From assembly GCA_965153455.1 (NCBI GenBank), contig OZ234493.1, forward strand, positions 992,001-1,056,000: 64,000 nt of DNA. The letters run 5' to 3'. The notes under the pieces are model-generated. The model had not been told where the DNA came from. It searched no databases and was given only the letters and a program-made list of their open reading frames with translations. Shown here in pieces: positions 1-64,000 of the stretch. The DNA is from Sphagnum compactum. Its lineage: Eukaryota. The stretch's first letter is position 1, and each line of letters begins with the position of its first letter. Both the position numbers and the translations under genes were made by a program.

Positions 1-1039
1 TTTTATCTTGCTTTGACCCATTTCTTATTAAATTCCATAATATAATACAAATAAGCTTTAAATGTGCCTTAAATTGGGCCGATCTTAATCTTTTATCATT
101 ATGCAATCTTTTGCAACCAAGCTTCCAACTGAAATTTACAATTTTATCAAACACTTGCACACTAACCACCAAACATAATAAAAGGAACCAAGGGTGCCAA
201 GATAAAATCCCATTCCAAATATTTTATGTTCATCATGTGGCGTTCATGTGTTGGTTTAAATTATTTAATTTTTTTCATTTCTCATACCCAATTTACAACA
301 ATGTGTTAAATATAAATATAAATTGATTACATCTTGATCTTATATCATGTATGTTATGCACCCATGCTCTTTGCCACATAAAAAGGAATAAATTTTATGA
401 AAGACACATCTTTAAAATTAATGATTTTTAGTGGCAAAAACATGTTTGAACCAGAAGTGTCAAAATGCGTTGTAAACATGAATCAAAATTTTGAACTCAT
501 GGTACTCTTTTGATCATCAATATTAAGATTCACTCCAATTTTGAAAGGAATGGTGCACATTTGATGTGAAAAAATGATGTTTTCCAAAATATGATTGTCC
601 GGAAATAGATTTTGAGTGATTGCAACATGCAAAAGAACTTTCCAAAAATCATCCATTTGTATCAAATTTTGATCATTAAAAATAGTATAATGGAGCCTAC
701 TCCAAAAACAAAATGACAATCCAAATTATATTGTGCTCCCTTTGTGATGTAAAAAATATTCATGATTTAAGCATTATCCACACCCCTTGTGCTATATTTA
801 TTGTGTTTGCACCCCTATATTTTAATGGAAGATGAAATAGACAAATTGTATCAATTTCAATAGACATGATGTGGCACCACAAATTTAAGGGTGTGTTTTT
901 TTTATGAACAAGTCAAAGGTGCCCATATTTTTCTAAGTTGCCCATCCTTGTGGGTGACTGAAACAAGCAGAAGAGGGGTTTGTCATATTCCCCCCTTTTT
1001 TATCACCAACAAATTGTGGGGACTAAATTTGATGAAGAC

Positions 1040-2860
1040 CAAAATGGTTTTGGTCACCATCTACTAGTAGTGATAGAATCCATTTTGTTCACCATCCAAC
1101 GGTGGCAACTGAATCCGTTTCGATCACCATCCTATGGATTGAATGAATTCGACGAGGGCAAGTGAATTCAATTGCCATCTAGTGAAAACCCCTCTTTTTG
1201 TTTTCTTCTTCCATCCCCACCATTTGGGTTTTTCTTCCTTGTTTTTTGGTTTTTAACCCCCCTATTTTGCTTGGTTTTTTACCTCTTTCGTCCCCACTCC
1301 CGTTTTGTTTTGTTTTTTTTTCGTTGGCCCCCCTTTTATTTTTAAGATTCTTCTTTGGTTCCAAACCCTTTATTTTGTTTTGTTTTCTTTCTTCTTTTGT
1401 TTTTGTCTTGTGTGTTTTCCTTTCTTCTTTTGTTCCTACCCCCCCATTTCCTTCTTTTTTTTCTTTATTTTTTTTCTTACTTTGCTTAGTCTTGCCAATA
1501 TTTTTTTCTTGTTCTCATTGCCTTTTTTTCCTTTTTTTTCTCCCGTTCTTATTCTTCCTTTTTATCTTCTTCCCCTTGTTCTTATTACCATTTCATGCCT
1601 TCCCCCCATGCCTTTCTAGGCGATTGAAATTTTTTGATTGCCATCCAACACACCCCTACCAGCAAATGGCAACCGAAATTCTTTGGTTGCTATCCAATGG
1701 TGTGGCTATATCGGATGGCGACCGAAATTAGGGGGGGGGGAACATGTCATATTTTTTGGACAAGATATGGGTTGGTACTTCCATGTCGTTTTAGTGATGG
1801 AAGGACAAGTCCACCACATTGGGCAAATAGGGCTTTGACTCGTGGATGTGCCTTTGAACACATTGCAACTCTAGCTTGCCCATTGCCATCATATTGATAA
1901 CCCAAATGGAAGAACATTCTATCCTTGTAGTATGAAACAACATTGCCATAAATGTGGACTCCACACGTTCCGCCTTCCCTCCATCAATAAAACATTGTAC
2001 ACTTGAAAATAATAGGCTTGATTAATATAATTAAAGTGTTTAACAATAAGATCAAACTCCACCTTTAGGGCTACAATTGAAATTCAACACCAATTGCAAA
2101 TGCAATATGACAATTTGAAATTCAAACAACCATAAAGGTTTCACCCCTCCCTCCTAAGGAATATAACAGTGGTTGGTGTGGTGTTAAACAACACAAGTTG
2201 GCCCACACACCTCAAAGGAGAAAGTGACTATTGACATGCGCTTAGGTTTACATTTCATTCCCAAGTAGGACCAAATTTTGTTGCCAAATCAATGGTGGAG
2301 ATCAATCAATGGTAAAAACCAATATCTAAAAATGTGCGATGATGAAAAAATTTTATCGCCACATGACTGGTGACAAAATGCTTTCGGTCATAATTTGTGT
2401 GGCAATGATGAAAATTTTTTGGTCATCGTAGGCTTGGTGATTAAAAACATTCCATCACCAATTTTGTGGCGACTGAATTTTTTCAATCGTTGCAGGGTTT
2501 ACGACAATCAAAATGGGTCCAATTTTGGTTGGCCATAAGCCTACCTTGGGTTACTTGAGTGCTTTTTAACCTAGTTTGACCTAAGTTGAGCTAGGTTGAC
2601 CCTATATTGATGTGACATAGAGGTGTGTATACATCCAGATGCGTTCATTGCGTTGTGACAAATGCATGGACATGTTGACAACCCTAGTGTGGTACGGAAA
2701 ACTCTTAGTCGTAGGATTGGCAACCCAAAGTTTTCCATCACCGCACGAATAACAACTGAAAGGATTTGATTGCCATAAAATTGGTAATTGAAATTTTTCG
2801 GTTGCCTATTTTGTGGTGTTTTAAATCTATTTTCGATCATCAATTGTAAAAGGGGCAACC
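1040..2860. repeat. Degenerate DNA-transposon-like repeat with many TGGCGACCGAAA / TTTCGGTCGCCA-like motifs and a T-rich tract (about 1190-1600)
   Basis: Motif variants at about 1050, 1120, 1170, 1620, 1668, 1716, 2340-2500 and 2720-2840, often as closely spaced inverted pairs, as in TE subterminal repeats. The F/L-rich ORFs at 1198-1731 only reflect the T-rich tract. Ends not defined. Confidence 0.5.
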
Positions 2861-2956
2861 CGAGTGTAAATATATATTTTCCTATGTTAGATTTGATTGA
2901 TGTAATCAACGCATTAAGATGGATGTCAACATGATGAACAATGGAAAATTGTCGCA

Positions 2957-4187
2957 GGGCATACGCATGGTAAAACATGCTAGCCGAAGTCACTTGCTGT
3001 TTTTTGGACAGTATCCATAAAATATATTGTGATGTATAGAATCTAGGAATATTAATATAAGCCAGTGATCAACAATTATAAATTCTTTGACTTCATTGCA
3101 TAACATTGAAGAAACACATGTTTTAATATGCATTTAGGTATATATTTTTGAAGTGCAAGCATAAAAAGTACATGTCACAGCTTTGCAAAATTGAGTTACA
3201 AGTACATGAAAGTAAAACATCAATTAGAATTATTATACTTTCAAGTTGATGAACGCTTAGTGCGTATGGATATAGTTTCAACTTTTCATATTATAGTCAT
3301 AATCTATCAAAGTTTCAAAGTAAAAATATTTTGGAAAATTTGGACAACCAACCAATTTCAAACATACTTTTCATCCATTTTCCTTACATAAAAATTCCTC
3401 AAACTTTATGTACAACTTACAATAAACTCAATGAGGTGTTCAATGATTTCAAAAAGAAATTTAAATAGGTTTTTAAGGGTCCAAGCATGGTAAAGTATAC
3501 CAAAAAAGGAGTCTTAAATTAATTTAATTTCAAAAATAGTCTCTTCTCAACATTAACATTAAAAAAATATTAAAAACCTATTTAAATTTCATTTTGAAAT
3601 CATAGAGCACTTCATTGAATTTATTATAAGTTGTACATAAAGTTTTAGGAATTTCTATATAAGAAAATGGATGAAAATTATGTTATAAGTTGGTTGGTTT
3701 TTCAAAATTTTCAAGATACTTTTACATTGAAACTTTGATAGATTATGACTAGATAATGAAAAGTTAAAATCATTTTTATACATATTAGGTTTTCATCAAC
3801 TTGAAAGTATAATAATTTTAATTGATGTTTGTATTTTTATGTACTTGTAATTCAATTTTGCAGAATTGTGACATGATTTTTTGTATTTTCATTTCAAAAA
3901 AATGTACTTAAATGCATATTAAAACATTTTTTTCTTCAATATTATGCAATGAAGTCAAATGTTTTTTGATTTTTGATCATTGACTTAAATAATATTCATG
4001 GATTCAATACGTTAAAGTATATTTTATGCATACTTTCCAAAAAGATAGCAAGTGTTTCCAATTGGCATACTTTGCCATGCTTATGCCTTTAATATATGTT
4101 TTTAATGTTAATGTTGAAAAAAATTATTTTTGAAATTAAATTTTTTTAGAACTAACTTTTTGGCATACTTTTATCATGCTTGGACCT
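2957..4187 (+). mobile_element. Non-autonomous TIR element (GGG...CCC-type termini, 4-bp TSD; Sola-like), split by a second copy
   Basis: Left end GGGCATACGCATGGTAAAACATGC, right end GCATACTTTTATCATGCTTGGACCT. Flanks CGCA (2953-56) and TGCA (4188-91). No transposase ORF. Confidence 0.7.
3477..4088 (-). mobile_element. Second copy of the same element inserted in inverted orientation into the first
   Basis: Starts GGGTCCAAGCATGGTAAAGTATACC and ends GCATACTTTGCCATGCTTATGCCT, with TTAA on both sides. 3572-4087 is the reverse complement of 2957-3475, and 3477-3570 is the reverse complement of 4090-4187. Confidence 0.75.
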
Positions 4188-7100
4188 TGCATCACGTCCA
4201 TTTCGACAACCCTGCCGGGTACATTCACAGTAAAAGGAACCAAGGAGGTTGTTAACAATGCTTAAAACAACACTTACATTATTTTGAAAAATCATCATTA
4301 ATTATATTTAATGAATTATTTATCCATAATTTGTAATTGTGGTTTGGTGCTCATGAAATTGGACTCCTATGAATTTGGAGTCATTTCACTATGTTATTAG
4401 AATCCTTTGTCATATACAAAACACTTGTTGACAAGGTCCTTTTAAAGATTCTAAAATTTGAACGTGTTTTTTATTATTCAAACGTTCATCAAATGTTCTC
4501 AAATTTATTATGGGCTTTAATATACTTTATGAGAAGGGTCAAATCTGTTTATATTTTTAAATGCACATGTATTGAATCCTTTTAATAGACATGTTGATTT
4601 TGATTCAATTTTGGGGTATTACTCTGGGTAAAAAATTTGTATGAAAAAGTGGTATGTACTATACAGGAACAAGTGATTAAAATTAAAGGCGTACACTACT
4701 AAAGGCCCACATGATCCCCCACTATTTACTTCAATTATACCGAATTTGCCTAGGTATTTACATAGGTCTGTTGAAGATTGCCTATTTCTATTTATAATGT
4801 CCAAGCTACTTGTAGCATTAAGGTGTTGTAAACCCTGGAAGGGAATGTGTAATCCTTGCCTTTAAACAATAGAACCTGGTGCTGGGAAGAAAGTAGAGAG
4901 GGAGACAAATACAATACTTGAGAACCTTGAGAAATCAACTATGGCACTCAAACTATTGTCAGGTCATTTTGATTTTCTTGATGAAGCATGATCCAAATCT
5001 ACCCAGGTTCTATTTTGCTGCTATTAATTAAGTTGTGATCTGGGCCAACAGCGATTGAATCCCATTCATTACAAGTAAATGATATAAGTGCTAAAATGAC
5101 CTCAAATAAGGTAAATGCTTATATTGAGGCTAGAAGTGTTAGAAGCAGCTCCTGCATACTGATCCAAAATGGGGTGAATATTATACCGCTTTGGCATTTA
5201 TATATACGCACCTTCAATGGCTCGCTCATTGATAAAATCGTAAGGAATTTTTCCCGTAAAGAGCTTTAATCCGCGATGGTTGAAGATCCAGGTTAACCTG
5301 GTGATCCTGACCAGCTGGGCTGCACGAACGAAGCTTCAAGTCCACACCAAAAAAAAGTCCAGTCCCTGCGGAGTTCAAGTTTCTTCTGCTCCCCTTGTGC
5401 TTGTTTTAAGCGCCTCATGGTTTTTTCTGCCTTTGCCTTGAGTAGCGTCCACCGAAGGGTCTAATTAACAACCTCATTGGCGACGGACGTGGTGCAATAT
5501 TGCGTGCTTAATCATGCAACCTCACTTATATATCACCAAATTATCACTTAGCTGGCTGGTTCCATCTTTCAGACCATCCGCAATGTCAATGCATCTTTTC
5601 CTGTAAACTAATTCACACCATGGAATGTCATTAACTGTAGAATATACATTTATGATTTGTAACATCAAGTTGTTTCTAGTAGTGGTTGTATAACTTGGGT
5701 GGCTTATAGGTAAATACAGTAGTAGTCGTTGCATTTCAACTGTTTTGTTTTGCAGCTTATAGGATTTAATCTAGACAAAGACGTATTACTGTTGCAAAAT
5801 CGAATGTCAAATCATCAATCTAGATGATACCCCCACAAACTTGAGCGGTGTTAATGGTACTGATTAGCTGGGAATGGTTTAAGGCTACCGGTTTTTCTAC
5901 GATTTAAGGATACAATGGAAGTGACTGAATTCTCCAAGATAAATGGCATTGTTAGTTTGCACGCTTGTGATACTGTGCAGTGTGGATGGAGCAGCCTTTT
6001 TGAGATATAATCTCATTTGGTTGATGGATATTTTTTGAGTCTACAGATCTAATTAAATTCTTTTAACTTGTGCTCGACGAGAAGCTGCTTAAATTACTAC
6101 ATCCCAATCCTAAATTCAATTTTTCCATCATTTGCATTCGGCCAGTGCAGCTACTTCCTAAAGTAGTGATGATGCAATAAACAAGGTCACCTGTGAGTGA
6201 AATTTAGGCATCTAATTTATATATATATAGAGTGGGAAGCTTCTGAAATCTGATTTTGTTGATCACCGTTCTTTGGATACAGGCACATAGTGAAGTTGGG
6301 GTTTAGGGTTTATCTCAACCCCCTCAATTCAACGATAATTCCAACGAACTTCAGCTAGATGGAAAGTTTTGTGACATTTTCATCTAAATGCTGTTTACTA
6401 ATTTTAGGTGAAGAAAGTTTTTTTGGGATTGACAGGAGAAAAATTTCCAAATTATTTCTTTGTATTTAGTATTAAATTCTTATGACCCAATTTACATAAT
6501 AATGATCTTTATGATGATGCAGTTTCCCAGGATATAGGACGCAGGTTATTCTTCTGGGAGGTTCCCCCCTGCGCAATTGTAATAATGGAGTTGTGCCCCA
6601 AGCTGGAAAATAGAAGTCTAGTTTGTGTTTGCGTAAGTTGCAAATTCCCACGTTTGTTGGATTGTGTTCGAGTTAAAAGTTCTGCAGCTGGAATGAAGTT
6701 TAGTTCGTCCTAGCTAGTAGCTTGCTAGTTCAGTATCTCCACTACAAAAAAGTGACGCTGAGGGAGACGAAAAGGAAGACCAAGTTCCGTGATTCCATGT
6801 CGCTTTAATGAAAGCTTTCATAATGTGAAATGTGGGCACTACAACCGTTGAAATTAAAGTTTCCTGTAGTTTATCAAAAGAAAATTCCTAGATAATTCGA
6901 TTTCCAGCTTGACCTGAATTTTGGATCTGAGTCTGGACATGATCAGTAATATTTTCATCTGCATGGCATGTACTCGAGATGATGAAATTTAAGAGATATT
7001 TTTTCTCATTGGAAGCTAGAATGTAATTTATACGTCTACAAAAGACGTCTTATACACACATGAGCTTGATTGGTATCTTCATCAGACATTTTCACTCATA

Positions 7101-9957
7101 GATTGGAGGCAATCATAGAAGAGGTGGAATTATAAGATATCATGTGGGGTCCAGTTTGAGAATTCATATGTACACTACTCATTAAACACTTCAGCTACTA
7201 CTATGATGATCATGTGTTCTTTCCTGCTTTTTAATATCTAGATTCCTACAACCTGGTATATAATCTTCTAAAGATTGAGATCAATGCATGGAGAACTGAT
7301 GACACTGTAAACACTATTGTAGAACGGTGAATAAAAGGCTAATATAATGTGCCTGGTCCATATTATTATCGTAGCTCCTCATTACCGTAGTAACCACGAA
7401 CGCATTTTTTCTCGCATTTCTTGGAAGAAAATCAGTAGAAGGAGAGTTGCAGAAATCTGAGTCAGGACCTCAGCTGCAGCTATAAGAGCCTAACAAGTAC
7501 TCTTTGTTCATTTTTTTGGGATGCCAAGTTTGAATGAATTACACTTCCGTGAGTATTGCAGTTCAGGTTGAGAAATTAGCTCCTTAGCGCTGTCCAGAAG
7601 AGTTCTGTAATATAAACTAAAGTTACTAGCGCTGGAGATTTAGAATCGAAGTTGTATAGTAGCTAGCTGCAGGTGCAATGGCACCGACGGTGCTTAAGAT
7701 ACATAGCTTGCTGAAATTTCACAGCTCCATTTTCACCGTGATAAGCCCCATTCGCGTCATTTAATATCACAGTAAGTACACTTACATAGATCTCGTTTTC
7801 AATTGTACACTTTTCCTGGAGCGGATGGTCGCATGGGGAGGGGTGCGGAGACGGTTATCAAGTAATGATGTGCTTATGCAGTCACTATGGTATTCAACCG
7901 GGGCTTCCATCACTGTTCTGAAAAGTGGGGTTACAATTTCCGGAAAAAAGCAAAGTTCCTCCGCCATTCCAGTGGTGTGCCGTCCGGAAAACAATATCGA
8001 CCAGTGCCGAGGAGCTGAGCGGCGTCCACGTTTTTTGGTATGAACTCCTCTTTTTGCATATATATTTTATTCGGTCCGTAAAGAGCCTCGAGGACTTCCA
8101 TGATCGAGTTCTAACACACCTGCTCATTCACTGATGATGATCCCGGCCTCAAAGATGGATGCCAGCAGGCGTCTATGTAGCAACGATCGATCATACCGAT
8201 ACTAGCTCTCTGGATACGTCGTTTTTGTTCGGAACATAGAGCACTCTAGTAGTGGTACTAGCTAGCTAGGGTTTTGTAGAGCTTGGTCGAATTACTCGGC
8301 GGCAGCTTCGCGTCTCTAGTCTTTGGCACTTGAAGCTTATCCCGACAAGCAGGAGTCTAAATTGGAAAAGCTTTGTAATGGTGTGAACCAATGTAGGCGT
8401 GCCTCATCAATGACGCTGCTGCTGCACCTCGATCCCTGGGCCACTCTGCAAGTCAAAACATTTGGACAGCTGCAAGGTGCTATGCGCATCCATGGCGTGG
8501 ATAGGTTTTGTCAATCCGACAAGGTTTCCATATTTTGCGCACGGATCCAGAACCTCTATGAGTGTAAGTTTGGATGCATCGGTTGCTGAGTACTTAGGCG
8601 CTTTGCACTGACTGGATAAATGTTTTCAATCTGCAGACCCCAGAGGTGACATGCGGTGTGAACGTCAAAGAGCGGTACAAACCCTAGTATGCCAAAATTT
8701 GCAGTTGTCCATCATGAGCTGTTAACCTGACGGCTGCAGCACATCATTTGTTCATCTCTCGGGACTTGTGGTTGTGCACATCAGGCAGAACAGAGAGCTT
8801 CAAGTAAATATCTAAGTTTTTCCCTGAAAAGAAACGTATGTCTGTCTGTGCGTTTTGCAGAACACTTTGAAACATCCAACTGAGGAAAGTTTTAAAGCGA
8901 GGTTCCTCGCTCGGTCCTCTCCCCAGGTATCTTCAGTCTGTGGACTCTGTCCTTTTCGCCCGAGGTACTGTTTCCGTCGTTTCATGTAGAATTCCCGGGT
9001 CCCATTGCTCAGTCTTCAACTGCTGTCAATGAGATAGAACCAAGAAGGAAAAGAATCTAGAACACTCTTCCGCGAGTCGGAGGTATTGCAGGCAATGTTT
9101 TGTAACTTTTAGCTCATAATTACTTGGTCAATTTTGCGCGCTTTCGCTCTGGTCTAAAAAGATGGAGCACGTCAGGTTCTACTTCCGATCTAGAAAGTTA
9201 GGTTTTCAAGGGTTGTGAAGCAGCTGGAGGTATAACGTTTGTTGTTCTGCTACAGAAATATTGCAGGTCGTGACAAATTTTGTTGATGGTAATTCAGCAT
9301 TAAAAAAGCATGGAACAGAGGCAGTGCCTGAGTCTCTGATTAGAAGTCTACTCGAGATGGTGCAACCACTGCTAACTAGTGATCATCAGGACATTCTCGA
9401 ACTTGATCATGTCATCAGTACTGTAAGTGACTGCGATTTGCCGGATCGTGTCGTTCAAGATCGATGGTACTCCTTAGGTAGGGGTGGCCACCCTGCTTGA
9501 TGGGCTCCCAACTCTCCGGGACCCCGAGTCCCCGACTAAGTGTTTCCAATTTCAGTCATGTGTGGAGTTTGGTGAAGTCGACACGGACAACAGCGGGATT
9601 AACATCTGGGAAGCCTCGAGCTCCGTGGCAGAATGATTGGGCAGGAGGATGAGCGCGTCTTGTGCAGCTGCATAAATCATGACTAACCTGGATCTAGGAA
9701 GATGGAGAGGACACCGTGAGTTGCAGGGACGTAATTAGACGTGTTGTAGAAGAGTACCAAGCACGAATACCAGGGCTCGGGCCGGCAATGGATGCCCGGA
9801 AAGTTATATAGGATGCTTTAGATAGGGGAAAGTCGAAAGCAGATCAGCACTAGTACCAGATTCTGCTTGCAAGTAGAAAGAGCGTTCATCACGTACACGA
9901 TCCATATGTGGATGTGGGCTGCTACCAGTGAGCCCAGCTGCTTGAGAAACTTCGCCT

Positions 9958-9970
9958 AGTTCTATTGCAG
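9958..9970 (+). promoter_or_regulatory. Probable 3' splice acceptor of a 5'-UTR intron, 4 nt before the TCP start codon
   Basis: GTTCTATTGCAG|TTAC ATG GAG matches the plant TGCAG acceptor consensus. The upstream donor was not identified. Confidence 0.45.
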
Positions 9971-9974
9971 TTAC

Positions 9975-11756
9975 ATGGAGTCAGGAGGGCATGGTAAATC
10001 TAAATCAGAGTCCCAGCGAGACACGGGTCAAGGTGGGGGAAGCTCAGACACGGGGTTGCCACCACAACTGATTCAACAGTATCAGCAAGCGGAGGCGAGG
10101 GGCTTAACAAGTTATGCAGGTTCTTCGTCGCGTTTAGAGCAGCAGCAGCAGCAGCAGCAACAACAACAACAACAACAACAGCATGATGCAGGGCCCTTGG
10201 CACAAGCTATGGCAGCAATGGGTGGTCAGGGTATGGGAAGAGCAGGGTCATCACAGGTGGATATGACATCTTTGGCTATGGCAGCTGGCTTGGGACGAGA
10301 GTACGCGGGCGTCGAAGGACAATCTAGTCGGGCTTCAATGGTCCACATGAGTGGCATGTCGTTAGCTCGCGGACAACAGCAGGAATCGAGCGCCGCAGCA
10401 GCTGGGACATCTGCAGAACCCATTACAGGGAAAAAACAAGCTCCCAAGCGTCCAGGATCAACGAAGGATCGCCATACTAAGGTTGACGGACGGGGTCGAC
10501 GCATACGGATGCCAGCTACTTGTGCAGCGCGCATTTTTCAGCTCACTCGTGAGTTGGGGCATAAGTCAGACGGAGAGACTATCCAGTGGTTGCTGCAGCA
10601 TGCTGAGGCTGCAATCATTGCCGCAACAGGAACAGGCACGGTTCCAGCTCTTTTCTCAACGGTAGTTGGACCAGTACGGAGCTCAGCGAGCATGCAGCCG
10701 GCAGCAGCAGCAGGTAGAGTTCCATTGCAAGCTGGCAGCTTAGGCTTCGCATCTGGAACTTCCAGGGCGCCCTCCGAGTTAGAGATTGCTAGCGCGCGCA
10801 TGCAAGAGCAAATGCGGGCTAGAGATACTGAATGGGGCATGTCAAGTGCGGCGGAGGAAAGAGGGACGGACGTATCGAGATCAGCAGTTATGGGGGTTAG
10901 CATGGGTGCCCTTGAAATGATGGGAGGCTTTCAGGCTCAAGAAGGTTTGCTGGGGTCACGTTCTTCGGAAACTGGGAAGGGTAGCATCGACACATCGAGG
11001 AAGAGACCTCGACCGGGTCCACTAACTCGTCTCAAGGAAGAAATAGAGCCTACAATGGCACTGCAGACATCACCAACCAGACAATTATCGCTGCAACAAG
11101 CTGGTGCTGGAGCAGCTGGTGGGTCGTCCAGCATGCAGATGCAGCCAGCAGCAATGTGGGCTGTAGCAGCTTCCGCTGTATCAGGAGTACCTAGTGGTAT
11201 GAGTGGTGGCATGCCTGGCACGGTTTGGATGCTACCAGTGAGCGCGAGCTCATCGACATCCGGGGTGATGCAGGCAGGCCCATCTGAGCAACACATTTGG
11301 TCATTCCCTTCAACCCCAGGCCAATATCGCATGGTTGCACCGGGAGGAACACCAGGCTTACAGCTAGGCCCACTAGGGGGTCCAGGAGGAGGTAATATTA
11401 TGCCATCTGCATCCATGATGGCACTCATGCCTCGGAGTAATGTACAAGGTGAGATGGGGTTAGAATTGCAGGGCAGCCTTATGCAAGGTCATCACATGTC
11501 ACTAGCTGCTCATGCAGGTTCTATGCAGTTACTGCAGCAACCAGATCAGATGCGGCAACTACGTGCTCATGCACCCGCTGGTTTCGGCCTGGGTGGAGGC
11601 ACGGATCAAGGACAGAATTTAGGGATGTTGGCAGCACTTGCATATAATCCTAATTTGCAGCAGAATCCTGATCAACAACAAAGGTCGATGCAGGGCTCAG
11701 GGCCTCATCTGCAACAACAAGGGGATAGTGGTGATGACCCAACTGGCTCTCAGTAG
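9975..11756 (+). CDS. TCP: Class I (PCF-type) TCP transcription factor, 593 aa, uninterrupted CDS
   Basis: TCP domain [62 protein letters not shown] is the class I signature (short basic region, AATGTGT tail). Low-complexity Q/G/S/A/M-rich flanks. The exact orthologue cannot be assigned. Confidence 0.97.
10140..10181 (+). repeat. (CAG)6(CAA)7CAG microsatellite encoding Q14 in the TCP N-terminus
   Basis: Read directly from the sequence. Confidence 0.95.
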
Positions 11757-13477
11757 CTAGGTGCAGTATTCTCATAGTACTGATCTGTACTAGGCAACCT
11801 TGAGACGCGGCCAGGGTGTTGGCAATCTGTGGTCCGATCTATTCCTGATCGATCGGCTTTGGTGTCTCAAATTTTGCCGTCATGTGCAGCACATTAAGAA
11901 GCACTGCAAGCCGGCATCAAGCCTACATCAACTTCAGCTTCTTATGCTGTATCATTCCAAAACATTGCATCTAGCTAGGTATGTGAGTTTTCCCCATACG
12001 CTTGAATCGGACTCGGCAGGAAGAAAACGTCACAAGCCGCTGAGCATGGTTAATCTAGCTCATGGGTGCGTACGAAAAATGTGTACCGCGTTCATCAAGC
12101 GAAGGGCTGGCGCGAAGGCCATTTTTGACGAAAATAAGGCACTGAGATCATCATCACAAACTGTGCCACGCGCAATGAGATTACGTCAGGAGAGCAGCAG
12201 CAATGATTCACAACTTATGAAATTAGCCCAGTGTTGCAACCATGCAGGGCGCTGTGGTTTGCGTTCTATCGAGCGATTTTCTCCGACCTCTGCCTAATTG
12301 GCTTGAGTTAGTTCTTCATTCCCCGCCGCTGCACCCGACTCTTCACCCCTAGCTAGGATCACGGCTTTGTAATCAAAATTCATTGGCCCAAAAGGGTCCC
12401 AAAGTTTAGAGCTAGCAAAGGATCTATACTAGACATCGATCAGCACCTTGCAGTAGTGTTGTATCAAATTAGCATATGTAAGTAGGGAAGAAAATTCATT
12501 CTTTGTTTGTGCGGCCACATGAGCACGCACCAGTGTAATACATACATATTCAGACATAATAATACAGTCAGACAGTTGCAAATTGCTGCAGGCAGCCATG
12601 AACTCTTTCTGAACTGTGTAATCTTTTGAGTCATGACTCATGACTACAGGTCCAGCTGATTCAGGATTATATATAGCTTCCTGTCTTGTAGATTTGTAGT
12701 CCTAGCTTATAATCTTCTTCAATTGGAATCAACGCCGCATTGTGGAGGTGCAGTTTGATCAGCTAACTGCCAATTTCTTGCTGCCCATGCTTATGACTAT
12801 CTTGTGGAATATGGTGTCCTCCTTGCTTGCAGGTGCTCCCAAGTCTCACTTGTAATGTGGCTTCCGCGATAGTCCACCTGCCAGAGCTTGGAGTCTTAAC
12901 TAGACACAGTCGATTTTACTTAGTTCTGTGTGGTACAACTTTAAAAACTGGAACCCAGGATGGCGCACCTCTTTGGCTCCAATAAGCATTTTGTCCACAA
13001 AAATAATACTACATCCTTGTGAATTTTGAGTGATTTATGAGATCTATCAAAACTTCACAGGAACCACTGTCAGCTTCCTGGGACAATGATCAAGTCCAAA
13101 CAAACAGACTGGGAAGCAATCAAATTGTCATTTAAATATTTAATATATGCCACAGTAGACATCACATATTGTACATTGTAATGGATGAAACCACAAAGTT
13201 TACCACACATGTATGTGTCATGAGAGCCAGGTGATTGTTTGTGTGAGAACAACCACACTCTGTTGTACTGATAGAACTACTGTTAAAATTAATAAGACCC
13301 TGAGAATGAAAGTAAAGAAATATTGCCCTATGAAATACTAATGCAACTGTGAATAACAACAATAGATGAGCTTGACTTCTTGTATTGAATGTAGTTAATG
13401 ACTAGTAAAACTACAGATTGTTTAGACTTCAGAAAGAGCAAGAGGAAATAGCCGGCAAGTCGGTACAGTGTACAAAC

Positions 13478-16400
13478 CAGTGCTCGGCAGATTTAAGGAA
13501 TCGGGTGAGAATTGCCTCTATTTTTTGGTCGGTTCTCACCCTAAATCTTGTCAGTTACTACTTTTTCTCATGCAAGGGCTGAAAATTGAGTTTTTCGGTT
13601 CTCACTAAGCTGAGAACTGGGCATCATGAGAATCATCTAGATTCTCTTTGTTAAAAAAACTTGATACTCAGGTAGGGTATTGGGTTTAAACCCAATTCAC
13701 AGTTCTCACCTTTGTATATAATTTTTAAAATTTTAGAAATATATGTCAAGTGTCAAGTGACTTTTTTTTTAAATCCTTTTGCAGCACATGGTATTCCATG
13801 AGTTTCTTAAACAAACCTTCTAGAAGTTTTCTAGAAATTAGGGTTTAAAGTGGCTAGGGTTTCAATTTTCAATAGCTTCTCTCTCTCTCTCAACATAAAT
13901 AAAGGGGTCCAAGCTCAAGCTTGGCCCCACTTTATGTTTTGTATGATTTTGTCCATGAATGAGAATCTTTCACATTTTAAAACTAAAGAAATAAGATAAA
14001 ATTAGTTGTGCATTGTGTTTTTTAATTTTTTGCTATATTTTTAAAAAAAATCTTACTTAACAATGTCTTTTTCTTTCCATTTTCCTTGTTCCTAAAAGCT
14101 TGCTTCTTGTTCGTTGCCTACTCCCATCACCTCTTTCTTCACAACTTGCCCACTCGTCGCCTATTTGCTTGCGCACTCATTGCCTCCTTGCCTCCTCAAT
14201 TTTCTATTCGTTCATCTCCTACTTACCTATTCACTTGCCTATTCGCTCATTGCTTGCCTACCTATTTGCTTACCTGCTCGTTCATCCCTTGCTTGCCTAT
14301 TTGCTTACTTCCTCATCGTCTAGTTGCATCACTTACTTGTCATTCGTCGCATACTTGCATCGCATGCTTTTGTCGCATGGTTGCCTACATGTTGCCTGCT
14401 CAAGCACTCAGAGAACCTATCATTCTTGGCTCATCACCTCTTTCTACATGGTACTACCCCCTTATTTACTTGTGTAGGTTGTATAGCAAGGAGTGAAAAA
14501 GCCAATTCCAGTTCAAGTTAGGTTTTTTTTGTAATTGTTGTATTTTTTTCTTTATTTTTATTTTGTGAATTGTTATTTTTTTCCTTTTGTAACTTTTTTT
14601 AAAAAAAGCCTTTGGTAATAATTTTTAACTTTTAAAAAAAAATTTGTAATTGTTTGTAAATTTTTCTCTACTTTTTTTACTATATATTTTTTTCTTTCTT
14701 GTTTTGTTCCCTATATATGTAGAAGAGGACTTTTTTTTTTTGGATTTTTTCTTTTTTTTGTTTTAATCATTATTTCTTGCTTTTACATGTTTTAAATTTT
14801 GTTTGTTGTGTTTCTGCAAGTTTACTAGGTGATGTCTCCTTATACTAAAAGATTTGAGCATTTCTTTTCTTTAGAACTAATTTTGTATCCTTGCAAATGT
14901 TTTCTCTTTGCTCTTTTTTTTGTATTGCTTAGTTTTTATTCCACTAATATGGGCAAAACTATTGTGATTGTTGGAAAAAAAAATGCAATAGTCATTTGGG
15001 AATGAAAATAGGTCATTGGATATTTTCATGAATGAAGTTGAAATGAACAACGAACCATTTGAAGAAAGATTTGAAAATATTTCAAATCTTGACACAAAAC
15101 AATAGAATTTCATAAGCTGAAAAAACAAAAGAAACCTTGGAACACTTGCTTGAACAAAGAAATATATGGTGGGCCTATAAGTGGAACTCATCATGTTAAT
15201 CTTTTTATTGCATTAATGATGGTGCAAAAGTTGATAACAAAATTTTTCAATTAATGACATGCCATGTACTATGTTATCATAATCAAATAATAATTACAAA
15301 TTCCAAAACACAATTAAGGAAAGGAATTATTTCATATTTTAAAAATAATGGAATAACATCATTAAAAAAATTCATGTTGTGCTTCCAAAGAAGTTTGAAG
15401 AAGAACCAAACAATTTTGGTAGAGTAATAATCACAAAAGAACCAACTAAAAAGAAACCTAATATTTCTACAACTTCAATTCCAAGTTTTTATGGGTCCAC
15501 AATCCCTTTCAAAAACAATTAACTTCAACAAAAAATAAATCAAGGGGGTTTAACATTGTTAATTATTAAAAACCATCTTCAGACAATGCATTTTGTTGAA
15601 AGTGTGTGTCTAAAAACTTTTGCAATGCATTTATGTCCAAGATTATTATTTCCATCCAAAAAGCAAATTTCTTAAGAAATTTTGCTAAAATTGGTGGAAA
15701 AATGTAAGCAAAAATATGTTCTACCATTATTGGGGGATTATATCTCTACAACAACAAATTTTGATCTATGAATGTCTCATGGAACCCATTTTTCTTGTTA
15801 TTTATTTTTAAAGCAGGGACTAGAAACCAAAACAAATCACTATTGGATTATTTGAAACATCAAAGATTACATGACAAGCATTAACAAGAAGTTTGACTAA
15901 GCTATTGAATTGATGTTGTCTAAGGAAGAAAATAATTGCCCGTGTTAAAATGAAGGTTTTGATTTGAATGCCATGATTAATGCCCTTAAGTTTATAATTT
16001 TTGTTGTGAAACTTTAGGCTTTAAAGAAAGTTTTCAAGGTTATTGCTTTGGCCATGCTTTCTCTAAGGCCTATCAATATGCCACGACAAAAGATAAAGTG
16101 TGCAAAAATTTGAAGGAAGTGTCCATTACTTCTACCTAGTTCAATTTGCAAAAATGCATAACATGGCCAAAGAAATCTAAAAAGACAAACTTGAAAGGAA
16201 CAAAGCTTGTATTGGGGTGAAAGCATGGTAAAATATACACAAAAGTAGTGTAAGCAGCAAAATATTAGGGTCCCTAAAGAAAAGGACTAACAAGTCGATG
16301 ATTTTATGGGGATAATAAAAATAAATTTGGGTACATTATTTCTTAACTATTGTTTGCATGGACCTCAAAATCTAAATTGTTATAATCATGTTTTTTGAAT

Positions 16401-18348
16401 CTATTTGTAGGTACTTGAATTGGACCTAAAATTTGTGGTAATTTGAAAAATAAAATTCAAGTACCTGAAATAGGTGAAATGTTTTTACAAGGATTTGGGT
16501 TTTTTTCAAGCACCTCAATATTGATATGATGAACATTTTAATATAATGTTTTTGGTTAATAGAATTTGTTTTCATAACTAAAATCATCCCCAACCCCTAA
16601 AAATGGGGGATATTTTTGGAGTATTTTTTCAAGTCCAAATGATATGACACAAATTACTTTTAAAAGCTAGAGGAAGGCTAGAGATGCCCGTGAAAAAAAA
16701 GTTTCATTTCTTTTAAAATGCTAGAGGAAGGTGAAAAGTTTGAAAAAAAATAAAATCGTGTTTTCAAATAGAAAACAAGGTAAAAGTATGTACAACATAT
16801 CTTGCTTACACCCATTGCTTCGAATTTTTGTCCAAGGAAACTGAACACTATAGTAAAAAAAGGTATTAGCTTTTCAAATTATCTTTTGAATTCTTTGTTT
16901 AATTGAATTTTTGTTCTTTCTTTTCTTACTAAAATGTTAACATGATGAATGTTGATATCATGTTTACAAGCGAAGTTATATTGTTTCAAGAATCCTTGCA
17001 ATATCATGAGGCAATTGTCCATTATTATAATAGGCAAACTAACATTGTAAGGACAGTGTTCATGTCCCACCTCTTCTTACTTGGCATGTTACACAAATAA
17101 TTGTTGATGTTTTTTCCCCTATAGTTGTTACATGTGTGTTGAATCAATCCCATGAACATTGGCTCTTGAATGATGCTTTATATTCTGCAATAACTATGGA
17201 CACAAAACTAAATTTGGAAAGACTACAAAATCCCCTTTGTTTGGATATTAACGTAATGGATGAAGATTTTGGAATGGTTAATGAATTAACCTCGTTGACT
17301 TCCAATATATGAAAGGAAATGTATGTTGTTTTTTATTCATTTTTCTATTTTATTTTTTTAAATGAAGAAAGAAAAGCACATAGTATGTTATTTTTAATGT
17401 TAGATCTAAGGTTCAAAAATCTTAAGTTAGTTTCATCTTTAATTGGTCAAGAGCAAGGAATTTTTATTGTTCAAGAATATGACATGAGATCCTTATTTCC
17501 AATGTTTTTGCAATGTCATCAGCATTTGCATCTTGTTGTAGAATTTGATATTACAAATCAAAACATTGATGCTAACAGCAACTTGAACATATTTGAAATG
17601 ACTATGAGCTATAAAGAACCAATGAGGGAACTTGTCAACAAGGAGCTTCTATCTTTCAAACATTATCATGTGGATACTAAGGAGATTAAATCTTCACTTA
17701 AATGGTGGGAAAAACATGAATCATTATTTCTTATATTGGGTTCCTTGCAGGTAGATTCTTGGCATTCCAAGGTTACAAATGAAGATTGAATGTATTTTTT
17801 CATTAGTTGGAATTTTGATAATCTCAGGAAATGTCGATTACATTGTGATTTTTGTAAGTAAAAATTGGCTTAATTATTCTAGAGTTGATTATTGAAGACC
17901 CTCTATTTTAGTCAAGTTATATGGACATGAAATTAGAGAAAGAATTTAAAAAGTTCGAAGAATCCTTTGAAAGGGATGAAATTATACACATGTGTGGATA
18001 GTTGTATTTTTTATCAAATTTTTATGTCCATTTATGATTTCCATCAATTGAGTTTCATCCTTGAATTTTATTGTCAAATTTATAATCATTTTTAAAATTG
18101 AAAAATAATATTATAATTTTTTTGAAAAAATTGATATCCGGCCATAGAGAACCGCCATTTGAAAACTGACGATTTTCACATTTCTAAAAACCATTTCTAT
18201 GAGAATAGAATAAATCTATATAAAAAAAAACTGAAACCCAGTCCGGTTCTCTTAAATGAAAAAAAATTCTAAAGATCCGAATCAGTTCAAGTTTTTTTAT
18301 TTTAACCGGAACCGACGGTTCTCACAAAAGTGAGAACCGCCAACACCT
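13478..18348 (+). mobile_element. Decayed hAT-superfamily DNA transposon, about 4.9 kb
   Basis: Ends CAGTGCTCGGCAG... and ...GAGAACCGCCAACACCT. 8-bp TSD GTACAAAC (13470-77) / CTACAAAC (18349-56). Subterminal GGTTCTCA/TGAGAACC repeats at both ends. Broken transposase on + at about 15000-17990, including LMLDLRFKNL and the dimerisation-domain motif LKWWEKHESLF (ORF 17319-17789). Confidence 0.85.
16215..16813. mobile_element. Non-autonomous GGG...CCC TIR element with 4-bp TSD (Sola-like) inserted in the hAT transposase
   Basis: ATTG|GGGTGAAAGCATGGTAAAATATAC ... TGCTTACACCC|ATTG. The TIR resembles that of the 2957-4187 element, and removing the insert rejoins hAT coding sequence (NKACI|ASNFCPRKLNT). 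Confidence 0.8.
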
Positions 18349-18624
18349 CTACAAACTACACATGCTTGACTTCTAGACCCCAGGGCTGCAGATTTGTCGT
18401 CATGAGTTGATCTCTGTCTGTACCCCTGCCCAGTGTCTACCCTTCGTTTGTAAATAAGTACGTTTGACTCGAAAACAGTTGCCTGTGTCTTTCTGCATAT
18501 GATTATTCCACTTTTTCAGACAAAGCTCATCAAGCAGTCTAGTACCTTGTTCAGCTAGCTCCTGCCAAGAAAATAAGTGAGAGTGTAGCAGGGGGACAGA
18601 GTACATGAGCTGCCTCATATTAGG

Positions 18625-19480
18625 CCCTAGCAACCAGCTCTAGTGAAAAAGGGGGCCAAAAAAGAGAGGGGTTGGCTGCCCTAGCTGATTACTCTCTTTA
18701 TCTGTGGAGTATCAAAATCTCTTCTGCTACCAACCTAGTGGAAAAGGGAACAAGAAAAGACGGGTTCGGCCGCCCTAGCTTATAACTTTCTTGATCTCTG
18801 GAGTATCAAATTCTGTTCTGCCTCCTGAGCAGCGTTTTTTTTCTCGCTAAATTTAGAGAGTTGTTTAAGAAAACTTTCAAAATGGCTAAAAATGTGTGTT
18901 CATTTGGTTTTCCTGTTGCCAAGTTTTTACATTTCTAAAAAAGATATTGCCAGATTTCTCTATTGGGTTCTAGCACGTAGCCAGAAATGTGAAGGAAGCT
19001 TAAACCTTTATACTTTCATATCCTGTTTATAGCAAAATTGGGCTAAACTATATTATGAATGATCACCAGTTCAGCTACATCACGAATTTGAAGAAAAAAC
19101 CCTGCTCCGGATATCAAGACATACCAACCTACTGGAAAAGGGAAAAGAATAAGGAGTGGTCTCCTGCCCTAGCTCATCACTCTCTAGATCTCTGGAGTAT
19201 CAAAATCGCATCTGCCGCCTACCAGCGCCTAAAAAAGGACAAACAGAGTGAGGGCGGGGGTCTGCTGCCCTAGCTGATCACTCTCTTGATCCCTGGAGTA
19301 TCAAAATCTCTTCTGCACCCCACCAGGACCTACCAACCTAGTGGAAAATGAAGAAACTTTAGGGGAGACTGCTGCCCTAGCTCGTCACTAGACAGGGCCT
19401 ACCAACCTATTGGAAAAGAGACAAAACAAGAAGAGGGTCTGCTGCCCTAGCTTGTCGCTGTTTTGATATGGAATATTCAA
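18625..19480. repeat. Degenerate tandem array, about 6 units of 70-110 bp, interrupted by a MITE
   Basis: Unit is approximately TACCAACCTAGTGGAAAAG-[purine-rich, variable]-GGGTCTGCTGCCCTAGCTGATCACTCTCTTGATCTCTGGAGTATCAAAATCTCTTCTG. GCCCTAGCT cores at about 18678, 18772, 19166, 19267, 19374 and 19444. Confidence 0.85.
18830..19104. mobile_element. hAT-type MITE (CAG(T/C)GTTTTT family)
   Basis: CAGCGTTTTTT ... AAAAAACCCTG. Flanks CTCCTGAG / CTCCGGAT (6/8). Internal GCCAGA/GGCTAAA motifs are shared with the other copies. Confidence 0.65.
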
Positions 19481-19974
19481 AATTTACGCCTAGGTCAGCT
19501 CAGATGAGGTGTTGTTGAAGCATTGAATTCTATATGTATCCCCATTTTGCTCGAGCAAAATCTAGTGAGGTCCTGCAAATTCCCACAAAGAATGGTGGAG
19601 TCTTCCCGGCCTCTTCTTCACTGAGTTGAAGAATTGCATTAAAGGATTGTTCGACAAATGGTCTGACACACCCATGTTTCGGGGCATCTTTGGCCAGGTG
19701 TCTCTGAACAGTTTCAATATGGTCATAATCAAAAAAGGTTCACTGTCCATTCAATGCGAGATGAGCAGTTAGCACCTCATGTTGCCCTTTACAGCTTTTA
19801 GACATAACAATCCCAAGAGCTACGTATAGGGGAAGGCACAATGTGTAAGATCCTCAGGGGTATTTTGGTAAACGAAAAGAGCAGGCGTTTCATTTTCTGA
19901 AATGTCTTGTGTCACTAACTACACCAAGAATTCCTTCAGAGGTTTTTACCATAACATAGGCCCTCCCCTACAAC

Positions 19975-20172
19975 CAGTGGTTTTTGGGCTTTCTAATAGG
20001 CAAATTTCGAGAAAATTAAAATTTTCATTTAAGAATTACTAGTTTTCACAGCAGGCTTCAGTAAGTAGCCAAGAAGGATGCTTAATTTCTTTAACTTTCA
20101 TATTTTTTAATGGCCAGATTTGGCTAAACCTTCTTATTGATGATGGCCACTCCTGATACATCACAAACGTTG
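19975..20172. mobile_element. hAT-type MITE, same broad family
   Basis: CAGTGGTTTTT ... CAAACGTTG. Flanks CCTACAAC / CCTCCAAC (7/8). Confidence 0.65.
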
Positions 20173-20230
20173 CCTCCAACTCTATGTTATAAGTTTTGAC
20201 TTATGAGCTTAGTACCCTGGACATCACAGT

Positions 20231-20526
20231 CAGCCATTTTATTACTGGCGAAATTTCACGGAAATGAAAAAGGAAAAAAGAAGTGATTTTTGGAGGTTTC
20301 AATAACCAGAAATGCGGGAGGAAAAACACAGGTTAAAATCTTCATCTTATTTGTAGATTTTTTTTTCCAGTGTGTAACTAAAAATATGATTGAAGATTAA
20401 TACTTTCTTTCTGATTTATAGCCAGATATGGCTAAATTTCCTTGGGACGATCACCACTTTTCCTCCATCTTCCTATGGATGATCGCCACTTTACTCGCAA
20501 ACAAAAACCCCTAAAAATGAACACTG
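20231..20526. mobile_element. hAT-type MITE, same broad family
   Basis: CAGCCATTTT...GGCGAAATTTC ... AAAAATGAACACTG. Flanks ATCACAGT / ATCAGAAT (6/8). Confidence 0.65.
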
Positions 20527-21085
20527 ATCAGAATTGCAAAAAACAAAGCCTCTCAGCTTCCCAGAAATAGGTGAATTATGTTTGGTACCTTTCACAAATA
20601 AAGGCAGAAAACAAGTTTCGACTTTCGATGATGGAATGAATAAAATGCCATTTCAGATCAGCATTTCTGAGTCCTTCAAATTACGACGCTGTTTGACAGG
20701 GAAGTTATTATCGCTATGCTACTTATGCCTCTGGAGTCTGGACAAATATGGTGAGTTTCAGTAGACCCATGCTGTTACTTGACATTATTAGCACGCATTC
20801 AAAAAAGAGTTTAAATGGGTTTCTTGTGTTTTACACCAGATGCCGACAAAAACAATTGAGACTCACTGGGAATAATGTGTCACTCATTGTGTCAGACATT
20901 CTTTTGTGGGTCTTGTAGACAAAGGCTCCCACCCTCCCTACTCTCGTACCCACCCCATTATTAGCTGAAACATGCAGATATGAGTTGGAAGTGGGTGGTT
21001 CTTATAGTACTTCATATGGATTTTCTTCAAGGATTTTTAGAAAGGTCTCTTTGCTAGGCTTCAGTTCAACTTTAACTTAACAAAA

Positions 21086-21545
21086 TCCATTAAGGAAGGT
21101 AATTTGTTTCTGTTGTTTGTCACATTGAGAACTCCCAAACCATGGTGCCCTCATGACACTCTTGATACCATTGGAAAGCCCTTATTCATTAGGGGTGCAC
21201 AAGGTCATTTGATAATGGACTTACAGTGCAAGAGTTGTTGAATATTGAATATTTTTTTCATTGAGAATTCAATAAAATTAAACTAAAAATTCTAGGGAAA
21301 TTGGGGTAAGATTTTGGCACTGCTAGAAAACCATTGACAATGACATTTCCTGGAGGCAATTTCATTATTTTTAGACCTAAGGTGGGGGAGATATAGAATT
21401 TTGAGTTTTTTTTTGTCACAGGAAATCAATTTATAATTTGTTAAAAAAATTACAATTGGGCTGTATCATCGTGGTCCTGTTCACACTTGGAGAAGTTACA
21501 TAACCATCATGTTCACACCTGGACCAATGGCAGAGGCCACTCTAG
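21086..21545 (+). mobile_element. Short non-autonomous Helitron-like element
   Basis: A|TC start and CTAG|T end with a GC-rich stretch (GGACCAATGGCAGAGGCCAC) just before it. No TSD. Homologous in reverse to 41439-41883. Confidence 0.6.
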
Positions 21546-24500
21546 TTACTACTTCAATGAAAAGCTGTCCAGACTCCAGACTCTGCAGGATATTCTCCTC
21601 CTAACTGATGAAAGGCTGCTTCCAGCGTCGTCTGGTTCCGGGGTCTGGGCCGCTTTTGGATCACTTGATTGCATTAACATGTTCCCTGCCAAAATTCTGT
21701 AACTTCCTGAATATAGCACTGTCCCTCTCTCTCCAAGCCCAGCTTGCTAGTTGTTATCAACTTGTTACAGTCAATTATAGATCATCCCTTGCAAGTAAAT
21801 ATTAGGTTTTGGGACCCTTGAGTGGTAACTAATACTTTCAAACATTTTCAATTATGAAATACCGCAACCTTGAAATTGACTATCTTTATTCCATGTCCAA
21901 GTTATGAAGTAACTTTAAAAAGATGAAGTCCATAATCAATGAACAAAAAGTATTATGAGCTTCCCACTCATGGAATAGTGCACCACCATTGTTATTTTCT
22001 ATAGGATTGCGCTTCTTGATCACTGTAAAACCCTTCATTTCTAGAAATATATCCAAGAAAAGTGATGGTGTCATGTCCAAAAATGGGCATCATAGTTACA
22101 TTTTACACTGGAATATCCACCTTTAATTTGTAGTACACTAAATGAAGAGTTTGTCCATTTTCTATAGGCAATTCTACACTGATGGAGTCGAAGGTTTCAT
22201 GCCTCCCTCTACAAGCATCTCCATTCTCAGCAGTAAAATGGCCTTGACAACATATTTTGGATTACATATAGCAGTCAAATAGTGTGGAATTCACTTGGGG
22301 CCTGTAAATATGCAAACCATACACTATCCTCCAAGAGAGCCAATGCCCAGAAATGATTGTTTTCACTTTGCCAGCCATGATGATTAGCCTAGGTGTGAAA
22401 TTTAAATAGTCTCTCAAATTATATTGTCCACTTTGTCATGCTTCTATTTTTGGGAAGGAAGCATATTTTAGGCACCTATGTAGGGAAGTGCCCCATGTTC
22501 CAAAAATGACCATTCAAACGGCTTCTTCTGAAAAACATAAAACCACAGGTGCCCCTCTCACTAATAAATAGAAGCATGAATAAGCACCCAATACATATAC
22601 TTGTTTAGTCAGATAAGAGAACTAGTTCCTTTTGTAATGGCACCGTCACAAGATAGGTGCATACAAAGACATTGTACACTCCTGATTATCTTTGTATGAA
22701 CTTAGAATTTACTTGGCAGGCGCAAGGGTATATACACAAAAAATTTGGCTTGATGTATTAGAGTTATGTGTCAAGTCAGGCGATTAGGAGGCAAGAACGG
22801 CCAGTTTTGACATAATAGGCATCAAATGTGTGTCTGGGAATGAAAATTTTACAGAAGGAAATAACTGGTACCCAGACTAGCTTTTCCACCAATTTTGGTG
22901 GTAAACTGAGTTTCATCCTGTGTTTCCTTTTTCCTAAGCGCCTGCACTACTGCTACATGTATTTTCACTGCTCCTACCTGTACAACTAGTATAATTACTC
23001 TCAAACCTTGTGCATTAAATGTTGAGTTTTAGCATTTCATAAGCAGATTTAATAAAATTTCCTTTCTATGCGGACACCACTGAAAGACAGGATAGGGGGA
23101 AAAAGCAGAGGAGATAGGGGGTTGAAACAGAGGTAGACTTTACACGTAACTCTATTATTCATTATTTTTAGCTTCAACTAAGATTTGTGTGATAATGGAA
23201 GAGGTGAATTTGAGTTTCAGCAAACATTGTGGAAAGAACGTGAATGCAAATCATACTTAGGATTCTTGGCCTCATTATTCTGTTTTAGATAAATGTTTTC
23301 AGTTATTTGACATATATTCATTAGTCTCTGACAAAAAGGTGTTCTGTAGTCATTTCAGACAATTAAAAACCTGAATTTTGAGCAAAATTTTTGTGTCAAA
23401 AATGTCAGATGCATTAATGTGAATTTCGGTGTATGGGTTGCAAATATATACAATGAACTAGCCAAATCCATATTTTGCATGGAAAATCATAAAGATGTTC
23501 CTGAGAACATACATTTAAGATTTTTTTTTCTTAACATCACACATGCTATTTTATATCATCACAATAAAGTTTCACATGTTCAACAATGTACATTTTCAAC
23601 TCATTGTTTGCATGAAAAGTAATAAAAGGTTGTTGAGAATACAATCTTCAATTGCAAAGTTGAAAAAGTAATGATGCTTGAATGTGGAAATCCCAGCCAC
23701 TCTTTTTGAAGTCAAACACTACTTGAGTTACTATTTAGGATGGCATCCAAACAGACATTGACATCCAACTGCCATTTTATGTTTGCGTTCGGTGACAGCC
23801 ACGTCCCCACAGGCCAGTTGGATATCAGCTGGTCCTCAGGAGGCCAAACCTCGGCTGAACATCAATAGACAGTAAATTTTTCAGTCATTTCTTTTGGGAA
23901 CTCAAATGTCTGCTGCTGATTTATCCTCTCGCTTGAAATCGAATTTGTGATGCAAAAGCACTTCAATGCAATATTTGGAGACTTGACCTCCAAATTTCAG
24001 TTCAGTTGGCATGAAGATCTGGTTGTTGGTTCTCCCATTAGGGACCTTTCATGGCTTAGATCAACCACAAAATGGTTGATTTGAACTTTACATATTATGT
24101 GACTGAAACTGCTTTGCAACCTTCAATGAGGGGGGAGAATGCCCACACCTTCATGGCAAGCACCCATGTAACAGTAACAAGCAGGGCAAGCTGAAACATT
24201 CAAAGAGTTTCAGCTTTACCTTCATTCATGCTAGTTGATTTTGTGAGATGTCACTCGTTGGGTAGATGTCAATGATGAGGCGCCTGCCCATGAAATGCCA
24301 AATATTTATTGTTGTCTTGCAAGTATACACTAGCATATTACTGGAGATTATGGATGTTGAAATAGTTGCCAATGGTCCTACACAATATCGTCCACAAGGT
24401 TGAAAAGTAGCAAAGGAAATTGAATGAATGACAAAAATGAAAGAGCATGGTGAAAGCTCAAGCTATAAAGAACATGGTTCTAGCCATGCTCAAGAAGTAC

Positions 24501-27500
24501 TCAATAATTGAGGACCAAAACTATATAGCGCTTTTCATTATGCTTGGAAGACTTATGAATATTTCTTAATCTCCAAAGAGCATTGAATAGAGTGTGAATC
24601 TTTGGACTTGATTCCAATGGCACACCAAATTTGTAGCAACTCAAAGTCTATAGCAACTTGTAGCTCCCTTGTAACATGTCAATGCATTTGCATCAAATCA
24701 CACAATTGACTCAAATTCTTAATAGACAATTTAGTTGAGATCCAAAAACAAACAACAACCAATAATGCAAAATTTTACAATGGAACATGAAAGTAGTGAA
24801 ATATTATTTCATTACATTTGACTATTACCTTGGCAAGCCCACAACTGTTCAATGAAATCATCACAAACTACACCATGTATCACAATATTTTATAATATGT
24901 TCACCCCTTAAACTTTGTATTGTTGAAATGTGAATCTATGTCCTCTCTCAATAGTGTGTTCTTTAAAACATGGTTCCAAATCCAAACTCTAATCATACTC
25001 TATACTCATATTGTGTATGATCATAAATTGAATTATAAGAGTATAAAAACACAATCCATCTATGCCATTGTCAACTAAGATTTGAAGCTATGGTGAACCA
25101 ACTTTGCAAAACACCAAAGTAACATTCTACATTGTAAATTTAGCAATTTCCTAGGCTTGAACATAATGCTTAGAGCATTTTTCTTCTTTTGGTTCATGAA
25201 TGGTTTGCATAGGCAAAACCATTTTAGGTATATTCCAACCATAGAAATTGATTTGTGTAGTATGAATTAATGTTCACTTCAAATATCAAACTTATAACAT
25301 CTCCACACAACAGATTAGAAATCAACGAACTCATATTTTATATCAAGGATGAATTCATTATTCCCACTAGGATAACTAGAATCACAATGCCAATCATAGC
25401 TTCAAGATTGATTTAAGTATGTTTCTCTTTGTCAAAAATTGCTTTTGTCAAACAATGGAACATTTTTTCCAATGATAATGCATACAATCCAAAGACAAAC
25501 ATCCATGGAAAACTCTTGTAATTGATACGCATTCACTTTTCTAAATCAGTTTTTGTGGGCAATCAAAGGTATTATTTTTTTCCAAAAACATCTTTTACAA
25601 CCTTCACAAATTGTTCAAGCTCAACATTACAACATTATTTCTTAAACAAAAGTACTTTGTCAATGGCAACTTCAACTCCCACACCATGTGTAAAACAACT
25701 ATAGAAATTGTGAATAAGCCCATGGCACAAGCACAAACATCATGTTCATACATAAAATAAGGATCCTAGGTGGCAACAAGTATTCCATGATGTGAATGAA
25801 GAGTAACTTGTGCATTCTATATCATCTATGAAAATTGTCATCAGACATATATTAGGGAAAAATAATATTTTTAGATTCTCTCCTCACCAATTTCTAGACT
25901 AACCCTTGGCAAATTGGGTTTTTGCTCAAGTCCACTACCTAATGGCAACTTCTCACAAGCTATTAACCAATCTATAATCATATGGTGTTGGATTTTGGCT
26001 CAATTCTTTTGTATGGTTGCTTGATTTCACCCTATTAATCTATTGTAGGCTACAACAATGAGGAAGGTCTTTGGTGCTTTCAATTGACATTGAAATGTTA
26101 AAAAATGGCTTCAACAACACTTGGCCCGCCTTCAAATGGTGTTAATCAAAATGTTAAATCTTACCAAATCCCCCAAACCATTCAACCTCAAGCTTTTATC
26201 ACGATTCACCAATAATCTTCACTTCAAATTGAATGGTTGGTTTATTTGTCTTATGCATCAATTCTTAGATTTCAATATTCTTCATGATTTAGGAGGTGGG
26301 AATGTTAAAGAAAGTTTATGAACCTCTAAGCATTTATGGGTTAATGCCACAAAACTAATACCTTAACATGGTCAATTTTTTTAATGTTAAATCGCTAGTG
26401 GAACTTGAGGGTGTTAATGCCTACTAACATGTTCACACTACATGTACAATGGGTCCATAACAATCAATCACCTTGGGTTCAAACTAAATTGCACCTTCCT
26501 TCTAAATTTTGGCTTCAAAACAAAATTGTATATGTGTTTTCATGCAATGGAACCACTCACCTTACAAAAACACCAGAAAAAAAGGAATATTGCTTAAGAT
26601 TAGTGTTCGGTAGGTATCACCTTGGGGGTTAAGTTTTAGGTTAGTTCTTAGATCGGTTTCAACATTGAAAAGCAACGTTTTTACTTTAGGTGATAATTGC
26701 CCCTTTAAGAACAATAAGGTATCATATGGGCCTCAATTTGAAATTGATTAAGGAGCTTACAAAGGGACCTTTGATTTTAATTCTTAAACTAGGAGAGACT
26801 ATATGAAAAGCCTAGAAAATAGGTACTTACTAATAAGAATTAAACTCATGACCTCTTTGATTTCGAAGAATGACTTTACCATAAGAAAAATTGTTGCAAC
26901 ATGGCAACAACCTCTCATGTGAGAAAAGTAGGAGAATATTTTTATTTAAAATCTACACATGCCAATGGTTTTGACTTTTTAGCCATTGCATAATGGAATT
27001 TTTAAATAAAAACAATCGCCATTATCATTATACAATAAGAGTTGTGGCCTTGTAATTAAGACATTCATTTCCTTCCAAAGAGACTTGGGTTTAAATCTCA
27101 TTAAGTTTTTAAATTGATGGTTTTTTTAAAGGTTTGGGGGGGATACTTAATAGTGACTTATGTGCATAAAACAACTATTTTTTGGGGTATTAGGTTTGAA
27201 TTTATATTTTTTCCCACCCTATTATTATCTAATTTTTTAATATGCACATATTTTAGCAACCCTATACTTGTTTATAATTTTTTTATGGCATCCAATTTCA
27301 ATACCTTATATTAATTTATATTTTTAGTTTTAAAAAATTTGAAATTAAAATTTTTTGCTTGCATGTTCCTTGAAATCTTAAATGCAAAAATCCTTTTAAC
27401 CACTTTGACATAGAAAGAAAATGTAGAAGCTTACATTTGAACCTTCAAAAAAACCAAATTAAGTTATTGTTATGGGAAGACTCCTCGCCGCCCTATAACT

Positions 27501-29349
27501 CTACCTAAATGTCATACTTAAATTTTAAATTTTTTTCTCCCTGCTCACATAAATGTTCTAAACCCAAATTTTAACTAATTTATTGACCCTATAATCACTC
27601 TATATAATTAATCAAAACATTATTTCACAACCTTTCAATTTAGTTCATTTAATTTCGGTTTTAAGTTAAAATTTCAAATTGGTACTTTCGATCTCATTTA
27701 CTCCATATTAATATTGTTTTTGGCAATTGACATAGTTCCTTTCACTTTTCATGCATTGTTGCTTTTGTCAATTACTACAACTCATATGCAAGTATTGGAT
27801 TTCTTGGTCCTTTTCTTACTTATCAATTCATCTATAGTTGTCAATAACTATTGCAAGTCATCAATTGCTAAGTTTTTGCACTTCTTTAAACAATTTTTTT
27901 TTCTAAATTTTTTGCGAAATATTTGGTGCAATTCGTAATTAAATCTATTTGTTCTAAAATCTTTGATGGTTTGCAGTATAATTTGCAAATAATTGTTTGA
28001 ACTTATTTGTGCACATTGTGGTAAAAGCGTTATGAGACTTTTTGAAGCTTTATAATAAGTACAAGGTTTTCTTAATATACCAAAACCTAATTCATTTTGC
28101 ATTTCAAATTGCCTAACCATATCATATGGTTTCATCATATTATGTAATGATTTTCTTAAATTCACCTTCCAAAAAATATCTTAGAACCATAACATGACAA
28201 GCTACTTGTTTAAATTGTTCACACCTTGAAAACCTCCTTATTGTATGTCAAATTTTGCTATTAAGCCAATGGTTAACAAATAGCAATTGGTGGATCGTTT
28301 CTCATATCTTATATTGCAAAAAATTAAAAACAATGCAAAAAACTAAGATACAAAATAATATTAAACAAGGAATGTAGGAGCAATATGCCTTACTTGCATT
28401 CCTTAATTTTTGAAAATGTGCATGAACATGGTTCAAATATAATCAATTTTGTTAATAAGCACACAAGATATAGCACAAATTGATTGTTACTAAATAATTT
28501 TCCAAGAACTGCCCTATCAACATAGAAAACGACTTTGGAATGACTATAACAATGACTATAAGCACAATCTTTGAATAACAACAATGTAAAGAATGTGCTT
28601 AAACTAATGTTATGTTAACATCACATTGATAATTATGAAATTTGCTAACATGGCTAGAAAAAAAAAAAGGTTTGTTGATTTACCTATATGTTTAAGAAAG
28701 TACATAGAATGAAAGTAATTACACACATCATAAAAAATCAATACAAGTATGGAAGGTGAATACCATAAGGGAAAGAGGATAGAATTGTCCATTACAAACA
28801 AAAAGGCAATATGTGAGACTATCAAGAAGAATCTAGCCCACACAAAAGAACAATTGGTAATAGAACAAACAAACAATTGAAAAAAGACGTTAATAGATCC
28901 ACACATGTTAAAAGTGCTAAAAAAAAAATAGTATGACTTGACACCATAGAATTTGAAATGGTGATGGGTAGGATCCACAAGGGGAATTCAAAGGTAATCA
29001 ATTGCATGAGTATCATTTAATTAAAGAAAAATAGAACCTTGCAATTTTTGAAATGTATTTAGAATTAGTTGTTTAAAAAAAAATTAATATAAAAAGGGGG
29101 ACATCTTTTAGACCTTTCATACTTATAAACATTGTTGGCAAAAGGATATAAAAATGATCAATTAATGAAACGCTACCAATCAAATATAAACCAAAGCACC
29201 CAAAAAAGGGGGAATATAATGAACAAATTGGAAGAACCCACATCCAAGAAATCAAAAGAACCATCCAAGAGGGCGAACCACAAAGGGGACATCAAGTTCT
29301 CGAACCCCCTTTAGCCACGAGAAACATATCAAATAAAGAAAAGGGAGGA

Positions 29350-30000
29350 GTTTTTAAAAGGATGCCTAGAAAAACCTTCATTTGCTACAACAACTCATTT
29401 CAAAATAGAAACCACTTATGCCCACTGTAACACTACTAATACCCTTTGATTACAAAATGCACGCAAAATTGAAAGAGGAAAGCCTCTAGTGTATTTCGCC
29501 CCCCACACCATGTTGGCACATTGATGAAGAAACCCATGTGCTTGCTAGTGTAGAAACCCAAAAACCTTTATAGCTAGAAGGAGAAACATGTCCACTGGGA
29601 ACTAATGATGATAAAGACCATCCTTCGTCTGAATTGCGATTGTCAAAACAACTCCACAAGAAAAAACAACCAATAAAACCAAATCAATTTGAATGGGGTC
29701 AATGATGACAACATTTGCCAACGTGCAAACACCATCGACTGAAAGCACAATGTCGACTTGACAATGCGAAAACTATACAGCAAGGGGTGGAAGGACATGG
29801 GTCTGCTTTTGCAACATATGAAATAGTTGTGAAAACATCTTACACAATATCATGCGAGGTTGTCTTCTCCCCACCATGCATGCAATGAAAAATGTGAATC
29901 CCAATAGGATTCAAAGAATGGTTACAAATGCAATGTGACACCCCAAGTACTAAAGGATAGGAAAGACCCAACCTAATGCACAAAGCGATAAAAAATAATC
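29350..30000 (-). mobile_element. 3' fragment of an RLE-type (CRE/R2-group-like) non-LTR retrotransposon, degenerate
   Basis: Minus-strand translation RLGLSYPLVLGVSHCICNHSLNPIGIHIFHCMHGGEKTTSHDIV*D...QVDIVLSVDGVCTLANVVIIDP...K..Y....F..LA...FG matches the CCHC finger + RHD + PD..D..K restriction-like endonuclease layout. Confidence 0.65.
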
Positions 30001-31910
30001 TGAAAGCAAACATGAAACAAAAAAATGACTGGACAAACTAACAACCTATCAACTTGTTAGTGCAAACAATTGAAGATTACTATCACTTAAAGAAGAGAAA
30101 TTAATCTTTTGAATGTCAATCCCAATAATTGCTTTCCTTTGTTTGAGCCACTTGAATCACAGTGTAGAAAAAACACTTTAGAAAGAGATAAGTCAAACAA
30201 GGTAAGAAGATGCAAAATTTCAAAACTAGCGAAAGGAGAGAGTGTTTAATGATGACTAAATTTACTACCTTGGACACACCATCCACAACAATAAGGCCTG
30301 AGTATAAGTGAGTGAGCCTGTCCACACCAGCCCTCCTTTTTAAAGAGATCAAAAGCTAAAATAACACTGTTTTTTCCCATTGGGTGACAATCCGTGTCAA
30401 AAATCACAAGGTAGACTCTGCAGGTGGAATGTACAGATCCTACTTGAATTTTGAAGCAACCAGAGCAGCTGTTATAAATGAATCTGAATTTTGTTGGCCT
30501 GGGTTTTCTTAGTTTCATTTGGACATGTGCATTTAGAATTGACCATCAATACTATGTTGTGTCCAGTTCATATGATGGGTAGCACAATCCTCCTTGATAC
30601 ATTAATTTGTAAGAAGGAAGAAACCCTCCTAAAGAATCAACTTGAGCTGCTGGTGAATATAATGGAGTTGTGTAAGCATGCATGGCTACTATTGGCAATT
30701 TTTGCTAGGTGAAACTTTATACTGATATATGAAAACATGGTGCATACAATGCAGTGGGTTCTGTCTATTGAACCACCCAATACAATGGAGGAAGTTTTCT
30801 ACACCACAAACTGGGTCATGAGTCATGACTGTTGCATAAGGTTGGAGAGGGATCTCCTGGGACAGGAGATGTGAAAGACATCAGCTATGGGCAGAAAATT
30901 ACATAGTATTCTCTGAATTTCCCTTACATGATTGGATTGAGGACGAGAGCTAGACCAGTTGCTCTTCAAGCCTATTCGTGTCCAAAGTGAGATGGAGGTT
31001 TTCCAACTTGGATCAGGGGTTTTGTAGTTTGTAGACAGAACTCCTTGTCACATGATCACCCCTGGCACAAGTTGTCTCTCAAGACACATGTTGCCAAGTT
31101 TTATGGAGTTTGTTGTCACCTGTATAGCTTAAGTTCCCTAGATCCTATTCATAAAGTGTCAACTTTCAGTGCAGGTTAATTCGCTGGGTTGGCTTCCAGT
31201 GACCCTGCATTTCTGAGTTTTCCATCTTACTATTCTTCTCCTTCCTGTCCATGCATGTCTTCAGTCCTTGAAAATGAGCAGAAGTTCCTGCATGTCTTAA
31301 GCCCAGGAACATAATCTCTGCTGGGTTTCTTCATTGCAGGACACTTCCACAGTGAGCTCCAAGAAGATTGAATCCTGACCAGTATCTATAGTGAGAAGGC
31401 CCAAATTGACATGGCTGCAAGCAAAGGGTCTACAATCTCTCTAGATAAATACCATTCATGGTTAGGATTCCCAGTTTGCATTCAAAAACAGTGACCATGG
31501 TGCACTGTTGCTTTCTAAGGATTCAACATCAGTGACAGGATGGTACATAGGTTCTATCTTTGTATGTGGGACATAAGAACTAACTCTGAATCATTCATGC
31601 TGACTATGTGTGTTGCAGGATGAAGAAGTAGAATATGGGTATTACGTAGAAAAGGATGCAGAAGAAAAAACTTCTTGGGGATGTGAGTCATGAATTGCCA
31701 GGGAGTTTGCTGCATTTCTGCTCTGTAGCTAACTGACCAAATCAGGTTTAGTGTTTTGAGTCCATGCAGTCTTGTGTACTGCTGTCAAGCACTTCAGCAC
31801 TGTAGGAAACCTTTTTCATTGTCTTCATCATCCCTGCACCTGCCTTTGAGCAGTCCAATACGGTTGTGTGAGGCCTATGTGAGGGTGTATGGGTTGAATA
31901 AGGGTGGGCT

Positions 31911-32384
31911 TATTGGAAACAACTTGAAAACAAGCAAGAAATGCAACACTCAAGGTTCATGAAATGGAACAATTGTATTAACTAACAAGAAGATTACAAA
32001 GGTTGTATGCTTCAAATGCTACAATCATAAAACTATGGCTTGCAACAACTAATAAAGCTTGAAGGTTCTATGTGCACTCAACAACCATGAAAGGAAAGAA
32101 TGAAAGACAACTCAAAACCACTCCATTATATAATATCTTCTAACCCTAAAGTAGCCACCACTTAACCCTAACCTAGCCGCCACCAAACCCTAACCCTAGC
32201 CGCCACCAAACCCTAAACCTAGCCGCCGCCTAACCCTAACCCTAGCCGCTGCCAAACCCTAAGTAGTCTCCACTTCTAAACCATAACCTAACAACTACAA
32301 GGATGTGTATACTATTCATCCTTTTGATGAATGTTTAACACATTCATCAACATTGGGAATTAGAAACGAATAGTATTTCTAACA
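31911..32384 (-). repeat. 3' LTR of the copia element (474 bp)
   Basis: Direct repeat of 36886-37376. Minus-strand termini TGTTAG...CCAATA. Confidence 0.97.
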
Positions 32385-32394
32385 CTCCCACTCT
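32385..32394 (-). other. Polypurine tract of the copia element
   Basis: Minus strand AGAGTGGGAG abuts the 3' LTR and overlaps the pol stop codon. Confidence 0.85.
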
Positions 32395-35300
32395 ATGAAG
32401 TTTCTAATCCGAACATGTTTATCAACTTATGATGTCGTTCTTTAGATAATGCCTTAGTAAGGACATCCGCCACCATGTGTTCGGTTGTACAATATTCAAA
32501 TCGAACTTCTCCATTTTCAACTCGTTCTCGAACAAAATGATGTTGTACATCAATGTGTTTTGTTCGTGCATGGTGAGTGGGATTCTTGGTCAATGATATC
32601 GCACCTTGATTGTCGCATCGAATCACCATCATTTTCTTCTCCTCCATGTATCCTAAATCCATCATCAATTTTGTTATCCATATGGCTTCTTTTGTGGCTT
32701 GCGTGTTCGCCATGTATTCCACCTCCGTGGTGGACAATGCTATTGTGGGTTGTCGTTTGCTACTCCAAGAAATTGCTCCACCTCCAATCATGAAAACAAA
32801 CCCTGTGGTGGACCTCCTATCTTCAAGATCACCACCCCAATCCGCATCACAATATCCAAGAACTTCCTTGGATGGTGTTCCACCAAATTGTAATTTCATT
32901 TGCAATGTACCTTGCAAATATCGAAAGATTCGTTTGACGGCCATCCAATGCTCCATGTTAGGGTTCGCCATGTGTTGACTCAACACGCTTATTGGGTATG
33001 CCAAGTCGGGTCGTGTGCATAACATGGCATACATCAAAGACCCAACCGCTTGTTGATATGGAAATCCCTTTGATTCATCATTTCCATTCGCATTCCTTTG
33101 TAACTTCACCTTGGGATCCAATGGAACTCCAATGGGCTTACATTCCTCCATTCGAAACCGCTTCAATATTTCCTTGAGGTATTTGATTTGGTTGATGCGT
33201 AGGAGTCTTTCATCACGATTCCTTTCCGCCTCCATCCCCAAAAAGAAATGCAACTCCCCGAGGTCCTTCATTTCAAACTTTTGACTCAATTGCTCTTTGA
33301 TTTGTAAAAGTTTGTTCTGATCGTTGCACACCAAAATGAGGTCGTCCACATAGACCACAATGAAAAACTTCACATCTCCCACTTGTGCAACGTACACACT
33401 AGGATCCGCCTCACTCTTGATAAATTCAATGTTTTTGAGAAACGCATCTAACTTTTGATTCCATGCCCTTGGAGATTGTTTCAAACCATACAAGGACTTG
33501 TGAAGCTTACACACGAGATGTTCACCTCCTTGGTGCACGAACCCTTGAGGTTGCTCCATGTAAATCTCCTCTTCAAGCTCGCCATTGAAAAATGCGGTTT
33601 TCACGTCCATTTGATGGATCTCCATGTCTTCCAAGGCCGCCAATGCAAGAATACAACGAATAGATGCAAATTTTGCGACCGGCGCAAAAGTTTCGTTGTA
33701 ATCCACTCCGTAGGTTTGGGTAAAACCTCTTGCTACTAATCTAGCCTTGTAGCGTTCCACTTCCCCATTTGCGCCTTGTTTGATTTTGAACACCCATTTG
33801 CAAGAAACGGGTTTCCTACCGGCGGGAAGTGGTACCAAAGTCCATGTGTTGTTTGTCATGAGGGAAGCATATTCTTCTCGCATCGCACACTCCCACTCCT
33901 TGGAATTTTCACATGTCAATGCTTCTTCAATATTTTGGGGCTCCTCCAAAAATGCAACGGTGGCGCGCTCCACCTCTTTGGTAGCAATCCACCAATCCCG
34001 AGGCCATTCCCTTCGTTGCCTTTGAGGTCTTTCCCTCGCAATATCTTGTGAAGGTTCACAAGATGGGTTGTCATTGGAAACAACAAATTCCTCTTCCGAT
34101 GAAGAACTTGGTGTGGATTCACTTTGCACACCTTCCATTCTTGTTTCACTCAAAGGTCTATCTTGACTAAAGGCCAATGGTTCTTCTCCCTCAACTTCTT
34201 CATGCACAACTACATTTTCTTCTCTCTCAAGATGAGGTACAGCACCTATTTCCTTTGACCCTTCAATGAACACAACATCTCTACTTTTGATGATTCTCTT
34301 GGTTTTCACACACATCAAGCGATACGCTTTGGTGCCTTCGTAATATCCTAAAAACACACAAGGCATGGACTTGGACTCTAATTTGGTCCTCTTCTCATCG
34401 GGGACGTGTGCAAAGGCTTTACAACCAAAAACTCTCAAATGGGACACATCGGGTTTCCTACCACTCCACGCTTCTTGAGGGGTCTTGGAATCAAGAGCCT
34501 TGGTTGGACATCGATTTTTGATGTACACTGCCGTGTTCACCGCTTCGCCCCAAAATTCAAGTTCCAACCCTCGTGCAAGAATCATGCTTCTTGCACATTC
34601 CATGATGGTTCTATTGGCACGTTCCGCAACACCGTTTTGTTGTGGGGAATAGGGCGCACTTGTTTGTCGTTGAATTCCACATTCCGCAAGAAATGCGTCA
34701 AATTTCTTAGACACAAATTCTCCTCCGTTGTCGGAACGTAGCACTTTGATTTTGTGACCAATTTCGTTATCCACCAAGGCCTTGTATTGTTTGAACTTTT
34801 CAAACGCTTCTCCTTTGGCCTTCAAAAGATAGACATGAGTTTTCCTTGAGACATCGTCAATGAAAGTGAGAAAGTATCGCGCTCCACCATGCGATGTAGT
34901 CTTCATTGGCCCGCACACATCGGTGTGCACAATCTCCAAAAGTTGTGAAGCCCTCGTTGCTCCGTCCTTGGGAAATGATGTTCTTTGATGTTTGCCTTTG
35001 ACGCATCCTTCACAAATGTGATGCAACGGCACTTCTTTCAAATTCATGCCATCCACCATGGCATCTAACTCCTTAAGGCTTGCCATGTTGAGATGGCCAA
35101 GTCTTTCATGCCAAAGCATCGCACTTTCCTCCAAAGAATTTGCAATGTGTGCCATGTCCTTACGCACCTTCACATTAAGAAGGTACAAGTTCTTGTCCCT
35201 TCGTGCTTGCGCCACAACAACTCCTCGAGCATCGTTGACCTTACAACCATCCTTGTCAAACTCCACTTTGAAACCTTCCGAAATGAGTTTGCTCACCGAA

Positions 35301-36307
35301 ATTAGATTATTCTTCATTTTTGGAACATGAAGAACTTGGGTGATGGTTGTGTGTGTCAATTTGCCTCCCACTTGCATTGTGGCTTTGATGCTCCCCTTGC
35401 CAATGGCCTCCAAAACGGTGTCATCGCCCATGAACACCCTCCTTGGGGAAATGCGCTCGTACGTGGTAAACCATTCTTGTTCGAATGTCATGTGTTGCGT
35501 TGCACCCGAATCGACAATCCAATCATACATGGTATGATCATTGGCATTCAATGCCGCAACAAACATTTGTTCGTGATCTTCACAAGCTTGATTAACTTTT
35601 TCTTTTTCATCATTTTTCTTCTTCAAACAATTTCTCACAAAATGTCCGGGTTTCTTACAATAAAAGCAAAGTTTCTCATTTGGCTTGTGAGTTTTGTTCA
35701 CTAATGCGGTAGTCTCGGAATTCTCACATTCTTTTCTTTTGGACACTTCGTGAAGCAACCTTGCTACAACGAATTGAAGGTCTACATCTTTCGTGGACAT
35801 GGACTCCAAGCTTGTGACTAAGTTATCAAAGGATGGAGGAAGGCTCATGAGGAGTACCATGTAAACATCTTCATCCGTAATGTTCACCTCGATGGAACGT
35901 AGTTGGTCCGCAAGGGCTTTCACCGTGTTGATGTGCACAAGCATGTCATCTCCTTCTTGCATTTTGATGGTGAAGAATCTCCTTCGAAGGAACAACTTGT
36001 TGCCAATGGTCTTAGCTTCATGCACACCACAAAGAGCCTCCCACGCACTTCTCACATTGTCACAATATTGAATGTGTGCAAGTTGGGCATCCGTGAGATG
36101 TTCGCAAAGCAATGCAAAAGCCTTGGTCCCTTTTTCGTTGTAATCGGCCCTTGCAACTTCTTCACTTGGCAAGGTGGCACTCCCATCAACAAATTTCCAA
36201 AGCCCATGTTTGGAAAGCATCATGCGCATTTTGAACTTCCAAAGGTGAAAGTTGCCACCATCAAACTTCTCCATGACTTTCAAGGACTCCATTTGAAAAG
36301 AAGACAT
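32393..36307 (-). CDS. Copia Gag-Pol polyprotein, 1304 aa from the first ATG
   Basis: Zinc knuckle CFYCKKPGHFVRNC, protease WIVDSGA, integrase WHERLGH...CEGC with HTD/RSDNGGE/NGVAE, RT QMDVKTAF/YGLKQ/YVDD, and RNase H DADW...KHID. No internal stops. Confidence 0.97.
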   Translation of the reverse strand: MSSFQMESLKVMEKFDGGNFHLWKFKMRMMLSKHGLWKFVDGSATLPSEEVARADYNEKGTKAFALLCEHLTDAQLAHIQYCDNVRSAWEALCGVHEAKTIGNKLFLRRRFFTIKMQEGDDMLVHINTVKALADQLRSIEVNITDEDVYMVLLMSLPPSFDNLVTSLESMSTKDVDLQFVVARLLHEVSKRKECENSETTALVNKTHKPNEKLCFYCKKPGHFVRNCLKKKNDEKEKVNQACEDHEQMFVAALNANDHTMYDWIVDSGATQHMTFEQEWFTTYERISPRRVFMGDDTVLEAIGKGSIKATMQVGGKLTHTTITQVLHVPKMKNNLISVSKLISEGFKVEFDKDGCKVNDARGVVVAQARRDKNLYLLNVKVRKDMAHIANSLEESAMLWHERLGHLNMASLKELDAMVDGMNLKEVPLHHICEGCVKGKHQRTSFPKDGATRASQLLEIVHTDVCGPMKTTSHGGARYFLTFIDDVSRKTHVYLLKAKGEAFEKFKQYKALVDNEIGHKIKVLRSDNGGEFVSKKFDAFLAECGIQRQTSAPYSPQQNGVAERANRTIMECARSMILARGLELEFWGEAVNTAVYIKNRCPTKALDSKTPQEAWSGRKPDVSHLRVFGCKAFAHVPDEKRTKLESKSMPCVFLGYYEGTKAYRLMCVKTKRIIKSRDVVFIEGSKEIGAVPHLEREENVVVHEEVEGEEPLAFSQDRPLSETRMEGVQSESTPSSSSEEEFVVSNDNPSCEPSQDIARERPQRQRREWPRDWWIATKEVERATVAFLEEPQNIEEALTCENSKEWECAMREEYASLMTNNTWTLVPLPAGRKPVSCKWVFKIKQGANGEVERYKARLVARGFTQTYGVDYNETFAPVAKFASIRCILALAALEDMEIHQMDVKTAFFNGELEEEIYMEQPQGFVHQGGEHLVCKLHKSLYGLKQSPRAWNQKLDAFLKNIEFIKSEADPSVYVAQVGDVKFFIVVYVDDLILVCNDQNKLLQIKEQLSQKFEMKDLGELHFFLGMEAERNRDERLLRINQIKYLKEILKRFRMEECKPIGVPLDPKVKLQRNANGNDESKGFPYQQAVGSLMYAMLCTRPDLAYPISVLSQHMANPNMEHWMAVKRIFRYLQGTLQMKLQFGGTPSKEVLGYCDADWGGDLEDRRSTTGFVFMIGGGAISWSSKRQPTIALSTTEVEYMANTQATKEAIWITKLMMDLGYMEEKKMMVIRCDNQGAISLTKNPTHHARTKHIDVQHHFVRERVENGEVRFEYCTTEHMVADVLTKALSKERHHKLINMFGLETS

Positions 36308-36871
36308 TTTGAACACAAATGCTACAACAAACACTCTCAAACTTGAAAGTTGAAGTTTTCAACAACTAAAAGAACTATCTTCCAAACACTTTCACTTGGA
36401 AAACCTTGATACTTTCAAAAACAAGTTTTTCACACTTGAAAAACTTACAACACCTTGAAGAAATCTCTTCCACACCTCTCACTCACTTGTAAGACTATTC
36501 TCTTTGCAACCTTGCAAACTAAAAGCCTTCCCTCAAAAGGATTCTCCCTTTCAATGTTGTACAAGCAAACACTTTCAAAAAACTTAAACGAAACAAGTTT
36601 CCTAAAAACCTTTACAAGAAACTTGAAAAACTTTTCTTACACCTCAAACTTCAATGTTGGAAACCTCAAAAACTTGAAGAACTCTCTTTCACACTTTTGA
36701 ACTTCAAACTTGAAACTTAACGACTTGAAGAACACTCTTCCAAACTTAAGAACTTACAACACTTTGAAGAAGTCTCTTCCACAAAAGGATTCTCTCATTT
36801 TTCCTATGCAATACAAGCTCAAACCTTTCACTACTTCTTGTTCTAACACAATGTCCTTTCTCTTGCTTGGT

Positions 36872-36885
36872 GTGGGCCCATAACC
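36872..36885 (-). other. Primer-binding site complementary to the anticodon-arm region of initiator tRNA-Met (half-tRNA primer)
   Basis: Minus strand GGTTATGGGCCCAC directly follows the 5' LTR. The + strand GTGGGCCCATAACC matches, from memory, the tRNA-iMet anticodon stem-loop rather than the 3' CCA end. Confidence 0.9.
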
Positions 36886-37376
36886 TATTGGAAACAACTT
36901 GAAAACAAGCAAGAAATGCAACACTCAAGGTTCATGAAATGGAACAATTGTATTAACTAACAAGAAGATTACAAAGGTTGTATGCTTCAAATGCTACAAT
37001 CATAAAACTATGGCTTGCAACAACTAACAAAGCTTGAAGGTTCTATGTGCACTCAACAACCATGAAAGGAAAGAATGAAAGACAACTCAAAACCACTCCA
37101 TTATATAATATCTTCTAACCTTAAAGTAGCCACCACTTAACCCTAACCTAGCCGCCACCAAACCCTAACCCTAGCCGCCGCCTAACCCTAGCCGCCACCA
37201 AACCCTAAACCTAGCCGCCGCCTAACCCTAACCCTAGCCGCCGCCAAACCCTAAGTAGTCTCCACTTCTAAACCATAACCTAACAACTACAAGGATGTGT
37301 ATACTATTCATCCTTTTGATGAATGTTTAACACATTCATCAACATTGGGAATTAGAAACGAATAGTATTTCTAACA
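36886..37376 (-). repeat. 5' LTR of the copia element (491 bp)
   Basis: By eye it differs from the 3' LTR by 3 C/T substitutions and one extra 17-bp unit in the U3 repeat array. TATATAA on the minus strand at about 37107-37101. Confidence 0.97.
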
Positions 37377-38911
37377 GGGCTTCCATGCTGTGCACCTGCC
37401 CACTAAGGATTCGACAGTAGTGTCAGGATACCTGTCCCCCATGAGATCAACTGGCCTCTCACAATCTAGACAGCAATTGTGCATCACTGATCCAATTTGG
37501 TGACAATTTGGAACTCTGAACAAAGCTACTTATTCATTTCACCATTAGGATTGGAGTGTTTCTCAATCTGACCCACACACAGGAGCACGCCCCCACAACA
37601 TAAGAAATGAAGCATTCTGTGAAGTGTAATGTTTTTCACCTGGACATTGGCCCTGCCACAGGAGCATGGTTTGATTCGAGTGAAACTTCTTTTTGCTGAC
37701 TTTCTTGTCAATGTAGTGGCCCACTTGACCAGCAGAAATGGGAGCTCTACATCCATGTGTGTACCCACTCCACCCCAGACAAGCATATCAACAAAATCCT
37801 GTCATGATTTACCTCTCATTTCATACACTGCCCTCCATCCTTGCCTTGAAGCCATCGCCTGATGATGCCACAAGTGCTGCCCAGAAGAGAAGAAAGGAAC
37901 AACAAGACTCCAACCTTGAGATTCTGTAAGAAAATCTGCCGAGAATAAATGTCCGTGTTGCACTTCTAGTAGGATAAAAGACTGCACAGATGCTTCAGTT
38001 ATCTTAGGAGAGATAGGTAATTCTTTTCATGGGGAAATTGTTGGGTCAATTTGCTGATTCTTCAACATGAGTTCTTCAGTCCACTTATGGTTCATAACTC
38101 CTCCCTATGCAAATAGGTGCAAGGAGCTGCAGAGCTTGAAGGTCTGCTGCACAAAATTTTGTTGGCTCTCAAGGCCTCAAAAGACAAGAAGGAAATGGGA
38201 CATCACCTGCCATAACTAACCACCATCACTCTTGTGTCAAGCACTCTCTATTTATCTCTTCTCCTCTCTCCTGGAATCTCTCTTGCATGTGCAATCTTTC
38301 AACCCCTGTGAACACTCTTCTATCTCTTCCCCTCACCCAAACATGCTGCTGGATTCTTGAGCTGTCTCCAAAATTTGCACACCATCAATCCTCAGTTTCC
38401 GGAAAAAGAATTTGTGACCCACAGCTCTGTTCTTCCACCTTGTCCCATAAGCTCAAATTCACAACCAAGCTCATCTGGGCGAAGCAATTGATGCAGACTC
38501 AAGCACATACCACATCACTACAATACATTCACAAGACATCCATTCTGTCTCTCTCTGAAGACCATTGTATCATCCTGAAATCAGCATCCTAATTAAAGAC
38601 AGAAGAAATTTATCATTATATCCATCACTCATGCTAGTTACTTTAGACTCTTCCAGTATGGGGCACACAATTTTCACTAGGAGAAAATTCTACATGTATC
38701 TGAATGTTGGGTCATTGACACAAACTACAGGTGATTCCTGACCTTTATTATCAGTTGCATTTTCTGACAAAGGGTCTTCTAAGCCTTTAAAATGGCTGAT
38801 ATATTTCTTTTTAAAGGGATTATACAATTTGGTCAAGCTCTTTGTTACAAAACAGAAAGTTCTGCACCAAATCTGCAGTAGGCAGCGCTGACAAATAAAC
38901 CACTTCCATGA

Positions 38912-41048
38912 TCAAGGCAACCAGCCACTCTCCTTCAAACTGGTTACTGTTTCACGAAGGACATCTTCTATGGGTTGGAAGTGTAGTCCAAGATCCTCTA
39001 ATTTGTGAGATGATAGAGTGAATGATGGAACCCTGGGTGCAGTCTCATCAGCATCCCTGTAAACCAACCAGTTCACCCATCAATCATCAACCCGAAAAGG
39101 AAAATAAAGAAAACTTATGCCAAAATAAAGTGATGTGGGTAGTTTGACCTACATCCATATCTAGCTTTTGGCAATATTTGGGTACTCAGGATGCTCAAGG
39201 TGCTATATATGCAAGGGAGAAAAGTACAACTTACTTGGCACAAATCGGATATGTAGGATACAACTTGGTTAAAATTGTGACAATGTCAGCAAAGTGAAGC
39301 ACAGGGCCCGAACATATGTAGCGACCATTTGAATGTGCAGACTCATATGCCAATATGTGTGCCATTGCCACATCCTTCACCCCCACAAACCCCCTTGCAG
39401 AATTTGGATATGTTTTGGTTGTCCCTGCGAATACAGTTCACAATGTAAAACAATTTGAGCAATTTCAAAATCAATTCAACAGAATTCTAAGACCAATTGT
39501 ACTTCAACAGATAAGTCAACTTCTAATACTTCCAACTGCAAAGTTATGTTCAAGATGCTTGCCATTGAGGTAGCCTAGTATGAATTCAGAGGTAAAGTTT
39601 TTGGAGCCTTGCAAAGCAGGACCAATAGTAAAGGATGGGTTGATGACCACCATCTCTAACCCTTTCTCCTCCACAAAATTCCATGCTTCCTTTTCTGCAA
39701 GTGTCTTTGACAATTGGTACCAATCCTACAACAAGCACATTATTAAAAAGAATTAATCCTTTGGAATTGCATCAAAGTGGAAGCCTATCCCCAACCATAT
39801 TGCAAGAGAAAGAAAACAGTAAGTCTCAGAAGTAGAAAGTTATCCAGGAGCATAGAGCATGATCTAGGTCCAAAAGATCAAAGGAAACCTTGTTTTTCCG
39901 GCAAAACTCTGGATCACTCCACCAGCTCTCATCAACAAAACTAGTGGATGTGAGATTAGGACTAGTGTAAACAGCTCCTGTGGATGATGTCAAGATCACC
40001 TTCTTAGTGCGTGCTTTTGCACATGACGCTAGCACATTCAGAGTTCCATCTACCGCGGGATCAATCAATTGTGCCTGCCATGTACACAATTCTTAAATAG
40101 GTAAATCACAATTCCATTTACCCATCTCCATTTCCTTCCTTGCATACCTCCTGATTCAACTTGGAAGCTAAATTGTTGTTATGTAGCTAAATATTTGGTA
40201 GGAAAAGCAAAATGTTTGGTATGAACCAGTGTTTTTTTTAAGATTTTTTATTTGTTGCCAAAGAAGCAATCATCCTGGGGAAGATGTAGCCAAATCTGGC
40301 TATTGACTAGATATGAAATACAAACCTTTAATCATCCTTCTACATCATTGGCTTCACACTCAAAACCAAATTTGTTTTTTTGGGCGATTTTAACTATTTT
40401 TTCCCCACACTTTTGGCTATTGAAAACCTTCAAAATCACTTATTTTCAATTTTTCCAAATTTTTATTTCGTTTTTTGGCGAAATTTCGCCAGCAAAAAAA
40501 AGGCGGGTATGAATTATGATCATGGACAAAAGAAACATTGCACAGATCTTTCAAAAGCGCCAACAAATTGGTTGAGTTGGGGTTGCAGTGGAAGAACAAA
40601 CCTGAGGATCTGTGACATATACAACAATTGGAGATGCAGTGTGGAATACACCATCACAACCCTGCACAACCTCATCAAAGCATCCAAGCTCCAATAGCTC
40701 AGCAGAAACAAGCTTCAGGCGGTCACTGGCACCTGGTAATTGCAGCAGATGCTTTGATTTCTCTGTCATGTCCAATCGTTCCCCCAACAACAACCCATTT
40801 TCTCACTACCCAATGATCTTCTAATTTCAAACAAAGGAAATCTGTGAAAACTAACGTTGGAAATCCTCGACAATTAATGATATGGGGTTTGAAGGTTCAT
40901 CATGAAAGGATTAAGAGAAAGCAGCTAGATAGTCACCTAGGTTACGAACGGTGCCTCGAACTGTATAGCCACGGTCAAGAAGGAACTTCACAAGCCAAGA
41001 TGCAATGAAGCCCGAAGCTCCAGTCACACACACCGTCTTGCCTGCCAT
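38912..41048 (-). CDS. Cinnamoyl-CoA reductase-like / DFR-like NAD(P)-dependent SDR, 6 exons, 318 aa
   Basis: Exons 41048-40937, 40762-40602, 40074-39889, 39725-39563, 39424-39235 and 39056-38912 total 957 nt, in frame. Motifs [32 protein letters not shown], catalytic WYQLSK, V.DVA.AHI and GRY.C. Confidence 0.93.
40227..40506. mobile_element. hAT-type MITE in intron 2 of the CCR-like gene
   Basis: CAGTGTTTTTTT ... GGCGAAATTTCGCC..AAAAAAAAGGCGG. Flanks GTATGAAC / GTATGAAT (7/8). Confidence 0.7.
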
Positions 41049-41126
41049 TTTGTTATTCGTTGTTGCATCGCAGCACAGCAGCTCCCAAGCCCACGTCCAA
41101 AGGAGCATCTCCACCCACCTCCAAAG

Positions 41127-41406
41127 CAGCGTTTTTATTGCTGGATATATATATATATAGCCAAAAAGCTATATTGAAAATAAAAAGTGCTAAATCAAGT
41201 GCCTTTATAGATTTTCAATAGCCATAACTTCATCAAAACTTAAGAAAATCGCCATATTTCTACACATGGTTTAAGTAGGTAGAGAGAAAGCTTTTTAAAG
41301 GATTTTTTAAAAATCGTATTTAGCTTGTAGCCAAATTTGGCTAAATCTTCCTCTGGATCATCACCACTTTGGCTAATCAAAAAAATGACCCTAAAAAAGA
41401 ACACTG
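41127..41406. mobile_element. hAT-type MITE about 80 bp upstream of the CCR-like start codon
   Basis: CAGCGTTTTT ... AAAAAAGAACACTG. Flanks CTCCAAAG / CTCCGAAG (7/8). Contains (TA)7 at about 41146-41159. Confidence 0.75.
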
Positions 41407-41438
41407 CTCCGAAGGTGCTGGGTCACTTTCACTTTGAA

Positions 41439-41883
41439 CTAGTGTCGCCTGTGCTGTTTGGCCCAAGTGTGAATGGTTACCCAATTAATTTTTTATTCCA
41501 AAATCCTTTTTTGATTTATGTAATTTAATGAATTTTCATTGAAAAAGAAATTAAAAATATAATATCTCTTGCACCTTAAGTCTAAAGAGTTCCAAAGTCA
41601 CCACCATTAAATCCTACTCACTAAGGCCTTTCTAACAATATAAAGAGTGTGCCCAAATTCCTCTTTAATTTTCAGTCTTGCTTTTAAGTGAATTTACAGT
41701 GGAAATTTTGTTCAATATTCAATAACTTTTTGATCGTCAGTCAAAACATTATGAAACCAACTCAGTGCACTCCTTCCTACTCGTCAAGGATTTTCCAATG
41801 GTACCAAGAGCACAGCCAGAGGCACCATGGTTTGAGAGATCTCAAGCAAAAAACAAACAAACTACCCTTTTTTCATAGATAGA
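41439..41883 (-). mobile_element. Short non-autonomous Helitron-like element
   Basis: Minus strand A|TCTATCTATG ... GGGCCAAACAGCACAGGCGACACTAG|T. Same family as 21086-21545. Confidence 0.6.
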
Positions 41884-42569
41884 TTTGAAGGACCTTACAA
41901 AAGTTGTCAATCCCAAAACCAAAGAAAAAAAAAAAGAAAGAAGAGATATCTTTCACTTTTGTAAGGTCCCTCCATTGGAAAAATTATTTACGTAAGGTAA
42001 AGTAACAATTCATGGGGCTCTTCCTGGAATTGGGGGCCAATTTGGGGGTTATGGCCTTAAAGCTATTGCTATTTTTGTAGCATATCCTGAGGGGATGTTA
42101 TCAAGAGAAATTTGAAATATTATGTTTTGGCTTGAATTTTTTTTCATGGGTAGCTAACTTGATCATGGTGAGGGCCCCATTATGAGGCATGCACTAATCC
42201 ATGTCAAAAAAAAATTGGCCTATGAAGCTTCAAATCCAACCTTTTAAGGCAACACTTGTCAGAAATGATACAAGCTTAATTTAGCTTTATTATCTCATCA
42301 TCGGTTGCTTGATTTTGGCTGAAATTTTAGTCAAAGAACTACGAGCATGTAAAACTTTCAATCTAATGATTGGATTTATAATCTTATAAATGGATGTGTA
42401 TGTTCCAACAATTTTTTTTGATAAAATGGTTGTGAAAAAAGCTTAGGCCCTTAGGGGTTAAGTTGGAGGACAGGGGTTACATGAGTTGAGTCTTCCCCAA
42501 TTTGCCAAGATTTGACACTATAGCTCAAAGTGGGGGTCAGTTATTGGGCTCTCTTTCTTATGGTGTTTC

Positions 42570-42721
42570 TGGTTCCAGTTCTCCTAAAGTCAGTTCTCAC
42601 ATGAGTGTGAACCTTAAAGCCAATTCTCAGCTCAGTTTTCACACAAAATGAGAACAGTCGGTTCTCAATGTGAGAACCGAGCTGAGAACTGGGTGACCCT
42701 GTGAAAACCGCCCAACACTAG
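42570..42721 (+). mobile_element. Terminal fragment of the 13478-18348 hAT family
   Basis: Cluster of GTTCTCA/TGAGAAC repeats ending in the TIR AAAACCGCCCAACACTA. The other end was not found. Confidence 0.6.
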
Positions 42722-43909
42722 TTTTGGGCTCCTTGCCTCTGACCTTTGGGCTTTGTTTCTTTCTTTGCTTGCAAGTAAGTTTGTCTTCTTCATTTGTGCC
42801 AACAAAACAAAACATTTAAAAATTGGGGGTACTGCAACAGTGCACATGGAAATTAGTTCTAGGATTAGTATACCTTATTGATTCTGTAGTGCACTTTACA
42901 CAAAGGCACTTGAAACTTTTGCAGACCTACTGCCGTTCTATTTTTTTATAAAATTTAGGCTAAAATAAGATTATGTAATATGCCCCACCTTGATGTAGCC
43001 AGGTGTGGACCAATTCAGAAGAAATGAGAATCTCAAAACAATGCTCACACGAGTCAGAATGACAGCAACAAAATTAATCCTCAACTTTAGGTACTATTTA
43101 TTATTAACACCACCAGCTTACAATTAAGTTCATAGGAATTACTAATAATTTATTTATGTGTAAGGTTAAGCACAAGGGTCATTACATTACCAAAATAAGG
43201 GCCCACATGAGTTGGCAGCCGAGTGCTGCCCAATTTCTGTAATGTCCTTGCCTGCATTTACCGAGTGTAGAGAGGACCTCAATTGTTTTTTGAAACTTTT
43301 TATGTCCTTGCCTGCGTTTACAGAGTGCAAAGTGAGACCTCAATTTATTTATTTTAATCTTTTTTCCTCATGATATCACATATCAAGAAAAAAACATAAA
43401 TATTATAGAGAACAAAGACACAATGCTAAGGTTTAAGAAAATGGACTGCTAGCAGGAGTGGAACTTTCCATTTTCAAAAGGCCCAATTGGGTTTCACACT
43501 CTGCAAGTATTTTCTAGATACATAGAGAAATCGGAGGGTCTTTGGGAATGGAGTTATTGACCTCTCTCCAAATTCAAGCATATCTGAGGCTCTGGACACT
43601 GCCTAAGGTGACTCTCTGTTCCTGAACCCTCATTTTCTTAGTGGCCACAATACATGTTAGATTTGGACTCAGAGATCCTGACATAGTCTAAGCATGGGAT
43701 ATTTATAATATTTAAAAGTATTAAAATTAATTTTGGGGTTTTTACTTGTGTTGTTTCCATTTTTATTTTATTACGTTCCAATGGTGATTGTAACAAAATT
43801 TGAAATCTTTGATCTAAAGACCCTAAAACCTTAACCTATAGCTTAGACTTGAACCTACTTAAATCTTAGAACTTGCAATCTTTGATTTATTCATTTATTT
43901 TCGAAATTT

Positions 43910-44066
43910 CAGACCTAACAAGCTATTGGCAACCCCCAAGGCAAGCTTGGTGACAAAGGGTTGATCAGACTTTTCACCTGCACACCTGTGGGTTTGAACC
44001 CATAACGTTTTTTAGGTCCCAGGGCCCCAGATAGGGCTATACCACTGAGCCATCACCCCTGGGGAC
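43910..44066 (-). mobile_element. tRNA-derived SINE-like sequence
   Basis: Minus strand has A box TGGCTCAGTGG (44052-44042) and B box GGTTCAAACC (44000-43991) at tRNA-like spacing, but no complete cloverleaf. 3' end and TSD not found. Confidence 0.55.
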
Positions 44067-45549
44067 CAAACTCTGGATTTCACCATTTTACCAGTGGAGG
44101 TGCTGGTTTGCCTGGGGCATTCCATAGCTAAGAGCATCTCCGCCCCAAAACTGTAAACACCTCCTTTATGTTAAAATAGAATAGTGTTTAATGATCATAG
44201 TCCCCACCCACAAACATTATAAAAGTCCCTTTAAACCAATGTTTTTTTTTCCCCCTAATTATCAACAATTTTTGACCTGAAAAAGGCCCTGGCCACTTGT
44301 ACAAAAGGATCTAGGTTAAATTTTTCATAAAAATTCACCAGAAAATCTAAGCTTTACATTTGGATGTGCCTAATAGCATCATGAATTTTCATAGGATCGC
44401 CACCCCAACTAGGATTGTTGATGGGGCATTGCCAAATAGCATGATCCTCAGTCATCAAGGTCGTCGAGCGACCACATCTGGGCCATTGAAAGAGCTTGTT
44501 TGCAATCGTCATCTCTCATGATTCGTCACCTCCATTCTCCTTATCTACTACCAAGCTCACCAGCTTCTTGTTCCTCTCTATGTTTTGCTCTCACCAAAAG
44601 ATTGTGAGTTACCTTTGAGCTTCACCAACTTTTCGCTCATCTCTATGCTCTACTCTTGCCAGAAGACTATGAGCTACCTTTGAGATTCACTAACTTCACC
44701 ATAGTCCATGCCCTTTGCTCGCCAACCGTTCTTTGTAGTTCTGTTGTGTTCAACTTGTTATTGGTCTCAAGCTTTAGCAGAAGGAGAAGGGTTACTCTAG
44801 CATTCAATGGAATATCAATTTTCGTTTTGTTGTGATCTAGTGGGAGATGGAGGTTGCAAGAATTATGAACATCCAACTTTTATTGTGTTTAATTTCTTGC
44901 CCAGCCTCCAAGTGAGCAACCCTAGTTTTCAATATAGTTTTGATGTTTAGATTTCTTGTGCAATTTGTATGGGATAGAGTACTAATCACTCAATGAAGGA
45001 TTTGATTTATGAGCGAAAGTGAGCAATGAGCATCTCGCATTTCTAAGTAATTTTAGATGTTACACAACCTTTGTATTTAAGAAAATATTATCAAGCTTGA
45101 AAGTCTAGAATTTGAACTTGAAAAGCTTTTGAGTTATCTTTTTCAGTTTTGGTTTTTTGTTGTTTGAAGAGGCTTCAGCTTTGTTTGAGTCATCTTGTTA
45201 ATTTTTTCATTTTTTCCTCTCTCACAATGCCTCTTGAACTTCCGCCATCATACAAGTTCCGATATTTCTTCTTTAGAAGAAACCCAAGTATTGGCAGTCC
45301 TTTTGTGCGTCTTGATCATGATCCAAATTTTTTACCTCCATTTGGTTGCGTCAATCCTACTCATGTTGCATCTTCTTATAGCTACGTTGATCTTGCTCAT
45401 ATTGCATCTTCTAGCTGCGTCAATCCTACTCGTATTGCATCGTCTAGTTACATTGATCCAAATGTTGTTGTGTCTTCTACAATTAGTTCGAATCCAAAGG
45501 GGAAAAAACCAATTGTTGATAACCATGCAAATCTTTCCATCCCTTGTTG

Positions 45550-46460
45550 ATCCAATCTCAAGGAAACAAAACTACAATCGCATTAAGAAATTCTAGTATT
45601 TGTGGGCAACTAAATTACCTTGGGCAAAAATGTGTCTAAGGTCAAATGGGTTGTTATATAATGTTAAGTGCAAGATATGTAATCAGGTGGAAGAAAAGAC
45701 GAGCTACTTGCTCCTAAATGGGATTCACTTTGCAAGCATGAAGGTTATAAGAAAGCTAAGAAAAATATTGGTTTAGTGAAGAAGGGGGAGTGGCACTACA
45801 CAAAGTCTTGCAAGCATGTAAGGAATCATGTTGAGCTTGCTAGTCGTAGTTGTCAAACAATTGCCCAACAAGTAGCAAATCGTATAGTTGGAGAGAAAGC
45901 AAGGAGAGTAGTGTACTTCACCATTGTTTTGCATATGTTACACCAAGGTCATCCTATGCTTGAGTATGAGTCCATGAAGGTGTTGTTTGAGTTTTTGGTA
46001 GTTCCAAGAAATAGGAAGAAGCATTAGACCAACATTTTTGGTTGGCAAATGGTGGAATTTATGCACCAATAGATGATGGTTGTAACTAAAGCAACAGTTA
46101 TAGCTACACAATATGTTTCTATCAGCTTTGATGAGGTCTCCACCCTAAACAACCAATCGTTGTTATCGGTTCATTACTATGTCATGGAAAATTGGGTAAG
46201 AATCCCTATTTTAATTTCCTTTCATCATGTTTTGGAAGGATTTGGTTCTCACCAAAATGATCATGGAGGCATTGACCATAGGGGGAAGTATGCCTAAAGA
46301 TCAAGTTGTTAGCAAATTAATGAGTTTTGGAGCAAATGACATCAATGTTTTTCAAAGCACCAAGTCTGGTGTCACCAAGCAAATTCAAGATGATTATGCA
46401 CCCTTCTCCACAAGTGTGCATTGTATGGCACATCATACGAACCTAGCAATGATTGTTTTG
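45550..46460 (+). pseudogene. hAT-like (ZNF862/TTF-type) transposase remnant
   Basis: Broken frames give KLPWA...VKCKIC...PKWDSLCKH...EWHYTKSCKH...GHPMLEYE...ISFDEVSTLNNQS...VHCMAHHTNLA (catalytic DE and CxxH motifs). Confidence 0.75.
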
Positions 46461-46927
46461 TTGATTCATAAATTATTTTTACATGTTTGCAAGTAAGATC
46501 ATATTGTTCCAAGAAATATTGTAATTTATATAAATAAAATTTTTTTTGTCATAGTCACCAAATGTTAGTGAAGATATTGGTCATCTGTCTCCACCTCTAA
46601 CTTGGCATATATTTCAAATCATTGTAAATATATTTGAATTGCACCTTCAATGGATAATTTGATGGAATGTGATTCTAATGGGGCTTTGGAATTGTCTATG
46701 TTTGTTTCCAACATTAGAATGGAAGTATGTAAAGGTTTAGATTGTTTTGTCTAATTTCTAATGAAATATGAAAAAAAACCCCATAACATGTTATTAATAA
46801 TGTTAAATCCACGGTTTAAAGATATTTCATGATTTATTTTTATTGGTCAAGAACAAAGTGTTTTCATTATGGAAGATTATGATAAACGGTATTTATTTTC
46901 AATGTTCTTGAAATGACACCATATATT

Positions 46928-49900
46928 CACTAGTACAAAGTGGGGTGTAATTCATTAGCCTAAATCACTATGGGGCTTTAAAAGTGAAATAAGTTCATTT
47001 CATTTTTGTGATTTCACCCCATTAAAGTTATTTCATTACAATATCACTATGTAAACATCGTGTTTCATTGCTAGTTGACATAATTCACTATTATAATTTA
47101 CTGTGGTAAATAGATTTATTTTTATGTTGTTGTTTTAAATAACCCATGCTACTTTATGATATACCCTATATTATTTTAAGCTACTTTAGTTATTCTAACT
47201 TATACCATGAGTTATTATAAATTATTATATGTTATTCTACCTTAAATTATCCTAACTAGTTTATTATAATCTTTTTATTTAAAATTATTTTATATTAAAT
47301 TATTCAACTAACCTTAGGCTATACCTTAGGTTATTTTATTTTAAGTTGATATATGTTATTTCAAGTTATATTTTAGGTTATTCAAGGTCATTTTACTTTA
47401 TGTTATGATAAATTATTTCATTACACCAAAATGCATCCTAGTTCATCATGGGTTTCACTAGATTTTGAGTGAATTTGAACATTTTTACCATGGTGAAATT
47501 AGTCAACCCCCTAGTGAATAAGGACTAGTTGCTACAAAAAGTGAATTAGTTCACTAATACGTAGTGAAACAAAATTACTTTTAAGTGAAATACAAATTTA
47601 CCAAGTCATTCACTTGTTAGTTAATTAATTAAGCAGCATAGAAGTCAATTAAATTTAAATTATTTAATATATAATATTATTGATAATTTTCTATTTTTTA
47701 GCTTATGAATTATTGACATGTGTCACTACCTAGGCTAGGTTAAAACCTAACCTAGGTACATAGGCCATGTAATCAACCTATGCACATATTCTAGGAATCT
47801 AGATAGGAAAATATTCAGTCTACTTACCACTGTTGACCACACACACATCACTTGTGAATTTTGATCCCTTGACTTTTAAAATAGAAGCAAACACCCCTAC
47901 CATCAAGCCACCACACTTGTTGTGATAATGTGTTACATTGTATTATATTTATCAAATAGTTCATTTTAAACATTACAAAAATATAAACTTTGAAAATTCA
48001 TATCTTATTGAAATTTTGTCCAAGTGAAATGATTAAATTTTAATTTAGTTTTTTTTCAATAATGTACATAATTACATTTATTTCCTTTTGAAAGTGTACA
48101 ATCATTTGAACAAAAAAAATATTGAATGTCATTATTCAATAACATTTCAATGACCATTTTTTTGAAAAAGAAAATGTTTAATACATAGATAATATTTTTG
48201 TTAATATAATAATATTACCTATGTGAGGTTACTTTTAGCTATTACAGGTCTACTTTTCATTAATCTAAATTATTTCATCTTACATTATTTAAAGCTATTT
48301 ATGGTTATTCTCAATTACTTTTGGCTATTAAAATCTATTTCATCTTATGCCATTATTGACGATTCTAAGCTATTGTAGGTTATTTCACCTTAAGTTACTT
48401 TTGTCTATTGTAAATTATTTCACCTTAGATTATTTTTGGCAATTCTAGGCAATTATAATATATGGTTATTGGAGGTTATTTTATTGGTGGGTGACTAGTG
48501 GTGGTTATTGTACTAATGGCTATTGGTGGATATTGGTGACTATTGATGGTTATTTTATTGGTGGCTATTAGTGGCTATTAATGGCTATTGGTGGTTATTT
48601 TATTGGTGGTTATAAATGGTTATTGGTAGTTATTCTATTGGTGGTTATTGTTGATTATTTTAAGTTATATTATATTTATTGGTGGCTATTACATTATAAG
48701 TTATTGTTGATTATTCTATGTTATATTATGATAATTGGTGATTATTATTTTCTAAGTTATTGTTGGATATTTTAAGTTATATCATCAGAAACTATTGGTA
48801 ATTATTCTATTGTAGGTTATTTCAAATTATTTTTCATAGGTTATTATTGGTTATTCTAGGTTATTTTGCCTTAGGTCATTATTATTTTTTTAGATTAATT
48901 CAAATTATTATACTTAGGATAAAAAAATTTATAATAACATAAAATAGAATGGCCTTGAATAACCTAAAATATAATTTGAAATAACATATATTAACTTAAA
49001 ATAAAATAATCTAAGGTATAGCCTAAGATTATTTAAATAATTTAATTTTAAATAATTTTAAAATTTATAATAAGTTAGTTATGATACCTTAAGGTAAACA
49101 AATATATTATATTAAGGTATTATATTTTATAATAACATAAGATATAAGTTAAAATAAATAAAATAACTTAAAATAATATAAGGTTATATCATAAAGTAAC
49201 GTATATAAGGTATTCAAAACAACATATAAATAAACCTATTTACTATAGTAAATTATAATAATGAATTATGTCAATTACTAGTGAAACACAATGTTTACAT
49301 AATGATATTATAGGGAAATAGCTTTAGCCAGGGTGAAATCATTAAAATGCAATGAATTTATTTCACTTTTAAGGTCCCATAGTTATTTAGGCTAATGAAC
49401 CGCACCCCATTTTTGTAGTAATATTTTATCTTAAATATAAAAATTTAAAATAATGTAAAATAAAATATAATGGCCTAAGGTAAAAATAGATTATAATAAC
49501 CTATAATAACCTATGAAAAATAATTTAGAATAACCTACAATAAAATACCTACCAATAGCTTATGATAATATAATTTAAAATATCCAACAATAGCTTATAA
49601 TAAAATAGCCACCAATAAAAAAACTATTAATAACCACCAGTAAAAAAACCATTAAAGATGATTAATGGAATAATTATTAGTAGTCATTAATAAAATAATC
49701 ACCAATAGTCATTAATATAATAGCCACTAATAATCATTAATACAATAGCCATCAATAACCACCAATAAAATAAACATTAATAGCTACCAATATATATTAA
49801 TATAATAACCATTAATACTCAATAATAAAATAGCTACTAATAGCCATTAATAAAATATATCCACCAATAGTCGTTAATAGAATAACCAATAATAGCCACT

Positions 49901-50955
49901 AATAGAATAACCATAAATAATCTATGGTAATATAACTTAAAATAGCCAATAGCAACATAAGGTGAAATAACTTTCAATAGTCAAAAGTAAGCAACAATAG
50001 CCTCACATAATCGAAAATAACCTAAGATGAAATAACTATAAATAACAATAAATAATTATATAAATAATTATAAGTTGTGTAGGGCGAAATAACTTAGAAT
50101 AATGAAAAATATCCCTAAAATAGTTAAAAGTAGCATAACATAAGTAATATTATTATATTAGCAAAAATGATCCATTTATTAAACTTTTTTTTCAAAAGAA
50201 TGGTCGTTGAAATGTTATTGAATAGTGGTATTCAAAAATACATTTGTTCAAATGATTTTACACTTTCAAAAGGAAATAAATGTAATTAAGTACATTATTG
50301 AAAAAAAAATTGAACTAAATTTTAATCATTTCATTTGGACAAAATCTCAATAAGATATGAATTTTTTTAATTTATGTTTTTGTTATGTTTAAAATGAAGT
50401 ATTTGATAAATAAAATGCAATGTAACACATTATCACATTAAGTGTGGTGGCTTGATGGTAGAGGTGTTTATTTTCGTCCTAAAGGTCAAGGGATCAAACC
50501 TCAGTAATGGTGTGTTTGTGGTCAACAATGGTAACTTGACCTAATATTCTCCTATGTAGTTCTTTAAAGTAGGTGTTTGCTTAAGTTGATTATATAGCCT
50601 ATGTACCTAGGTTAGGTTTTTAACCTAACATAGGTAGTGATACGTGTCAATAATTCATAGCTAAAAATTATGAAATTATCAATAATATTAAACTTTATAT
50701 TAAATTTAAATTAATTTAAATTTAAATAATTTGTATATTGCCTAGTTAATTAACTAGCAAGTGAAATGGTTTAGTAAATTTGTATTTCACTAGAAAGTAA
50801 CCTTGTTTCATTAGATACTAGATGATCAATTTAATATCTGTAGCAATTAATTCCCATTCATTAGAGGTTGACCGGTTTCATCATGGTAAAAATATCCAAA
50901 TTCACTCAAAATCTAATAAAACCTAGAGTGAACTACGATGCATTTTGGTGTAATG
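46928..50955 (+). mobile_element. Non-autonomous CACTA-type element (about 2 kb net), split by an inverted copy of itself
   Basis: ATT|CACTAGTACAAA ... TTTTGGTGTAATG|ATT gives a 3-bp TSD and CACTA-like termini. AT-rich interior with GGTGGTTATT-type simple repeats. No ORF. Confidence 0.85.
47419..49423 (-). mobile_element. Second copy of the same CACTA element, inverted, nested in the first
   Basis: TTT|CATTACACCAAAATGCATC ... CCCCATTTTTGTAGTAATA|TTT. 47419-48900 mirrors 49430-50955 and 48920-49423 mirrors 46928-47415. Excising it restores a junction matching the intact copy. Confidence 0.85.
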
Positions 50956-51429
50956 ATTACACCTTATAATAAAATCTAAAATTGTGATAATTCAACTAAA
51001 TGATGAGAATTCCTATCTTGACTTTTTAAAGATGGTTGCTAAGACTACTAAACCAACAAAGGAATTGATGAATAGGGAATTATAAATATTTAGGCAATAC
51101 CAAGTTGATGCAAAGGACATTAACTATCCTATGGAGTGTTATGGAAAAATGTGAATCCTTGTTTTCAATTATTGTTTTCCTTGCTCATAAAATCCTTGGG
51201 ATTGTGGGATCCCAAATTGAAATTGAATTTTTCTTTCTTTACAAATTTGAAGAGATGTAGGTTACAATCATATAATTTAGATAAATTAATATTTATAACT
51301 AAAAACTAGTCTAATGATCTTAAGGTGGGTTGCATTTTGCCCTTCAACATGATTGAGTTGATTGAAAATGATGGGTTTTTATTGAAAAAATTAAAAGAAT
51401 ACAACAGCAAGTTTGAGTGAGATGAGCTT

Positions 51430-52210
51430 GTGAACATGTAATTTGTTATGAATTTTTTTTATAACACCATTTTTTGTGCCTTGAAAAACATTAACCCCAT
51501 TTACCCAAAAACAAATGAGCTTTTGGGTAATTTGATCTCTTGGCAACCCCCCACCAATTGTTAATGCCTCCATAATGACCTTGGTAAAGTTATAACTACT
51601 TAAACCTTCAAGCATTTTGTCTAAAGAAATGAGAATTGAAATCCTTACCCAATTTTGCACCATGTAGTAGTGAATAGACAACCAAGATTGGTTATCAACT
51701 ATAGACACTTCATCACAATTTAGAGCAACATATCAAACAGCCCCCACTACTAATTGCCCTAGTTGCCTTCATCACTTCTTGATGCATGAATTCTGCCATT
51801 GTCCAACTAGAGTTATCAATCCAATGTTTCCTACTATTTTTTAACACTTGCAAGAATTAAAACAAATGCTTCAATGCTTCATATTCCAACATGGATGTCC
51901 TTGCTGTAACACAGTTGCAAATTGCATAAGTTTTCGTGCCTTTTTTCCAACAACACCTTTTGTAACTTGGGTATCAATAGATTCACGATTGCGAAAAACA
52001 AACAATTTATAATTCTTGGCATGCCTAGAATCCTTTGAATAATACCAATCCCCATTCTTCACATTAGTCACAATTTTTTTTAGCGTTTCTATGACTTGCA
52101 TGCTTATTGAAATAATCCCATTTAAGAAGCAACAACTTGTCCTACCCTTCCATTTCACTACAAATTTTGCATTTGACAATGTGCAAATTGCCATTTGACT
52201 ATACACAGAT
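51430..52210 (-). pseudogene. Second remnant of the 45550-46460 hAT-like transposase family, opposite strand
   Basis: ORFs 51871-52206 (GDWYYSKDSRHAKN...GVVGKKARK...GHP) and 51391-51708 (DNQSWLSIHYYMVQNWVRISILISL...IMEALTIGGGLP) align with the + strand copy. Confidence 0.75.
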
Positions 52211-52624
52211 TGTGGTCTGAACTCCTTTATTAATTAAGTTTGGTTAGGTCGATATTTTGATTCGTTTGCAACTTTTAAGGGGTATTATTGGGGTGTGATT
52301 AGAATGTGGAAGAAATAATGTCACATTAATATGACCACCTAATGCATTATTTTGGAGTGTTCAATTTTCATCAACATATAAAATTTAAATTCCAAACTTA
52401 ATATTAATGTCTTTATTCACGAACCCAGTTGAAATATCACTTACATCCTTTTAATTGAGGCCCAGGGGCTTGTAATTGTTGTCTTTACAATTGTTCATTA
52501 GGTCATGAACATGAGGTAGATGAAATATTGACTTATTTCCCATCAATTTTAGAATCGACTCATACATGTTCTTGTTTAAAGTTTGAAATAAATGCAATGC
52601 AATCTTTTCTTGTGGATTCATCGA

Positions 52625-53425
52625 GGGTGAAAGCACATTACAATGACCCCCTTTTGAGCACTTTTGGGTTTAATATTATAAGACATATGATATAATTGTT
52701 CCAAAAGTATGGTACATTTAATTTTGGGTATCAATCATCATTTTTGGGCGTTACAATTCTTTTAATGCAAAAATAATGTTATGTAATATTATTTGAAAAA
52801 TAATAATAGATTTCATTATCTATGTTGAAGGGTCATGGGTGTATTTATAGTATACATTAATATAATAATGTCATTGTCTCATTTTGACAACACTAATTTA
52901 AAGGTTTCATTAGGGATTAAAATGATCAATTTTAATGAAATTAAAAAATGGCCCATTTAGTTATGCTTGTCATTTTCCATTTGAATGTGATTATTTATCG
53001 AAATTTCAATTTACCACACATTTATCACATCTTTGTTGAAAAAACTCATTTTTCGATGTGAAAATTTTCAAATTAGTTACATGGTATCCGAACATGGTTC
53101 AAATTATGTGAAATGACATAGTTCATTCTTTCAACTTTCATGAAGATTAAAATTATTTAAATTGTTTTTGGATTATATTTGTGTTTTAGAATACACAAGT
53201 ACACTACATTTGTTTTCACAAATATACTCCAATCTCCCATTTTATAAAATGAAATGAAACCATTTCTTTTCTAATATCTTGATTAGGTTATATTCTAACA
53301 TAATATGCAAAAATATTGTGAACATCTTTCAAAATTTTGAGGTGAGATACACTCAAACATTCACATCCTTAGAAAGTAATATAATGTGATACCCCAAAGG
53401 GGGTCATTGTAGTGTGTTTTCACTC
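52625..53425. mobile_element. Non-autonomous GRG-terminated TIR element with 4-bp TSD (Sola-like)
   Basis: TCGA|GGGTGAAAGCACATTACAATGACCCCCTTT ... AAAGGGGGTCATTGTAGTGTGTTTTCACTC|TTGA, about 30-bp TIR. Confidence 0.8.
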
Positions 53426-55384
53426 TTGAGTATTCCCTGTAATGCCCATTCCAAAATGTGACCAATTTTTTTTAAATTATTTAGAAATTTCTCCCAATTA
53501 TCCTTGCACGTAGGCCCATTTTTCATATGTAAAAAAAAACTGACAATTTTAATAATGGTAGAATTTTTGTCCATTTTGTAATCGTCATTTCAAATTGGTT
53601 TCATGGATCAATTTTTCAAAAAATAATAACATGTTTTTCCCTTTTGGTTTTCATGAAGGCCATAATCCCACCATGCTCCTAGTTTGATTATAGTGGTTTT
53701 TTTTAATGCACTTCAACACATTTTTGAATCAAAACTTTGGTTGACAAATGTTTTCTTACTTTTTTTTTTTCCTTTCTTTGTTTATTTTTCAATGTTGATA
53801 TTTGGATTTGCATAGAAGTGTATATTAAAAAATTGATAAAACATTGCATTAAAATTCAAGTACAATAGAGTGCACGCAACATCATGCATACCTTTTCTAG
53901 GTTGGTCCATACAATTGTTGAACTTTGAAATTGATCCACCAAATTGATAAATCCTCTAAAATATAGTAGAACTTTTAGGTTTTAAGATGCACATGCACAT
54001 TAATTATTTTGCATTCATAGAACAGATGAGGAAGATCGACCATGGTAGTGCATGTTGAAGGAATCATAATAGGTTGTGTAACATGGATTTATAGGGTCAT
54101 TTTGGGACTTCCTACATAACACAAATTGTTTTGGTTGAAATCTATGTGTTCATGAGATATTTTGATGTCAAACATTGAACTTACCTACTAACATTGGGCA
54201 CCAATGAGAATTCATTTTGTTTATTACTTACCATGTTCTATGTGAATAGTGTTCCTTCCACCTAGTCTACAACAATGACTTAAACATTAGGTGTAACAAC
54301 CCAAGAGTCTTGAAATTTCATGGTTGCATCATAATTTTTTCTCTTAATTCCTAACTTAAACTAAGCAGTAGGCAGACCTTTTTAAGGGGGGGGGGGTACT
54401 AAACTCTTTGAAGGACATAAAAAAATCTTCATCATCTTGATTTGAAAGATTAAAACTCCCATGAAAAAATAATGGAAGATGGAAGAGAAACATGAGATGA
54501 AAAAACACCATTATGGTCATCAATTACAAGGTCCATCCATAGCAGTTGGGTTCCTACTAAAATAAAAAAACTTGAATTTGTAAGACTATGGTAGTTGAAA
54601 AGGCATTATCAAACCCTAAACTAGATTTTGGACTTTTTATGACACCCTAAATTGCACCTCCAAACTCTGGAGATTCAAAAATGAAAACATAATGAAACAA
54701 TAGAAACCTAAAGATAAATAAAACTCTTGATTTTGTAAGAAAATGAAAATGCACATTAGATCCATGGATTTATACACTTCAGAAACTAGGAAACATGTTG
54801 TAGCATATGACATAGGGGTTGGGTCAAGAATGCTAACCCTTTAAGGTGCATGAAACAAAATTAAATAGCAAAATCATTATATCCAAATGAGAAGCAAATA
54901 TTTCCCATGTTCTGTAAGACAATGCCAATTCATAATACCAAGCTACGAACATACAATAAAGGTTACAAGTAGAAACATATGAAAAAAATGGGGGGGAGTT
55001 CAGAATGTTAACCTTTGAAAAAATTGCAAAATGTAGTTTCAACAGAATCAACATCTTGATTCTTTACCCTTACATAACCTAAACTTGATTACGCAAGAAG
55101 ATGTAGATTCACATAAAAATTCCACAAAAGAAGCTACTGCTTCAAAAAATAAGTTGCAATAAAAAACACTAAAGGGGGGGGGGGGGTCCAAAATGTTAAC
55201 CTTTCAAAAAAATTGTAAAATTCTCTACATAGTTTTGGTAGAATCAGCACATCATAATCCCATTCACTACAATAGACCAACAAAAAATACTAAAGTTAAA
55301 TTTTTTATATGAAGGTCCAATCATCAAAAGTACTACTCGCCTTGGGATTTTGTAAGATTGTGAATTGTGATGCACATGAACCCT

Positions 55385-55590
55385 GGAACGTTTCATCGAA
55401 CAATAGTGCAATCGTCAAACATCAGTGCATCTCATCAAACAATAATGCATTTCACCAAATAACAGATTATTATGCTAAATCGAGTAGCAGTGCACTTCGT
55501 CGAACAACAATACATCCTATTGAACAATAGCACATTGTGCCAAATCGAACAATAACACATCTCGTTGAGTAGCAAAGCATTGCGCCAAAC
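55385..55590. repeat. Degenerate about 20-bp minisatellite
   Basis: Repeated variants of TGCATTTCGTCGAACAATAG. Confidence 0.55.
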
Positions 55591-56250
55591 CAATTTGTAA
55601 CCATTAACCAACAACCACTAAATGGTTATTGTCCACAACACACAACACCACACAATGAGTCACAACAGTCCTGTATCCTACAAATTACAATGAAATGCAT
55701 AAGTGTTCTAAAATTCCTGTCTAGGAATAGCAACATCATTCCAACAAATCGATTTGAAACCTGTAATTGCCAACCAATAAAATTGTGCATTGCCATACAA
55801 TATGACGCGCTCCTTGGTCCCGGGGTGAACCCACTTGAGGGTTCACTAATGTGAAGTTGCGGAAAGTTGGGACCGAAGGGCACGCTCTCGACTTCCAACT
55901 CTAGAAAGGGGTAGAGGGTCAAGTTGGAAGCCCCGGGATTAAACTAGGAAGAGGGACTAGCTTAGCTTGTGTGAATCTGCATCCAAAAACCAACCACAAG
56001 AGGTTAGTTTAGCATTCAGGACACCCTTGGGTGTTGGGACAAGCCACGGGCACTTGGACACACAAGACTCACCACGGCCCGGACTCAAGGGAAGCCACCA
56101 CCTTCCCCCTTTTAGTATTCTCTACAGCTCGCCACATACTCTGCGGCTTGCCGCAGAAAACGGCGTTCGCTCTCGGTGCACGTATCAGAGAGGAACGTAG
56201 CTCTAGACCCTGAATGTCAGATTTCTTGATGTTTTCTTGAGCGCTTTTTG

Positions 56251-59154
56251 ATGGTGAAGATGAATATCCACTCAGAGTTGGAAGATCTTCAAATCTCCAA
56301 GCTCAATGAGTTCTTTCTCGTCGCTGATAGAATACGGAAGGCGGGCCGCAGCGCGCGGCAAGGGTTTGGAAAATTCAAAAGCAAAACGAACCCTAACGGT
56401 GGCGGCGCTCACCTCTTCGTTCCATCAAGCGACAAGAATATTCCTCCCACCAACGAATCATTCACTTCAGCTGCTCCGCCAGTGTTGTGTTTTCGCGCTC
56501 CTCTCTCTGAACCAAGCGATTCTCCTCATGGAATTTTGCTAAGCAAAGATGAGAGAAAAGTGATCCGAGCACCGGAAGTCCCGGCCGCACCCAGTAGCTC
56601 GACAAGATGTTCCGATCCAGCTCGGAGAGCGCAAGCAACCTCAGAAAGGAGCGATGGAGGAGCTCGAGAAGGTCACCGCCATTGGTCACCTCCGGAGATC
56701 CTCCTCCCGGACATCCCGACGCAAGCTTCTTTGGGCGCGGACGAGGCATTAGGCAAATCCTCTACTCCCCAAGTACTCTCCTCTCAATCCCCCATACTCC
56801 CTCGTTTCTCAGAATCCGTTTTTGCGCTCGTTGTGGAAAAACTGGATCAGGGAAACCGGGGAGCCACCGCCGCAAGGCAAGTGGCAAGAGAGGATACCTC
56901 GGCAGCTCGAGCGAAGGATCCAATCGAGAAGAACAACAAAAGAGCATCGAGAAAGAAGCCGAGCTCTCACACAACGGCTCCTCCTCCAAATCCGACTCTG
57001 ATCGTGCACGCAAGCAGCGGACCAGGAAAAACTTCTCCCATGAGAGAAGAAACCCAAGGCCCATCGCCGGTGGACTACAGCTTGGAGCTCGAGGCGGAAT
57101 TCCCGAAAGAAATGGTGGTCGAGATGCAAGGAAACGCGGCAAGGAAGGCACACAGGACCGTCATTGGACAAATGTTGGGAGGAAGAGCGTCCTTCAAGGA
57201 ACTCCACGAGTGCCTGAAGCTCCACCTCCCGGCTACTTACAGCTCAACAACGCTCTTAACAAGAGGTTTCTTCTTGATCTACTTTGAGAACGAAGACGGA
57301 GCCACCCAAGCCAGGAAGCTCGCGTCCGTGGAGTGGAACGGACTCAGCATATCGTTCTCAAGATATAATCCAAACTTCGACGTTAACGCCTAAGGAGCGG
57401 AAGCGCTCTTCACGTACACAATCAAGGTACAGTTCCCGGACTTGCACGAGCAGTTCAGAAATGAAAAAGCGCTCACCATAATGGCGAGCAAGCTTGGAGA
57501 GGTGTTCGACATAGAAGCACCTGACTCCTACATGAAGAGGCCCGCCGGACCAATGGTCACGATCGAGGTAAGAGACATCGCCAAGCTGGCGGGTTATATC
57601 AAGATTCCATCCATCGCGGAGGGAGCCTCAACCACGGATATGATCCGCTAAAGCATTCTATACTCAGGCCTCCCGAATCAATGCCGAAAATGCCGAAGGT
57701 TCTGACATCAAGCCCGAACGTGCAACATCGCAAGAAGCAAAGCGCAGGCAGGAGCGACACAGCACAACTCCTACCCAAGCGTGACAGATGGCGGATAGCC
57801 AAGTGAGCGCCAAGCACTCTGAAAAGTGGCACGCGAGAGAGCGCAAGGCCCCACACCGGCACCGACATCGGCACACGTTCCGCAAACCTTGGGAAGATCC
57901 CAAGAGCGTGCAGAAATCAGGAATCCGTGGAATCATACCACGGCCCCACCTCCACCGACAGATTTGCCACGGACCCACTAAAGCAATCAGGCATCTGGCA
58001 CACGCCATCGGAACTCAATGACCGAAGCTCAGACGGACCTGAGAATGTCAGAATCCCCGACATCTATAAGACGGGCAGAGGGCGAGACTCGGGCGGAAAT
58101 CAAAAATCCACCGGAGGAAGCCACGACACCCAAAAACAAACTCTCCTTCGGGCTACCCGGGCTCAACGATGCACAAGTTCAGAAGACGGGAGCCAACACA
58201 AACCCTTTTGCCAGCTCGAAGGAAGAGAACCAAAGGGCGGACCGGAGCACCAAGCCTCAAGAGGACGAGTTGGAAGGATGGTCCTTCCAAGGACGAAGGA
58301 AGCATGCCCCCAAACTCGCTTCACCCAGGCCGGAAACGCAATAAACTTTGCCTCGTACCCCTCAGCAAGACACAACGCCGGGAGGCAAAAGATCCTAGCC
58401 ACACTCAGAGGTACACCCCTCCTTTTTCTCCTCACTTGGCATGTTAATTCCAACCAATGGCGAACCCTTTAGAGCCAGAATCTGGCCGGTTCTGGTTAGG
58501 GAGAAGAACGCTCAGAAAGAGACATTGGTGCACTCCAAGAACCAGAACCGACCAAGCCTCCCGATCAGCATGAGAATCACGGGATCATCCGAGGTCATTT
58601 GGACTCAAGACTCGGCTTGGGCGGACCTTATCCAACGACTGGAAACGGAGTTGGAAGAGAAAGTTCTAAGATACAGGTTGACGCTTCGAGACCGGCCTCA
58701 GCTCGAATGGAGCTGGCAAAAAGAGTCAAGTAGAGGTGGGATGGAATGCACTATTCTAGCCCACATCGACTCCGGATCCAACGCCCTCAGCGTCCAAAAT
58801 AAACGCCACTTGCATTGGAAAGCCCTGGATAGCACCCAAGGAATGAGCAATGAGATGGACTTCTCAGCTCATGCACACAATTTGCTGATGAAGGCTGAAG
58901 CGACGATCTCGGAGCATCAGGAAATCAAAAATCGCTCAGCCAGCATTCAAGCATTACCCCAGGCGGCGAGAAAGAAGCGCTACACTAAGCTCAACCTCAA
59001 CTTCATGGACCCGCCGCGGGTGGACAACGACGGCCACGGTAATCCGGACCAAGAAAAAGAAGACGGCTCCCAAGAGAGCCTAGAAAAAGACGCATCAAAA
59101 GAACCGGGATCGATCGGCCCCAAGGCCGCCCGAAATCGTCTCACATATGTTTGA
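56251..59154 (+). pseudogene. LINE ORF1 (about 967 aa): DUF4283/RRM-like region plus zinc knuckle plus long C-terminal extension
   Basis: One reading frame throughout with at least 8 in-frame stops. Contains TLLTRGFFLIYFE, IMASKLGEV and YSGLPNQCRKCRRF*HQARTC. Confidence 0.85.
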
Positions 59155-62100
59155 AAGACCTCTCACGATGGCCTCCCTCAACGTCAGGGGGCTGAGGGGG
59201 GACTCCCCCAAACCGAAGGAGATCAAGGCATGGATCGCCGCGCTCTCCTCCCCCCCTCAAGTCCTTCTAATCCAAGAGCATCATCTAGGAAAAGAAGGCA
59301 TCCAGAAAGTTGCAAAGGGGCTAGAGTTCTGGAAAGGTACCGCGTTGTGGAATGAGGGCATCCCCATGGGACGCTCGCAAAGAATTAGTGCCGGGACGGC
59401 AATTCTAGTTGATAGAGCGACCTCCCCGCTAATCAAAGACCATGGCACAATAATGGAAGGACGCGCCCAATACGTCTCGCTCCAATCTCCAGAGGGGGGA
59501 ACCCTAACCATAATCAACGTCTACGCTCAGCGCTCCTCAAATGATAGGGCCCCTCTTTGGCGAAGCATCACTCAGGCGGACTTCACAGCGGACCATGTAG
59601 TAGTTGGAGGAGACTTCAACCACCTTGAAGAAACCACTCGACGGGGAGTATTCGGCGAGAGGCAAATTCATAGGCGCGAAGCTGCCTCATGGCACCAAAT
59701 GACATTACGCTATGGCCTGGCGGATGCCTGGAAGCTGGACAGCTTTAGGAAGATGTCAAAGAAGAACTTCACCTTTGACAATGGCAGATCCGGAGCCTTC
59801 TCGGCTGTGTCCAGGATAGACAAATTCCTAGTATCTCAGGACATAGAGGAGAGAAGGGGCAGAATAGAGGCCGCGGCCTCCATTAGGAAGCTCTCAGACC
59901 ATTCTCCGCTCATAATCACATTTTGGGGCCTCCATCCCCCTATAACCAACCCTTCGCGCTTCTTTGATGCAACCTTGCTAAGCGAGGAGGATCACAAAAC
60001 CGAGCTGTTAAACGCTTGGTCCGGTGATTCGTCGCACCCCACCAACGGTCGGGACTGGGCAGAATGGCTTGAGGCGGCAATGAAGACAGTAAACCAATGC
60101 AACGCGCGCTTGGCGAAAGAAAAAAGACGTGCCCACGGGACACGTGTCAGGACGTGCGCAAAGAAGATCTAGCTGGCGGAAATAGAGCTACAAAAAGATC
60201 CCACCAACGTGGAAGTAAAAGGCATACTATCGGATGCCCAAGGGAAGCTGGCGGAAATCTTCCAAGCATCCATGGTGCGCAACCGGCACCTCACCTCAGC
60301 CACTTGACTCAGGTACGGTGACACGTGCTCTAAAACCTTCTTTGATTTCCATCGCATAGGAACAAAGAAAACCTTGATGAGGGAACTAGTATCAGACATG
60401 GGTACCATAATCGGTCAACTAGACCTCACCCACCACGTCACAAACTTCTACTCTCGGCTTTACACCTCGGAAGCCAGCAACGCCGGCACCGCCGAGGCCC
60501 AGGAGACGTGCTGGCAAAGCGTCCCAAACAAGGTCTCAGAAGGTGTGAACGCAAGACTGATAAGTCGACTCACCCTAGAGGAGGTGCACAGGGCCATCCG
60601 AGCCTTGCCGAAAGGCAAAGCGCTGGGTCACGATGGCATACCCATGGAATTTTTCCATGAATGTGAACAAAAGATCGCACCGGACCTCTTGCAAGCATTC
60701 ACGGCAATGCTCAACGAGGGTGCCACCTCACCTTTCATCAACAAATGAGTCATCACTTTTATTCCGAAATCTGGGGACCGCTCCAGACTCAACAACTGGA
60801 GGCCTATAACGCTCCTTGGCAGCGTATACAAAATTCTGGCCAAGATTCTCGCCGGAAGACTCCAAGCGGCCCTCCCGAACATCATCAGACCCAACCAAAC
60901 TGGCTTTGTGGAATGGAGATCAATCCTAGACAACGTCTTCATGCCGCAAGAGGCGCTAGGCTGGGCTGAAGAAAGCAACCAAGATCTAGTTCTCCTTTTG
61001 CTAGACTTTGAGAAAGCATTCAACCGGATCGAATGGAACTTTTTGTTCACCGCACTAGAAAAGCTCGGATTCGACGACACTTGGATCCGCTGGGTGAAAT
61101 CGCTCTACAAAGAGGCAACATCATCCATCAAGATGAATGGAGAGCTAGGGCCGGTCTTCCAGCTGGCCAAATCAGTTAGACAAGGATGCCCCTTGGCACC
61201 CTATCTATTTATTCTTGCCACGGACGTGTTGGGTTACTTGTTGGCCGACCCCAGGTATGAGGTAGAAGGCCTCTCCCTCCCGAAAGGCGGCCTCATCAGA
61301 GACCAGACCTTCGCGGATGATACGGCTCTCTATCTAAAAGGGACTCCCGCCAATTTAGACAAGGCTCCAAGGGTACTTAAGGTATTCAGCTCGGCATCAG
61401 GCGCGAAAGTAAATTGGCATAAGTCGGCGGCCATTTGGGCAAGCAAGAATGCTCGGACCTGGCAATGAGGAACCGACGTAGGACTCAAATGGGTCCCGGA
61501 CGGGGAAGGTATTAGATACCTCGGAGTACAAGTAGGCTCCCATCTCCCTCCAGAGGCGAATTTCGACAAGATGATGGCGGCCCTAAAAAGCAAATTAATA
61601 AATTGGAGTCATAACCAACTGTCCCTGGCCGGAAGGATCTTGGTTGCCAACCAGGTCCTCCTGGCCTCTATGTGGTACATTGCCGCGTGTTGGAACCCCA
61701 ACCCACGCATGACCACGCAGATTAGAGGGGTAGTCAAGAACTTCATATGGGGGGGAAAGGACGCGCCAGCATGCGCCAAAGTCAAATGGGACACTTTGAC
61801 GCTCCCGACCACCCAAGGGGGGCTCGGGATCATTGATCCAAAAGCTCAATCCGAGGCCCTCTTGGCCAAACTGCTGATCAAAAGGCTCTCCCCGGGAGGA
61901 GAGCCTTGGAAAAAACTCATCCGACACAAGGCCGACCAAATACGGCTCCCCGTCCACAGCAAGGGACCCAACATTCCGGACGTCAATTGGATCTTCGTCG
62001 CGCCAAAGGTTAAAAGGATTCCGTGCTCAATATGGAAGAGTATAATTGGAGCTTGGATGAAAGTGAGGTCCGGACTAAGCAAGGCAGAACCGTCCAACAT

Positions 62101-63505
62101 CGTGAAAATTTACAGGCAACCAATATTCGGCAACCCTTTAATTCTAAGCGAAAGCGGAATTCCGCTAGGCCTCGGGGGATGGAGGGACGGGAGCGCCTTT
62201 GCGAGAGCCGGCTGCTCCCGAACAAAGGATCTCTGGAACCAGAGAGCTCAAACCTGGAAAAGCCTCGGAGAGCTCGGAATGAGCTATCATACTTCGAACA
62301 GACAATGTAAAGAAGCGATCATCGCCAGCATCCCTTGGCGGCTGGACGAAAGCCCCAACACTCCGAAGGAAGGAGACTAGATAAGCAACCCCTCCCCCTC
62401 CTCAGGAGCTCCCCTCGACTGGATCTATTTCGTGCTCAACGCATCCCGGGGCCAAGCCAAAGTCATCGAATTCAAAAGAAACGCCCACAACGGACGAATT
62501 CAAGCCTCCACTGACCAGGTGATCACCATCGCCACTGGCAACCTTCTTCCGGTCAGAATCCTAGAGCAAGAAAACCACGGGGCTTCCTTCAAAATCGCCA
62601 AGGAGCTAAAGACACCTAGCAAGAAGACCCCAATCTTCTGGATTTTCGAGACCGGCTTTATCCAAGATCTTCCCTGGGATCCGAGGGAATGGCATTGGCG
62701 GACCTCCTCGCCGCTAGGAGATGCGCCCTTCTTCGGATACACCGCCAAAAGAGGATACATCAACGCGCGGAGCTCCTCACACACCCCGCACATGATCACC
62801 TTCATCCAAAGCCTCAACCTTCGGAACACCTCAACCCAGCAAGCCATTGCCAGAATTTGGCACAGCGCTCGCCCAAGGAAAGTGAGCACCCTCATATGGC
62901 TCACCCTCAACCAAGGCTTACCAGTCGGCTCATGGCTCAAAATCATGGGGCTCCCCCCTCATTGCAAAGTTTGCAACTCGGGCGCTGAAGAGACCCCGCA
63001 GCACTGCTTCCTTGACTGCCCAAGAGCCCAAACCGCTTGGAAAGCTTATAAACGAATCTGGGCCGAGTGGAATTCCGTCCAGAACTTCGCTACTACCTGG
63101 CCTTTTGTGCTCCTCGGGGAAATTATCGCGGAACACGAAGATGACCCCCCCGGCCTCCTCGCGTACCACACCGGAGGCTTCACTTATCTCCGCCAACCTT
63201 TAGACATCCTTCGTAGTTTCATCCTCTACCACCTTTGGTCGGAAAGATGTAGGAAACACTTCGATGATCAATACTCTTTTCGCAAAGTCCTGATTAATGC
63301 CTAGGTGGCGACGGTGGAGGTCAGTATGGCCACCTGGAAGGCCATTAGATCTCACCGTCCGGCCAAGGACCGAGATATTCAGAGTAGAATTGAGCTTGCC
63401 TTTAGAAAAGTATGGCTGCATAAGAACATTCTCGGGACGGATAATGCCACCATTAGGTGGCACTACCTCCCCCCCTTGTACTTCCTTATTTACTCTAATG
63501 TTTGA
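59147..63505 (+). pseudogene. LINE ORF2 (about 1452 aa): APE endonuclease, reverse transcriptase, zf-RVT
   Basis: One frame with 6 in-frame stops. EN motifs SLNVRGL, IQEH, GDFN, SRID and SDH. RT motifs WRPITLL, LDFEKAF, RQGCPLAP, FADD and RYLG. C-terminal CKVC...ETPQHCFLDC. Confidence 0.93.
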
Positions 63506-64000
63506 TGGGGCTGCTGCCTCCCTCCCCGTAAGGAGTTCACCCTGCAGCTCGCCACGGAGGCTACATCCAAATGGCACATTTTCTTGGGACTCCTGAAATG
63601 GAGTCCCGAAACTGTCCCGGCGGGACTCCCAAAACTTTGAGCGGCCATAACTCCCGACTCCGGAGTTTGATCGCAACAAGGTCTAAACCAAAGTTGTAGC
63701 CCTCGTCAAGATCTTTCCAACGCCATGTCGCACTCTCTGAGACGACGTCGGGAAAGAGTCGATTTCCGACTTTTAGTGGTCGGGAGTCAAACTGCCAGTT
63801 TGACTCCCGGCCCTTCTTTTGCCCATAACATGAGCTGCAGATGTCCGAATGGCCAATGCGAGGCCATTTTTGATATCTACATTTCAAGACCTTTCCAATG
63901 TCACAAAGAACACCTCAAGGCGAGGTGTTTTGGGCCTTGCTGTTGCGCTCTAAACATTCGGGAGTCCCGGGGGACTCCAAACCTCCAACTTTTCCAAGTG

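Follow-up and report, generated by a model that had tools for sequence, protein, structure and literature searches.

We describe a LINE family that probably inserts with strong preference at a single nucleotide position within the LTR of a chromovirus, without being absolutely specific for it. One copy lies in Sphagnum compactum, in the 64,000-nucleotide stretch analysed here (hereafter the window), and the multi-copy evidence comes only from related, unidentified organisms, with best matches at 47-82% amino-acid and ~70-88% nucleotide identity. For the window copy, the best explanation, and a likely one, combines a site-preferring family of this kind with a 19-nucleotide 5' extension (plus five filler bases) that came from a donor at the same LTR site.

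A decayed LINE within a chromovirus LTR

The window contains a decayed LINE of 7,406 bp (56136-63541, + strand) inside a very high-copy LTR. Its left junction reads ...TTTTAGTATTCT / CTACAGCTCGCCAC / ATACTCTGCGGCTTGCCGC / AGAAA / ACGGCGTT..., that is, LTR sequence, the left copy of a target-site duplication (TSD), a 19-mer, five extra bases and the canonical LINE start; its right junction reads ...GGAGTTCACC / CTGCAGCTCGCCAC / GGAGG.... The TSD is 14 bp long, with 13/14 positions identical between the left copy (56122-56135, + strand; present once in empty-site reads, where it reads CTGCAG...) and the right copy (63542-63555, + strand; read from the sequence). Comparison of 5' ends with relatives places the LINE body at 56160-63541 (+ strand), and L005/L074 align to 56163-63541 at 80%. 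The 3' end of the window copy has neither a poly(A) nor a simple-repeat tail.

Coding capacity is decayed, the frames being broken by stops and frameshifts, and reads differ from the window copy by many T>C and A>G changes, such as that at 60170, where a stop codon begins. An ORF1 remnant (56230-57393, + strand) gave no Pfam match in the window copy, and ORF1 is longer in relatives. Three pieces of ORF2, all on the + strand, carry an apurinic/apyrimidinic-type endonuclease domain (59084-60172; Pfam Exo_endo_phos, E 1.4e-9), a reverse transcriptase domain (60749-61468; Pfam RVT_1, E 3.3e-33) and a C-terminal zinc-binding domain (62381-63304; Pfam zf-RVT, E 5.6e-14). No Pfam family was found in the coding region between the ORF1 domains and the endonuclease (57400-59080) in the window, L005 or L010, and a repeat search and self-BLAST found no second copy of the LINE or its flanks within the window.

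The presence of an AP-endonuclease-like domain together with a reverse transcriptase makes the element an APE-type LINE. Hallmarks of this type are met, namely 14-bp TSDs in 7/7 site events, variable 5' truncation (truncated copies being L013/15/16, L059 and LINE A of L022) and the lack of terminal repeats. ORF1 of relatives contains DUF4283 (E 8e-8 in L010 and 2.8e-5 in L005) and a weakly matching zf-CCHC (E 0.087 and 0.95 in the same two loci). An ORF1 with DUF4283, a CCHC knuckle and an ORF2 ending in zf-RVT typify the L1 clade of land plants. Domain content, considered without a phylogeny, points to a probable plant L1-type LINE, and nothing seen indicates the Tx1 clade, which had been suggested in an earlier reading made from the sequence alone (the sequence-only reading). 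Published trees join Tx1 to the vertebrate F lineage and keep it separate from the land-plant L1 elements, which form a monophyletic group (PMC3472496, PMC3747384). A poly(A) 3' end is usual in most plant L1 elements (PMC3472496), a trait met neither by the window LINE nor by any of 37 aligned tails. These tails, at 76% mean column identity, share the form TCTAATG.TTGATGGGGCTG.TGCCTCCCTCCCC-loop-GGGGTTCAC[C/T] (63496-63541 in the window, + strand), and in their alignment the predicted hairpin showed a compensatory change in 0/7 predicted pairs. A protein-atlas search returned only unnamed zf-RVT clusters from mixed taxa and was uninformative for clade or taxon.

The LINE lies antisense to its host repeat, a Ty3/gypsy chromovirus LTR on the - strand. 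This identity follows from the TG...CA ends, 5-bp TSDs, a polypurine tract and internal protease, reverse transcriptase, RNase H, integrase SH3 and Chromo domains. The LTR starts with TG on the + strand at 55803, at a sharp high-copy boundary, and homologous copies start at the same TGACGC. Solo LTRs running from TGACGC... to ...GACA are flanked by 5-bp TSDs (TAGTG in L015, AGTAG in L021). In L071, CTCTCCCCCAC comes after the LTR end and is a polypurine tract in reverse complement; beyond it, minus-strand ORFs match Chromo (E 4e-13), SH3_Tf2-1, RT/RNase H (RT_RNaseH) and protease (RVP_2). Additionally, GCTCTGATACCA occurs in the consensus of the reads left of 55803 (386 reads, agreement 0.47); it corresponds to the 3' end of the plant initiator tRNA-Met and would place a putative primer-binding site on the minus strand; no primer-binding-site motif was found beside an LTR in the 80 related loci.

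On the LTR's own strand, its left part in the window (55803-56121, - strand) comprises the TATA box, R and U5 and ends ...CA at 55803, while its right part (63556-64000, - strand), recognized by high-copy depth and homology to LTR copies in the related loci, is the upstream U3. The right part runs past the window end, relatives suggesting ~42 more bases, and L026, L037 and L040 show how the LTR ends (...GCGACA). Read depth (run X13, raw DNA, both directions summed) was ~530 at 55784-56067, 0.57 in the unique sequence at 55500-55783 and ~2-17 across the LINE. RNA reads (run X14) cover both LTR and LINE with the first mate mostly on the minus strand; the library strand convention is unknown and the sense is not assignable.

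A TATA-like motif, TTTTAGTA here and TATAGTA in most other copies, was read directly at 56110-56117 (- strand). On the LTR sense strand it is TACTATAAG or TACTATATG, its first T lying 8 nt from the LINE nick site, and its action in the LTR promoter is inferred from position only. The LINE insertion point is 7 nt upstream of this TATA box, which corrects an initial estimate of about 20 bp. The LTR stretch GGGAAGCCACCACCTTCCCCC-TATAGTATTCT is the most conserved part beside the nick, with a conservation of 0.88 at positions -20 to -1 vs 0.69 in the TSD.

Insertion sites of related copies

Eighty related loci were drawn from metagenome contigs with the C-terminal protein as the sole query, and the choice of loci was therefore blind to their flanks. 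A LINE 3' junction counted as usable with ≥15 nt of flank; 63 were found and grouped into 40 distinct clusters by thresholds of our own setting, and some clusters could be orthologous loci. Twenty-two of the 40 clusters lie at exactly the window's nucleotide position in homologous LTRs, with one shared orientation. There, the LTR resumes right behind the LINE end ...GGGGTTCAC[C/T], always from one base, as [C/T]TG...CCAC GG..CTACATCCAAATGG. Two further clusters, belonging to one locus (L022/L028-30), lie at a transduced copy of the site inside another LINE. The other 16 lie elsewhere, two of them with uncertain ends (poly-C tail), and the preference is thus not absolute. Three loci (L026, L037 and L040) have what looks like a LINE 5' junction at an LTR end; these are better explained as chromovirus insertions into older LINE copies and were left out of the target-site count.

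Site-bound copies occur in all main clades of the tree. Within the window's own clade (support 99), 13/14 rows are at the LTR site, and one subclade of four rows is wholly off-site. Both junctions are known in seven copies (the window, L001, L005/74, L010/11, L013/15/16, L059 and LINE A of L022), all with a TSD of 14 bp. Mean TSD identity is 12.9/14 within a copy and 9.6/14 between copies, and none of the other arrangements among 5040 permutations pairs left and right TSDs as well as the true one; since the TSDs match within copies and differ between them, the insertions were independent. Moreover, 5' truncation points vary between copies, and two off-site TSDs also begin with CTG. Judged as a sequence-specific LINE, the family meets the criterion of independent insertions at one nucleotide and in one orientation of a repeated target, while near-exclusive use of that target is not met (16/40 elsewhere).

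The sequence-only reading had described a LINE in an LTR with a 14-bp TSD, no poly(A) tail and a 14/19 (15/19) match at its 5' end, all of which held. It had also inferred homing to one LTR site, and this is supported in the related loci (22 (+2)/40), as a strong and not an absolute preference. A check on the insertion sites of other copies, made on related metagenome loci and not on the window's own genome, placed the majority at the LTR site.

Two side observations concern the copies themselves. In the window's genome only one copy was seen, plus an indirect trace of its donor. All copies examined are degenerate, and endonuclease activity or a DNA-binding domain has been shown for none.

Origin of the 5' extensions and rival explanations

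The 19-mer (56136-56154, + strand) consists of ATACT, a common LTR variant, followed by a TSD-like 14-mer. It matches the local target (56117-56135) at 14/19 positions, or 15/19 with the right-hand TSD, a resemblance that we read as 5' transduction; in one fixed register, the chance of at least 14/19 matches is 1.2e-5 (p=0.25) or 1.1e-4 (p=0.30). Judged from full-length relatives, the canonical 5' end lies near 56160, and the window copy thus has 24 nt added. Five of these, AGAAA (56155-56159, + strand; identified by by-eye alignment of 5' ends), lie between the 19-mer and the canonical start and might be filler from the donor's 5' junction, their origin being unknown.

The 19-mer is in all likelihood LTR flank of the donor and not part of the element, because it is absent from L001 and L010, which start at the canonical 5' end, because it differs from the local target at 4-5/19 positions while the local TSD pair differs at 1/14, because it carries the ATACT variant (exact in L009, L013/15/16, L031 and contigs of organism A), and because a longer extension offers a parallel. 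In L022/L028/L030, an outer 14-bp TSD, [T/C]TGATGATGGACAA, encloses a full-length LINE preceded by ~172 nt of LTR-left sequence that has diverged. This flank ends exactly at the site, its alignment scores 58 vs a maximum of 43 in 200 shuffles, and it has itself been hit by a second LINE at the same base. A third extension, of 12 nt, occurs in L005/L074, where it is identical at 6/12 positions to the copy's own perfect TSD and at 10/12 to an LTR variant in organism A contigs (by inspection); taken alone, this 12-mer is weak evidence.

Reads joining 56121 to 63542, with 7420 bases skipped, numbered 146 in DNA and 204 in RNA. These empty-site reads carry a single copy of the 14-mer and no tandem 19-mer, which is likewise missing from the empty LTR copies listed in related loci. 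The tandem 19-mer is therefore not an LTR feature, and a pre-existing local duplication in the LTR, which would have undermined the sequence-only reading, is not supported. Its proposal that the 19-mer was carried over from a donor occupying this site in a diverged copy of the LTR gains support from the 5' ends of relatives; its prediction of an exact match in another LTR subfamily was not met, the best match being 15/19 and none being exact in the loci or, by inspection, in organism A contigs.

Borrowing of the host LTR promoter, which had also been suggested, found no support. The LTR is on the opposite strand, and the LINE therefore cannot use its sense promoter. Borrowing of the TATA motif on the + strand was also considered, as the first T of TATAGTA precedes the canonical start by 26 nt, and was rejected as unsupported, since none of the three 5' extensions starts downstream of the motif.

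Among the rival explanations, the one that survives best accepts a site-specific family and takes the 19-mer for a local duplication made at insertion, through template switching onto the target or a 19-bp stagger, or for the mutated scar of an aborted event. In its favor, the local sequence and the 19-mer are colinear and stop at the same base; the copy is also old, with many C>T changes, so that some post-insertion divergence is expected, and the exact donor sequence was not found. Against it, the 19-mer shows 4-5 differences per 19 nt where the same-age TSD pair shows 1/14, three of the changes would need A>G, two of these creating CpG (by inspection), five unrelated bases precede the canonical start, and relatives hold non-local LTR flank (12 nt, ~172 nt) at the same place. 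We consider this explanation unlikely.

Less likely still is targeting that does not rest on DNA sequence recognition, with the LINE machinery tethered to a protein (for example a complex bound to TATA) or to a chromatin state (for example open chromatin) of the LTR core promoter. The site is indeed only 7 nt away from the TATA box, where the LTR is most conserved and promoter-like, and the sequence inside the TSD varies among hit copies. However, insertion is precise to the nucleotide with a constant 14-bp stagger in 7/7 site events, the transduced site was hit at the same base inside a LINE and away from any LTR, and the two off-site TSDs beginning with CTG suggest a nick or priming preference at the DNA level.

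A single ancestral insertion, with the LINE-bearing LTR then multiplied by chromovirus replication or segmental duplication, is contradicted and can almost be ruled out. The LTR family is extremely abundant, and a U3 insertion in a 3' LTR (as in L071) could in principle pass to both progeny LTRs. Nonetheless, the TSDs match within and differ between copies, with the true pairing the best of all 5040 permutations, and truncation points vary. Furthermore, LINEs of different clades sit in near-identical LTR subfamily flanks (e.g. L006, L037, L062), one event occurred in the transduced site outside any LTR, and the LINE moves independently, as off-site copies flanked by TSDs of their own attest. 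Finally, the view that the 14/19 resemblance is chance or 5'-junction microhomology, uninformative on targets, can draw on the frequency of few-base microhomology at LINE 5' junctions, yet is contradicted and all but eliminated by the census of relatives, in which the same-site copies predicted from the resemblance were found, by the fixed-register probability of ~1e-5 to 1e-4, and by the extension of the resemblance 5 nt past the TSD into a known LTR variant.

Proposed mechanism and comparison with known systems

Returning to the site-preferring family with a donor-derived 19-mer, the features of insertion that are shown comprise one position, an antisense orientation and a fixed 14-bp staggered duplication beside the most conserved stretch of the LTR. 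At the transduced-site locus, the moved ~172 nt and 14-mer were hit again, and sequence right of the duplication is therefore not needed. The locus amounts to a natural transplant experiment in which at most ~190 bp sufficed as a target; with a sufficient target this small, recognition is testable with oligonucleotides and may be of interest for tools of site-specific retroelement insertion.

In the mechanism that we propose, the endonuclease or the ORF2 protein would recognize the conserved left flank of the LTR site. The LTR sense strand would be nicked after ...CTGCAG, with cDNA priming there, aided by CTG/CAG microhomology, and the other strand would be cut 14 bp away. The 19 nt and five filler bases would stem from the flank of a donor copy that occupied this position in a diverged LTR, carried along because donor transcription began slightly upstream of the element (5' transduction). 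As inferred consequences, the LINE would gain a harmless multi-copy landing site, and in a hit LTR 7.4 kb of sequence would come between the upstream U3 and the core promoter. That insertion disables the LTR promoter, another earlier suggestion, is plausible only, in the absence of expression data.

A bolder reading would see the LINE lineage as a long-standing hyperparasite of one chromovirus lineage. Its parts are that the ORF2 protein would read the ~30-bp conserved LTR core promoter, which the host element could hardly change, that antisense insertion 7 nt upstream of TATA would uncouple U3 from the promoter and silence the LTR, and that 5' transduction would sometimes move a working landing site onto which further copies land, building LINE arrays. 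With all parts taken jointly, we consider this reading less likely than not. If it holds, land plants would have their first described sequence-specific LINE, and the pair would form a natural TE-against-TE system; the LINE would also supply a compact, programmable-looking integrase that acts on a defined plant sequence.

Most known sequence-specific LINEs come from animals and protists, with rDNA, small-RNA genes, telomeres, microsatellites and a Xenopus DNA transposon as targets. Reviews name the early-branching, R1 and Tx1 groups as target-specific, the APE-type ones among them being the Tx1 and R1 clades (PMC4640811). The sequence-only reading knew of no plant LINE described as targeting an LTR, and none was found in the open-access literature searched (subscription journals and Repbase reports were not covered). 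Tx1L of Xenopus laevis, the example given in a review of a TE preferring other TEs (PMC6719617), resembles the window LINE as an APE-type element inserting sequence-specifically into another TE. Its target is the DNA transposon Tx1D, whereas that of the window LINE is a chromovirus LTR, in a plant, and the window family further differs from Tx1L in its DUF4283 ORF1 (seen in relatives), its zf-RVT-ended ORF2 and its leaky specificity (16/40 elsewhere).

R1 and R2 of arthropods are likewise nucleotide-precise in a conserved multi-copy target, rDNA, and the endonuclease domain of the APE-type R1Bm cuts both target strands sequence-specifically (PMC1919474). R1/R2 transcripts can carry target sequence at their ends, with donors sitting in the same target, and the LTR-derived 5' extensions of the window family parallel such ends. 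However, R1 and R2 target the rRNA gene and not a transposon, R2 uses a restriction-like endonuclease, and the window family shows no ribozyme or co-transcription with its target, the LINE being antisense to the target's transcription unit. In mammalian L1, 5' transduction occurs when transcription from upstream of the donor adds flank to the progeny, which the extensions of 19(+5), 12 and ~172 nt resemble. In contrast to mammalian L1, the transduced piece in the window family is a copy of the target and at one locus became a new landing site; to our knowledge, no transduced landing site is re-used in mammalian L1.

Within plants, a stringent-type monocot L1 lineage has a conserved, structured and specific 3' end (Ohshima 2012, PMC3472496). 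The tail of the window family is similarly conserved in 37 copies, but no compensatory pair supports a hairpin in it; target specificity of the stringent-type lineage is not mentioned in the relevant sections of PMC3472496. ZeppL L1-type LINEs at Chlamydomonas centromeres are another case of a green-lineage LINE with a strongly non-random niche, although their association is regional and centromeric, whereas the window family hits one nucleotide position in an LTR.

If the preference is confirmed as true, it would mean that specificity arose a fourth time, independently, within the L1 group, and it would be a clean natural case of one retrotransposon class parasitizing another at its promoter. 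It would also explain antisense LINE sequence in annotated plant LTR elements, which may mislead TE annotation and expression analyses. As a separate observation, antisense TE transcripts that are LINEs in Physcomitrium (PMC7466625, Supplementary Figure 3) may be relevant.

An antisense LINE in a chromovirus LTR

The LINE occupies 56136-63541 (+). Its stop-to-stop frames encode an endonuclease of AP type at 59084-60172 (+), the reverse transcriptase domain at 60749-61468 (+) and, at 62381-63304 (+), a zinc domain, zf-RVT. Stops break up its reading frames, its 3' end (...GGAGTTCACC) lacks poly(A), and the flanking 14-bp target site duplications (TSDs), CTACAGCTCGCCAC (56122-56135) and CTGCAGCTCGCCAC (63542-63555), differ by a single mismatch. 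The sequence-only reading had described this LINE, its LTR setting, its TSD, the missing poly(A) and the resemblance of its first 19 nt (the 19-mer, 56136-56154) to the adjoining target, an observation that held in every detail.

The host sequence is a Ty3/gypsy chromovirus LTR of ~820-910 bp, opposite in orientation to the LINE, which corrects the earlier view of the LTR strand. In related loci, every homologous copy begins TGACGC... at the position of 55803, preceded by unrelated sequence, and the copies terminate in ...GACA; 5-bp duplications surround two solo LTRs (TAGTG in L015, AGTAG in L021). In locus L071, the LINE 3' end runs into the right LTR part, which ends ...GGGGTTGCAACA and borders on CTCTCCCCCAC, a polypurine tract in reverse complement; beyond the LTR, minus-strand ORFs encode first a chromodomain with integrase SH3, then RT/RNase H, then protease. 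The LTR ends, the solo-copy duplications and L071 identify the chromovirus LTR and the antisense position of the LINE. The consensus of reads extending leftwards from 55803 contains GCTCTGATACCA, corresponding to the 3' end of plant initiator tRNA-Met, so that a primer-binding site would lie on the minus strand. The LTR's own strand around the insertion (^) reads ...GTGGCGAGCTGCAG^AGAATACTATA[A/T]GGGGGAAGGTGGTGGCTTCCC..., and the LINE lies in U3, with the TATA box 7 nt downstream; the window ends ~42 bp short of the LTR end.

Inside the window, neither the LINE nor its flanks occur a second time. When raw DNA and RNA reads (one run each) and two contig sets from the same species were aligned to 55500-64000 at 80% likeness, raw DNA depth (both read directions summed) was 0.57 in the unique stretch 55500-55783, ~530 at 55784-56067 and ~440 at 63736-64000, versus ~2-17 over the LINE (up to 27 in its last full bin), indicating that the LTR repeat is hundreds of times commoner than the LINE family. 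Empty sites are represented by 146 DNA and 204 RNA reads joining 56121 straight to 63542 with a single 14-mer (the TSD segment). The 19-mer tandem is thus not an LTR feature, which disposes of one of the two observations that the sequence-only reading had said would refute it, a tandem in empty LTRs.

Independent insertions at one LTR position

A scan of metagenome contigs with 307 C-terminal ORF2 residues returned 80 loci (47-82% amino-acid identity), with many loci recovered more than once across samples; the query is free of flanking sequence, so this sample is blind to insertion sites. LINE 3' ends were extrapolated from BLAST alignments and junctions kept if the flank was >=15 nt, leaving 63 usable junctions in 40 distinct clusters. 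In 22 of these, LINE sequence ending ...GGGGTTCAC[C/T] (in one subfamily ...GGGGTTC[T/C]) passes from the identical base into homologous LTR, [C/T]TG......CC.C GG..CTACATCCAAATGG..., two more clusters are one composite locus (L022/L028/L030), and 16 continue into unrelated sequence, two of them with uncertain ends (poly-C tail). In a tree of 40 LINE copies (last 900 nt), the site-bound state is scattered across all main clades with 9-10 changes; 13 of the 14 rows in the window's clade are at the LTR site, and one four-row subclade is wholly off-site. The main weakness of this census is that it is based on contigs of related plants, not on the window's own genome.

Both junctions are present in seven copies: the window, L001, L005/L074, L010/L011, L013/15/16, L059 and LINE A of L022. 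Each of the seven has a 14-bp duplication whose sequence differs strongly from copy to copy (e.g. CTGTGCCTTTCCAC, TTGCAACGCTCCGC, CTGTAGCTCTCTGC) and matches inside each copy, with a mean identity of 12.9/14 within copies versus 9.6/14 between them. The true left-right pairing ranks as the sole best among all 5040 permutations, and truncation points vary among LINE copies. The insertions at the LTR site are independent events. A single ancestral insertion, later amplified along with the LTR, is all but excluded, being unable to yield copy-specific TSDs, the pairing result or the differing truncation points. The earlier claim that the family homes to this LTR site therefore held, with 22 of 40 junctions plus the composite pair and independent TSDs, and its claim of exclusive homing held only in part, given the 16 junctions elsewhere.

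Recognition of the site and origin of the 19-mer

Insertions at the site agree in position and orientation, and their stagger is always 14 bp. Among LTR copies, conservation in this region is highest in the 28 nt left of the nick, GGGAAGCCACCACCTTCCCCC.TATAGTATTCT, with a mean majority frequency of 0.88 at -20 to -1 versus 0.69 in the 14-mer (20 distinct rows, one of them wrongly anchored within a LINE tail), and the 14-mers of hit LTR copies are very dissimilar. Of the off-site insertions, the two whose duplications can be seen, L066 (15 bp) and LINE B of the composite locus (14 bp), begin CTG too, and by inspection CTG or TTG starts most off-site 3' flanks. In a putative mechanism, inferred from these features, the ORF2 protein would bind the conserved left flank via its AP-type endonuclease or an unrecognised domain and introduce a nick after ...CAG on the sense strand of the LTR; the 3' end released there would prime on the RNA's end aided by CUG/CAG pairing, possibly longer if the template were a read-through transcript of an LTR-resident donor, and the second strand would be cut 14 bp off. 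Precedents for the AP-type endonuclease as the seat of specificity are R1Bm (PMC1919474) and Tx1L (cited in PMC6719617).

The composite locus bears on recognition and on flank transfer. An outer 14-bp duplication, [T/C]TGATGATGGACAA, encloses, from left to right, a ~172-nt leader, the 5'-truncated LINE A, CTGCGACTCGTCGC and the full-length LINE B. The leader aligns colinearly to the final ~100 nt of the LTR's left part (55803-56121), ending exactly ...TATAGTACTCT + CTGTGACTCGTCGC, with an alignment score of 58 versus a maximum of 43 among 200 shuffles. The simplest reading, which we consider likely, is a two-step history: LINE B would have inserted off-site, bringing ~172 nt of donor LTR flank at its 5' end, and LINE A would later have inserted into the carried-over site, again with a 14-bp duplication. 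The locus shows that the family transduces LTR flank at its 5' end, and that the left flank and 14-mer suffice for recognition without right LTR sequence or LTR context.

The 19-mer matches the 19 nt to its left at 14/19 positions (15/19 with the right-hand duplicate), a match with a chance of 1e-5 to 1e-4 in one fixed register. The full-length copies L001 and L010/L011 start directly after the left duplication (GCGGCGTT... and GCGCGCGA...) and align there with ACGGCGTT at window 56160, so the window LINE is 24 bases longer at this end, by the 19-mer and the AGAAA after it. ATACT and a 14-mer of TSD type make up the 19-mer, ATACT being an exact, common LTR variant there in L009, L013/15/16, L031 and contigs of the window's species. 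Furthermore, L005/L074 carries a 12-nt 5' extension that is just 6/12 identical to its own perfect duplication and, by inspection, 10/12 identical to an LTR variant from the same-species data as the window. Taken together with the 172-nt leader, this evidence makes it likely that the extra bases are, as proposed earlier, the flank of a donor occupying the matching position of a diverged LTR, which would have been carried along since transcription started upstream of the element. The rival, a local duplication mutated afterwards, appears unlikely and is not excluded for the window alone; the 19-mer has 4-5 differences in 19 from the local target, versus 1 in 14 for the equally old local TSD pair.

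A more distant subfamily (L079:2900-3020 and L080), with poly-C close to the 3' end, has ...TATATGGATAACTCT upstream of the 5' UTR, similar to the TATAGTA[C/T]TCT part of the LTR target; this could be an old, fixed target-derived 5' leader.

Kinship, decay and neighboring features

Sequence-specific APE LINEs and TE-in-TE targeting are known already, and this LINE is a variant of those, functionally nearest to Tx1L in Tx1D; the full-text literature searched contained no account of a plant LINE targeting an LTR. It is of clear interest for transposon biologists. The clade comparison with Tx1 is corrected: by domain content only, without a phylogeny, the element resembles plant L1, its relatives' ORF1 having DUF4283 and a weak CCHC match and ORF2 terminating in zf-RVT. 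Published trees place Tx1 with vertebrate L1, separate from monophyletic land-plant L1 (PMC3472496, PMC3747384). In lacking poly(A) and having a conserved 3' tail, the element is reminiscent of the stringent-type L1 lineage of monocots; no covariation backs a hairpin in its tail.

The idea of a borrowed LTR promoter, with the TATA motif used in reverse, found no support, as the three 5' extensions begin at or upstream of the motif; the data show no identity for the promoter driving the LINE. For the host LTR, displacement of U3 by 7.4 kb from the core promoter is predicted to weaken a hit 5' LTR. In Physcomitrium, some transcripts antisense to annotated TEs proved to be LINEs (PMC7466625), and antisense LINEs nested in LTRs would give such transcripts. 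RNA reads at 95-99% likeness (strand unresolved) run along the entire LINE, apparently reflecting transcription of other members of the family.

At dozens of positions, the window LINE has T/A versus C/G in all same-species family reads and contigs, for example at 60170, where a stop codon begins. It is an old copy decayed through C>T changes, a pattern compatible with methylation-driven decay. Between the ORF1 domains and the endonuclease, ~1.4-1.7 kb (57400-59080) is conserved in L005 and L010; Pfam gave no match for any of these stretches, and a still unrecognised module, perhaps DNA-binding, is conceivable.

At L026:462, L037:839 and L040:818, an LTR end (...GCGACA) of the host chromovirus family directly abuts the interior of a LINE, each time at another LINE position. 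The best explanation is that the chromovirus inserted into LINE copies already present, in which case nesting of both families runs both ways. Hi-C loose ends at 55960, 63591 and 63803 show a GATC junction sequence, then AT-rich DNA, and were rejected as structural variants, being library ligation junctions.

Elsewhere in the window, an apparently intact Ty1/copia retrotransposon (31911-37376, -) has two ~480-bp LTRs that are 99% identical, with starts ~4.98 kb apart, and a single open 1320-residue gag-pol frame (Retrotran_gag_2, rve, RVT_2), and is probably a recent insertion. The window would be placed in a plant genome by a GC-rich open frame of 598 residues (9960-11753), whose transcription-factor domain (E 2.6e-28) belongs to TCP, a family specific to plants.
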